A stretch of 59,295 nt of DNA, counting the filler, from Sphacelaria rigidula (lineage: Eukaryota): the NCBI GenBank assembly GCA_964200075.2. It is 7 parts of 7 records of this genome, joined end to end, with 100 filler letters (N's around TTAATTAATTAA, not from the genome) between each part and the next. Parts side by side here need not be neighbours in the genome. Positions count along the whole stretch, not along the records: positions 25,458 to 33,842 come from CAXNAA020011312.1; positions 33,943 to 42,327 come from CAXNAA020011313.1; 5 more parts are not named here. The stretch is one strand, 5' to 3'. The translations under genes were made by a program, and so were the position numbers. The notes beneath the pieces are model-generated. The model was not told the DNA's origin. It ran no database searches and worked only from the letters and a program-made list of their open reading frames with translations. How positions within the stretch are numbered: position 1 is the first letter of the stretch; the number at the start of each line of letters is the position of its first letter. This document shows positions 1 through 59,295 of this stretch, in pieces.

Positions 1-263
1 CTTACAGAACGTTTTCCCTACCGTGCTCAGTAGCGTCATCCCTCTATAGTTTCCTGGGTCAGCCTTGTCTCGTTTTTGAAAAGATTGGCAACTACTCCTC
101 CTTTCCACCTCCTGAGTGTGTACTCGTTTTCCCAGATCCAGTTGTGCTGCATAACCATCACGGTAATCATCCCCTCTCCCCCGTACTTCAAAAATTAATT
201 CACTATCCCGTCTACCCCTGCTGTCTTCCTGTTCTTGAGCTTAGCTACGTACTCCTTTACGTC

Positions 264-589
264 AGAGTCATCCTACGATAGGGGGCGTACTCATTTGTTG
301 CTTGCCTTAGTCGTTTTACCATTGACCACGCATCCCTTTCGAGACGGAGCATCGGGGGGGGGGGGATTTGGTTGCACGAAGAAAGAGGCTCGTAAGTGTG
401 TCAGATGACCTGCCACACTTGCGTTGCGCTTGTATTTGATTTCAAACGATATCAGGCAGTGTAGGTGCGCGTTATGAATCCACAACAAGCTCGTTCGAAC
501 AACCGTTGCTGCTTTCAACGACGATTTGACCCGAAATTTCGTGCAAGAAGTGGCCCAAAATCCCCCCCCCCCTATCGTAGGATGACTCT
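264..589. mobile_element. MITE with AGAGTCATCCTACGATAGGGGG terminal inverted repeats, inserted in the LINE
   Basis: 22-bp perfect TIRs at 264-285 and 568-589, with a TC (or TCA) target duplication. Removing the element plus one TSD restores the LINE frame PRDDVKEYVAKLK. Confidence 0.85.
281..365 (+). repeat. ~70-nt G-run-associated short repeat; other copies at 8329-8386(+), 8487-8558(-), 14256-14330(+), 42930-43013(+), 47268-47341(-), 52119-52200(+)
   Basis: Shared core GG(C/T)GT(A/G)C(T/A)(C/A)AT...GC(T/A)TGC...TAGTC...CCATTGACC.CGCATCCCT...GACGGAG; two subfamilies are visible. Confidence 0.85.
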
Positions 590-1293
590 TCATCTCTAGG
601 AAACTCTCTCCCCAGTTCTGTTTAACCCATATCCTCCCGTTTCGACGTCTCTACATTTGCCTGTGGCCACGCGTTGATTTCTTTTCCAAATTCCTTGTCG
701 ACCTCTGTGGTTGTTCTGGTGTTCCTAGTCTACGGTAGTGCTCGACTAGCACTTATCTCTTTTGCTTCGGACTTCTGGCCATTTTACCGTTCTGTACCCG
801 GAGTGTAGCTATCCCCTTGACCATCTTCCCTGCCTGGTTTCTCGTTATCCTTTTTATCCCTGCCCACATATGTTTCGTCCCGCCGTCGAAATCTTCATTT
901 GTTTTATTCACTACACGTTTCCGAACTTCCTTTCTTTTCTGCTGTACCATATTTTTTACTTCCTTCCGAGCTTTAGTAAACTCACCCCATCCTCCCGTAC
1001 TTTTGTTCGATATCCACCTCGCGTGGGCCTCTCTCCTTACTCTGATAGCCTCCTCCTCTTCCTCATCCCACCATTTCGCTGCTGTGTTGCATACGATCAG
1101 TTTCCTCCCTATGACTTCACTCGCTGTGTTCTTGACCAGCTGCTCCCACCCTTCTACAATCTTTGCTCCTGCCCGATTTCTTTCCATTTCGGTATCAACT
1201 GTACCTCCGCGTTCCAACAGCTCGGAAAATTTCACTTCATTTTGGGCCATCTTCTCTTGGAACTCTTGCCGTTTTCCTTCCATAAGTAGTTTT

Positions 1294-1729
1294 AACGCGC
1301 GATCTACAAATTAGGGATGGATCTTTTATTGGGGATGAGATACCCGGCGGATTGAAATCTTCCTATCCACACCAATTCGAAACACGGTTCCATTTCTTCA
1401 CCTACTGATAGCTATTGACAACTGCTACACGCCACAGAAAAATTTATTTTGATCACCGAAATGTCGGGGTCCTAGGTGAAAACCAATTTCGGAACCACTT
1501 TGGCGTCCGTTTGGACACCCGGAATTCCCCAAAATTGGTGTGTCACCTAGGACCCCAACCGCTCGGTGATCGAAATCCAAATTTCTATGGCGTGTAGCAG
1601 TTGTCAATAGCTATCAGTAGGTGAAGAAATGGAACCGTGTTTCGAATTGGTGTGGAAAGGAAGATTTTAATCCGCCAGGTTTCTCATCCCCAATAAAAGA
1701 TCCATCCCCAATTTGTAAGATCCCGTGTT
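1294..1729. mobile_element. Near-fully palindromic MITE (copy 1 of 3)
   Basis: Arms of ~200 bp are inverted copies (AACACGGGATCT-like termini). Flanks TTTT/TTTA; excision with a 4-bp TSD restores the LINE frame RIDK-LLMEGK. Homologous to 26709-27154 and 25458-25600. Confidence 0.9.
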
Positions 1730-3428
1730 TTTATCGATTCTCCATTTGTACAACTTCCTACCCCGCCTATTCCTTTTTGCTCTCGTCTGTTGGCTTTTTG
1801 TCCATATGAGGCAGGGATCTGTGGTTCCCACGTCCTCGGCGCATACATCTACTTCCATTTCTTCACTATTTTCATACTCTACCACTATACAGTCAAGAAC
1901 GGAGCATTCTCTCTTTCCTTTGCATCCCCTCGTCCATGCCCGTTGTGCGCCTCTGGCTTTGGTACTTTATCGGCCAGCGTCTTCATCTCATTATGCTCAA
2001 GGAACTTAAGCATTTCTGCCCCATTCGTGTTCTTCTGACCTTTCCCGTATTTCCCAATGATATCATCCGGTTGACCTGCTCTTCCCAACCTTGCATTCAA
2101 ATCTCCAACTAACATTGCTTCTCCTTGCCATTTATACGTATGTACATCTGCTGCTATCTCTCTAAACCTACGCAGAATACCGTCCACCCTACTCTTCGAT
2201 TCTGGGGGCATACATATGTTCTCTACGAAGAAGTCCTTCGTCCCCCGCTTTCCTGGTACCCTTACCCACATGCTCTCGTCGAATTTCGTGTCATCGATCA
2301 CTTCTATATTGTCACACAGGTATTTCTTGACTTAAATTCCTACTCTCCCCGCTCCCCTGCCCTTGTCCTTCTGTCCGTTCCACTTCTTCCCTATCCATGC
2401 GTACTCGTCGACTTTGCATCCTATTTCTACCCCCTCTTTCTCCCATGACTCTTGGATTCCTACTATATCTAGGTCGTGTTTTCTCACTTGGTTTTGCGCT
2501 ATCTCTTCTCGCTTGCGCTTGTGTGTGACGAATCCACACAAGTTCCACGACCCCATTCTCAGCTTCCTTTCCGAATCATTATCTGCTCTCTTATTGTCTC
2601 CTATCCTCTTCCTGTGTCTCTTACTTCTACTTTCCCTTGCTTGATTGTTCTGCCCCTTGCCGGTTTGGTTTTTGTCTACGTCTTTCGGGGCGCCGTGTCC
2701 CCTATCCTTCCCTTTCCGGGCATTTACCTGTTCCTACCTCTCTTTTCCTCCGTTTGCCCGTGCACTACGCCTTAGGTTTGTTATTCCGTTACCAATGCAT
2801 ACTCTCCATCCTACCCTTCTAAGCCATGCCGATACCTTACTTGTTTCTACCCTTTCCAACTCCTTGCTCGCTCCCTGATTTACTGTGACTCGGAAGTGTT
2901 CTCCCTCCGTTTGTACTTTTCCTCTTGCCAAACAGTATAATCCAACTTCATTGTATTTCTTCTTATACTCTATTCTTGTCATGTCGCTACGAACTCCGAA
3001 TACCAGCACTACTAGTACCTTACCCGACCAATCTTTACTCCGCTATCCGCCCTTCCTTACCGTCTCTCTCTCGATCTCCTTCGAGAGAATCGCCAGCTCC
3101 TTTATTTGAATTGTATTTGTGGAATATCTTCAACGTACTGGGCTATCTCAATCCTAGTACTCGTTGGGGGTCTGGCTCGTTTCAGTTATTTTGCTGGCTC
3201 ACCGACACTAAAAAATGCCTCCAACACAGGCTCGTAGCCTGAAGCCAAGTTCAACACCTTTCACACAAGTACCGCACGTTTGTGTCAGGCGATCTTCATG
3301 GTAAACCATTCAGGCGTCTCACGATCGTATTTTCCATCTTCTTGGTCCGCTGCTATACTGGTTACTTTCCTCCAGGGAGGTCATTTTCACCGTTTAGGGT
3401 TCAAGGACGGCTTGCATAACACAAGGTT

Positions 3429-3649
3429 TCTGACGAGATAACGCCTTTACGTTGAGTTGGCAGTGATGATCTGGATAATGACCGGGGATACTAGGTTGAT
3501 ACCCTGGCGTGTCTAGGAGGCTGTGCCTACGAGGGCACTCCTGAATAATGAGAATGTTGTAAAGGCTTACAAATGAAACTGAGGCCAGTAAGACCAGGGA
3601 GTCCCTCAACAGCAGTAATCCAGCAGTTCTTCCACTGGCTGACGTCACA
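3429..3649 (+). repeat. 5' LTR
   Basis: Direct repeat of 7571-7819, with about 17 substitutions counted by eye. Confidence 0.92.
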
Positions 3650-6600
3650 ATATCGATATTAGTGCTAGTGCGAGTGCTAGAATCCTGCTGGGAAAGATTT
3701 TGGTAAGAGTTTGGTAGCTGTGGAAACCTGATACACCACGGACGCGTGGAGCGGGTTGCAGCTGAGGCAGCTGCAGAAAGGCGGCTGGCCTGTGATTAAT
3801 CCATACTGGAGACTTGCTGAAGCTGCGTGCAGCGGGAGTTAGGAGGCTCCTACGACTGTGTGGTGCGGCAACGAGGCAAGGAAGTGTGCAATTCGCGAAA
3901 GTCCGCTGGCCTGTGAAATTTCGCAGGTAGCTGGTTGCAGCTACGCGTATGGCGACCGGTTCGTGTACTACGACCAGCGTGACGCCCGTGGTTATGCGAG
4001 AAGAGTTGCGACCTCCCCAATACGGGGATATGTACACAGAGATGCATCTCGCATTTTTATTACCAAGTACTTTCAGTACAAAAAGCGTGCGAAGCACGCT
4101 AACGCAGGGGGTGTTGTGCGGCATCAGGTGGTGTCAATGGCTAAACAAGTGCCAACCTCTGTGCAGAGAGTGTTTGCTCGTTTGGAGCATAAAAAAATCA
4201 CAATCACGCCCCCGCAATTGGTTGCGGCGACCAGAAAGCATGCTGGGCATGCGGCGGGCACTTGCCAATGTTTTGGCCAGGTCGACCATTACGCGCGCGA
4301 TTGCCCAACGTCTTCCGGTGGAAAGTCTGGGCAATCTCATGCCCCGCGCCATCAGCATCGTCAGCACAAGGGCGAAAGACGAGGTAATCGTGGTGGCGGC
4401 GGCGGATCCTTCGGCGGTGGAGGGTCTCAGTTGAGTCCTCAGCAGCAGGAGCAGCAGGAGCAGCAGCAGGGGCAGCGGCGTCAGCATGGGTCTGGTTCAG
4501 AGTTCGGCGCCGCTGTAGATGCTGCTGCTCCACAACGGGCGGTGCAGGTGGGACCGACTTCTACAATGTCGAACACTGCGCCGGCGCCGGTGGTGGCGCC
4601 GGTGGTGACACCGGCAGCAGCGCCAGGGGCGATACCTGCTGACGCGCTCGTCGGAGGTTCGCCAAATTCTTGGTCTGCTGGCTGGGGGTCATACCCGCCG
4701 GCGGTGCCGTTTGAACATGCCAGGGCGTCTTCACCTGCTGCACAGCCGTGGCGTCAAGTGGGATTTGCAGCGCATCGGTGGGCGAATATATTGCGAGTGG
4801 AGTCCGCGGACAGATACGTTTCTGTAGAGCTGTTTCCCAAATCAACGGGAGCGTGGAGCTATTGAGGTTCAGGCTAAGTGGGATTCTGGCGCCCACTGGA
4901 CGGATCATTTGAGTCTGTCCGTACAGATTGTAGAGGTGTTGGAGAGTCTTCTCCCAGCTGTGCCGCTGCGCATTGCGTTTTCGCTCGGGGCGCGGCAGGC
5001 CGTCACCACGTCGGTCAGCATGTTTACGTCACAGAGCGTACTGTTCCGCTGCAACTGACTCTCACGACTTCCTGGCGGCCGGCGCCGTTGCCTCCGATCT
5101 CGTTTGCGATCATGCCGGGATCGGATGGCGTTATTCTTCTGGGGTTGCCGATGCTTCAGGATATTGGAGTCAACGCTCAGCGACTGTGGGGCTCCATGAA
5201 GACGCGGATATCTCCGCCTGGTCCACGCTCGGAGACGCCCGCCGTTTCGGGCAGTCGTCGCGTGAGCTTGTCGTTGGATGCTTTTCAGGAGGCTGGAGGG
5301 CAGGTGACCGAAGAGCACGATGCGGCGGTGGAACGCTCGGTAGAGCACGGCCCGAAGATGTTGATGATTCCGGCAGGAGAGGAGTCCGCTCGGAAGGTCG
5401 CGCTGGAGGAGAGGGTGACGGATGCTGCTGGGGCGACAGGCCTCAGCGTTTCACAAGCGGAGCGCCTGCGCGGCATATTGCATTGCCGCGTCAACGCGTT
5501 TCGTCGTGCGCTGCGGGGTGATCCCCCTGCGTGCGTGGAGCCCATGCGTATATAGCTAAAACCTGGGCGTCTGCGGCGAAGACGAAGCCGCGGCGGAACG
5601 ATCCGGTGAAGTCGAGTTGGTTGGCGTTGTGCATGGCGGTTCGTTTGGCGCTCGGGTTGGTGTTACGAAATCTGCAGGCGGGGTGGTCCAGTCCAGATAT
5701 GGCGTTTCCGAAGAAGGCTGCATCGTGGACGGAGGGCAGGCTGCAGGCGTGGGCGGGAGCGAAGGATCTGGTGGCTCATGCCGTGACGCTGTTCCATCCT
5801 CGTCCTGATTGTCAGGTGTTTATGTTTCCGGATGCATCTGAGTGCCATTGGGGTAGTTTGGTCAAACAGGTGCCTGATGTTGAAATTCAAATGCCTGTGC
5901 AAGCTGTGGCTGTGTATGGTTCGTGTGAACCTGATGACTTGATGCCATCCAAATCTGTGGTCCGCCAAGCGCAACGAAAAAACCGTGGGGCCAAACATGC
6001 GCATGTGCAATCTTTCGAGTCGGACGTTGGTACTGCTATCTTGGATAATGAAGATCTGTTTCGTGTGCATGTGCGTGGCCGAAACGTGTTGTGGGTTCCG
6101 AGTTCTGACAAGCAGTTGCAGGTACGTCTGATGATTTGCGCGCACATGCGCGACGCCCGGCATCGTGGTGTGGCTGCGACGCTCGTGCGCTTGCAAAAGG
6201 TTTGTGTATGGCAGGGGATAGAAACTCACGTGCGTGAATTTGTCTGCCGGTGTCTTCACTGTGCTGACTCGAGGGCGGGCGATGTTGTTCCCCGCCCAGT
6301 CGGCGAAACGGTCCATGTGGCCACGCCGAATGAAGTTGTTCATTTTGACGTCTTGTACGTGGGCGAGAGTGGCCCGCTAGCTTCCCAACGTTTGTCGGAG
6401 GATGCTGGGTTTCGATTCATTTTGGTAATTATGGATAATTTGAGCAACTTCGGGTCTCTTGAACCAGTAGCGGTGTGTACTCCTGAATCGACCGCTGCAT
6501 CTTTGCTGAATTGATGCAAAAAATTGGGGGTGCCGCGTGTGTGGGTGAGTGATACCGCCGCGCATTTCAAGAAAGCGATCTTGGCCCGATTGCGAGAGGC

Positions 6601-7570
6601 TTTGCGCGTGGATCATCGGTTTGCGGTAGCGTATTTTCCGTGGTCTAACGGTACGTGCGAACGCATGGTCAAGGAAGTAGTTCGTGTTCTTCGCTCTCTT
6701 CTTCTCGAGCAGCGTAGAGCGGTTTCCGAGTGGGTGGACGTGGTGCCGGCGGTGCAATGGGCGCTTAATACAGCGTATCGTCGTCGTTACGATAGTACGC
6801 CGTACCACGTGGTGTTTGGTCGTACCCCTCGGACGTCTTTCTCGGTGCTGGCGTCTTCGTCGGTGGGGGAATGGAAGTGTGATGTTTTGGACGATGTTCA
6901 AATTAAAAGTGCATTGCAAGGAGTCTTGGACTTCCAAGAACGTTTCCCCGTTCAAGTGCAAAAACGTGTTGCCGCTGAACGTGCGCGTCGACGTGAGGGT
7001 ACCTCGTCGGGGTTGGAATTGCCAAATTCTGAGGCAGGCGACTATGTCTTGTATGCACGCGTGCGTCGTCCGGGTCTTACGCCCTAGTTGATGGCGACTT
7101 GGACTGGTCCATGGAGAGTGGTTGGTGCTCACCACCCGCACGTGTTTGAGATTCAAAACATTATTTCGGGTCGTGCTCAGACCGCCCATGTAGCTCGTTT
7201 GCGTTTTTATGCAGACTCTCACCTTGATGTTACGGCTGACTCTAAGGACGTGTTCCAGCATGCTTTCAATCAGGGGCAATTTCAGATGGTCGGTATTGTC
7301 CGAGTGGTAGAAGCAGATGATCGTTCGTTGATCGTGTTGGTCCTGGGTTGGTTTCGAAGTTGAGGAGCGTACGTGGGAGCCTTTAAAGGATATTTTTGAG
7401 GCCTCTCCGGAACTTCTTACGAAGGAGTTTCGTAAATTGCGCGTGACTCGTGCCGTTGCTGCCCGCATTTCGAATGAGTTTGGTATTCAGTTGTGACTTA
7501 CTCATCATTTTGGCGTTTTCTATGTGTCAAGCTTGTTGATCGATTTTCGTCCAACGCGCTTGGGGGGTGC

Positions 7571-7819
7571 TTTGACGAAATAACGCCGTTACGTGGAGTT
7601 GGTAGTGATGATCTGGATGATGACCGTTGATAGTGATGATCTGGATAATGGCCGGGGACACTAGGTTGATAACCTGGCGTGTCTAGGAGGCTGTGCCTAC
7701 GAGGGCACTCCTGAATAATGAGAATGTTGTGAAGGCTGACAACTGAATCTGAGGTCAGTAAGACTGAGGAGTCCCTCAACAGCAGTGATCCAGCAGTTCT
7801 TCCACTGGCTGACGTCACA
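7571..7819 (+). repeat. 3' LTR, with a 28-bp internal tandem duplication
   Basis: Direct repeat of 3429-3649 plus an extra copy of the TAGTGATGATCTGGA-containing block. Confidence 0.92.
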
Positions 7820-8386
7820 GGTCTGACTCACACCGGGATGTGTCGTACATCACTCTTCCATTCCGTGTGCGATTCAACATGGGGCCAACGATTCTCCCAC
7901 ACTTTGTACCGGCTTATATCCTTCAAGATCGCAAGTCTACGTACTGCTTGGTGCTCCTTCTCGTAGGTCATGTGGTCGGTCATTGGTTAGGTGTTTGTTT
8001 CATGAGTGCAGAAGGTCATGGCATTAATGCCATGCTTTGTCCACCCCTTTCCTTCACTAGGCGCATTTTACACCTAATGTCGGAAATTTCTGGAACTGGC
8101 TGACCAGACTCCCATTGCCTACTAAAAACAGGTAAGGTTTTACGGGTATCTCATCACGAGACGCTAACCTCCACGTGAATTTGACATGGAGGGGGGGATG
8201 AACCTACCCTATCCGTACTGGTTATATCTTCTATACTTTCGACTTGCATGTAAGGTGGTCAACCTTCACGCTGTTGTTTACATGTCTAGTTTTTGGGTTT
8301 ATTATTGTCTAACATTCGTTATGATATTGGGTGTACACATGATCATCCATGACATAGTCGTCAGACCATTGACCTCGCATCCCTAC

Positions 8387-8486
8387 NNNNNNNNNNNNNN
8401 NNNNNNNNNNNNNNNNNNNNNNNNNNNNNNTTAATTAATTAANNNNNNNNNNNNNNNNNNNNNNNNNNNNNNNNNNNNNNNNNNNN
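8387..8486. other. Artificial contig-concatenation linker (N44-TTAATTAATTAA-N44); identical linkers at 16873-16972, 25358-25457, 33843-33942, 42328-42427, 50812-50911
   Basis: Six identical 100-nt spacers carrying a six-frame stop sequence. The intervening segments have non-increasing lengths of 8386-8384 nt. Confidence 0.97.
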
Positions 8487-9933
8487 CGGCTTTACAGGGA
8501 TGCGAAGTCAATGGTCTGATGACTATGGCATGCATGATCATGAGTACACCCCCCCCCCGTCTTCTCTCGCACGCGGCCACGAGCGGTAGTGTGAGACCCG
8601 CAAATAGCCACAAGTGTACCGCAGATCGTGTGAAAGGCCTTGGATTTGGGGGGGGGGGGGAGGGGGCAACGAGGGAGTTCATTCTATGCTTTTTCAATAT
8701 TTTCTCCATTTCGTCCTTCCTTCTCCCCCCCCAACCCGCCTCCTCATATTGATCCACAAGCAGGTGGCCTATCCGCCGAGGCGGGTCGGCGCTACGCATT
8801 GAGGACTACACACGAACAGCAACCGGCAATACCTCCAAAAAGACGAGTGAAGCCACCGCTGCCTCCGCCACTAAAGGCAGTAAGAAGTCAGCGATATCTT
8901 CGAAAGATATCGCCCAACGACCGCAAGATCCGCGACATGGCCAAGCAACGACCGACGCTCCCATATCGCTTGTGCGATCGGGCCGCAGCGGAGAGGCGGG
9001 AGGGGAAAAGACGCCCGCTGTGAAGTTGTGGAGGAAAGCGACGGCGTCGATCGCGGGGAGGAGGGAGGCGAGGCGCGACAACTCTTCCGTTGGCCCCGGC
9101 GTGATGAGCAGGTTGGTTGTCCGACTGGTCGCTTGGTTTGTTGCAGGGTGATGGGTTGGTGGTTGGGGATCGGTTGATTGGGTGGAGGTCCGTTGGTCAT
9201 TAGGTGGTTGACTGGTCGTTGACTAGCGAGCTGGTCGTTCAGGTGGTGTGACTGGTTGATGTGGTTTCGAAGCCTGAAGGGATGGATTACGGGACTCTGG
9301 CTGGTGCCGTGTTGCGCATTCTGCCGTCGGTTAGAGGAGAGTACAATCTTTCTTCACAGCAACTGCTGTTACGGGATCAAGCAGGGGCGTGTTCTGTGCG
9401 TACCCTTCGGAAGGTGTTTCCACATTCCCCTTTGGTCGTGTTACAGACAGTACACACAATTAGGCCGTGTCTTATCAAAGATTGTTGCTTGACTCGAAAA
9501 CGTACGGTGGAATCGAATTTGCTCGTACCTGATGCACGTCCACGGGATTCATGTTTCTCAACCATCTGAGAAAATAAAATAGCGTGGACGAATTAGAAAC
9601 GAGCGAATTCGATTCCACCGAACGTTTTTCCAGTCGGAAACAACTTGATGAGACACGGCCTTAGGGGAGGAAGGCGAAGGGGAAGTTGATAGATTCAGTG
9701 TTCTGTGCTCACTCAACGAGGGAACAGGCAAAGAAACATCGCGCGAGTTTTCTTGATGCCTACGCACATCACCGCTGATGATTGCTCGGATACAAGTACT
9801 CACCAACTGATGCAGCAGATGAACCACACCATCTGCAATAACAGATAATCGTGATCACTTACAGTCTTGTACCCGGTAAGTCTATTACCATAGGCGTGAC
9901 TGAGACAGGAACCTAATGATGGCGTGTTTTTTC

Positions 9934-10183
9934 CAGGGATATACACGTTACATGTTACACGTTCACGTTACGTTCCTCACGTACAAACAAAATTAACGTT
10001 CACGTTCACGGTCACGTTACGTATGTCACGTTGAAAAAAATTGACGTCACGTGAACGTTTCATTTGAAAATTTCACATGACGTTCACGTTACGTTCATCA
10101 CGTAAAAAAATATAACGTTTACGTCACGTTTCGGCCAAAACGTGACGTGTAACGCCGTGGCACGTGTCACGTGTATATCCCTG
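9934..10183. mobile_element. MITE (hAT-like termini) with dense ACGT subterminal repeats
   Basis: TIRs CAGGGATATACACGT / ACGTGTATATCCCTG; flanking direct repeat (G)TTTTTTC of 7-8 bp; interior made of CACGTT/TACGTT/GACGT motifs. Confidence 0.85.
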
Positions 10184-11179
10184 TTTTTTCCCTCCTTCAT
10201 CCATGTACGACCAACAAGAGGGGAGACATCTCGTTAGACAAATACTTGTTTGCCTCTTCCTATTGCTTTCTTTACTTGTCTTCAACTTTTCCTTTCATTT
10301 TTTTTTTTTTCGTCAGTAGTGCAGTATCATCACCAAACAAAAGGGAGAATCTGGTAAGCAGAAGTCGTTTCCCCTTCTCTTGTATAAACCTTCGTCCAGG
10401 CTTTTCTGTTTTTTTTCAACTCTCTTTTGTCATGTTCTCTCTTATGTTCCCTTGTGTGTGTGAGCTGAAGATTAAAGTCTCATCGAATGTTTTCCCGCGT
10501 GTCTGACTCGGGTATGTGCATTTTGTGTCGCGGCTGGATTCCTGCAAAACCAGTTCATGCCCGACCATCAATCAATCAATCAATGATCAACCAACGGAGT
10601 TCTTCACTCGACCTTCTTTTCTCTCGTCTTCTTACGGGTAGAGTGTTGGAGTGATTGCATTCCGTGGTTTTATGTTTCTTGTTTTTCGTTTCTTTTTTTC
10701 ATTCCTAGGTTTGTATCTCGCAAGGATCCTATTGTATTCCTGCATTTTGTACCCGAGGACTGATGAACACGTGAGCACCCACCTGCGAGGTCGACCCCAG
10801 CGTCTTACCTACAGGAACAAACCTGTTGGAACAAGATGAAAGTGCAGCGGTTGCGGGCGAGTTGTGCAAGACCGTACATGCATACATACATATCACATAT
10901 GTGCTCTGATGTCAACGCAACGGCAGCATTGTTGATGAGAGCTGCTCATCGGTCTTCGAGGACCAGAGAAAACACTCAATTTCATACACTGAATCAACCC
11001 GCATATTCTTGTTTCACTTTATATGTTGGTGCTAAACACAGACGGGAAATTCCCGGCCCCTTCCAGGTTAGGCTGCGGCACCCACCCCTGACAGAACACG
11101 ACACTATATTTTGGATTATGACTCCCCACAAAGAAGGGCAGAACACTTGGCAAATCGTGTAGGTTTAGATGAGGCTAGA

Positions 11180-14110
11180 ACTAGGTATCGTATTGGGGAG
11201 CTCAAAGTGGCGACCTACAACGTCTGTAAACTGTCCCTCAAGGGAAAGAACGGGGTTGGTCATACTGAGGCTTTGGTAGAAATGTCAAACTGTAGGTTGG
11301 TCATGTCATCGGACTGGAGGAGACAAGGAGACCGGGCCGAATGAAATTCTCTGCTGCGAAATACCGTGTCTTCCGTCTCCCGGCTGCCAAAAGGGGGCAA
11401 GGGAGGGGCTGGACAACATGGAGTTGGGTTGGCGGTCAAGGGGTCGGTCATCAATAAGGTTACGTGAACCCAGGTGCTCATCAGCGAATGCCTCACGTCG
11501 ATGACGTTCAAAACCTGGTGGGCAATTCGAACGCTGTCACGTTTGTCGGTGCGTGTGCCCCTACAAACATATTCAACGTCAATAATAGCGATTCATTGGA
11601 TGTGTACGTATACAAAGGAATTGGGGGGAGTGGGGGGGGGGGGTATTAGAAGTGAGGACATGAGAAGATGGTACAGACATCGAACGGAAGAGTTGAAGTC
11701 TGCATCAAGGGCGACGGACGGGAACCTACTGTGGTGGGACAAAGGTCCCATCTGTGAGAGATGGGAACGGTACTTCTGCACTTTTGCTGACTGCCGTATC
11801 TGTAACTATCGACCGAGCCGTCATCGAGAACATTGCGCAACGACCGACAGCGTTTTCACTTCCAGACCCGCCAAGCCCGAGTGAAACTGAGGCGACCCTG
11901 AGAACCATTGCAGTCGCGATGAGCCCGGACGGACTACCTGCTGAACTCCTCATGCTTGGGTTGGCCAGGAAGCCTTCGGAGATGTTGCAACACTCCATCG
12001 CTTCGCTGCTCTTCGGACGTCTAGCGAGGTGCCGCAGGAGTTGAAAGGCACCAATTCAAAAATCCTGCACAAGGAGGAATAGGCCCGAGTGGGGTAATTA
12101 TAACGGCATCTCCGTCGTGGCACACGCTGGTAAAGCTCTCGTCGGAATCGTAGCCAACAGGCTCGATCATTTCTGTGAAGGGTCAGTGATTTTTCCGGAA
12201 GAGCAGCGCTGATCGTCACAGCGCCAACGATCAACCACCGACATGATCTTATTAGTACACCGACTACAGGAGTTGGCAAGAGGCGAGTAATGTCCCACCA
12301 AGCATATGCTTCATTGACCTTCAGAAGGCCTATGACACCGTCGAACAACATTCCCCGAACCGCGCGCCGCACCGTCTCCAGCGGCGTCTTTTCCAGGAAG
12401 TCACCATCCTCACTTTTTTGGTGCATCATCTAGATACCCCAAGTCTGAGATGATGACTGGGTCTACCGCGAAGCGCTGTAAGATCGCCTCGACCAAGGCT
12501 GCGCCGAAGATGTTGAACAGTAGTAGCGGGGACGAAACGCATCTTCGCCTGAGTCCCTGGTAGCAGACGTGGAACCACGCTGATAGTTCCGTCATCATCT
12601 AGCTGTCTGTACCCGACCTCGCGTGCCATCGTGGAACATACGGATGGCCTTCATCACCCTCGGCGGGACTCCGAACTGGGCAAGCTGGCGCTGGCATACT
12701 CTCGGAGTCCCCTGGCGGTACTTGCTAGAATGATGGCCGTAGCAGTGCTGGCCCGTCAGGAGTTCGGATTGACGATATCGGACAGCAAGGCAGAGATCAT
12801 ATGCCTGTGGTCTAGAGCTCGGAAATGGTTTGTCTAACCGTTAACCAGTTGAATGGTTACGCGTAGCTCACTCATTAACCAGTTAAATGGTACATGATGG
12901 TTTGGTCATCGAGCGGCGCAGCCGCGAGCCAAAAAGCCTCCCTCTGCCGAGCGGCCCCCGCCGGAGGCGCCGTCATACGGGAGGCACGTTTTTACGGGGT
13001 TTGGCTTCACTAGAGCTAAGAAAAACGTTGAATTTGGGTCAATTTTCAAGGGCTGCATGTAGCGTACGTAGCCGGTAACAGCTTATAAAGCCGGTAACGG
13101 TAAATAATGGTTTGAAACCTTTATTCAAAATTTCCATGTAGCCATTGCCATTATTACCATTATAATGATAATGGCCATTTATAACTGGTACCATTTCCGA
13201 GCTCTACTGTGGTCAGTACCCAGCTCCGCAGAGACTGCATTGCAAATCAAGGTGGGAAGTCGACGGTATATACGCAAACGGCCGAGTTCGGTGGCACTGT
13301 TAGCGCAGATACAAATGTTACAATCGAAATCAACCACCGCATCAGCCATGCTGCGAGCACGCCTCCGGAAGCAGTATAGTTCCCAAATTCTACGATCGAC
13401 CCAACGCCCAACGCTACCTCTGAAAATCCGGCTGCTCAAAGCGGAGGTGGTGAAAAGCTTATGCTGTACGGATGAGGGTGCTACATGGAGACTATTTATT
13501 TCGCACAGATCTGTGCTTGAGATCAGCAATTGCGAACGTATCGAGACGGCGATCCGCAGGCGTCAGCTCTGGTTCGCGGGGGCCCTTGTCCGGCAGGACG
13601 AATATATAAGTCCTCCAAACCAGCAGTCCACTGTGTTTGTTTGACGTGAGTTGACGCGGCGCGGGAGTGGTGATAGTCATGACCCAATCCGCGAGACCAA
13701 AATGCAAGGCGTGTACCGGGGGGAAAGATGGGTTAATCCCTTGAGACCACGGACTCGTCCCGAGGAAGGGGAGATGTTCAAAGGGCGACAAAAGAAACAA
13801 AAAAACGCACCGTCATCGGGCGGTCAGCCAGACGAGGACCCAAGGAGGCCGACCGCCCCCACCCCCCCCCCCTCCCGAAGGGGGACCGTCTCGAAGAGAA
13901 CCTGCATGCGCTATGATAGGGGCTCTTCCACATGGAGGAGCACGACGGAAGTTGTTTGTTCACCTTGTGGAGGTCAAAGGCGCACACAAGTGGATCACTG
14001 CGGCGAAGAACACGAGCAAATGTGATCTTGGAGTCGAGACAGGGGCGCAGGAGTTCGAGGACACGTGGCGACGCGAAGGCAGACTCAGGTTGAACCTTCG
14101 CTACAAACAA
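11180..14110 (+). mobile_element. Decayed RTE-clade LINE (APE + RT) with internal inversion and hAT MITE insertion
   Basis: APE motifs LKVATYNV, GLEETRR, GQHGVGLAVK, FVGACAPT; RT motifs SPDGLPAELL and IDLQKAYDTV; C-terminal LPLKIRLLKAEVV and RRRQLWFAGALVRQ. A T-rich tail follows to ~15100. Boundaries approximate. Confidence 0.85.
12813..13206. mobile_element. hAT-family MITE
   Basis: 17-bp TIRs TAGAGCTCGGAAATGGT / ACCATTTCCGAGCTCTA; perfect 8-bp TSD CTGTGGTC (12805-12812, 13207-13214). The LINE frame continues across it (ICLWS|VPSSAE). Confidence 0.93.
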
Positions 14111-15283
14111 GAGATGGTTGCTTTGAGAGTCGTCAATCGGAGAGCCGCCACCGCTGACCCAAGAACGGCGGCAGCTCGCGAGGAATTCAGGGTGGAAATG
14201 GTCGATGGTGTGGAACGCTGTTGTATCATCCGACTAGGCACGAGTGGGGAAGGAAGGGGGCGTACTCATTTGTTGCTTGCCTTGGTGGTTTGACCATTGA
14301 CCACGCATCCCTTCCGAGTGGGAGAGGGGGAAGAGGGGAGTGGAGAAAAGGGGGGAGGGGGGATGAGACGGAAACCGATTTGCCCTCTTCTTCTCTTATC
14401 GGGTGTTGGATATTTGTTGACTTGTGGTCCTTTGGTGTTCCCTGGATTTGCTTTGGCACATACTGTACTTGGTCCTTGGATTTCATCGCTCCCGTCTTTT
14501 CTTCCTCTCTGTTCTCTTACCGTTCATCTCTCTCTCTCTCTCTTGTTGTTTTTTTCCTCTCAGTGTTCAAACTGTAGAATTTTGGTGCCTTGCGTCCGTA
14601 GGGCTCATGGGTGAGAGCTCACGCCCACATCGTGTGGTCCGAAATAGCTGGGCCCCAATCTGCTCCCACGGCCCTTTAGTTTTCATCGATGGGTGCATGT
14701 ATGTTTTGCGCACGGCCTTTATCTACCTGAAGCCATGCTGCAGGGGCCGACCATTCTCAGCTTTTTTTTTTCGAGTGGTGATTTCGTTATTATTTTTTAT
14801 TATTTTTCAATTAGTTTGCTCTTCATCATCGACAGCCTTTTTTTTTCTTCCTTTTTTCAGTTTATCTCCTTTCCTTTCCTTTCCTTTCTTTTCCTTTTTC
14901 GGCTTGGTTGTTGCTTTCGCTTTTGCTTTTGTTCTCGTTCTCTTTTTGCATTTTTTTTGTTCTTATTTTTCGCGTTTACTACGGTTGCTCCATGTTTTTG
15001 TTTTCCCCCACTTTTTTTCGTTTTTTTTCCCAGCGAGTGTGTCCATTTTGTTTACCTTGGGCACGTCCATCTTGTGGATAATGACCACGATTAGATCCCT
15101 CGGAGATCGGTTAAAACGTGCACGCCCTGAACAAGATATTACAACGTCAGAAACAATGTACTGCGTACAGTATGGAATATATTCTCTAGTTGCAATAGAC
15201 ACAATGCTCGATACTGTAGCCTGTACATTTCTTCACAGTGTAGTTCACTGTCATTGTCCAGGGTGTGAAAATGTGTGACCATG

Positions 15284-15500
15284 GAGAGTTTCGGAAAACG
15301 CTTTTTCGTCATTTTAGAGTGCACATATCTCAGGATCAGAGTGTAACGAAAAATTATTTCCCCTCCCCCCCGTCAAATGTGGTATCCTTTTCTTTTCTTT
15401 TTTTAACTTTTTTGCTTGATGAGTTTTTATTTTTATTCTGCACTCTGATCCTGAGATATTTGCACTCTGAAATGACGAAAAAGTGTTTCCCGACACTCTC
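15284..15500. mobile_element. MITE-like element with ~60-bp imperfect TIRs
   Basis: GAGAGTTTCGGAAAACGC...GATCAGAGTG is mirrored by CACTCTGATC...CCCGACACTCTC. No TSD found. Confidence 0.7.
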
Positions 15501-18500
15501 TAATCAATCAACAATCAACACTATGGCGCCTGATTGTGATCCATATTTATCTTGCATATACAATAATCAACGACGATGGTTGAAATTACGATCTATCATC
15601 AGACTTTTGCACAAATCACTCCCAACCCAAAAATAGAAATGATTGTTTAGTAGATAATTAACATATTCATATTAACTGATTAATTAATCAGAAATTGTTT
15701 GAGGATGGACAGTTGGGCGGTTGGTTGGGATCGAATTTTATTTTTTTGGACAAGGAAAAGACAAAATATATCGACTATCTCATTCCACATTTTTGTCCCT
15801 GCCCTGTCCCCCTCCAACGCACAATGATGACACGGACGACCCCGGGAACGCGAACGGGTTGTGAGCGAGAACAGGCGGGCATCGACTGACAGCGTGCACA
15901 GGCGCCCCAGCTTGCACTACAGCAGCAAGTGCTCCGACTGGAAATCGGCCCAGGCTGCAGAAGCGGAGCGATCGGCGCCAAAAGTGTCTGCCAACGTATC
16001 TCGGTAAGACTTTTCCCTTTTTTTTTTTTTCGGTGATACCTCAAAAAGAACCCCACATCCTGTCCCGCTACAGAACAGTGCGCAGGTTAATTAAAGCAGC
16101 ATGTTTTTTCTTCTTCTTTTTCATCGTTTTTATATTATTATTAGTCATTTATTAGGCTTGTTCGCGGAGGTGTGGATAATAACACATACCCGTGGGGACA
16201 ATTTTCCTCGACGAGAGAGTCGTGCTCTGGTGGGGGGGGGGGGGATGCGCAAGCTTTTTATGGGCCGGCGTACCGGAGTTTGATACGGGCCATCGTACAC
16301 TGGAACCAGGTACAGTTAGGATAAAAGTAGCTTCTGAGAGTGCGACGATTCTCTCGCAGACAAGCACCACAGAACGTGAAAAACGTCGTTGTGTTGTCTC
16401 GCAATTTGACAACACCTCGGACAAGTTTTTGGCGAAGAAAATGTAACCCTACCGCAGCACGACTCAAGGGTCTGTGTGGGACTTAACACCCCCCCCCCCC
16501 CCCCCCTTTCCTGGGGGCGGGGTGTGTTTCTTTCCCCAAGGGGTTACCNNNNNNNNNNAGGTCCCCCCACCGCAGCCAGCCTCAGGGGTCTGGGTGGGAC
16601 TTAACCCCCCCCCCCCCCCCGTTTTGCATGGGGTCGGTGTGTGTCTCTGAACGAAGGATGTAACCATAATAACCCCAAGTTAGGACGGATTTCGTGTCGT
16701 CGAATCCGGACAGTACATGAAAGTTATGTTTTTTTTGTGGTTTCCGTCGTCCAATGATGTGTAAACGAGAGGTGGGTAACTCTTGCAAACCCTTGGACAG
16801 CGTTTTTTTTTTTTTCAAGTGAATATTGATGCCGGTTCAGCAGGTGACCTACCCACGCGGTCAAAAGGGTAANNNNNNNNNNNNNNNNNNNNNNNNNNNN
16901 NNNNNNNNNNNNNNNNTTAATTAATTAANNNNNNNNNNNNNNNNNNNNNNNNNNNNNNNNNNNNNNNNNNNNGTTGTGTTTTCGAAAAACATCAACGAGT
17001 GCACTCGTCTCGACGAGTGACGGCTCGTCCGACGTATGGAAAGTTTCGATGTCACCAGCCAAGACTGCTGCCAAGATAATACAAACCCCCCCCGAACCGG
17101 CCAAAAGATTGCACGGAGGCGGTGATCGTCTATGCCTTTAGAGCTGATTGCGAGCTTCTACACGCCCTTCATGTGGTCGAAAAGCTGTAGACAGGCCCAT
17201 TACAGAGATTGCAACCGGTTTGTCGGACAATCTCCGGTGCACATGTTGGGGGAGGGGGGGGGGGGAGGCAACCTCTACAGTAGGGCCCGGGTCGATTAAT
17301 GACGTACCTGGTGCTTTTCCAGGGTTCTATTNNNNNNNNNNCTTCATGGGGTAGAAAAGAGGAAGACGGGCCCATAACAGAGATGGCAACGGGTTTGGCG
17401 GACAACCTCCGGTGCAGAGGGGGGGGGGGGGGGGGGGGGAGGCAACCTCTACAGTAGGGCCCGGGTCGATTAATGACGTACCTGGTGCTTTTCCAGCGTT
17501 CTATTGGGGTCCGACAGCATATGTTTCTTCAAGTCGACTGGGTTTCAGGACCCGGAGTGCCGGTGCCATGACCATTCTCTAATTTCTCCACAAGCGCCAT
17601 CAACAGAGCATGAGCTGTGGGATTTTCGTTCACATAAGCACCATATTCTGCTCGCCCTGAACGGGATGGCCAGATATGTGCACAGTCGACACTGGAATAA
17701 ATTGTGAGTGGAGCTGGGGGTGGACAAAGTGAAATTGAGGTATACATGTAGGAGACGATGTCCCCTAGTCGCGCTTCTTGTGGCCAATCGTGCCCCAAAG
17801 AATATCAATGACGTTTACTGTTCGGTAAATTTCCCGATGTGGATTAATTACTGTTGGGAAATATTAGAATGGCGCCCGCATCACATGTCCAGTACCAATG
17901 TACCGCGCCGTATTCGGAACGGTTTTCGATGTGAGACAAAACATAGTGAGTGACTTCCGATCTCGGGTTTCGATGTCTGCCCCTCTTCCGCATCATGCTA
18001 CCAACAAAGCTCCCGGCTGTAGAGGAGCAATATATTACGCTGGACGCCAAACAGGCGATTGTTGTGAAAGAGGATCCGTCCATTTCCATTCTTGGCCCGA
18101 TGGAGAAAAAATTTACAGCACCCTCTTTGCTGTCGTCATTCGTTTGGGGATAATTCTTCGGCGGCACGCCATGTCATTTACATCCTGTAAAGCGTCAGCA
18201 AGCGTTGCTTGGTTTGCGGGGGAAGAACACACGGCAGGCGTTTCCCCTCACAATTATAGTTTTGTGGCAAGTACAAGACCGAAAAACAAGAAACTAATGG
18301 GCACCTGGCAGTACAAAACAACAGCCACCTATCTATGCAAGTTTTGTAGCCCCCCGTCTAGAGGAAGGACCGCATTCTCGGGAATAAAGCGAAGACGTAT
18401 TTCCCGAATGCAAGGGTGGTCGAGGTTGCCGAGTATCTCCCACAACAGTACTCGAGATCAACACTACAGACATGAGTGAAAGACTAACGCATCTCCCGAT

Positions 18501-19049
18501 CAGTCATGTGCAACGAACGACGGACTGCATGAAAATATTTTCCCGATGGACGATGTTTGTCCCAGCCCTCGTTCTCTCCCCTCTCCGACCGATGAGCACA
18601 ATTACGCATCAACAGGAGCCTCAACTTGAAGTATGCACTTTAATTGCCCTCTCGTGATGCTGAAATAGCGCATACTTACCGAGTCGAGAGCGGATACGGA
18701 GTTCGCGGACAGACACTCAACAAACCCCAGACCACGGCACACACGATCGGCCCCATCTGGCTTCAAAACGTCATCCTATGGGCCTCGAGTTGGACAATAA
18801 CGTGCATCACTCGATCATCCGTCTGCGCACGGTACGTTCATCTCGACTCCGTTTCGACACCAATTCAGAAACGCAAGGAAAACCATGGAAGGGTAAAACG
18901 GTGGGAGGCCCCCCTGTCCTCTACTGGAAAATCAAAGTCTCCACCATATCCCGAGCAGAACATGACGGTGAACAGGCTCGGGCTGCTTAAACCGAAACTG
19001 TCCAAAAACTCCTTCCGACGGTTGTTCTTCATTCTCCTTGAATGTTGTT

Positions 19050-22000
19050 TCAGTTTTGGAGTACGCCCGTGTGGGTGATCGACTCTTGCGCGATCATGCC
19101 CGCGACGCCGAGCATTGCCAAACGACCGTTCTTGAGCTCCCTCAGTTGCACCTTCTCCCATGCCTCGGGTTCGGAGGGCCTGCGCAACACGAGAAATGTT
19201 TCAGCACCACGGTATGAATCCTGAAAATTACGAACTCGATTTTCATCAACGCTGTGCCTGGCCGCACCAACGACAGCTCAGGACGTTCAAGAAAATGTGA
19301 GGAATGATGTCGATAACCAGACCAGAACCGACAACCTCAATCGGGCGATGATGCCTCAGAAATCCTCGAGATTGACCGTCGAGGGAATCATCACTACTGG
19401 AATGACTGAAAATGATGCCGATTCGAAAAAATTCACGTATGGGTTCCACAGGAGTTAGAAGCAAGGAGGGTATTCCGAACCCCTTTTACCCACCTCCACC
19501 ATTTTCGCAATACGACTCATCCTATGGTTTTCGAGGGCACGGCGTTGGGGACGTGGGGATCTTACAACACATCAACAGATGACATAATTCGTGCTTGTAC
19601 CTGAGTCCAAGGGGGTCCCATCCGAGGTCGCCACCGTTGGGGGTCAACTCCTGCTGCTTGTTGGTCCACACCTCAGCTGCGAAAATCGCGAGGAAGATCT
19701 GCACAAAGGCCAGCGGACGCTGCTCGTAGACCTGCACAAGCACGGGTGAAGCGTGCGGACAGGCAGCAGTCAAAGCACGATCGTTGAGTTTCAAACGGGT
19801 ATGGACTAGCGAATCATGGGGGAGAGGAGGAGCTACATGCGGGAACATACCGTGGGTTGGCGACGATTGATGAAAGAAGGTTGATGAGCATGATGAGCAT
19901 GATTTTGTCAGTTATGATGTATCGTGCAAGAATATCGCATTTGTTTTTGATGAGTTTCATGGTTCCTTCGTTCGCTACATCGAGCACGAAAGATCGTGTT
20001 CAACTTTGTCCCATGTTTTGTTGGGTGCTCTTCAGTGAGAGTTGAGCAGCAACGACCTTGCGGCATGTCACCAGGTAAATGACACGAGCAAAGTAGCAAG
20101 ATGTTTCACGCTCCGTCACGTGCATTTCGGCAACAGTCAAGAAGCGTCGACCCAGCGACATGGCACCAGTGACACATGCAAAATCGAACCATGATGGGAA
20201 AACGAGGATATGACCTTACAGATCAAGTATTTCCCGTGAACGCAAGTTGGGTTCGACACACACACGAGCACAGTGAATCAGCTGGCCTGCGAAAGGTAGC
20301 TATAATTAAAGCTCTCATACGAATGCCAAGGTGTCCTCGCCGACACGATTACACGGATAATAGCTCATGGGCGGGATACTCGCAGGTACCTGCTGCATGG
20401 CGCCCCATGGTGTCGGGTTGTCGAAGATTCCGGAAGCGTCGTTCCAGTGGATTCCGTACGACTGGACAAACTGCCCAAACGCAGCGAGCATGCAGATACG
20501 CCCGTGCTTGAGCTCCGCCGCCCGGTACCTTTACAGCATTTACGATACGCAGCAACACACGTTGTTCATTGACGGATTCCGGTGTCAAGTACGGGATGTC
20601 ACCAAGTAAGGTGCGCAATGAGGCATGCCGATCCGTGAGTAAATGGACGTGCCAGTCGACAACTACAGGCGCACTCCTCGTCTTGTCCACATCAAACGCA
20701 CAGCAATTTTGCTCGCGTAAGTGTAATACAATACCACTCGCGACAACTGATGCACGGGCAGGATCGGCTAATCCTCACATAAAATCGGTCCCATTACGAA
20801 TTCGACGACAAGGTTTCTCTGGCGATCGGAATGTGACCGTTCAGATCACGTAGCGCGCGACACAACGAAAGGACATGGGCAGGAGCGAATCATCTGCAAG
20901 TATCGGAGCCGATATCGAGTTCATGACTTCTCTTGTCATGTAGCTTGCGGGTACAGAAGTCTATCCTCCTCGTAATACAGCTCAACACATGGTGGACTAT
21001 ATTGGCATTACATGAACTCACCACTGCATCTGCTCAGGGGGGCAGTTCCTGCCGAAGCCGAGAGGGTCGAACTGGCCACCAGTCTCGATATCGAAGCCCA
21101 CAAGACCATCCACCGCGCTAGTGGATGCCGGCGGCGGCGGCGGCGGCGGCGCCTTCCTCGCCATTTGCAGGCTGGTGGAGGTGCCCGGAACACGAGTAGT
21201 AAACCGGCATTACACGAGAAAAAGGAAGTTTCGACGTCAGGAATCGGTGTCACGCAAGTCGACAGTTGGGTCAAGTCTGAGTGAAGACTCCTCTGGTCGA
21301 ATAAATATACATCGAGTGTTATCGAACGCACTCTTCTTCGCCTACCAACAGCAGATCAACATACGGTTATCTGCAATGGGTGTGGTCTCGACGAGGATGA
21401 TCATCTGTAGGGGGGTAGCAAGACTGGAGACCGATATCAAAAGAAATCTCGTCACGTCAGCCCGCTCTCTACTGCCGAACTAATGGGACCCGGTGACAAA
21501 ACCTACCTAGTGATTTTTGACGGGTTTCATGTTCACGTGAAAGCGTTTGCCGAACGCCAGTAACCCTAGGCACAACAGGTGTTGAGATATCTCACATTTA
21601 GCCATCCACTGTGCTTTTGATGTTGTCCAACAAGTGACTCAAGGGTTGATGGTTCTTTGTCAGTTAACACCAACTCGAAGTATCCCCTTTGACAGCGAGT
21701 GTAGTGCGAGTGTAGAGTAGCTGTGAGGATTCCTCGAAGGGCCGTGCCGTACCTAGTGTTCGACATGCGGACGATCTCGATTTCGTGGAATGCTCATCAT
21801 GGGCGGGGTCTGTATGTTTGTTTACAACTTTCAGTGGAGGGTATTCGACATGTCTTTTTCTCATGACAACAAGCCATATTTCGTCAAGGTTGGAATATCA
21901 GAACCAGTTCCGAATGTGACCTGTTCGAAGCTGACTTCGCTCATGAACATCAATTTCAGTCTCGTGGAGTGACTGATCAACAGAAGCGGCCGATATCACC

Positions 22001-24172
22001 ATCGAGGGCTACCAGTCAACCATCGAGAGGGGAAGGGGAAGGACAAAGTGCATATACTGCAGTTCTTCCGGAAATATTGAGCCCGTCCGGGAGCACCGAT
22101 ACCACGCGTTCAGCGCGATATTAGAAGATACAAGGTACACAGCAGGGAGTGATCGGTGGAAGAAGTCCAACGAGAGCAGTTAATGTTTTTTTCAGGCGTA
22201 GACGTGTGTAATCTCAGACATTATGGTTATGCCGTCAATTTTCTATAGAATCACTGTGCGCGCGGTCACGGGGTTGAAACGCTGCAAAACCTCGGCATCG
22301 TCTTCAAGGGTTCAGAGATGGCTCGAAATTGATGACAGGCGTTCCCAAGACGCTGTATGGGGTACTTCAACAGGAAGTTGTTCATGGGCGCGGGGGTTGG
22401 TAGCCAGCAGGGTACAAATTTCCGCGCGTACGATCAAGCATGTATTTGTTGAAAATGTTGCTGTGGGCACAAATTAGCCGATCTTCCACAAACCCCGAGA
22501 AGCGCATCATGGACAGACACGGAGCCTCACGTGATGAGGGCGGTGCTTGGCGTTGTGTTTGTGAATACTTGTCGAAGTTATGCTCGTATGAACATTTTCA
22601 ACGATCTCTTCCATGCCGCCGGGACTTGGCTCACAGTTTCTCTTCTGGTCACCTTTGGCTGAGGGGCGGTTGATGGAAGGACTGCACTTCTCACGAACGA
22701 AGTAAACACGGCGTTATCGCTCAGTCAGGTGCAAACTGGACGTTCAAGACTGCAGTGCGGTCGACTGTCGGAAATGTTGCGTGCAGTTATCCTCCTTCCT
22801 TCCTGACTGTAAAATCTAGTGTGCTACACAAGTGCTGTCTGTACGGGGTAAAATTGGAAAGAATGCACAACAGGTCCTATTAATCTTCACCTCAAATCAC
22901 TGATTTACACCAGTTCTTGCATGTGAGGAGTGAGTGGCACGCGGAGGACTGTAACGAAATCCCGGTCGTGCCTCCGCCGTTCGTCATGAACGAGCACTGC
23001 AACTTATTCGCTCAGTGGCGGATGTGAAGTCCTTGTAACGAAATCCTACGATGGTGACGTTTAGTGCTGCATGCTACGCCGAGCTGTCTACAACAAGTCA
23101 ACAAGCCAAGTATTGAACCCAGAGAGGAAAAAAACAGCAGGATGTCTCGAGTTTTTGAAGAGATTTCATTCCCAGCGCAGTTCGGTGTGGGGTTTGCAGT
23201 GTCCCCTCAGCAGGGACACCCTTGATTTTCTCGAACGCTCACTGCACGGACACGTCAGTACTAGCAAAGGATAACAAGTACTCTAGCGAGTGTGTTTCTG
23301 TTCGAGGCCAATCAATAAAACTGAGCCTCGAAGAAGAGGACTCTCGGTTGTTCGTGTTCGACGACGCCAGGGTCCTTGCGCCTCGAGTTCAGTGTCGTGA
23401 CCAGCAGGCGAAAGCTGAACGGCTACTCCGTGTTCGCACATGACGTGAACGCTGTTATGAACAAGAGGAGGCCCCCATAGATGCTTTAGATCAACAAAAC
23501 CGCGAACCGGGAATTTTGTCATGTTCCCGGCTTGGCTGATTCAGGTCGAAAAGATCATGTATCGGAACTAGGGGCAAGCTGTCATGAAATAAATGCTACA
23601 ACTTCACGAGTGATCGAGACAGGGTAGGGACGCGTCGGATTCAATCCTATAGCAGGAACGGGAAAGGTCATGAAGCCCGTACTACATGATCTGATCAGCA
23701 CCCAGCTTCTTCCGTTGCCGGGAACAGAATTGAGTGCTTCGAGGTCAACCTTGCACTCGTAGACCTAGACTGACACATACGCGAGGAACGCGGCAGGTGA
23801 ACGTATGTTTACAGTAACGATGAAACCTCTGTTTGAAGACATGCTAAATGTCGACACTCCTCAAGGTCTCCTGTACACCATGCTAGGTGGGGCTTTGCCG
23901 TCAGTCCACTTCATACTCTTCGTGCCGTCCGCTTTGCTTCAAGCCCAAGACGGACAGTGACCCAAAGGCTCGTTATCGTAGATGGAGCGTGGTCCACACC
24001 CATCTTATTACTTGCGTTTAGTGGAGGCAGCACGCTTGAGCAGAGCTCGTGCGTCTTCTTCTCACCTTGACCCGGAGTTGCGAGACGCGGTTGCCCTCCC
24101 GTTGATGGGGGTGCTTGGTACGAACGCAGCGGCAGACGCCACCATCACGGCGAGAACGGCCACAGACTTCAT
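19050..24172 (-). CDS. Light-harvesting complex protein (LHC / fucoxanthin-chlorophyll a/c-binding protein), 5 exons, 218 aa, plastid-targeted
   Basis: Exons 24172-24066, 21171-21022, 20528-20390, 19731-19601, 19179-19050. All introns GT-AG, phases consistent, total 657 nt. Translation: MKSVAVLAVMVASAAAFVPSTP...FDPLGFG...WYRAAELKHGRICMLA...VQIFLAIFAAEVW...GDLGWDPLGLRP...LRELKNGRLAMLGVAGMIAQE...QN*. Both LHC helix motifs (ELKHGR, ELKNGR) and the AAA-F signal cleavage motif are present. Subfamily not assigned. Confidence 0.95.
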
Positions 24173-24936
24173 TGCGCTTGCTTTCCGGGTTTGACGTGAG
24201 ACGAGGTGGTATGAAATTCGAATAACCTCCGGGGTGTGGCAGCTGAGTAATACTCTGTCTGGCGAGGACAGCTCTGTTATAATGCTCTAGGCCCTACAGT
24301 CATTCAAAACGTGAAACACAAACGTTAGAGGTAGTCGAGAAAACAAAGAAAGAAAAAAAAAAAGATCTCCTCAATCTATGGAAAATGGCTATCTGTATTT
24401 GTGGTGATGGCAAAAACATGCCTCCTTGCACGTCGGAACCGGTTTTTTCTCGGTTCCAAAATGTTTGTGTCGGGACCCGGGTTGACGGGTTTCGTTTTTC
24501 TTTTTTCTTTTTTACTGGAGAGGTGGTGTACAATAGATCCTTTCGCGGCCGAGGGGCATACCCAGGAAAGCTGTCTCCGGTGTAGCATTCTATTTGTACG
24601 GTGCTGCGGAGTTATCGAGTTGGAGAAGTTCTAGAGTGGCAGCAGTGCTCCTAGGTCCTGCTTGACGCGAAGAAGTTTCTGCTGAGTTGCTGTGGACTGT
24701 AGACAAAAAGAGTGCAAACAGCGTTAGTTGCTTCGCCATATCTTGCTGAGGGGAGAGGAAGAGAGAAGACCCACAGACGAGAACTACCGCAACTTGGGAG
24801 AGCAACGGGAAAGCTTGTTGCACAGCGGCTTTTGTTTAACAGACAAACGTTGTTGGTAGCTTCTGAACGACGGGAGTGCGGGCGGCACTGGGCTGTGTTC
24901 TAAAAAAGAACAGCTGCTGCAGGCATCTCGTTGGAA

Positions 24937-24978
24937 TTTGCGCGAAAGTCCCCCCACATTTTTGAGCGACCAATCACA
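24937..24978 (+). promoter_or_regulatory. Candidate E2F-like site (TTTGCGCGAAA) and CCAAT box upstream of a putative divergent gene
   Basis: Motif match only; lies 30-70 nt upstream of the ATG at 25007. Confidence 0.25.
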
Positions 24979-25006
24979 CAGCACTGACAGCAAACGACGG
25001 AGCGAA

Positions 25007-25126
25007 ATGACCTCAGATCGCCCAGGAGATGTGGGATGGACACCCCCACGGCCGCCAGCGCCGCCAAGGCTGGTGTCTGGGGCAAGTCCGGGGTCAGCTA
25101 GAGGGAAACTACGATCGGAGTATCAG
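25007..25126 (+). CDS. Possible first exon of a gene divergent from the LHC gene (product unknown, truncated by contig end)
   Basis: AAAATG start context, GC-rich 40-codon frame MTSDRPGDVGWTPPRPPAPP...RSEYQ ending at a CAG|GTGTGA donor-like site. No homology recognised. Confidence 0.3.
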
Positions 25127-25457
25127 GTGTGACGGTGTATTTGATCGGTTCGTTGACTGCATGTTTGCTGATGCTCACTTCGATTCGTCTTTGAATAACA
25201 CCACAACAAACAGAATGGTGCCGACTGCACGACATGCAGCATTTGTTAGCGCGAGAAATGCGCACTGCCATCTTATGTTTGTACAGGGGGGGGGGGGGGG
25301 GGGGGGGGGGGGTGGCGGGGTTGAGGGAGGGGCATGTGTGTGGGGGGGGGAGGGGGGNNNNNNNNNNNNNNNNNNNNNNNNNNNNNNNNNNNNNNNNNNN
25401 NTTAATTAATTAANNNNNNNNNNNNNNNNNNNNNNNNNNNNNNNNNNNNNNNNNNNN

Positions 25458-25600
25458 CTAAATCTAATTTTTATGACGTGTAGTAGTTGTCAAATGCGAC
25501 CGCCAAATGAATAAATGGAATCATGTTTCGAAGATTTGGCGTGGATACGGGGATTTTAATTCTTCGGGTTCTCATCTCCCAGCGAAAAATCCATCCCCAA
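25458..25600. mobile_element. Diverged right arm of the palindromic MITE family (copy 3)
   Basis: Aligns by eye with 1575-1711 (GTGTAG.AGTTGTCAA...TGTTTCGAA...TTCTCATC...ATCCATCCCCAAT). Confidence 0.75.
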
Positions 25601-25732
25601 TCAGGGGGCAGGGCGGAGAATGTTTTCGGACACGTAACCCCCCCCTCCCTCCTCTCACGGAGGGCATTTATTAAAAAATTGTCATGATTTTAAATGTTTT
25701 TTTTTGTCAATTTTCTCGCAAGAAATTGATCA

Positions 25733-25946
25733 ATAGAGGTATCTCCAACTCAGTTTCCGGTTTCCTGGTTTGTGCATTTCCTTTTTCCGAGTGAAAGCGA
25801 TGGTGATGCATGAGATGATGATTCCTTTTGACCGCCAGGTCATGTCCTCCCATGAATCGCCATCACTTTCACTTGAAAAAATAGTACAAAACCCAGAGAC
25901 AGCGAATAAACCAAGAAACCGGGAACCGAGCTTGAGATATCTCTAA
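25733..25946. repeat. Degenerate inverted repeat pair (~40 bp arms), probable old MITE
   Basis: TAGAGGTATCTCCAACTCAGTTTCCGGTTTCCTGGTTT versus AAACCAAGAAACCGGGAACCGAGCTTGAGATATCTCTA. Confidence 0.55.
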
Positions 25947-26297
25947 TAAACACCGTTTGCATATTTCTCTTAATTTTGTTACAAGAAATTGGTTAATAAA
26001 CAATGACGAAAACCGAAAAGTCTGGTGGGCTTTGCGGGGTTTGCATATTTTCTTCTGCTCCTCAATATATATATTATATAAGGTTATATAACATATATAG
26101 TATAAGGAACATATACACTGTATATAGTATGAAAAATACGATATATACATAATATATGATATATCACGGAGCAGAAGCATATGTATAATACATGGTAAAT
26201 AATAAATTATACAATATAATACAATATATAATACATGATACATGATGCATGATAAATCATATATAATTTGCAATACAAAAAATATATATCATGTACA

Positions 26298-27202
26298 TGT
26301 ATCATTTATCGATTTTCACCACCTCTGCCGAGTTTTCTTTGGCGGCAAGGCATCTTATCCCGCGCTTTCTTTTCCAGTGCACGAAAAAGGTGCAGCGGTA
26401 TATTACTTTTCAGGTGTGGGTGTCATCTGATACCTGTGGCGCGTGTCCTGACCATCGAAAGTCGCCCACACTGGCTCTCTTTCGCGGGGTGTCGATCTCA
26501 AACCACATAAGCCTCCTCAAGTCCATGCAAAACTTCAAGCAGCAGGATGATTGTTGGCGGGGTATTTCCCCCCCGTGTTTCCCTTTGCCGGCTTCTCGTT
26601 CATTTGGGAGCACGAACACACCGGTTATGCCGCCAATGTCACGAGAATATGAGAGCAATGCAGCTGAAAACAACTGATCATTGCCTTGGCCTTAGTCAGC
26701 AGCAAACAAACACGGGATCTTACCAACAAACTGGCGATGGATCTTTCATTGGGGATGAGAAACCCGGAAAATTAAATCTTCGTATCCACACCAAGCCTTC
26801 CAAATATGGTTCCATTTCTCCACCTAATGATAGCTATTGACAACTGCTACACGCAATAGAAAAATGGATTTCGATCACCGAAATGTTGGGGTCCAAGGTG
26901 AAAAAACAATTTTTGGGAATTCCGGGCGTCCGAACGGACGCCAAAATGGTCCCGATTTTTTTTCTCATCTAGGACCCCAAAATTTCGGTCATCAAAATCC
27001 AAATTTCTATGGCATGTAGCAGTTGTCAACAGCCATCAGAAGGTGAAGAAACGAAAGCATATGTTGAAGATTTCGTGTGGATACGAAGAATTTAATTCTC
27101 CGGGTTTTTCATCCCCGATAAAAGATCCTTCTCCAATCTGTAAGATTCCGTCTTAACACCAGACCGTGCGATGAGCCGTTGACGAGTTGAACAAGGCGCA
27201 CA
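26298..27202 (+). repeat. TA-microsatellite-flanked interspersed repeat (copy C), carrying a nested MITE
   Basis: Homologous to 52500-52960 and 28682-28920. Confidence 0.8.
26709..27154. mobile_element. Near-fully palindromic MITE (copy 2)
   Basis: Termini AACACGGGATCTTA / TAAGATTCCGTCTT; 4-bp TSD AACA (26705-26708, 27155-27158). The empty paralogous site is at ~52905-52915. Confidence 0.92.
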
Positions 27203-28681
27203 CGTGGGCAAACGTCCCCACTGGGGGTCACGTGTGTAGGCTCAGCAAAGGGGGGTGCCAAAATCCCTGTGATCATGCCATAACAGAGAGTTCCCTCACA
27301 GGATGCACCTGTGAAGTACAGGCGCAGGGATGTCCTTGTGTCAGGGTTGACAGGTTTGTCCTTGTGACAGGGATGGCAGGAAGAATCATACGAGTACGCA
27401 CCCTATGTATCTTTCGACGGCTTCGTACTGTATTTTCAGTACAAGTCAAGCGTTACTTTGCATGTAGATTTCTCCGCCATGTCTGAACGAAGGAGCCTGA
27501 AACTTGGCACAGAGGTAGACCACAACACAGACAGCATATTTACGGATCGGCGGCACGTTTTACGTGGTGCGCCAGACGCACGAAGCGAATACGTATTTCG
27601 GGCTATGCAATCGATATGCCCTCAAAACGGAGTCCACTCGGCCCAGACTGCGTGAGACGTCAGTGAATGCATATGTGGACACGCAGATGCGCTCGGCAAA
27701 TGAGGGTCTTCATTATCGAGAGATAAAAAAATGGGTGAAGGTCTAGAATTTCGGCAATCGCCTAGGGCTCGTAATTATCTAGATCTACTGTTGTTGTTGC
27801 TGTTAGATATCTCATTACAGATGGTGCTGATCTCATCGTTTAGCTTGCTTTCACCGGCAAAATAAAGGACAGGGTTATGCTACCTGCCCGTGTATGGCGT
27901 TCATAACTGTGGTAAACACCTTTCTCACAACCTCTCTGTGACACGAGTGGGCAGTCGGACAGGCTAGGGCGTGATCGACCGGCTCCCTCGGGATGCTGCA
28001 GCAGCACACATGAGTAAAAATGCCGACTGTAGAAAGTCCTGTGCATAGATTGCAGCATGCTTGCTTTCTGAGAGCTGTACGCACACTCGTAGCAGCACTG
28101 CAGACTAGTAGGTAGCTACTGAATTGTTTCTGCTCTTCACTTCAAAAGTGCGCATGTCTGCAAACGGAGACTACCGTGCTTGGCCCCGACAGCTCCAACA
28201 CCGCTGCCGGGGCACATATCGTCTAAGGAGGTAGATACCGCCAACCCGCGGTACTTTTTACTCTACGGCATAGCCCAGGGTATCATTAACAAGGTTCCTG
28301 ATGATTCTCGAATGCTTGCAAGCGCCACGGCGTCCGCCAAGGACAGCTCTGCGGAGTATTGGGCTACGGTCCGAAATATTTGGTGTTCGCCAACCGTGAA
28401 GGTTTGGCGAAAAAATCTAGCTGCTTCATTTTCGGAGAACGCCAAGCGCCAGGTGCGAAAACGCCTGAAGTCTTGGTGATCTCCGGAAAAACGGTGTACT
28501 GTGTCGATAATAACGGCCCTACCCTAGCCCTATATACAAGCATCGATCCGTATTGGGCACACTCTGGATGATGTCATTTTCCGCGGTACCTATCTTGGTA
28601 TCGCCTGTGGAGGTACTCATTTCAGCAGGCACGGTCGTGCAAGCGCTGTCAGTGCTTAAACACGCAATGTATATTATGTAA

Positions 28682-29002
28682 ATGTATCATTTCACATTTT
28701 TCATCACTTTTGCCGAGTTTTCTCTGGCGGCAAGGCACTTTTCCCCACGCCTTCTGCCGCAGCGCACTGAGTAGGCTCAGCGGTACATTACCCTTCAGGT
28801 TTAGGCGTCATCTGATACCCGTGGCGCGTGTTCGGGCCACCGAAAGTCGCTGAAACTGGCCCTTTTTCGCGGGGTGTCGATCCCAAACCACAAAAGCCTC
28901 TTCAAGATCGTGGAAAGCTTGACAAAATATATATGAAATATTAAATTTCGACTTGCGTCACCCCCGGGAGGCCTGTACCAACCTCCCGTAGGGGAACCTT
29001 GT
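28682..29002 (+). repeat. TA-flanked interspersed repeat (copy B, internally deleted) with 3' GC hairpin; Helitron-like
   Basis: Shares its 5' ~230 bp and 3' ~55 bp with 52500-53360. Hairpin CGGGAGG-N10-CCTCCCG at 28965-28988, close to the end. Confidence 0.7.
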
Positions 29003-30609
29003 ATTATATACTATAATGTACAATATATAATACACCACATACATGAAGATCTCTAGTGTCCACAAAAACAGCTGACCGCATCCACCAACGCTTCGGCAAT
29101 GAACCAGGGGACACACGGCTGGGTGTCCCCCCCCCCCTCCCCCGCAAGAACTCAAATTTTCGATCTTGGGGCCTACGTGTCCTGGATTGTGTTTTCGCTG
29201 CCCCCTGCCCCAATTTGTAAAATCCCCTGTTATCGATACAGACGGGTCGGGCCGTGATCTGCATGTGCAGTATATAACAGCGGATCCTGAAACATGGGGT
29301 CCATCTAAAAAATGAGGTTCAAGTGGCATTTCTCTTTTGCAGGGATGACGCGAAACACTTACGACCGAGCGAAGCCATCTTTCCCCCCAAATGTCCGCAG
29401 CAGGGAAGCAGTTGTGGCTAGGTGCACCGACGAATGCGGTGTACACGCGTGTCGATTACGATATCACCAGAGAGAGAAGCAACGACAGAGAGGAAGCTCT
29501 TCGCCCGTGTCCTTTGTGCGTCCTCGCTCGGCGATTACCAACCGCTGGAGAGACTGGCATCATCGATGTTACCAGCATGTACCCAATTTTCCATGTGCTG
29601 AAATATCGAGCTGCGGAGAGATTTTCTCTCGTCTTACAATTGCCTGTCGAGCTCATGAATGCAAAGATCGACTTCTCTCTGCCTCTCCTTTTGGACAGGC
29701 TGCGCCCCTGTGCGCTGAAAAGCATGTCGTTGAAAAATAGGACAATGTTCCCGTCACCGCTACTACTCTTCTCTGTCACACACATACCAGCGAGGGCGGT
29801 GGTGCGGCGAAAACAACAGATGTATCCCATTTGAACTGGGGGGGGTGTTATTCATCGTTGATTTTACCCGACATGTATGTGAGCGACCCTCTGGGTGCCC
29901 AACGACAACAGCGTGCGAGACGCCAGTTGGGGGGGGGGGTATGAGACGTCAAACACTTGTGGAGACCTTCTTGACATGCGGAGTGAAAAAAGATACCTAT
30001 GGTAGTGATCTAACCGTTGCGAGCGTGGTACAGAGGGGTGCGTCCATGCTGCAATCTGGAGCACGCGCTGGCTGCGTGAACACCTCGGTACACAAGCTTT
30101 CAAGAATGAATTTCGATGTGGTGAGGTCACGCGTCACCACCTGGGACGACATATAAACCCACGAAGAACAAGGGTGCTCTATGATCAACGAGTTGTCGTT
30201 GCATTTGACACCCACGCCATCAACCGCCAACCTCAAAGATCTTGTGACTTTCAAGCAACGCTGGCGACAGTACGGCAGGCAAACCCGATCATAGCTAGCT
30301 TTCGTCGCTCTACTGGACTGACTGGCGTCTGCATAGAGGTCGCCCGGCGTAGCAACATGTACCAAATGTTTCAATCTCTGTAAAAACAAAACAGTTCGTA
30401 TTTTCCAACGACGTGAACATGATTGAAATGACTCTAGTGGTCTGAGGGAAAGTGGCCGCTTTGGGTCCGTCCACACGTTCGAAGATACTGTAAAACAGCA
30501 ATACCAAACTTTCCTGACATGGGAATACCGCAATCAGTACAGAACGGAACAGAAATTGACGGTTTAACGTTTTTATTGGAAAGCAACGGGCATCAAACGA
30601 TTTCACACT

Positions 30610-30935
30610 CTGGACAATAAAATATGTTCCCAATATATATGAGTCGATGATATTAGAATACCGCGATATATTGCCGGCGTAATATATTATAGTGGATCCC
30701 GTGGACTGCACACGTATTGCGCACCCAATATATATTGGTGTCGTGGGACTGCAAACGTATTGCCCGCCCCATATATGTATTGGTACCGTGGCACTGTACA
30801 CATATTATCCCATCAATATATCGAGGCGGTGTGGGCGAAGACATATTGCACGACCAATATATATTGGGGTCGCATTGGTGAGAACATATTGACCGTTCAA
30901 TATATATTGGGTCCGCGTGGGTGCCAGTACATTGG
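30610..30935 (+). repeat. Periodic array (left): TATTG-N6-CAATATATATTG-N~19, period ~43 bp, ~7 units
   Basis: CAATATATATTG-type cores at 30631, 30726, 30855 and 30898 (spacings 129 = 3x43, and 43), with degenerate cores between. Confidence 0.9.
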
Positions 30936-32622
30936 TGTAGCACCATCATCACTGTTTTTTCACTGTTCTCGCAATACCGACTGTGCCATCCTGTATCACC
31001 ACACGGCATTGTCATGCACTGTGAGGATGGAGTGCCCTGGACCGTTTTACCCTAGGATACCACGGGACGACACTGTACTCGAAGGATTATTCACCATCTA
31101 CCTATACGCTTCGGCTTCAAGAGTACGCGAGACAGACAGTACCACTCTCATGCAGAAGAGAGACTGTACAGAACTATTTCAGAAGTCTGTGATACCGTGA
31201 GACGGTGGCCCCGATTTTGAGTTCGCGAATTTGATATTCGTTGCCATAAAACGTTATTACAAAATATCACCTACCCAGTATACATTGGGTGGGCGCGTTG
31301 ATGTCGGGTATATGTCCCACCGAACCATAATATTCAAGTACAGTAATATTACACTCTACCCCGTCCTGAAAGTCATGCCGTCCAACGAATGTCTCATTCA
31401 TTGTAATTCAAGAAGTACATCATTCAATATTTTTCTGGCGAGCAGGATATTTATAAGAGAGCCAGTTCGAATCAGTTCGAGAAGAAAAACGTAGGCGAGA
31501 GTACTGCGTCGTCTCTTTGGGATACCTCGACATATTGTTTTGAGGAAAAGTGATCCGATTCATTAGTCGCCTGACCCTTTGGCTGTGAATTTTTACGCTA
31601 GCTAATGAATCGGCATCACTCTTACTTGAAACAATGCCGTGTCCCAGAGCCAGCAAACAAACCACGAACGTCGGGGGTATTTCATACTGAAAGTTCCGGT
31701 ATTGTTTCCGGTAAATGACTTTTTGAAAATACCGGGAGTCTCAAGTTTGGTATGCCTCTGTTGTGTACGAGCTAGTCACCTCTCAGGGTATGTATTATTT
31801 TGTGGCTGTCAGCTGCAAAAAGGGTGAATGGCTGCCAGTTGCCCACGGAAAAATATTTGTCTGTGGCTCTCAGCTGTCCACGGGAAAACAGGTATTTGTG
31901 GCTCTCTGTCCCTCTACAGACCATCCGCCCACCACCCCCCTTCCTCCACCGCATAACGAAGGAGCAAGGCGATGGTTTGCGTACAAAGAAGGCATATTGA
32001 TCAATATGTCATAAAAAGTAGAGAATGAACGCATTTTTCTTCGTAAAGCTAGTCGGCCGACCGCCAGGGGCGAGTACTGAATGGTGGTGACAAGGTCAGA
32101 CGATGGGTGGAGTTGTGGGACCTCGCAGGGGTCGAGAAACACCTGTGCCGTCTTGCCGCGTCGATGGGTTTCGGCAACAACCCGTGTACCCGAGGGCGTC
32201 AAGACGGCAATCGCCAACATCTATGTTCTGCAGAGAATTCGGCTCTGCAAAGTCCCGCCAACCCCAAAGGCCATGCGATATTTCAAGTATGGTGTACGCT
32301 ATGAAAAGGTCCGGACGCCATGGATGCCGGAGCCCGTGCGGATAGGGAAAAGCTTGCATGAAGGGAAGCCGCAGAAGTTCTCGTCTGTGGCCACGGAGAG
32401 TTGTCGAAAGAGTCTGATTTATTTATTGGCCGGAACACATGGTGACAGAAGAGGCGACCCAGTATAAATGCTTTCTGATACCCATCTGCACAGCGGTGCG
32501 GTGCCGCCTATACTCTTCACAGTACGTAACATATCTTGGCTGAACTGTACCACGGCAGAATACGCGGGTCGATATGCGCCTTTTGGTACCCCTCTGGTCA
32601 CTGGTGCTTTGTTGCTTATACC

Positions 32623-33568
32623 ATGGACAATACGATATGTTCCAATATAATATCAATAGTTTATATTGAAGACAGTGTGAATATTTGCCTTTCAATATAT
32701 ATTATGTTCAGATGCCCTCGGAGACATTGAAGCGGCAATATATATTTATCGTGTCATGATCGCAAAGTAATGCATGGCAATATATACTGGACACGTTTTT
32801 GCTCCGGGAACACAACATTCAATATATATTGTGTATGCCGGCCGCGTATATATTGACGTGTCAATATATATTGAGTCGAAGCGATGCATAACGTATTGTT
32901 GTCACGATATATATTGAGCAAAAAAACATGCAAGAATATTGTTTTCCCGATATGTAATGCACCCGTTCATCTTTTAGCTATTGTGCAGCCGATATCTATT
33001 GAACACGCTCGCGGAGGACTATTTTGAGGGTTTTCGGCATCTGGTGATACATCTTTCACTAGCGCCCACGAACATGAAACTGCCCACCATACTAATTCCT
33101 ATATACTTTCCAATATGTATATTGAATCACCAATGTATATTGCTACACCAATATGCATTGTGACCGTCGGTTCCCTCGTGTATTGTTCTCCCAATATATA
33201 TATTGGACGCATTGACGCACGACATATTGGGGCGGCAATATATATTGGCGCATCGCGTGTTGAGTATATTGAATCGTCAATATATATTGACCTCGTGTGG
33301 CAGCCAATGTATTACTCGACAAATATATTATATTGGTGCCTTACCGCACCAACATATTACTCGGCGAATATATATTGAGGTGGCGCCTGTCGTGGTATAT
33401 TGTTCGGTCGATATGTATTGCACATCGTGAGCCTCGACATATTGATGACACAATATATATCGACCTGTCTCTCTTGCCATCATATTGCTCGCCCAATATA
33501 AATTAATCACCCGACGCGTTGACATATTGAGCGAGCAATATATATATATTACATATTGTATTGTCCAG
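32623..33568 (+). repeat. Periodic array (right): same unit, period 42-44 bp, ~18-20 units in two blocks
   Basis: Cores at 32693, 32736, 32778, 32820, 32862, 32905, 32948, 32990, then 33192, 33236, 33278, ~33320, 33365, 33409, 33451, 33494, 33536. Confidence 0.92.
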
Positions 33569-34024
33569 GATGTGAACGGTTTGCAGGTGGAAAACGCGGA
33601 ATTTGATAGAGGAGAACCTATATTATTTCCCGCGACTGTTACATTCGATTGCAAAATCTCTGTCGTCCTCCTTGTATGCCTGGCGGGGAAAGAGGGAAGC
33701 CACAGTTCCTCTGACCACTAGAGTCATTTCAATCATGTTCACGTCGTTGGAAAATACGAACTGTTTTGTTTTTACAGAGATTGAAACATTTGGTACATGT
33801 TGCTACGCCGGGCGACCTCTATGCAGACGCCAGTCAGTAGATNNNNNNNNNNNNNNNNNNNNNNNNNNNNNNNNNNNNNNNNNNNNTTAATTAATTAANN
33901 NNNNNNNNNNNNNNNNNNNNNNNNNNNNNNNNNNNNNNNNNNCCTCCTTCTTTGCTGCTGATGTCCAAAGGGCGCGGTCAATTCCGAATGTCTGGCGGTT
34001 GTCGTCCGTAGAGCCGTTGGACAA

Positions 34025-34115
34025 CAAAAATCCTGATCTGATAAGTCATGATTTCAACCATCTTCGAAATTAACGACGGTGGTTGAAATTACGATATATC
34101 AGATCGGGATTTTTG
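34025..34115. repeat. ~90-bp imperfect hairpin repeat; one arm recurs at ~15571-15610
   Basis: CAAAAATCCTGATCTGATA...TTTCAACCATCTTCG, 7-nt loop, CGACGGTGGTTGAAATT...TATCAGATCGGGATTTTTG. Confidence 0.7.
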
Positions 34116-34155
34116 CTTTCCGCCGCACAATTTCGATCGAAAACTGATGTGCTAA

Positions 34156-34336
34156 GGCCAACTCTTATGGGAGCGTTTAGAATTTTATTTTGCAATAATT
34201 TAAAACGACTTTTTTTTTTCTTTGCCGTAGTTGTGTATTTTGTGTCCCTTCACCATGATGACAAAGAAAAGAAGAAAAGAAACTCCTCTGAAGTTGTTGC
34301 AAAATAAAATTTCAAACCCTCCCATAAGAGTTGGCC
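34156..34336. mobile_element. PIF/Harbinger (Tourist-like) MITE
   Basis: TIRs GGCCAACTCTTATGGGAG / CTCCCATAAGAGTTGGCC extending imperfectly to ~50 bp; TAA TSD at 34153-34155 and 34337-34339. Confidence 0.9.
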
Positions 34337-34442
34337 TAAGACAGGGCCTAAGCCAAAATGGAAGAAGCCCAAACCGAGGGGATTGACCGTTTTGATGATG
34401 CTAATTGGTCAATTTGGTCATTTTGTTCCCGTACAGGAAACC

Positions 34443-35525
34443 GGTCGCCCTGGTTGCTCAGTTGGTAACCTCGAAACTAGAGATGTACTCCGTTCGAATT
34501 TTTCAAACGGAGCGGATTACGGATTTCCGGCAGCCTTATCCGGATCACTCCGCGGATTGAAAAAAGTGGCGAATATCGGGATATCTGGACTTCCGGATGT
34601 CCGATTTGCAGACGGATTTCGAGGAAAACGAGCGATGGGCACTCCTCAACTCTCCCCACATGCACGCTGCGCATTTTCGGAGAGGTAGTGGAGGCTTGGA
34701 TCACGTATCACGAGTCAGACCCGCAAATCACATGAAGATTGCAGTGAAGAAGGTTGTCGTTATCTACTCATCGTGCCGGCGATGTGCACGAATAAACGCC
34801 TTTCCCATGGCAAACCGGAAGAACCAAGTCCGACCACAACATCCAACTTTAGGGAGGCCACTACAAACCAAAGCACTCGTGTGATGTGCTTCATGATCAG
34901 CTGCATCGGCTGCTCCGCGTCTTCTCGCGAGGACACAATCTACGATCTCACAACCAACTACTGGTGGCAACGATTCTGTCGGATTCTCTTCAATTGAGTG
35001 CCGATCGAGTTAACTTGTCGGCCGCCTCCCAAGAAGCGTTCAGAATCATCGGCGTCTCCGTCTGTTTCCTCGTTGCGTCATAACAAGCCCACTCTGCGGA
35101 AACACTCGCTCTGAGGGACTTGACGATGCCGGAACAGCCAGGGCGTTCCGAGCGACATGCGCAATGAGTTGGTACTTGTGCGTATTCAGCGCCCACCACT
35201 TGAGCGGGTTCTCGGTGATGGCCAGAGCAGGCTCCATCGCAATGTCCGAAATATATATATGAAAAAAAAGGCGGATTTTTTTCGCATGGGACAGATTAGG
35301 ATTGAAGTCAAACGGAGCGAATATCCGGAGTAGACGGAGCGGAGCACATCTTTACTCGAAACCTTCTGGCGGCTGGGTCGTGGGTTCGATCTCGGTGAAG
35401 TCGAACGATCTGGCATTTTTTTTCACGCCGTGCCCAACAGTAACGAGCGACTCTGTCGTGGGTACACAAAAGCTCGTCTTCACGGTCGACGAGGGAAAGC
35501 AGCCTTGTTCCTTTTCAAAAATATA
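34443..35525 (+). mobile_element. tRNA-derived SINE-like element split by a hAT insertion
   Basis: Rejoining the flanks of 34478-35354 gives GGTTGCTCAGTTGGTA (box A-like) ... GGGTCGTGGGTTCGATCTC (box B-like) at tRNA-like spacing. No complete cloverleaf. The 3' boundary is a guess. Confidence 0.55.
34478..35354 (-). mobile_element. hAT transposon deletion derivative retaining the C-terminal dimerisation domain
   Basis: TIRs TAGAGATGTACTCCG / CGGAGCACATCTTTA; perfect 8-bp TSD CTCGAAAC (34470-34477, 35355-35362). Minus ORF 35046-35237 NPLKWWALN...VARNALAVPASSSPSERVFPQSG matches the hAT dimerisation motif. CGGA/TCCG subterminal repeats. Confidence 0.93.
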
Positions 35526-36499
35526 GAGGCGGTATTTCTGAAGATTATGCGCCCAAATACAGCACACCTGGCGTCTGATCATGCTGAAACTTCACTCATG
35601 TGCAACTTGAAGCCGAAGGTAGGTGTTGACGCAGCAGTTTTCGAGACCCAAGGTAGTTCGTGCGTCGGTGGCTTGAACGGATGATTATGCACGATGCTGC
35701 ACAGATTCCGAAAATTATATCGCTTTCTGATGACAATGCCAGAGCAAACGACATGAAATCCTTGCGGAGGCAGCGGCAGATCTTGCCAGCGTTGTTGTTT
35801 GCGTCGGCCCCCTGTTGGTCGAGGCTGGCACCAAACGGGAAATAGCCACCAGTCAAGGTGCTCCATATCTTCGAGGGCGATACCCTTTTCGTTTATACGC
35901 CGTGCCGAGCAAGACACGACCGTACAGCCGCGCCGAACAGAAGAGTGTCTTGTGCAAAGAACCACGGTGGAGCTGTTCGGGGAGGGGGCGACGTCTCCTC
36001 TCAGGCAGTGCCAGACTTATGTGACAGGGTACCACGATGATCTCACGAGGCCAAGAGCGGTTGCTGTGTTTTCCCTCTAGCAGAATCACTCGGAAAAACC
36101 CTCAGCAGGCGCACCCACGTCAATATCTCAGTCTTTCTCCTACACTCGTCTCTTCGCTCTTTTGCGGATTTTTTTCAGGTTTCACTTGGTTCCAGAATAT
36201 AACAGAGTGCAAGTTGCAATTTTCAATCATCACGGATTAATCGCGGGAATTGCAGCCCTGCCCAGGCCTGGTTTGTTTTGTACGATCAGTACGACAGTAA
36301 TCGTCGTACCGTCGGATTAGTGACACACAGTGTCAACTTCGTCGTGTATTACATGGCAGCGATGAATTTCGTGTCTTACGTGCTTCCTCCTTCCTCAATG
36401 ATGTGCATCCTTTTTCATCCGGCTACCTCAGCTTGTGCAGAGGTCTATAGCCCCACCTTGCCGTGCTGGTGTGGACCCGTCTCTTCTAACAACATCTGC

Positions 36500-39240
36500 C
36501 CCTCTAGTCTCGGCATGTGTTAGGCCTCAAAGCGTGACCGTCTCCAGTGGACGCCGCGGATGATGAATTATAATCGATGTAGAGTGCCTCTATAATCTTG
36601 AGCAATAACAACACTGAAAGGAACCACTGAAACCCTCTCGCGATAAAAAAATAAGGCAAGCACTGCAGAAGGAAGGTGGAGCACTGAAACAAAATATATA
36701 ATGAAAAGCTCCTGTGTTGGCCTTCCTCGTGTGTGACCCCGGCTCATGCGCCCACATATACCGAAAGGTGTAGACTGGCGTCTAGAATAGATGTAATGAA
36801 AACGCAACACACACAGGACACCTACAGAACATCCATTTCGCAGCTTAGTCGTATTGTCCACTGGACAACGAGGACTGAACCCTTGGACCTTCAGCCCCCC
36901 CCCAGATCGCTCAATCACCCATGGCCAAATATGTTGGAATCTGATATTTTTCAAGCGGCGCAACAAGCCTGTTTATCCGAACGCGTGGGTGTTGAGCGTG
37001 TTAGAATGAGTGCCTGAGGACCGTCGTTTTTCCTGCCCTACCCACGTGGGTGTACGTGTTACCATGCTGAGTGGGCGTGCATGCTTTCATGCGCAATTTG
37101 CACGCTGGCTACCACTACAACTGCGATGTACTCGAGCAGAATATTCTCCGCCTTGCGTTGGCAGTCTTTGAGTCTTGGTACGTCCAAGGCGTTATTGGAG
37201 CACCTCCTGCATGTTGTATTGTTACGCTGCACTCTGTGGTACTGCGTTGCTGCTGTACCGTGCAGATGATTCTCTTCATTAGCGGCTATATAAAGCACAA
37301 ACACTACAGTGAGTAGTACAGCGCCCTTCCTCTCCACTGCACACAGTACAGAAAAAGTGATTCCATCTCTGCTCAACGTCGTACGACAACAGTGCGCAAC
37401 TCCGCACCATACAGGAGGGGATAGATAGGATAGACAGATGGCAAACACGACAAAGAAAGAAATTACCCCCTTTTCGAAATGTATGTGTGTATGGTTGATG
37501 GTCAACTGGGAACATACAGCTTCACCTCCAGGTGGGCGATGCTGGGCGACTTGTACGGGAACTTAGAGGGTCATTCCACCAATCATAACTATGAAAGTGG
37601 TAAACCCACACCTCTTGCAGACCTTTTTGCCTGCCCTAGAACTGTCCTGGAGAGACGCATGGTTCATCTTGGCAGCATTCGCTGATGATCGGAGAACCTA
37701 TACGCCTCCACGTCGAGAAATTTGAAGTATGGACTGTCAGACGGTGGAACTAATCCGAAACGAGCAAAGGCGGTTCTTCTTGCTTTGTGCGTATTCTTTG
37801 CGCCCTGCCTGGCCCCTCTTATGCTGTTAAATTTGCTGTACCCTGTCTGCACTGTTGTTGAACTGTAAGCAGAGATAAAAACAGCGTGCAGTAGACTGTA
37901 TGCAGTGGAGAGCGATGAAACGCTGACGGTTTTATAGCGCTGCATTTAGTATGTAGTCGCTCACGAAGAACATTTGCAAGTGGCTGAAAACCGATCAGAG
38001 GTTCTTGAGTACTAATTTCCGTACGGGTGCTCATCATCCACATGTTCATGTGAAAATGCGCTTTAAGAGAAAACTATGCTGAACCCCAAATGGGCCATAG
38101 GTGTTCTGAGGTGATCTCGGGAGAGTTCACAGCGTAGGGGTTGAACAAATTTAGTCACAGTCCCTAGTGTGGCTTGTGTACAGGGAAAAGTCGAGTGAAT
38201 GATGCAGACGTACTTGTTGTGCAAAGTGAAGTTCGACAACGACAGACCATGCCGAATGCGAAAGCAGTTGACACAAGATGAGTCGAAAGCGGTATATGTA
38301 AAACTGTGTACAGTGTGCATGGTATATTTCAATTTGTAGAAACAGATTCCAGAAAACCATTCAAGGCTGAGTGGGGACGTGCACCTATCGCAGGATGAAA
38401 ATACTGATGACATTTGACACACACACATAAACAGAAGAGTAGTACAAGCACAGCCGTTCCCACTAAAGCACCATCAAGCAAACAACAGTACGACACGCGT
38501 GGCAGTGTACCATAGCTACACCCAAGCACGCCGACTAACAGTTTCAAGAAAGAAGACAACGAGAAATGCAACGTGACAGAATCTTGTCGTTCCGTCGGCA
38601 ATTCCCACTACTTGATACCACAACCAAGTGAAAAATGAGTGATGAAACAGCGTGGCGAAGTACCGCCGATACATCAACCATTCCCATCATCACAAAAAAG
38701 TGGAGAGAAACAAGTAGCATGGAACATAATTTTTCACTGCGGCCGCTTCGACGAGGGCGTCTTGTCAGAAAAAGAAACAGCAACACAGTATGGAAGAGCA
38801 CCGTAGTTGCAACCTACCAGCAACATCGTATCGGAGCATAACTATGTGTAATGTTACAGCATATGGCATGGGCAGGAAGCATGTATCGTCGCCAACATGA
38901 TAGCATGGAAGCGAAGCACTGTAACTTCTTTCGCGCAGAGACCGCACTACGATGAACACCTATGCGCAATGGGGAAGCCACCCCCGTGTAGGGGTTGGCA
39001 ACGGCTACCCGTCTTTTTTTCAGTACCGGGTAAAGGACCTGGTGTCGGACCAACAGCTGGGTGTGCATGTTACCTGTGCCTCCACATACCACGGATTTTA
39101 CGTCCCTCCGTTGCGCGCGATCCTTTTTGATGCTACGCAAATGAGGCATTGGGCGTCCTTGTCCCCATCCTTTTCGAAATCCTCAACCTTTGATAAGCTT
39201 TGGGCGCGCATGCACATGGACACCTGCATCTGACAGTTTT
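36500..39240 (-). pseudogene. Possible heavily decayed, intron-containing Plavaka/CMC-like transposase relic
   Basis: Ordered fragments across stops and frameshifts: LICVASK..RNGGT*NPWYV/GTGNMH (~39160-39060), FGLVPPSDSPYFKFLDVEAYRFSDHQ (~37770-37685), GGLKV...WTIRL (~36900-36845). These loosely recall Plavaka motifs; pattern recognition only. Confidence 0.3.
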
Positions 39241-42200
39241 TGAAATGAAGATGATGCCGATTCAACAGATGGACACCTCCGGGGGGTACAGAACATCAAC
39301 ATCTCTCCCGGCGACTGGGTTGCCGGTCTTCGGCAGAGTTGCTGTTTCCCACCAAGCGCCTCGCTTCGTCAAGTTTAACGCCGTCAAACACATCCTTGCG
39401 CTTACGATATGTGCACAAGTTATGGTTCACCGGGATCAAAAGCTACATCTGTACGATTATCTGAATTTTCAAACTTCGGCGTTTGGATGTCACGCTAATG
39501 ATGCGCAAACTGCAACAAAACGCTTTTGTCGTGCTTTCCCAGCTCTCGCAGAAGTGCAAGGGCAATACGAGAGGAATGACACGAATAATGACCTGTTTCT
39601 GCAACCAGGCTCACGAGCACTCGGGTGCAGAAATCCCCGGTTATCGCAAACAGATGTTTTTGCTGGGCTTTCTGGGGGTTGTATCAGTGACCAATTTCAT
39701 ATTTTTTGGGGGGTAAAACAGGCTTGATGAACAGTCTCTTTTTTGTCTCGACAAGACGGGCCCTAACGTTCGGATAACGCCAGCAATGTCTGTCTGTGAG
39801 GTTAACTCACGTCGTGCTATCTGCCTACCTGTCCTCACCGTCTCATTCTACAGTGACGATCTCTCCTACATGACGAAGCACCGGTGCACCGCACTATTTC
39901 GATGGAAACTCCGAAATTGTAAGCACGATATCCAGGCATCAGATCGATTGTTTTCTCATGTCACATGCAGTTGGGATGTTGACTGAAGGCACTACTGTCG
40001 TTGTTGCCTGTTTCCGCTTCCATTACAATACTCAGGTGAAGGGATCGATGGTGTTTAATGACGACTTCCTCGAAGAAGAGTATGCCACCCTTCCTCACTA
40101 CGATGGGACAGAAATGGATCCGGTGAGCAAACGCATGTCAACGACGACTTCAGCTCTTCTCCGTGAGCCTGGCATATTAAACAGGCACTCTCGTAACACT
40201 ATGATGTAGTGCGGCCGCGCTGCTCAGCGTCGGTAGTTGTACCCGTGGCCTAGCTTCCTATTTGCTTCTCAATGGCCGCCTTGGAACCGTATAGACTTAG
40301 CTCTACAACGTCGTATTGTACTGGCAGCTGTGAACCAGCGCTGCCCCAGCCAACCTTACCTTTCTTCCTATTTTTCGCTCATATGTCAGGACCATGAGGA
40401 CGAACAAAGACCAGGCGAACTTGCCGCACGCCCAAGCGATCCATGCCTAGAGTGGCCTGAGGATGGCAGAACAAACCGGGACGCCGTCGTGCGTATGTTG
40501 CAGCTTCTTGGGCCTCCGGGGAATTCAAACAGCGCCGCCACAGTGGGAGTGGAGACCGGTCTGAGTGGGCGGGGAACAAGCGTCGAGGATTTTCCTATTC
40601 TATTAGGGGAAAGATACATGCGGATGTCCACACATGCTACGGCATTTCGAATGCGTGCTCGGCTCTTTCAGGTGTGGGAACGGCGAACGGCGTTACTTGA
40701 GCGCCGAGAAAGATGTTTACGCGGGGACATGCAGCCATTCCATTCCTTCTCCAACAGTGGCGTACTGTGATCTCCTGATATTTGTGCGAGCGTTATCCTG
40801 CAAGGGGCGTGGAGTTGATGACCCTACGCAAAGCTATAACCAAGAGACATACAGTGACGGGGGAGAATAAGGTCCATGATGACAAAAAAAAGCATGCAGG
40901 GAAACAGAAGGAAAATCGCGGAGGAGAATCAACACGTCATGAGCTGTTCCGAACAGGACACACGCTTTGGCTCGTATTAACTGGGTTTTAGTATACGACA
41001 GTGCAGCACTTTTATCGCGTTCTTCTCGTTCCTGTAGCACTTTACAGCCTCCCGTACACATACAAGCGCTAGGGGATCATATGTTGGGTTTTCTTCTGAT
41101 CGCCACAGCGGACCCCCAAAGCCCCCCGAAACAGCAAAATCATCCTTTTTTGGTTCATTTTAGTTTGATGCAGCGTTTGTGGAACGCGATCAGGAAAGCT
41201 GTTGTATATTGCCAAGTTTGGGTGTGTGGCAAGCGTAGGCAAGAAAGCTCAGTCCAATCCTCTGCTTGATCGTTGATTGCGGAGACATCCGTGGTGAAAG
41301 ATTGGCACTTTGGGGTTTGGAACCAGGAGCATGCATTTCCCGCTGCTGCTGTGGTGAGTGGCGGCCACTACTACTGCTGCTGCTCGTATTTTTTGTCTAG
41401 CAATATACACAAGGACGGTGAACATGGCATGGTAGCTCGTGGGCGTGTGCTTTTGGAGTGCTACAGCAACAAACAGCAGAAATACACTAGCGCAACAACA
41501 GGGGCACAACAACAACAGGGTTACAGGTTCTATTCTCTTGCTGCTGTACCCCTCTGTACAGATGTGCAGCAGCATTGTCACAGGCTTGTATGAAAATGAT
41601 CATGTTACTAGCCGCACGGGACCGCCCCGGTCCCGTCCGTCTTTTACGAAGGTCTCGGTATTTTTGCCTTGCCAAGCCCTCGTGAGAATATATCTTCTCT
41701 CGAAATGTCCGTGCCCGCCGGAAACATGCAAGACCACCGCGATCGCGCGTCCGTTCGAACGGTCGCGAAGGCATGTGTCCCCCCGCACAAGTAAAGTACG
41801 AATCCGCTACCCGGGCCCCTAGCATTGGCATTGGCCCGAACAGTCATCTCCTGGGGCGGGTGCGGAGGAACTTGCACAGTAAAATCAGCATCGAATCTCG
41901 TGGACGCCTCGTTACAAAGTGTGCTTCACGTTCGTGAGTTCGGAATATTCTATATATATATATACTAAAGTACATTTTTTATGAGCCAGGTTGTTATTTC
42001 GAGGTGACGCGTGTACTTGTACTGATTGGCTTCTTTAAGCCTCATTCATTTCTGTAGATAGGTGTCGATGCAGACTTTCTCAACAATTAGTGCCCAGAAA
42101 TGGTCCCCATTCCCCCCCAAACAGTGCAGTGTGGGTAGATTTGCCGTATTATACTCTCTGGGAAGGACTGAAGGGTGGCCTCGGCGACGCTCTTTTTCGC

Positions 42201-44559
42201 GCGAAAATACGGACATTTGCGGAACTAGTGGAAGGGAACGGAGGGGGGGGGGGGGGGTTGGCGAGAAAAGGGGGCCCCGGGCCTAAAAATGCACCGGGGA
42301 ATTGCGGCCCTTGCGGGATATAAAAAANNNNNNNNNNNNNNNNNNNNNNNNNNNNNNNNNNNNNNNNNNNNTTAATTAATTAANNNNNNNNNNNNNNNNN
42401 NNNNNNNNNNNNNNNNNNNNNNNNNNNAGAAAATATAACGAACGTTTGATAAACAAGTAAAGCCCACCTTTGCTCGTTTTCCCGGAAATGATTTCCCCAT
42501 TATCCCCCCCCCCCCCCCCACCCCCCCACCCCCCACCCCGCGCGCGAAATTACCAAAAACAATTTGTTGGCAGTTACAACGAGGACAATGAGGACGCCCT
42601 AGACGAGCGATACGGGGGCCCCGGCGCTCGTCCTACAGGCATGTATGAGCCAGCGTCAGGCCTCGGCGAAGCGCTATTGTGCTTTACGGGCCCGGAGTAT
42701 ATGCACATGGTTCTCAGGTGATAAAACCCCCCGGATAACTATATATATATATATATACCTATGTATTGGCGTGGTTGGTTGTGGCGGATGAACCTATGCG
42801 ATGCGACTTTAACGGCGGCTACAAGATATGTGTGTTCAGGGTGAAAATTCGGGAACAGTCGCTAGTGGAGGCACGAGGAAAGGGAACTACGGAGAGGCAA
42901 GGTAAACGGTAAGGGGGAGGGGCAGTGAAGGGGGTGTGCTAATGATCATGCATGCGGTAGTCGCACGAGTAAAACCATTGACCTCGCATCCCTAAAAAGC
43001 TGGGACGGAGCACCCGGTTTTCCCCGGACCAGGCTCGCAATTAATTACCGAGCGTGAAGCGCCGTGATGTGATCGGCGAGTCGCATAAAGGATGAGCTGC
43101 ATCCTGCTAAGAATATTCGGCCCGAAGCGTACTGATCGATTTGCATATGGATGACAGCCTACAATGAGTTACTTCACCGTCTGGTATCGCCACTTGCAAA
43201 GACAACCACGGGTTAGAGCCTGCCTCATGCGTGCCTCACCATTGAAACGCTACGTAGCACGATCATCCCCCTTGCGCGGAGTGCGGGCTCTCCACCCCGC
43301 ACAGTATGAGCCAGATCGACCACGATCATGGTTACCGCGAAAAACAAGCAGGCGTAACCCCCGCCCGGAAAGTTGGTTGCCTATTTACAGCTTACGCAGT
43401 AAGAGGCGTGTTTTACAGGGTCGCTGTCAAGCGACGCCAAGGCTTACAGTGGACATTGATTCAGTGATTTCGATTGATTGATTGCCGCACTTTAACTGAC
43501 CCTCCCCCCCCCCCCAGGGGTCCAGCCGTGGTCTCGTGATGGACGTACCCAAGAAAAACAAAACAGAAACACTCGCTCAAGAAAATATGTAATAAAAAAA
43601 AAAAGTCGAACAGAACGACATAGTGGACTAAGTGAGATGTAACAACAAAGGAACAACAATGAAAAAAAAAGCCAACAAAAGCAAAGCACAGAAATAGATG
43701 GCCGACCGAAAACAAGATAAAACAGGATAATAACAAGGAAGTAAAGGGTAAATGAAATAGAATAAAATAAGATGTTGGAAAAAAAAGAAGGGAAAAGCCC
43801 AAGGGATTCAGGGCAGCAGAGTAGATGCAGATACACACAGACCAGTGGGCACCGCAGAGCCACCGACGGAGGGCATAATCAACAACCGATTTGAGCAGAC
43901 AGGATTCTTCGATTGGCAGCCCTCGACGCAGCAGCCTCTCGCTTGTGACGGCGGTCTGATTCTCGTTTGTCCGCGCGTCGCCACGAGGCGAAAGGAAGGA
44001 GAGGGAAGGGGAGTCAGCAAGATGAGAGGTAGGCTAAGATCCTGTACGGGTGCCGAAATTGAAGGAAGAAATGGAGGAATGCGAAGAAGAAAATAGGAAG
44101 CCCGACGGGTCCCTGCCGCATGGCTGCAGTTAATGACGCCGCACAAGAGCAAAACAATACAAAGCAACCCCGTCGGAGCAGTTTCCGAACTGGACATCGA
44201 CCAACCATATTACGTCGGTAGTAACTCTCAGCCGCGAATTCTGCGAGAGCAGGATATAACAAGTGAAACGGAATAAAAAAAAAAAAGAAACCCTACGAGT
44301 AGAGAGAGATGAGATGGAGAGAAACGAAGGAAGATTGAAGAACGGGAGGAGCAGAAAAGGAGAGTTAGAGCAGAAAATGAGGCACTCGGAGACAAGAAAC
44401 AAAGCAGGATATGCGTGTCCAGCAAGACAGCTAGGCAGCATCGCTGAAATTGCATGCCAAGGACAGAGGTCGACCACCGATAGAATGAGAGGCGGGGGGT
44501 ACGTGCTACCACCCTCTCCGCGTATCCGTGGTCAGAGGCAAAGGGGGCGACTCTCTCGA

Positions 44560-46620
44560 CCAGTTTTGTTTTGAACTCCTTCCGGACTGTTGTTGCTGTT
44601 GTAGAGTCGGTGGTAGGCCCCCCCCCCCCTGTTGACGGTCCTCAGCGCCAAAGCCTCTTGCCTTGTGACGTACATCGAATTGGAGTATATCTTTGTGTCG
44701 TCGCGCCGCCTGATCTCCTCTGCCCCTTCCTCGACTGCCGGGTACCATATACTCACAACTCTTCGCGGCAATGGCCCAATTTTGCGAGTCTTTGCTTCCA
44801 ATGTCGTAAATGAGCCGCTTCATTGGTTCTCCCTTGCGTGAGATCGGCCCCAATGGCACGAAAAGTCTCTTGGAGTCGGTCCCTCTCGGCGTTCTGAATG
44901 ATCCGTCATCTTCCTCAGGTCCTCGTGTGGCCAAACGTCCGAATTTGTTGCGCTTCGGAAGGCGTGTGTTTTCCTGTCGGAAGTGCGCCCCCCCCCCCCC
45001 CCCCCGGCGGACCAACATGCCCGCATCGGGTCATGTTGATCATGGCTTTTTATGAAAGGGTCGTCTGTTCTCGCTGCGATCCTTCCTCCGGAAGTCACCT
45101 GTTCGCAGTAAAAGCTTTTGGTGGGTGCAGGCTTCGAATCCTTCTCGACGAGGCGTCCATGGGGCGTTTCCGTACCGCATAGCTTTCACCACCTTCGGTT
45201 TGACCAGCCAGATTTTCAAAGAGAGAAGAAGAGAGAGACAGAGAGACAGACACCGACACAAACAGACTCAGAGACACGGGAGACACACAGCTCGGTGTTG
45301 AGCGGGTTGGAGAGTTGACAGCTAAGCCCCCGGAAGCGCGCTCACGCGTGACTGACGCGGTGCTTGACTTTTGTGGGAGTATTAGCGTCCGCGGTGACAG
45401 TGCCAACGTAGACAATCACGGCCTTTTGCCGACATGGTTGAGCTACCGCCTCGATGTGCTGTGCGGTCTCATGGGGAGCTGGGGAATAACCACAGACCCA
45501 TGGATTTCGTCTCTTTCTTTCGCTACCGCTCTCCCGAACTCCCTATTGGTCACCCACCGTCACAATCATCATCCTCGCAAGCCCGTCTGGACACCTCAAG
45601 ATTATGTTGGCATCATCCGCGTGCAGCCTTCCCCGTATCGCGCGCCGCACCTTCCCCGGCGATGTCTCTTTCATCGCGTTAACATCTCACAGTTTTGGGG
45701 TGCATCGTCTAGCTCTACCACGTCGGAGACGGTGGCTGGGCCTTCCGCGGAACGCGGTAGGATCACATCGACTGGTTCTGCGCCGAAGGTTTATGGACAG
45801 TCGCGAGGACGAAGCGGATCCTTGCCTCAGTCCCCGGCAAACATTCAACTCGTCTGATAATTCGCCATCGGCCAGCTGTACCCTACCTCGCATGCCATCG
45901 TGGAAGATACGAACGGCATTGACCATCCCCGACGGGGCCCCGAGACGGACAAGCACTTCCTACTGGAGCGTACGGTCTACAGAGTCGCATGCCCTCGGCG
46001 GATCGAGTTGGCACATCATCGGCGGAATATTGCTCGCCCGTCCCAACTCCTGCAGTTAGCGTACTGCAAAGATCATGTCGGTGGGCGATCGTTTGCTCCG
46101 GAATTCGCACGGATCTTCCAGGGAGATCCCTGTTTACTCGAAGAAACGACCGCGCCTGTTGACTACGATTTTGAAAAGACATCTACCATCGTGTACCACG
46201 AGAGAGATGCCCCTGTAGCTACCGCACTCGGTCCTATGCCTCTTGTGCAGCACTTCAATAGCGGCGTCTTTCCACTTGCCTACGGCACCTCGCCAGATGC
46301 TCGAACACTGGCGATGATGCTGTGGGAGTGATACATAATCCACGAAGGCTCTCCGATAACTCCCGAGCTTTGGGAGTTTTAGCATGCAGCGCATTCGGTG
46401 TCATCGGTTTGCCGTTACCCGCAGCTCTCAAGCGTCTCTCCTATCTCGTTCGGGATCGGCAGGTGTTCAGGTGACAGAGCGTTCGGCCGTGGCGCGATGT
46501 TCTCGATGACTGTTCGATCGACAGTCGCCGATGCCTTTCGGACAAGGTAGAGGAATGGCGCTTCCATCTCTCAGATTGGGTCCTCGTGCTGGCTACTTAA
46601 TTTTGATGCCGCGGAATTCC
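44560..46620 (-). mobile_element. Decayed RTE-clade LINE (RT and C-terminal region); T-rich tail and (CAAT)n end continue to ~43470
   Basis: KWKDAAIEVLHK...ECGSYRGISLV (46134-46394), VRIFHDGMRGRVQLADGELSDELNVCRGLRQG (45687-45956), LHADDA catalytic motif near 45615-45630. Related to 11180-14110. Confidence 0.88.
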
Positions 46621-47407
46621 ATCCTTTTCAGATGCCCATATCTCTAGCGCCGCCAGTCCTGATGTTCCCTCTGGCTGCCGGCATGGTGCAGTGCCACCGT
46701 TAGGGATGCGAGTCGCTCACGAAAAATATAGGAAATGTTCCCCAAGAGGTGTCCCGGCTCTTCCTGGTGGACAAATGAAGCTAGTGGGTAAAAAACAGAG
46801 GATCCGTCCGGTCGGTTCCGAGATAACCCCAGAAGACCTTCAGCGCACATCATACACACTGCCCAGGTGCGTTGCTCACGGTCGTACTGTCCGTACACCA
46901 TGATTCGTGTTTCGAGGCAAAATTATGCCGATGTAGATGGCCCACTCTCGGGGTGGCTATACGCAAAGCCGAACTCAAGCGCACAGTACAAGGGCTGTGT
47001 GGTACAGAGCAGTTTTGTCTCATCTCTCCCCCCGCTGCCTCAAGCGGGAGAAACGCGGGACGTGAACGAAGGGGGCGTGGAATCGTTTGATGCACTATTG
47101 TAGACAGTAGCGAGAAAACGATGGCTATACTAGGAGATAGATGGTGGCCACAGACGGCGACATAGGACGCGGATAAGATATGCAAAATGTTCTGTGCACT
47201 GTCATGTGTGGAAGAAACGCACTGAGCACCTAAACGTTGGAGATGTCTCTATGAAGAGTTGGAACGGTGCTCCGTCTCTAAAGGGATGCGTGGTCAATGG
47301 TCAAACGACTAAGGCAAGCAACAAGTGAGTACGCCTCCCCCGCCGTGTTCCTTCCGTTGTCTATGGGTATTACCAACGATGAGATGGTACCACACCTTTG
47401 AAGAGCG

Positions 47408-48367
47408 TCACCTATTTCTGCCGCCAGCTCTGAAAATTGAACCCTTGGACCTCCACGGTGGGTCCTCTGTGTCTTGCATTCATCTCTCGAGTCAAGGTAA
47501 TGCCTATGGACAACAGATGACCCACCCTCAACGTGGGCTGTATGTATATGAACAAAGCCGAACAGTAAAGCGCAGTACAGTCCAATGCATTACAATATCG
47601 GAGTGACAATGTTTCTGTGCCTAAAAGTGTCGAGGTCTGATGCACCCCGACAAATTATGACCAAAGAAGAGCTGCTGCTTGTATACCCAGCCGCTCTGGG
47701 GACCCAAGTTGGAGAGCGTGGTGTGTATTATAGGACACAACATAATGGTGGCTACGTTGTGCTCTTCTGTTTCTTTGCTGTGCAGAGGCTTATCTTTTCC
47801 ACCACATGCGGCCGGTCGTCTGTACACCATCTCTTCGCTGCGACAAAGCTTCAGTTTCGTGTTTGTGTATATTGAATGGGCACGATTTGACTTGAAATAT
47901 GGATGCAAGACCCAGATGACCAACCCATGGGGGTCCGGGGTTTACTTTTAGAGCTGGGGGCAGGATGAGGTCAGCTCTCCAAAAGTTTCTTGTAATCTGG
48001 CCCATGGTGATAGCCGTAGACAATGAGAACAACGGGAAGGAATGCAGCGGGGAAAAGAGAGAAGGCAACACGGTACTGTGCTGTACTGCTACAATATACA
48101 CAAACACGAAACTGAAGCTTTGTCGCAGCGGAGAGATGGTGTACAGACGACCGGCCGCATGTGGTGGAAAAGATAGACTCTGCACAGCAAAGAAACAGAA
48201 GAGCACAACATAGCCACCATGATGTTGTGTCCTATAATACACACCACGCTCTCTAACTTGGGTCCCCAGAGCGGCTGGGTATACAAGCAGCAATTCTTCT
48301 TTGGTCATAATTTGTCGGGGTGCGTCAGACCTCGACACTTTTAGGCACAGAAACACTGTTACTCCGA
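47408..48367. repeat. Interleaved inverted repeats A-B-A'-B'
   Basis: B 47598-47875 versus B' 48092-48367 are near-identical inverted copies. A ~47408-47515 versus A' ~47872-47975 are diverged inverted copies. Confidence 0.85.
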
Positions 48368-49811
48368 CTCATACATCTCCTCCCATATTGCCCTGTTCCT
48401 GTCCCGTCTGCGTGGTTTCATTTTATTGCTCTTTTTGGGCACGGTGGCTTGCTCAGGAGCGTCCATCCGTTGGCCGCCTAAATCACTCCTGTTCCCATCG
48501 GCCACGAGTGCGATTCAAGCGCAGTTTTATTGCATTGTGTGCTCCGAATCCCAATATGTGTCTCGACTCAGTCGCGTTCCGGGATAGTCCCGCGCTCGGC
48601 ACACCAGACGACATTTTTTTGTTTTGTTCTGCAAGTTCGCAGGAAACGCCTCCTTAGAGAACTGAAAGAAGGACTGACTCCAGACATGTGTGTACGATGC
48701 GTCTGAACAGGGAGGGCGGCGCCTGAACGCACGAGCTGCCCATGCTGAGAGTGTATTTACAAATCAAGTGTATCCACGGAGATGAAGTGATCCGAGACAT
48801 GTTGTCTATGGTCGGACCAATGTCGTTGAACAGCCCGGACACTTTTCGGGGGCTAACACCCCCCGATTCGCACCTTAAACTGTAGGTACCGCCATGGTGC
48901 CAGCAAAAACACACAAAAACTCGTTCGCGTGCATGAACTACCACCCGCGGATATTTTTTTCCGAGAGACGGTTGGGGGTGATGTAGACCGTAGGGGTGAC
49001 ATACACGTCATCCTGCGGTATTAATCTCGAAGCAGCAGTGCATCCTTATCCACACAGGGTACAGCTTTGAAGGGTGGCGTTCAAGTAAACTCCCTAGGAA
49101 ACCGCGGATCAGTCCAGCGTACTTTTAACTTCCCACTTTACCTCCCATGGTAGGAAGAGTTTGGGAACTTGAGTGCTTCATCCGCACGGTGAAAAAGGTC
49201 ACGAGTGTTCACCTTAGTGTACCCGAAAGTGATGGTGTATATCAGTGGTACGCAGTATATCCCTCGGGAGTGGAATGCATCGTACATGTCCACGTAGGGT
49301 ACCTGGGCCCCAAAACCTGCTTGGCGGAAGAAAAAATCGGCCCCAAGCGTTTCCCTTAGCTCGTAGAAGAGCGAACATGAGGTAGTTCTATGTTTTAATT
49401 CTTGGTGTGGCTTGCAAATCGCGCGCCTGCTACTACTCTGCACGTGGATGTGTAGGAGTTTCTGGGAGTTTTTACATTTTGGTGTGTAGGGGTTACCGCA
49501 CGTAATGATGATGACGATCTGTACGACGGAATGGATCATCGTCCATGTATCCGATGTACTGAGTTTCAAGTGCGCACTGAACGCAATGCTCTGTCCATCG
49601 CAGAAAATTATCAACACCCACTGATGCTAGTGTATAATGGAGTAGCGATAAAGAGAGAGAGAGAGATGGTGCTGTCTCTCTGTCTTGCGCGTAGTTGGTT
49701 TGGGTGTAGTTGTATGTGAGTACGACACTTACGGAGAAGGGAACATCCGTATACAGTAGATAAATGCTTGGAGTGTATACTGTTTGAAGGATTATGCGCC
49801 AGTATTGCATG

Positions 49812-50293
49812 CTCTGGACAATACAATATGTTTCCAATATATTTTGGTCGATCATGTTGGAATTTTGCGATATATTGCCGGCGTAATATATATTGGTACC
49901 CTTGGACTACTCACGTATTGCGCGCCTAATATATATTGATGTCGTGGGACTGCATACATATTGCCCGCCCAATATATATATTGGTACTGTGGGGTCGAAC
50001 ACATACTGTCCCATCAATATATATTTTGGCAGCGTGGACGACAGCATATTGCATGACCAATATATATTAGGCTCGCATTGATGAGAACACATTAACCAGT
50101 CAATATATATATTGAGTCTGCGTGGGTGCCAATGTATTGGCCGGTCAATATATATTGGATATTATAAGTATGGTGTACGCTTTAAGAAAGATCCAAACGC
50201 GATGGATGCCGGAGCCCGTGCAGATTGGGAAAGCTTCAAAGGGAGCCGCAGAAGTTTGCGTGCATTACTACGGAGAGTAGTCGAATGCGTTTA

Positions 50294-50324
<31 letters not shown>

Positions 50325-50560
50325 CTGGTCAGAAAATATGGTGACAGACTAGACGACCCGATATATATGCCTCCTGATATCTATCTGGCTACCGTTGCGG
50401 GGCCGCTCATCCCCTTCCTAGCATCTAATTCATATATCTTGGCCAAACGTCACGATGACAGAAAACGCGGGTCGGTATGCACCTTTTGGTACCCCTGTGG
50501 TCACCGGGGCTGTGCTGCTTATACCCGGGACAATACAATATATTCCAATATGATACCAAT
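49812..50560 (+). repeat. Second, shorter copy of the array-bearing element (left array joined directly to the 32280-32650 segment)
   Basis: Eight cores at ~43-bp period with spacers homologous and colinear to 30610-30935 (e.g. TGTCGTGGGACTGCA, TCGCATTG.TGAGAACA, GCGTGGGTGCCA), followed by AAGTATGGTGTACGCT...ATGGATGCCGGAGCCCGTGC as at 32285-32340. Confidence 0.9.
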
Positions 50561-51194
50561 ACTTCGTATTGGAGCCAGCTGGAATGTTAGAGAGTTTCGG
50601 GAAAAAAAAAACAGAACTCAGGGATGAAAGCGAGAACGACTGGATTATTTACGCTTAAACCCCAGGTTTGTTTTATTTATTTTTACCACGTAGGTGTGGA
50701 CCGTGGCCAACTTTTCATTTCAGGGTTTAGTCTTTTCTGTTCCGAATGCCACGTGGTCGGTGTCATGAGTTGAAAAGGTACAAGTCGCGCCGTGCTTTTC
50801 TGCGCTTGTACNNNNNNNNNNNNNNNNNNNNNNNNNNNNNNNNNNNNNNNNNNNNTTAATTAATTAANNNNNNNNNNNNNNNNNNNNNNNNNNNNNNNNN
50901 NNNNNNNNNNNGTGTCCCCTAGCGCGACTCTGTACACGAGTCACCCTACCCATCCGGGCGTCGGCCAAACGGGCGTTCTAACGTACCCTCAGGCTCACTG
51001 GGAATCGAGCCGCATTTTATCCCCATCGGCATAAAAAGTATCGATCAGCCTATTCGACAGCCACATGGACGCAGTTTCATGCCGATCGGCATATATGAGC
51101 CTTGCCCACAAAGAGTATTTAATCCTTACGCACAATCTTATCGAACTGATGTCAATGCCGATCTGCATGGTTATGCGGATCGCCCTGTTCAGCG

Positions 51195-51256
51195 AGCGAA
51201 CAGTTTACCCATTGAACTAGTGAGCGCTCACTGGTCCAATGGGTAAACTGTTCGCT
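51195..51256. repeat. 62-bp loop-less palindrome
   Basis: AGCGAACAGTTTACCCATTGAACTAGTGAGC|GCTCACTGGTCCAATGGGTAAACTGTTCGCT; 29 of 31 pairs match. Confidence 0.92.
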
Positions 51257-52499
51257 TCCTGAGCACGCCCCACTTGGTTAACCCTTTCGCAACTCGCGAA
51301 CAAGAGGACAAACTCCCATGTGCGAGCATTCGCCACCGGGAAACGTCACCTCGAGTTCGGTGCACGAATTAATCTGGCACATTAGTATACTTAAACTTAG
51401 AGTCGTGCACCGTTTTGGCGGGCTGCATCATCAACACTTGCAGAAAAACAACCATATCTTGCCCAAGAAAACGTCAATGGTAAATCGTCATATTTCCATC
51501 AACGGTTCCAAAAGGGTTAAAATGCCCATCGCCCCCCCGCTCCCCCCTACCCCTCAAAAGACCGATGAACATGATGCCACCTCAAGATGCCTCTCGAGAA
51601 AGAACCTCGGCACTAACTTATGCCGATGGGCATAAAAATGAGGGGCTATAACAATGGCTCTTGATGCCTACTGTCTGCCATTTTGGCCAATCGTCATGAA
51701 AAATGTCGACAAGTCGGCATTAAAAGTACAGGTCTGCATACCAATCGGGTTGACAATAATGGGCATTTAAGATAGAGGTCGGCAAAACCACGGCTATGCA
51801 GGCCTTAACTCATACTGCTGTTGTTTTTCTATGGCGATGGAACTGGATTCCGAAGTTGAGACCGTTTTTTACGGGGGTTTTTTTTGCGGGAGAGTGATGC
51901 CGCGATGCCCCCTCCCCCAGAAAAATGGCTGATTCGAGGAAGCAAAATCTTCATAGAAACCAAGATGACAAAAATCGAGAGTCACCGAGCAGTCGGGAAC
52001 TGCCTGTGTCTGGGATCATTTTCGCAAATTTCGCCCATATGAGTGGCTTCATGAAGTGTGAAACCAGCCATCATGTGCTGTATGGTGATTTTCTTCGTGA
52101 CAGCTTGGGGGCTGGTTTCGGGGCGTACTCATTAGTCGCTTGCCTTAGTTGTTTGATCAATGACCACGCATCCCTCCCGAGACGGAGATGGTCTGGGGGG
52201 GGCGGGGGGTCGCGGTATCACTCGGGGGCGTGTTTTCCTCTTTTGGGACGTTCGACAAAGTGTTTGGCCTCTAAACAGATGCTCCAGTCTTGATCCAGAG
52301 CGATTGGACATTTTCCGACCCCGTCCGCTTCGTACATTTGACACAAGCGGGCTTGCGTGGCTCCGCGCCTATACCTCTGCTTCAGATTCGTCACCTTTAG
52401 CTATGATCAGGCGTAGAGGCCTTTCGAAGGTCATCTACAGGCTACTGTAAGATACAGGGTACGCAACGGCGATCGCTGAAGAATACACTATATATGTAT

Positions 52500-53360
52500 A
52501 CATGAATCCTTCAACTTTTTTCGCCACTTTTGCGGAGTTCTCTCTGGCGACAAGGCATTTTTCCCTGCGTTTTTTTTTGCAGCGCACTGAGAAGGCTCAG
52601 CGGTACATTACCGTTCAGGTTTGGGTATCATCTGATACCTGTCGCGCGTGTTCTGGCCACCGAAAGTCGCTCAAACTAGCCCTTTTTCGCGGGGTGTCGA
52701 TCCCGAACCACAAAAGCCTGTTGAACATCATGGAAAACTTCAAACATTATTACTTTTAGCAGGGTATTTTTCCCCCGTGTTTCTCTTTGTCGCATTCCCG
52801 TTCATTTGGGAGCACGAACACATCAGTTGTGCCGCCATTGTCACGAGAACATAAAAGCAAAGCAGTTGAAAACAATTGAGCATTGCCTTGGCCTTAGTCA
52901 GCAGCAAACACAGGACCGTGCAATGGGCCGTTGGCGAGTTGAAAAAGGCACAGCAGCACGGCAGCACTGGAATGTTTTGCCGCAGGAAACAATCACCCTG
53001 TTGGAAAAAAAGGCTCGGTGATGTGGAAGCCACAGTGATAAACAAAAAACATGTCGAGAATGTTCCACGCATTCCAATATTTCGGGACGTGCCTCCTGCT
53101 GTCATGTCTTTGTGGCACGAGAGCTACTTCGCCCTCTGGCACCTCGGGAATACCACACGTGTACTACGGCGGCGGTTCCGCCGCTGGCCTCCGTCCGAAT
53201 TCCCATATTTCCGAACGACATCCGATAACACATGCGATGTTTTGTACAGCCACGATCACTACTACCGTGCATTGAGATACAACAGCCTCTTTCAACCATA
53301 TATTTTCGACTTGCGTCTACCCCGGGAGGCCCGTCCCAACATCCCGAAGGGGAACCTTAC
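52500..53360 (+). repeat. TA-flanked interspersed repeat (copy A, longest) with 3' hairpin; Helitron-like
   Basis: Homologous to 26298-27202 and 28682-29002; bounded by TATA runs; ends ...CGGGAGGCCCGTCCCAACATCCCGAAGGGGAACCTT. Confidence 0.7.
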
Positions 53361-53746
53361 ATATATATATATATATATATCACTTTTATCCGCGAAAATC
53401 TTCAGAGGCAAGCGACTGATGATCCTGCGCTGTTCTGCAGCTCGCAATACGTTGAAGAAGCGGATTCTTATTTTGAAGGCACCGAATGATTCACATTTGT
53501 CCGCCAGTAGAGGGGGAGTACCTCAGGCGAAGCACCTAAAGTGAGTGTGCTAGATACTGAAGGGATACTGAAGGACAAATGCATCCATTTGTGAGAGGAA
53601 TAACTGAAACTGCCCGAAAACAACTGCATGATATTTTTTCGACTCGCTGAGAAGTGGACCCGAAGCAAGCTGGGTTCAACACACTCCAAAGATACGCTAC
53701 ACACAATGATCTTCATTCCCGAACGTACAAGTACAACAAGTGCGGC

Positions 53747-56700
53747 CTACTTGGCCACTTCGCTCCCCTCAGCCTTGAGCTCCGCCCTGGCCTCTCTCAG
53801 CGCATCTGGCGGAAGCTTGGACAGATACAAATCGAGTTTTTCTCTTGTAGCGCCGAGCGCGTTAACCGTGAACTCTAGTGCCTCGGCATTAAGCGTCTTC
53901 ACCATTCCGGTTCTTTTTAGCGATGGGGGGCGTTTTGACAAGGTACGTGAGTACACAACACGGGGGGAAGGGGCGACGGGATCATGGGCAAAAGTTTAGA
54001 GTCATAGCAGCAAATTGGAGCAGAGTGGAAACGTGAGCACGATGTAGTGCGGAACGCTACTGTGCTGTACCCGACGTGTCCTCCTAAAAGCCAAGAAGAC
54101 ATCTGGCGAGGCTCGGTCTCATCGCACAATATTCCTGTTTCATGTACGTCGACAACTGCCAGCACCTACATGAGGCGAAACTTGACAGCATTATTTTGTG
54201 CACCTGACGTTAGGCACTGGCTCGTGATGACTCGTGCCTGATTCGTAGTACTGGGCTGGAATTCAGTGGTGACATTTTTTCAGCTTTGCAGGGTATCTTG
54301 AAGCCGCTGGCGTCCGAGAGGCAACGCCTCATGTTCCAACGAAAGCGCCGCACTAGACGTCACTCACAGCATTACAAAGCCCACCGCATGAAGTCGTTCA
54401 TGCCCATCAGTCCCTTCACCCTAAAGGGTCGTGGGTGACGTCAGCTATCGGTCAAGTAATGTCGACGACCGATCAAAATTTTCAGAGTTTTTCGTGGCCA
54501 ATAAGAAAATTTCATGCCAGCTCATTCTCTGCGTGGGTTTCGCCGGTACAACCACGTAATCTGTTCCATAACACTGTCATGAAACATCCAAGCATACTGC
54601 ACACAACGAATAGCATATACGCCTGTCGGCTGACAATGCAGGCTTCACCGATATTTTGGCGACCATTAACGAACGGGGGCTACCGACATCATCAGCCCAC
54701 TCATGCGTCACGTCGGCACACGCAGCAAGTGCCTATCGTGGCCCTGTTTCTGGACAGAACTACCTGGTTGCCTGGCAGTTAGAATTAACGCAGCAGCTAC
54801 ACGACGGGCTCGCCAATATATCGACGTTACTGTTTACAAACGGCGTTACCTCTCGTCTAGTGTTGCCGGGAAATATTCCGCAGTTTGCGCCAAGAACTCC
54901 AGCGCTTCCCTGCCTGCCGAGTCTGCCACTCTCCGATCCCCGGAGGATTCGATGTACATGGCACCCTGGCGCAGGCTTTCGTCCAGCTTGTAGTTCTTTA
55001 CCAAGCCCTTAACCATACCATTCAGACCCGGCGGCGCACCCTTATTGGTAAGTTCGTCTTCGAGCTGCACAGTGTAAGCAAAACGTTGCAGATTTAGAAA
55101 TAACATGGGGGATGCACCTTAGAATAGAAGTTGGGGTTGGGGCGAGGGGGTGGCGTTGTTCCAGGAGTATTCCACGTATCTGCGTCGTGCGTGAAAAAAA
55201 CTGGGGGTGTAAAAGCTTCTTTTCATTTCGTCGGATTGAGTATTCGCAGGTTTACCCTGCGGTCATGACAGTTCATCAGACATGTCGTGAATAATGTTTC
55301 CGCTGTTTTGTGCTCGGAGTGCAGCTGTTACGCGGATTTCTTAGTTTGCAGGTCGGAGTCCGTGCCGATGTTTCAATATTTATGGGGTAGATGATGCTTG
55401 GAGTGGAATATGCTTGGTCTATTGAGCACCGAATGTGCGTGAATAGTTGAAATGCTTCGACCATCCACGCTGTCAACACGTCCCGCCGGTGGAGTCAAAG
55501 ACATGCGGTGCGGTGCGGTGCGGTGCGGTGCATACTGGTGATTTAGGGTCATGATCTGCTCACTTCGCGATCCATAGTTTCATTACTTTTCTGCACACCC
55601 TGGACAATGGACTACATCGTCGGAAAGTGTACTGCGTACAGTATCGACTATTGGGTCTATTGCAGTAGAAAATATATTCTATAATGTATGAAGTACGCTT
55701 TTTTACAACGGAATCTATTGTCCAGCGTGTGCTTTTCTGTACCATGGAACAGAATGCCACCGGGCGGCGACCACGGGGGGTATCGCGCGGAAGAGCGACA
55801 CACGACATCAAGCGGTGGTGTGAAGGAAACGAGAGATGCAGCACATTGTGTATGCAGCAAGATGAGAGGTGACATACGAGACATGCCTCGATGACGGACG
55901 GGATCGCTGGTGCTCTGCAGAGGGACTGGGACATAAGTGATTCGCCATGAGAAATAGAAGGTGTCAACTGCTCGACCCCTTGCCTACGAAGTAGGGATTT
56001 TGCTAGTGAGTCCGCGTATGCCAATGCCACTGCGAGCGTTTGTGACTTGAAACCAAAGTAAGAACGCTTTTATAGCAGTGATTTCCAAATCTTAGCAGTC
56101 CAAGAGTTCACGTCGCCCTCCGGCAAAGATGTGTATCCTGTCCTGGACCCATCCGGGGTCAAAGGTATCGTAGTCATACTGTGTGATGTTCCGCCTCTTC
56201 ATTTTTGCGATCTCAAGTTTTATCCACAGCAAACTTTTGAATAGCTTGCTGCAAATTGTGTGAACTCTTATCTTCGCGTGAGGTTTGCGAAAGAAGCAGA
56301 TCCACTGCCCACGCACCGCACCGCAGCACCGCATATCGACCACAACACAATACGCGTTCTTTAGGCGAAGGGAATACTAAACCAATGGATTGTTTCACCA
56401 ACAGACTTGGCTCTCCCTCAGTATGGGGCGATCAAAATAACGGCGAAGTCCAAAGCAAACCGGTGCCAAAAAAGATTTTCGATCGGTGCCCGGTGATCTG
56501 TGAACGCCAGCGCGGCGAAGGTGACAATAAAATGTGTAGCATATACACCCGTGGATCATATTTGCTCAAGATTGAACAGGCATACTCTTTTTTATTGCTT
56601 TTCTCCGCGAAAAAATCGAATCGAAAGACGTTATTTTTTTCTGAAGATGATTACGGTACATTGCTCACGAGTGTACTGGGGTTCGTTGCATGGGGTGCTG

Positions 56701-57841
56701 CTAGTGGTGAACCGCTTGTCTGTAAATACTCCTGGTCACGATGGGATGCTACTGCCGCCGACTCCATCTCTCGGATGCGTGTTCGGCGGATTCCCCCCTG
56801 CCGTAGACTGTGTGTCCTCGACACGGTTGCGACCCACCTGTTTTGCAATGGAAGCCCGCAGCCTATTATAGAGGGTAGCTTTGCTGTCAACAGAGATTCC
56901 GGAAAGATACGCAATTGGGGCGGGTTGTCAAGATCCAATATCCTGGATCATGACGTTGCCAGCTTGATTCACAAATCCTGCAGAACCAAGCTCGCGCGCG
57001 TCCTCGACATTCAACATCACTACCTGTGGCCACCGCCTACATCGTTGTTCAGTGCAGTCGTATAAATGCCATCGTTGTTTCTTATGGTGCCTACTGTTCC
57101 TCGATATCAACACGAGCTACTCGCTCTTGATCACACGATTTTTGGTTTCTTGTTCCTGTTCCCTGTTTTCGGCGCAAAGAAATACGAACGTTTTTGCCAT
57201 CGATTGCGCACATTGCAGATGGGTCAGGACGCCATGGGTCAGAGCAGACGGTGACCTCGAGAGCCAAAATATCAGCCACCTGGGTAGCAAAAGCCTCGTT
57301 GCACGCAAGATTAATCCCCTGCTGTTTGAAACACAAGGACACACACCTGCTTCGTCGAAACACGCACACGCTCGACGTTCAGCACGCAGTCGCGAAGCGG
57401 CTTGGTCGCTTTCCCGCCCCCTCCTCCTGCCCCCGGGTGCAACACTTCCGATACGTCTATACCTCGGATATCGATGCCACCGATCTCCGTCGCACCAGCC
57501 CGTTCGCTGCTGCCGACCACTGCCCAACCTACCGCAACGGCGGCGACACTACGGGCACCTTGCGCCAAGAATGATCCACGAGAAAAAGACGATGATAATG
57601 ATGTTGGTGGGGCAACCTCCCTTCCTTCATCTTCACTGGTCGTGGTTGACATCGTGGCAGTGCGGCAGGCGGTACGACGGATGACAGCACGAGACGTCGA
57701 TGCCGCTGTTGTTGACGATGGTGCAGACGGCACGACGAGGAATCCGTCGCATGATGTGTACGATGGCGGCATGAGCACCAGCAGGGTCAGGCTGGCTGCC
57801 GCCGCTGCTGCTGTCGCTCGCCACGCACCAGCAGGCTGCAT
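53747..57841 (-). CDS. Plastid-targeted, probable thylakoid-lumen protein of unknown function (helical C-terminus, possibly PsbQ-like fold), 3 exons, 291 aa
   Basis: Exons 57841-57347, 55064-54850, 53912-53747; GT-AG introns, consistent phases, total 876 nt ending in TAG. Signal peptide with CDG-F motif, Ser/Thr/Arg-rich transit peptide, second hydrophobic segment SRGSFL...AAVAVGWAVVG...AGA-T. Fold assignment is inference. Confidence 0.85.
55505..55531 (+). repeat. (GCGGT)n pentanucleotide microsatellite in intron
   Basis: Five tandem copies. Confidence 0.85.
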
Positions 57842-58361
57842 GTTGAACTACAGCTTGGTGTTGGTGTCGTGCCCTCTCTTAGTCTACTTCAGTGCTCGTG
57901 AGCACCGGAAACTACCACCTTCGCTGACGGTGTTGGTCGATCCTTGAACGTCCACACTTCACTTGAGGTTCAACGTGTGCCCCACCGAAATGTATCCTAC
58001 AGAGAGGGAGAAGAGGTGCAACGTCTAGCGAGGTAAATAAGTCAAACGGCGTGCGTAGGCTCAGTCGTCGATACTCTCTGTGTCGAGCATGGGATCGAAG
58101 CTTGATCGAAGACCAAGCGCCTCATGATTGTAAGAAGACTTTCTGTATGCGTCACTCTGTTGTAGGAAGACCCATACGTACGTATGCTCTTTCTCTTGCT
58201 CCGTGCTGTTGTTGGGCACGAACACCCGAGCAACAATACACACGCGAAGGGGAGGGGCAATCCACGGGCGTTGTGCCAGATAGACTAGGTGCAGTGAAGC
58301 AAACGCTCCGTGCATTGTAAACGCAGGCGCATCAATAAACAACATCATCCCACACAAAACC

Positions 58362-58481
58362 ATGGTGTACAAGTCTCTCTTGACTGCGCTGGCGTGCATG
58401 TCTGCCGCCGACGCATTTGGGCTCGGCGGTGCGCCCACCGCTGGGGCGACATACCGGGGGGCTGTCTCGGGGGCATCTCAG
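58362..58481 (+). CDS. First exon of a divergent, probably plastid-targeted gene (remainder not identified in the window)
   Basis: ACCATGG start; MVYKSLLTALACMSAADAFGLGGAPTAGATYRGAVSGASQ with signal peptide and ADA-F motif; strong donor CAG|GTACGT. Confidence 0.75.
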
Positions 58482-59295
58482 GTACGTGCAACTTGGTAGA
58501 CCGAAAAGGATCTCATTCAACCCTACCGCTGTAGCCCTACGCCTGACGCACTTCCACCGGCCATCTCGTGGCTGGGTCACACGTATCTGACTGTCGGCTT
58601 GTAGCATGTCCCGTCTGGGTATTGCGCATTTTACAGAAGAAACGGGCGGTGTTGGGTGCAGGTTGCTGGGTCCGTCTAGGGGCCTTGATGTGTGGTCCTT
58701 GCATGTGGATTAGAGGGACGGGGGCGGGTGGGAGGGTTCATCCATTCTCTGCACTACCATCTCGTGAACATTTTCTCCGCTTTTGATGATGGTGTGATCC
58801 CCTCTGCATGTGAAACAACATGTGGGTTCATGTTCGCAACCGCTACCGTGCGGTTGTCATGTAATGATACCCTGGTATTCTGTCGCGAGATACATGTGTC
58901 TGTATTATTTACCACTACTGTATCTGTGATGAAAAAATATGCTCCGAGATCGGAAGAGGGGACGCATTCTGCTTTTCCGCAAGGGCAACCGTGCCGCGAG
59001 TCAGACAGAGTAGTCATTTGAAATCCACGCGCGTGCAGAGAGGCTGTGCCGCATTGTACCTATGCCACCCCACCTGAAGTTTGCCATCCTGAGGGTCTCG
59101 GTTGGGTTCCGGCCAGTAGTCATACTCAGCCCAGTTCACCTTCTGTACCTACAAGTGAGCAGACCATGAGGTGATGAGGACCGAGGCCCGGATGGGTAGG
59201 GTGACTCGTGTACAGAGTCGAGGTAGGGGACATTGTAGGAAGTTTGGTCGGTGAGGGACATTTTTGTTTCACGTCCCAAGTCCGACACTACCTGG

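Follow-up and report, generated by a model that had tools for sequence, protein, structure and literature searches.

Elements of the hAT superfamily (maize Ac/Ds, Hermes, Tol2/Tgf2, Kat1) make 8-bp target-site duplications (TSDs), end in short terminal inverted repeats (TIRs, ~10–25 bp) with the end consensus YARNG, and have non-autonomous derivatives that consist of ends only. Within a few hundred bp of each end they repeat a short motif many times, the Ac hexamer and the Hermes octamer being subterminal motifs of this sort; in the hAT elements known, these motifs have irregular spacing and mixed orientation, and in the classical arrangement the subterminal sites at one end mirror those at the other. 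CACTA elements duplicate 2–3 bp of target, Mutator-like elements (MULEs) usually at least 9 bp with some making 8 bp, and Galileo 7 bp. Tandem repeats fill the ends of Galileo (P superfamily) and of Drosophila FB. For Ds, Tgf2 and Kat1, a repeated short subterminal motif is described as required for, or bound by, the transposase (PMC3260210, PMC4890040, PMC4763223). The TSD listed for Ectocarpus is 2 bp in EnSpm families and 9 bp in MuDR-1, whose TIRs are given as ~117 bp (PMC12477816). The Kyakuja-Dileera-Zisupton (KDZ) elements listed for the same genus (KDZ-1 to KDZ-5 and KDZ-N1) have 8-bp TSDs and ‘complex termini featuring tandem repeats’, the non-autonomous KDZ-N1 measuring 2,159 bp (PMC12477816, supplementary file 1), and an 8-bp TSD is also given for Cryptococcus KDZ1 (PMC11343200).

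The locus described here lies in a window of 59,295 nucleotides from Sphacelaria rigidula, which consists of seven 8.4-kb pieces joined by linkers. It resembles hAT elements in its 8-bp TSD, in its short TIRs, in being a non-autonomous derivative and in carrying a short motif repeated many times near its ends. Unlike in hAT elements, its sites form strict 42–43-bp units of three half-sites each, all in the same orientation, and its left terminus is duplicated internally.

Limits of the array-bearing element and its host repeat

Contigs of public runs join position 30603 directly to 33588, skipping 2984 bp (n = 10 in X1, 14 in X3, 4 in X4 and 2 in X8), and near-variants of this empty-site joint (30597/33588 and 30603/33591) are also present. 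In these contigs the insert is missing from the host repeat; the array-bearing unit is therefore a 2,971-bp insertion, and its target was a copy of a different multicopy repeat, one that bears a 140-bp inverted repeat. The reconstructed empty site holds AACGATTT once, while the filled site has AACGATTT on one side and AACGGTTT on the other; in this single complete insertion the two agree at 7/8 positions. A model with a 3-bp duplication does not reproduce the empty site. The element and the surrounding host repeat have the following parts.

30604..33574, + strand: array-bearing element, a 2,971-bp non-autonomous DNA transposon copy (empty-site joint, TIR, TSD, no coding capacity)
30596..30603, unstranded: left 8-bp TSD AACGATTT, an 8-mer present once in empty-site joints
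33575..33582, unstranded: right 8-bp TSD AACGGTTT
30604..30627, + strand: left TIR CACACTCTGGACAATAAAATATGT, matching the reverse complement of 33551-33574 at 21/24 positions; homology with the second copy begins here
33551..33574, − strand: right TIR, reverse complement CACATCCTGGACAATACAATATGT
30317..30456, unstranded: left arm of the 140-nt inverted repeat, found by alignment, part of the host repeat and not of the array-bearing element
33699..33838, unstranded: right arm of the 140-nt inverted repeat, likewise part of the host repeat; the piece ends 4 bp further on

The TIRs are 24 bp long, complementary at 21 of these positions, and the element has the ends CACAC...ATGTG. The inner part of both terminal repeats is the half-site of the arrays, ACATATTG, and the arrays adjoin the true transposon termini.

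The sequence-only reading had drawn the limits elsewhere, at 30317..33838, and had proposed a 3.5-kb element bounded by the 140-bp inverted repeats, compared there with foldback, MULE and CACTA elements, with the arrays as its own subterminal repeats. The arms are indeed 97% complementary and flank the arrays. They belong, however, to a separate host repeat, which is multicopy and is seen elsewhere without the insert: contigs join the arm flanks without the 2,984-bp interior, that interior has TIRs and a TSD of its own, and a second copy of the array lacks the 140-nt arms. Homology of the outer repeat, seen in loose contig ends, runs on to the left of 30317, which is therefore not a terminus. 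The right arm is cut by the end of its piece, stopping 4 bp before the artificial linker N44-TTAATTAATTAA-N44 at 33843-33942, so that the host repeat may run on beyond 33838. We consider the larger unit highly unlikely. The practical lesson is that an inverted repeat touching the end of a piece in a concatenated window should not be taken for an element boundary.

Phased arrays and their variable segments

Between its termini the element is made up of two arrays and an interior, and it has a shorter relative in another piece of the window.

30619..30935, + strand: left subterminal array with 8 motif matches and 6 well-formed 41–46-bp units; the units follow the same order in its paralogue at 49823-50157
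30936..32276, unstranded: internal 1.34-kb segment, absent from the second copy and with no protein signal
~31533-31636: small nested inverted-repeat unit within the internal 1.34-kb segment
32277..32616, + strand: linker common to both copies (~73–82% identity), non-coding, with indels that break all frames
32617..32640, + strand: left terminus repeated internally in decayed form, TATACC-TGGACAATAC-ATATGT, in direct orientation, opening the right array and also found in the second copy
32645..33001, + strand: right array, first block of ~10 units
33101..33550, + strand: right array, second block of ~12 units, three of them at 18-bp spacing, running into the right TIR
49808..50587, + strand: second, 3′-truncated copy with left terminus, 8-unit array, linker and internal terminus-like motif

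The composite motif ATATTG-N6-CAATATATATTG has 31 matches in the window at up to 3 mismatches (0.04 expected), a count reached in none of 100 shuffles, and all 31 fall within 30714-30909, 32681-33547 or, in the second copy, 49872-50157. The 12-mer core alone, at up to 2 mismatches, is found at 38 collapsed sites: the left array accounts for 4, the right array for 17 and the second copy for 8, and the remaining 9 lie elsewhere. One 6-bp half-site occurs three times in each ~43-bp unit, in the order ATATTG-N6-CAATAT-ATATTG, and well-formed units stand 41–46 bp apart, mostly 42–43. Both the sequence and the spacing of the half-sites are kept, whereas the GC-rich N6 and the ~19-nt linkers vary freely; AT-only 12-mers recur at regular distances in a background of 58% GC. 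There are ~8 units on the left and ~20 on the right, where the array extends over up to 0.95 kb, includes 18-bp sub-spacings and is interrupted by ~100 bp free of cores (33002-33100). Contig joints skip 77–146 bp around 33049-33196, indicating that some copies lack this interruption.

A motif of the form TGGACAATA..ATATGT marks the array boundaries. There are 5 matches (0.15 expected): three in the main copy, at 30611(+), 32624(+) and 33551(−), and two in the second, at 49815(+) and 50527(+). These results bear out the sequence-only description of arrays with a 42–44-bp period that are opened by an AATATGT-type motif, which also closes the right array in reverse. The same direction of both arrays, noted there as well, is found again: 25/31 composite matches are on the + strand, and the other 6 are overlapping re-readings of the palindrome on the − strand. 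This common direction counts against reading the arrays as subterminal binding sites, which are classically mirrored, a point softened by the palindromic nature of the cores.

Compared pairwise, 24 units are 0.75 identical in the half-site, 0.78 in the 12-mer core and 0.28 in both the N6 and the 17-nt spacer, where 0.258 is expected from composition. The earlier statement that the variable segments differ between units holds overall, with an exception in the left array, where spacers are still 0.36–0.40 identical from unit to unit and some relatedness is left; Tandem Repeats Finder reports a 43-bp repeat with 78% matches there, at 30682-30796.

No coding function was detected in the element. 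Pfam searches gave no family above cut-off for ORFs of at least 90 aa overlapping it, and none (0/37) for the ORFs of at least 30 aa in 30900-32660. No effector-like ORF or protein family was found in or beside the element, in agreement with the earlier observation that no cas-like or effector gene is visible.

Copies of the family and superfamily assignment

The second copy in the window begins at the same terminus as the main element, has an unrelated left flank and passes from its array straight to the homologue of 32277. The family is multicopy: in run X1, single array positions are covered by 56–99 distinct variant-bearing contigs among the matches listed (for example 99 at 33156 and 79 at 33501). 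Contigs from other copies (330–430 bp) align colinearly at ~85% identity with the spacer order kept, and the spacers of the second copy likewise stand in the same order as in the main copy. Array length does vary, as joints in contigs skip 624, 146, 86 and 77 bp inside the right array. Among the matches listed, 15 array positions have a majority variant, and at 8 of them the variant brings this copy back towards the motif, which indicates that the family consensus has better cores than the copy described here.

30770, 30807, 32686, 32687, 33117, 33156, 33501, 33505: motif-restoring positions, from contig variants

Similarly, 32634 reads G>A in 58 X1 contigs, so the family consensus at the internal copy of the terminus equals the core of the right TIR. 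When the two window copies are compared, cores are identical at 116/138 positions (84%) and other positions at 148/181 (82%; Fisher p=0.65), a result that, with 319 aligned sites, is compatible with weak constraint. This comparison suggests that inserted copies may decay neutrally, with spacers and cores changing at an equal rate.

Judged from the structure of its ends, the element is most likely a hAT, an assignment that we would give close to an even chance and that we favour because the 8-bp TSD and the short TIR fit. Its CACAC ends do not agree with YARNG, yet they are the same as those listed for an Ectocarpus hAT. This curated, autonomous element, hAT-2_Ec32 (Repbase hAT-2_ESi), has CACAC-GTGTG termini and 21-bp TIRs, and its TSD is ‘assumed’ to be 8 bp in the source table (PMC12477816, supplementary file 1); the likeness to the CACAC...ATGTG ends and 24-bp TIRs of our element is one of listed description. 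A fragment of a hAT dimerisation domain (PF05699, E=8.5e-13) at 35046-35351(−) indicates that hAT elements live in this genome. It has no such arrays nearby and hence is not the partner. No transposase with matching termini turned up in the window.

KDZ is the second candidate, less probable than hAT. That the element is a non-autonomous KDZ or a member of some other superfamily with 8-bp TSDs, rather than a hAT, would fit the TSD length and tandemly repeated termini described for Ectocarpus and Cryptococcus KDZ elements, the existence of a 2.2-kb non-autonomous form among otherwise giant elements, and the repetition of left terminus and array inside our element, in direct orientation, at 32617. 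Compared with KDZ-type termini, the element has tandem repeats beside both ends and a duplicated terminus, but its arrays are direct and its inverted part is just 24 bp, whereas long TIRs are described for KDZ, those of Cryptococcus KDZ1 measuring 236 bp (PMC11343200). The listed terminal bases of Ectocarpus KDZ are GGGG./CAGTA, not CACAC (PMC12477816), and none of the 228 window ORFs of at least 90 aa gave a KDZ protein signal. On balance we regard this assignment as unlikely.

The families named in the sequence-only reading (foldback, MULE, CACTA) fit poorly, given the 8-bp TSD and the direct arrays. CACTA/En-Spm is contradicted by the 8-bp duplication despite the CACAC start, as the 3-bp model fails on the empty site. 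A MULE is disfavoured by a TSD of 8 bp and a TIR of 24 bp, against TSDs of at least 9 bp and long TIRs; this exclusion is soft because some MULEs make 8 bp. A foldback element does not match either, since the arrays are direct (25/31 motif matches on +) and are not long terminal inverted repeats. The same difference separates the element from Galileo and FB, whose arrays are long inverted terminal repeats.

Readings of the arrays

Taken together, we conclude that 30604-33574 is probably a gene-less, non-autonomous cut-and-paste DNA transposon with the arrays as its subterminal regions, and that these are predicted to be phased transposase-binding sites. A helically phased protein-binding scaffold of a DNA transposon, as proposed from sequence inspection, remains the best-supported reading, as the arrays adjoin the termini and the TIR holds the ACATATTG half-site; the anatomy attached to it was wrong. 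In the mechanism that we envisage, a transposase supplied in trans would contact the half-sites through its DNA-binding domain, and the 42–43-bp phasing, about four helical turns, would set successive sites on one face of the helix. Sites on the same face could then let many protomers load cooperatively and bring both ends together. Selection would act only in the transposing lineage, with inserted copies decaying neutrally.

A passive minisatellite that expanded inside the transposon, without any role in transposition and with AT cores persisting by slippage or gene conversion, would explain the residual similarity of left-array spacers, the 78% matches of the repeat finder and the varying array length, and tandem repeats are common inside transposons, for example in several Ectocarpus families as described (PMC12477816). 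Neutral divergence of units, however, cannot give cores at 0.75–0.78 and linkers at 0.28 (0.258 expected) with spacing fixed at 42–43 bp, slippage of (AT)n does not account for the kept flanking C/G bases or for an upstream half-site at exactly N6, and the same half-site lies within both terminal repeats. We therefore hold this origin to be quite improbable. Binding of the arrays by a host factor in chromatin, replication or transcription, or their co-option as a regulatory or structural platform with the transposon as a vehicle, appears very improbable: regular AT-only 12-mers in 58% GC DNA would be expected to influence where nucleosomes sit, or to give a dimeric factor a dense platform, but the motif is part of the termini, and the equal decay of cores and linkers between inserted copies argues against purifying selection by the host on individual insertions.

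The layout alone, in which short conserved repeats and variable segments take turns at a fixed period, had also raised the idea of a CRISPR-like array whose transcripts are processed into small guide RNAs. This alternation is the only likeness to CRISPR arrays, from which the element differs in having conserved parts of 6 + 12 nt and variable parts of 6 and ~19 nt, in vertically co-inherited spacers and in the lack of associated genes. When spacers were searched against the window with up to 2 mismatches, 3/23 matched elsewhere, all three hitting their own paralogues. Six single units folded no better than shuffles (z −0.92 to +0.37), and the N6 bases beside the stem were complementary in 6/28 units, as expected by chance, with no covariation. 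An Rfam search gave no match, and the genome is eukaryotic. As spacers keep their order between copies, both in the second copy and in colinear contigs, and decay like the cores, the guide-array reading is refuted by the criterion that the sequence-only reading had itself set, and we regard it as hardly conceivable. Rather than a CRISPR-like array, the phased arrays are most likely a neat instance of an already known type of feature.

Beyond the preferred reading of predicted transposase-binding sites, a more far-reaching version is a long shot: the element might represent an undescribed algal cut-and-paste lineage in which the transposase forms a cooperative filament on ~8 + 20 strictly phased units of three half-sites, with the duplicated left end as an alternative terminus that spawns shorter derivatives. 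To our knowledge, just a handful of irregular subterminal sites are known in hAT, CACTA and P elements. In a bolder version still, the host may have taken over the phased AT-only palindromes in GC-rich DNA as a platform for chromatin or replication.

The finding opens no long-standing question. If the transposase-binding reading holds, the element would be a clean natural example of a transposon that encodes its own assembly platform, in which one 6-bp half-site serves the TIR and then recurs three times per 43-bp unit over hundreds of bp, with sequence conserved only at the presumed protein contacts and length conserved in between. Studies of how an algal transposase recognises ends cooperatively would have a convenient substrate in this family. 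The family would also serve as a useful marker in the annotation of algal genomes, whose DNA transposons include many unclassified ones; the Ectocarpus study lists 51 families as ‘DNA/Unknown’ (PMC12477816).

Element boundaries and the host repeat

Logan contigs of four public sequencing runs (X1, X3, X4 and X8, the last possibly an RNA run) were mapped onto 29800-33842 at a likeness of at least 80%. Public runs containing parts of this DNA bear the label 'algae metagenome'. In ten contigs of X1, 14 of X3, four of X4 and two of X8, 30603 is followed immediately by 33588 with 2,984 bp skipped, and near-variants of this joint were also found. Thus, other places in the genome contain the outer sequence, including the arm-bearing region, but not the interior. 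The junctions could be read directly: the left flank ends in AACGATTT, the insert begins CACACTCTGGACAATAAAATATGT and ends in the reverse complement of CACATCCTGGACAATACAATATGT (21 of 24 positions matched), and the right flank begins AACGGTTT, followed by GCAGG. In the empty-site contigs, the 8-mer is found a single time, with GCAGGT-type letters after it. This is the mark of a cut-and-paste insertion, here with terminal inverted repeats (TIRs) of 24 bp and a target-site duplication (TSD) of 8 bp. A second, shorter copy of the element (copy 2) provides an independent check of the boundary: its homology starts at the terminus of the first (copy 1), with unrelated sequence flanking it on the left.

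Coordinates of the element, its copies and the surrounding pieces
30604-33574: array-bearing element (copy 1), 2,971 bp, delimited by empty-site contigs, TIRs and TSD
30619-30935: left array of copy 1
32645-33001 and 33101-33550: right array of copy 1
49808-50587: copy 2
30317-30456 and 33699-33838: 140-nt inverted arms
8387-8486, 16873-16972, 25358-25457, 33843-33942, 42328-42427, 50812-50911: artificial joins, N44-TTAATTAATTAA-N44

The sequence-only reading had taken the 140-nt inverted repeat as the boundary of the element. The repeat is present, with arms 97% complementary, but the empty-site contigs, the inner TIRs and TSD, and the start of copy 2 contradict this placement: the arms belong to a host repeat that received the element. 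Since host-repeat homology runs on to the left of 30317, as seen from loose ends of contigs, and the right arm is cut by a piece end, the arms cannot be called termini. The analyzed DNA consists of seven pieces of 8,384-8,386 bp that do not form a contiguous locus; the element lies in piece 4 (25458-33842), and the right edge of the feature as first proposed (33838) falls 4 bp before its end. The right arm touches this end and is therefore artificially truncated, as is any feature touching a piece end.

About 240 bp of the host repeat (30045-30296) are missing in other copies, as judged by loose ends and a joint from 30059 to 30297; thus, immediately to the left of the inverted arm, the host repeat itself is variable by an indel. 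A run of ten G residues (29931-29940) coincides with the bin of extreme mapping depth at 29935-30069, a peak that is probably a low-complexity artefact with no real super-abundant repeat behind it. Contig depths were not taken as copy numbers or as a ranking of parts, and low depth over 31150-32229 was not counted as evidence.

Array structure and anatomy of the family

Each array unit contains three copies of one half-site: ATATTG, a variable 6-nt stretch (N6), then CAATAT abutting ATATTG to give a palindromic 12-mer core, with a variable linker of ~19 nt leading to the next unit. The ACATATTG half-site also forms the inner part of each TIR. At up to three mismatches, the whole window contains 31 matches to ATATTG-N6-CAATATATATTG against 0.04 expected, a number reached in none of 100 shuffles, and all of them fall within the two arrays of copy 1 or in copy 2 (piece 6). 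Cores follow each other at 41-46 bp, usually 42-43; a few sub-spacings of 18 bp occur where two neighbouring units share a half-site, the last of the one and the first of the next. The periodic arrays are therefore real and far above chance. Two further details of the sequence-only reading also hold: both arrays point the same way, and a TGGACAATA..ATATGT motif opens both of them and, reversed, closes the right array.

Among 24 well-formed units, pairwise identity is 0.75 for the half-site and 0.78 for the 12-mer core; for both N6 and the 17-nt linker it is 0.28, compared to 0.258 expected from a 58% GC composition. The variation of spacers between units, as originally described, thus applies overall, although linkers of the left array retain a likeness of 0.36-0.40 (78% matches by TRF).

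The two window copies share one order: terminus, 8-unit array, a linker segment of ~340 bp, and, in direct orientation, a second, decayed terminus (TATACC.GGACAATAC.ATAT.T), which opens a further array. Copy 1 goes on with ~20 units to the right TIR, and copy 2 stops after one unit; a 1.34-kb interior segment (30936-32276) is present in copy 1 and absent from copy 2. Just past the point where copy 2 breaks off, and preceded by a poly-A run, 50619-50629 is an exact 11-base match to the maize Ac terminal repeat. It may mark where a further insertion, possibly a hAT, ends and has truncated copy 2; coincidence is the alternative.

Within the interior segment, a ~100-bp unit with inverted arms of ~33 nt (31533-31636; ~29 of 34 positions matched) resembles a nested miniature element. 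Contig joints stepping back by 101-102 bp at 31538/31639 suggest that other copies carry it as a tandem duplicate. No recognisable protein is encoded in the element according to ORF and Pfam searches, in which short interior ORFs gave sub-threshold noise only, and Rfam gave no match within it. We conclude that this DNA transposon is non-autonomous, multicopy and nested, and that its subterminal arrays are unusually regular.

Superfamily assignment and searches for relatives

An 8-bp TSD with a short TIR makes hAT the first candidate superfamily. The element termini fit the general hAT end consensus poorly. This may be offset by hAT-2_Ec32 of the curated Ectocarpus library, listed with CACAC-GTGTG as its ends, with TIRs of 21 bp and a TSD presumed to be 8 bp long (PMC12477816, supplementary file 1), whose ends match the CACAC...ATGTG of our element in a comparison of listed termini. 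We therefore assign the element to hAT tentatively, at close to an even chance. Membership in KDZ is unlikely, though far from negligible, and other or undescribed superfamilies take up the remainder. Other classes do not fit in structure: CACTA elements need a TSD of 2-3 bp and typical MULEs one of 9 bp or more, compared to 8 bp here, while foldback elements have inverted arrays and those of our element point one way.

The pieces carry further eukaryotic repeats.

Other repeats in the window
3843-6514 (+): successive long ORFs with a zinc-knuckle-like gag region, an RNase H-like domain and an integrase zinc-binding domain (PF17921, E=2e-7), including a retrotransposon integrase/RNase H ORF at 5522-6511; by these domains, an LTR-retrotransposon remnant
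1294-1729 and 26709-27154 (pieces 1 and 4): foldback-like palindromic repeat family of ~440 bp, units 78-86% self-complementary and 80-82% alike between the pieces
35046-35351 (-): isolated ORF with the hAT family C-terminal dimerisation domain (PF05699, E=8.5e-13)

The surroundings of the last of these showed no further recognisable transposase exons and no ATATTG-type arrays; the ORF is probably left over from a different hAT family.

Exact-match scans with a terminus-plus-core pattern gave no matches in viral contigs, and a two-unit pattern gave none in viral or prokaryote genome contigs; algal nuclear sequences are scarce in these collections, so that little follows from the absence of the patterns. 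Two terminus-plus-core matches were found in metagenome contigs of 23-27% GC. Both were rejected as relatives, being AT-rich chance hits without BLAST similarity to the element and without arrays. The 12-mer core was not found in a literature text search, and the core and both terminus 10-mers had no matches in five supplements of PMC12477816 other than its two FASTA libraries, where a matching consensus could lie.

Linker inheritance and the role of the arrays

The repeat-spacer layout had raised the alternative of a guide array, in which linkers would be acquired sequences. The sequence-only reading had proposed comparing spacer content and order across copies, and both turn out to be alike. 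The left array of copy 1 aligns with the array of copy 2 unit by unit, and so do the linkers. From other copies, contigs of 330-430 bp are colinear with the right array, with ~15% differences and few gaps; differing linkers would have made such an alignment impossible. Three of the 23 linkers match elsewhere in the window at up to two mismatches, and every match is the linker's own paralogue. Unit order and linkers are thus inherited between copies, and the linkers are not acquired sequences. Spacers that do not vary between copies are also among the outcomes that the sequence-only reading had named as refuting a guide array, and we regard this alternative as refuted by that criterion.

A selected hairpin is another possible role for the palindromic cores. 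Six single units fold like shuffles (z from -0.92 to +0.37). The whole right array folds better than random (z=-4.5), which is a trivial outcome of repeated palindromic cores pairing with each other. Of 28 units, 6 have complementary N6 bases beside the stem, which is the chance level. The stems are kept in sequence without compensatory change, which argues for duplex DNA read by a protein over a selected hairpin. The ATATTG-N6-CAATAT-ATATTG arrangement makes up a pair of overlapping palindromes, such as a dimeric DNA-binding domain reads. With the boundaries corrected, the best reading of the arrays remains the one first proposed, a phased candidate protein-binding scaffold of a DNA transposon, as predicted from sequence; the 42-43-bp period corresponds to about four helical turns by arithmetic alone, which is no test of phasing.

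Between copies 1 and 2, identity is 84% in cores (116/138) versus 82% outside them (148/181; p=0.65), indicating even decay of inserted copies. At the same time, 8 of the 15 majority-variant positions listed inside the arrays restore the motif in copy 1, so that, among the positions listed, the cores of the family consensus are cleaner than those of copy 1. Taken together, the evidence forms the two-level pattern expected of a transposon: motif and spacing would be constrained within the transposing lineage, and this constraint would be absent once a copy has inserted.
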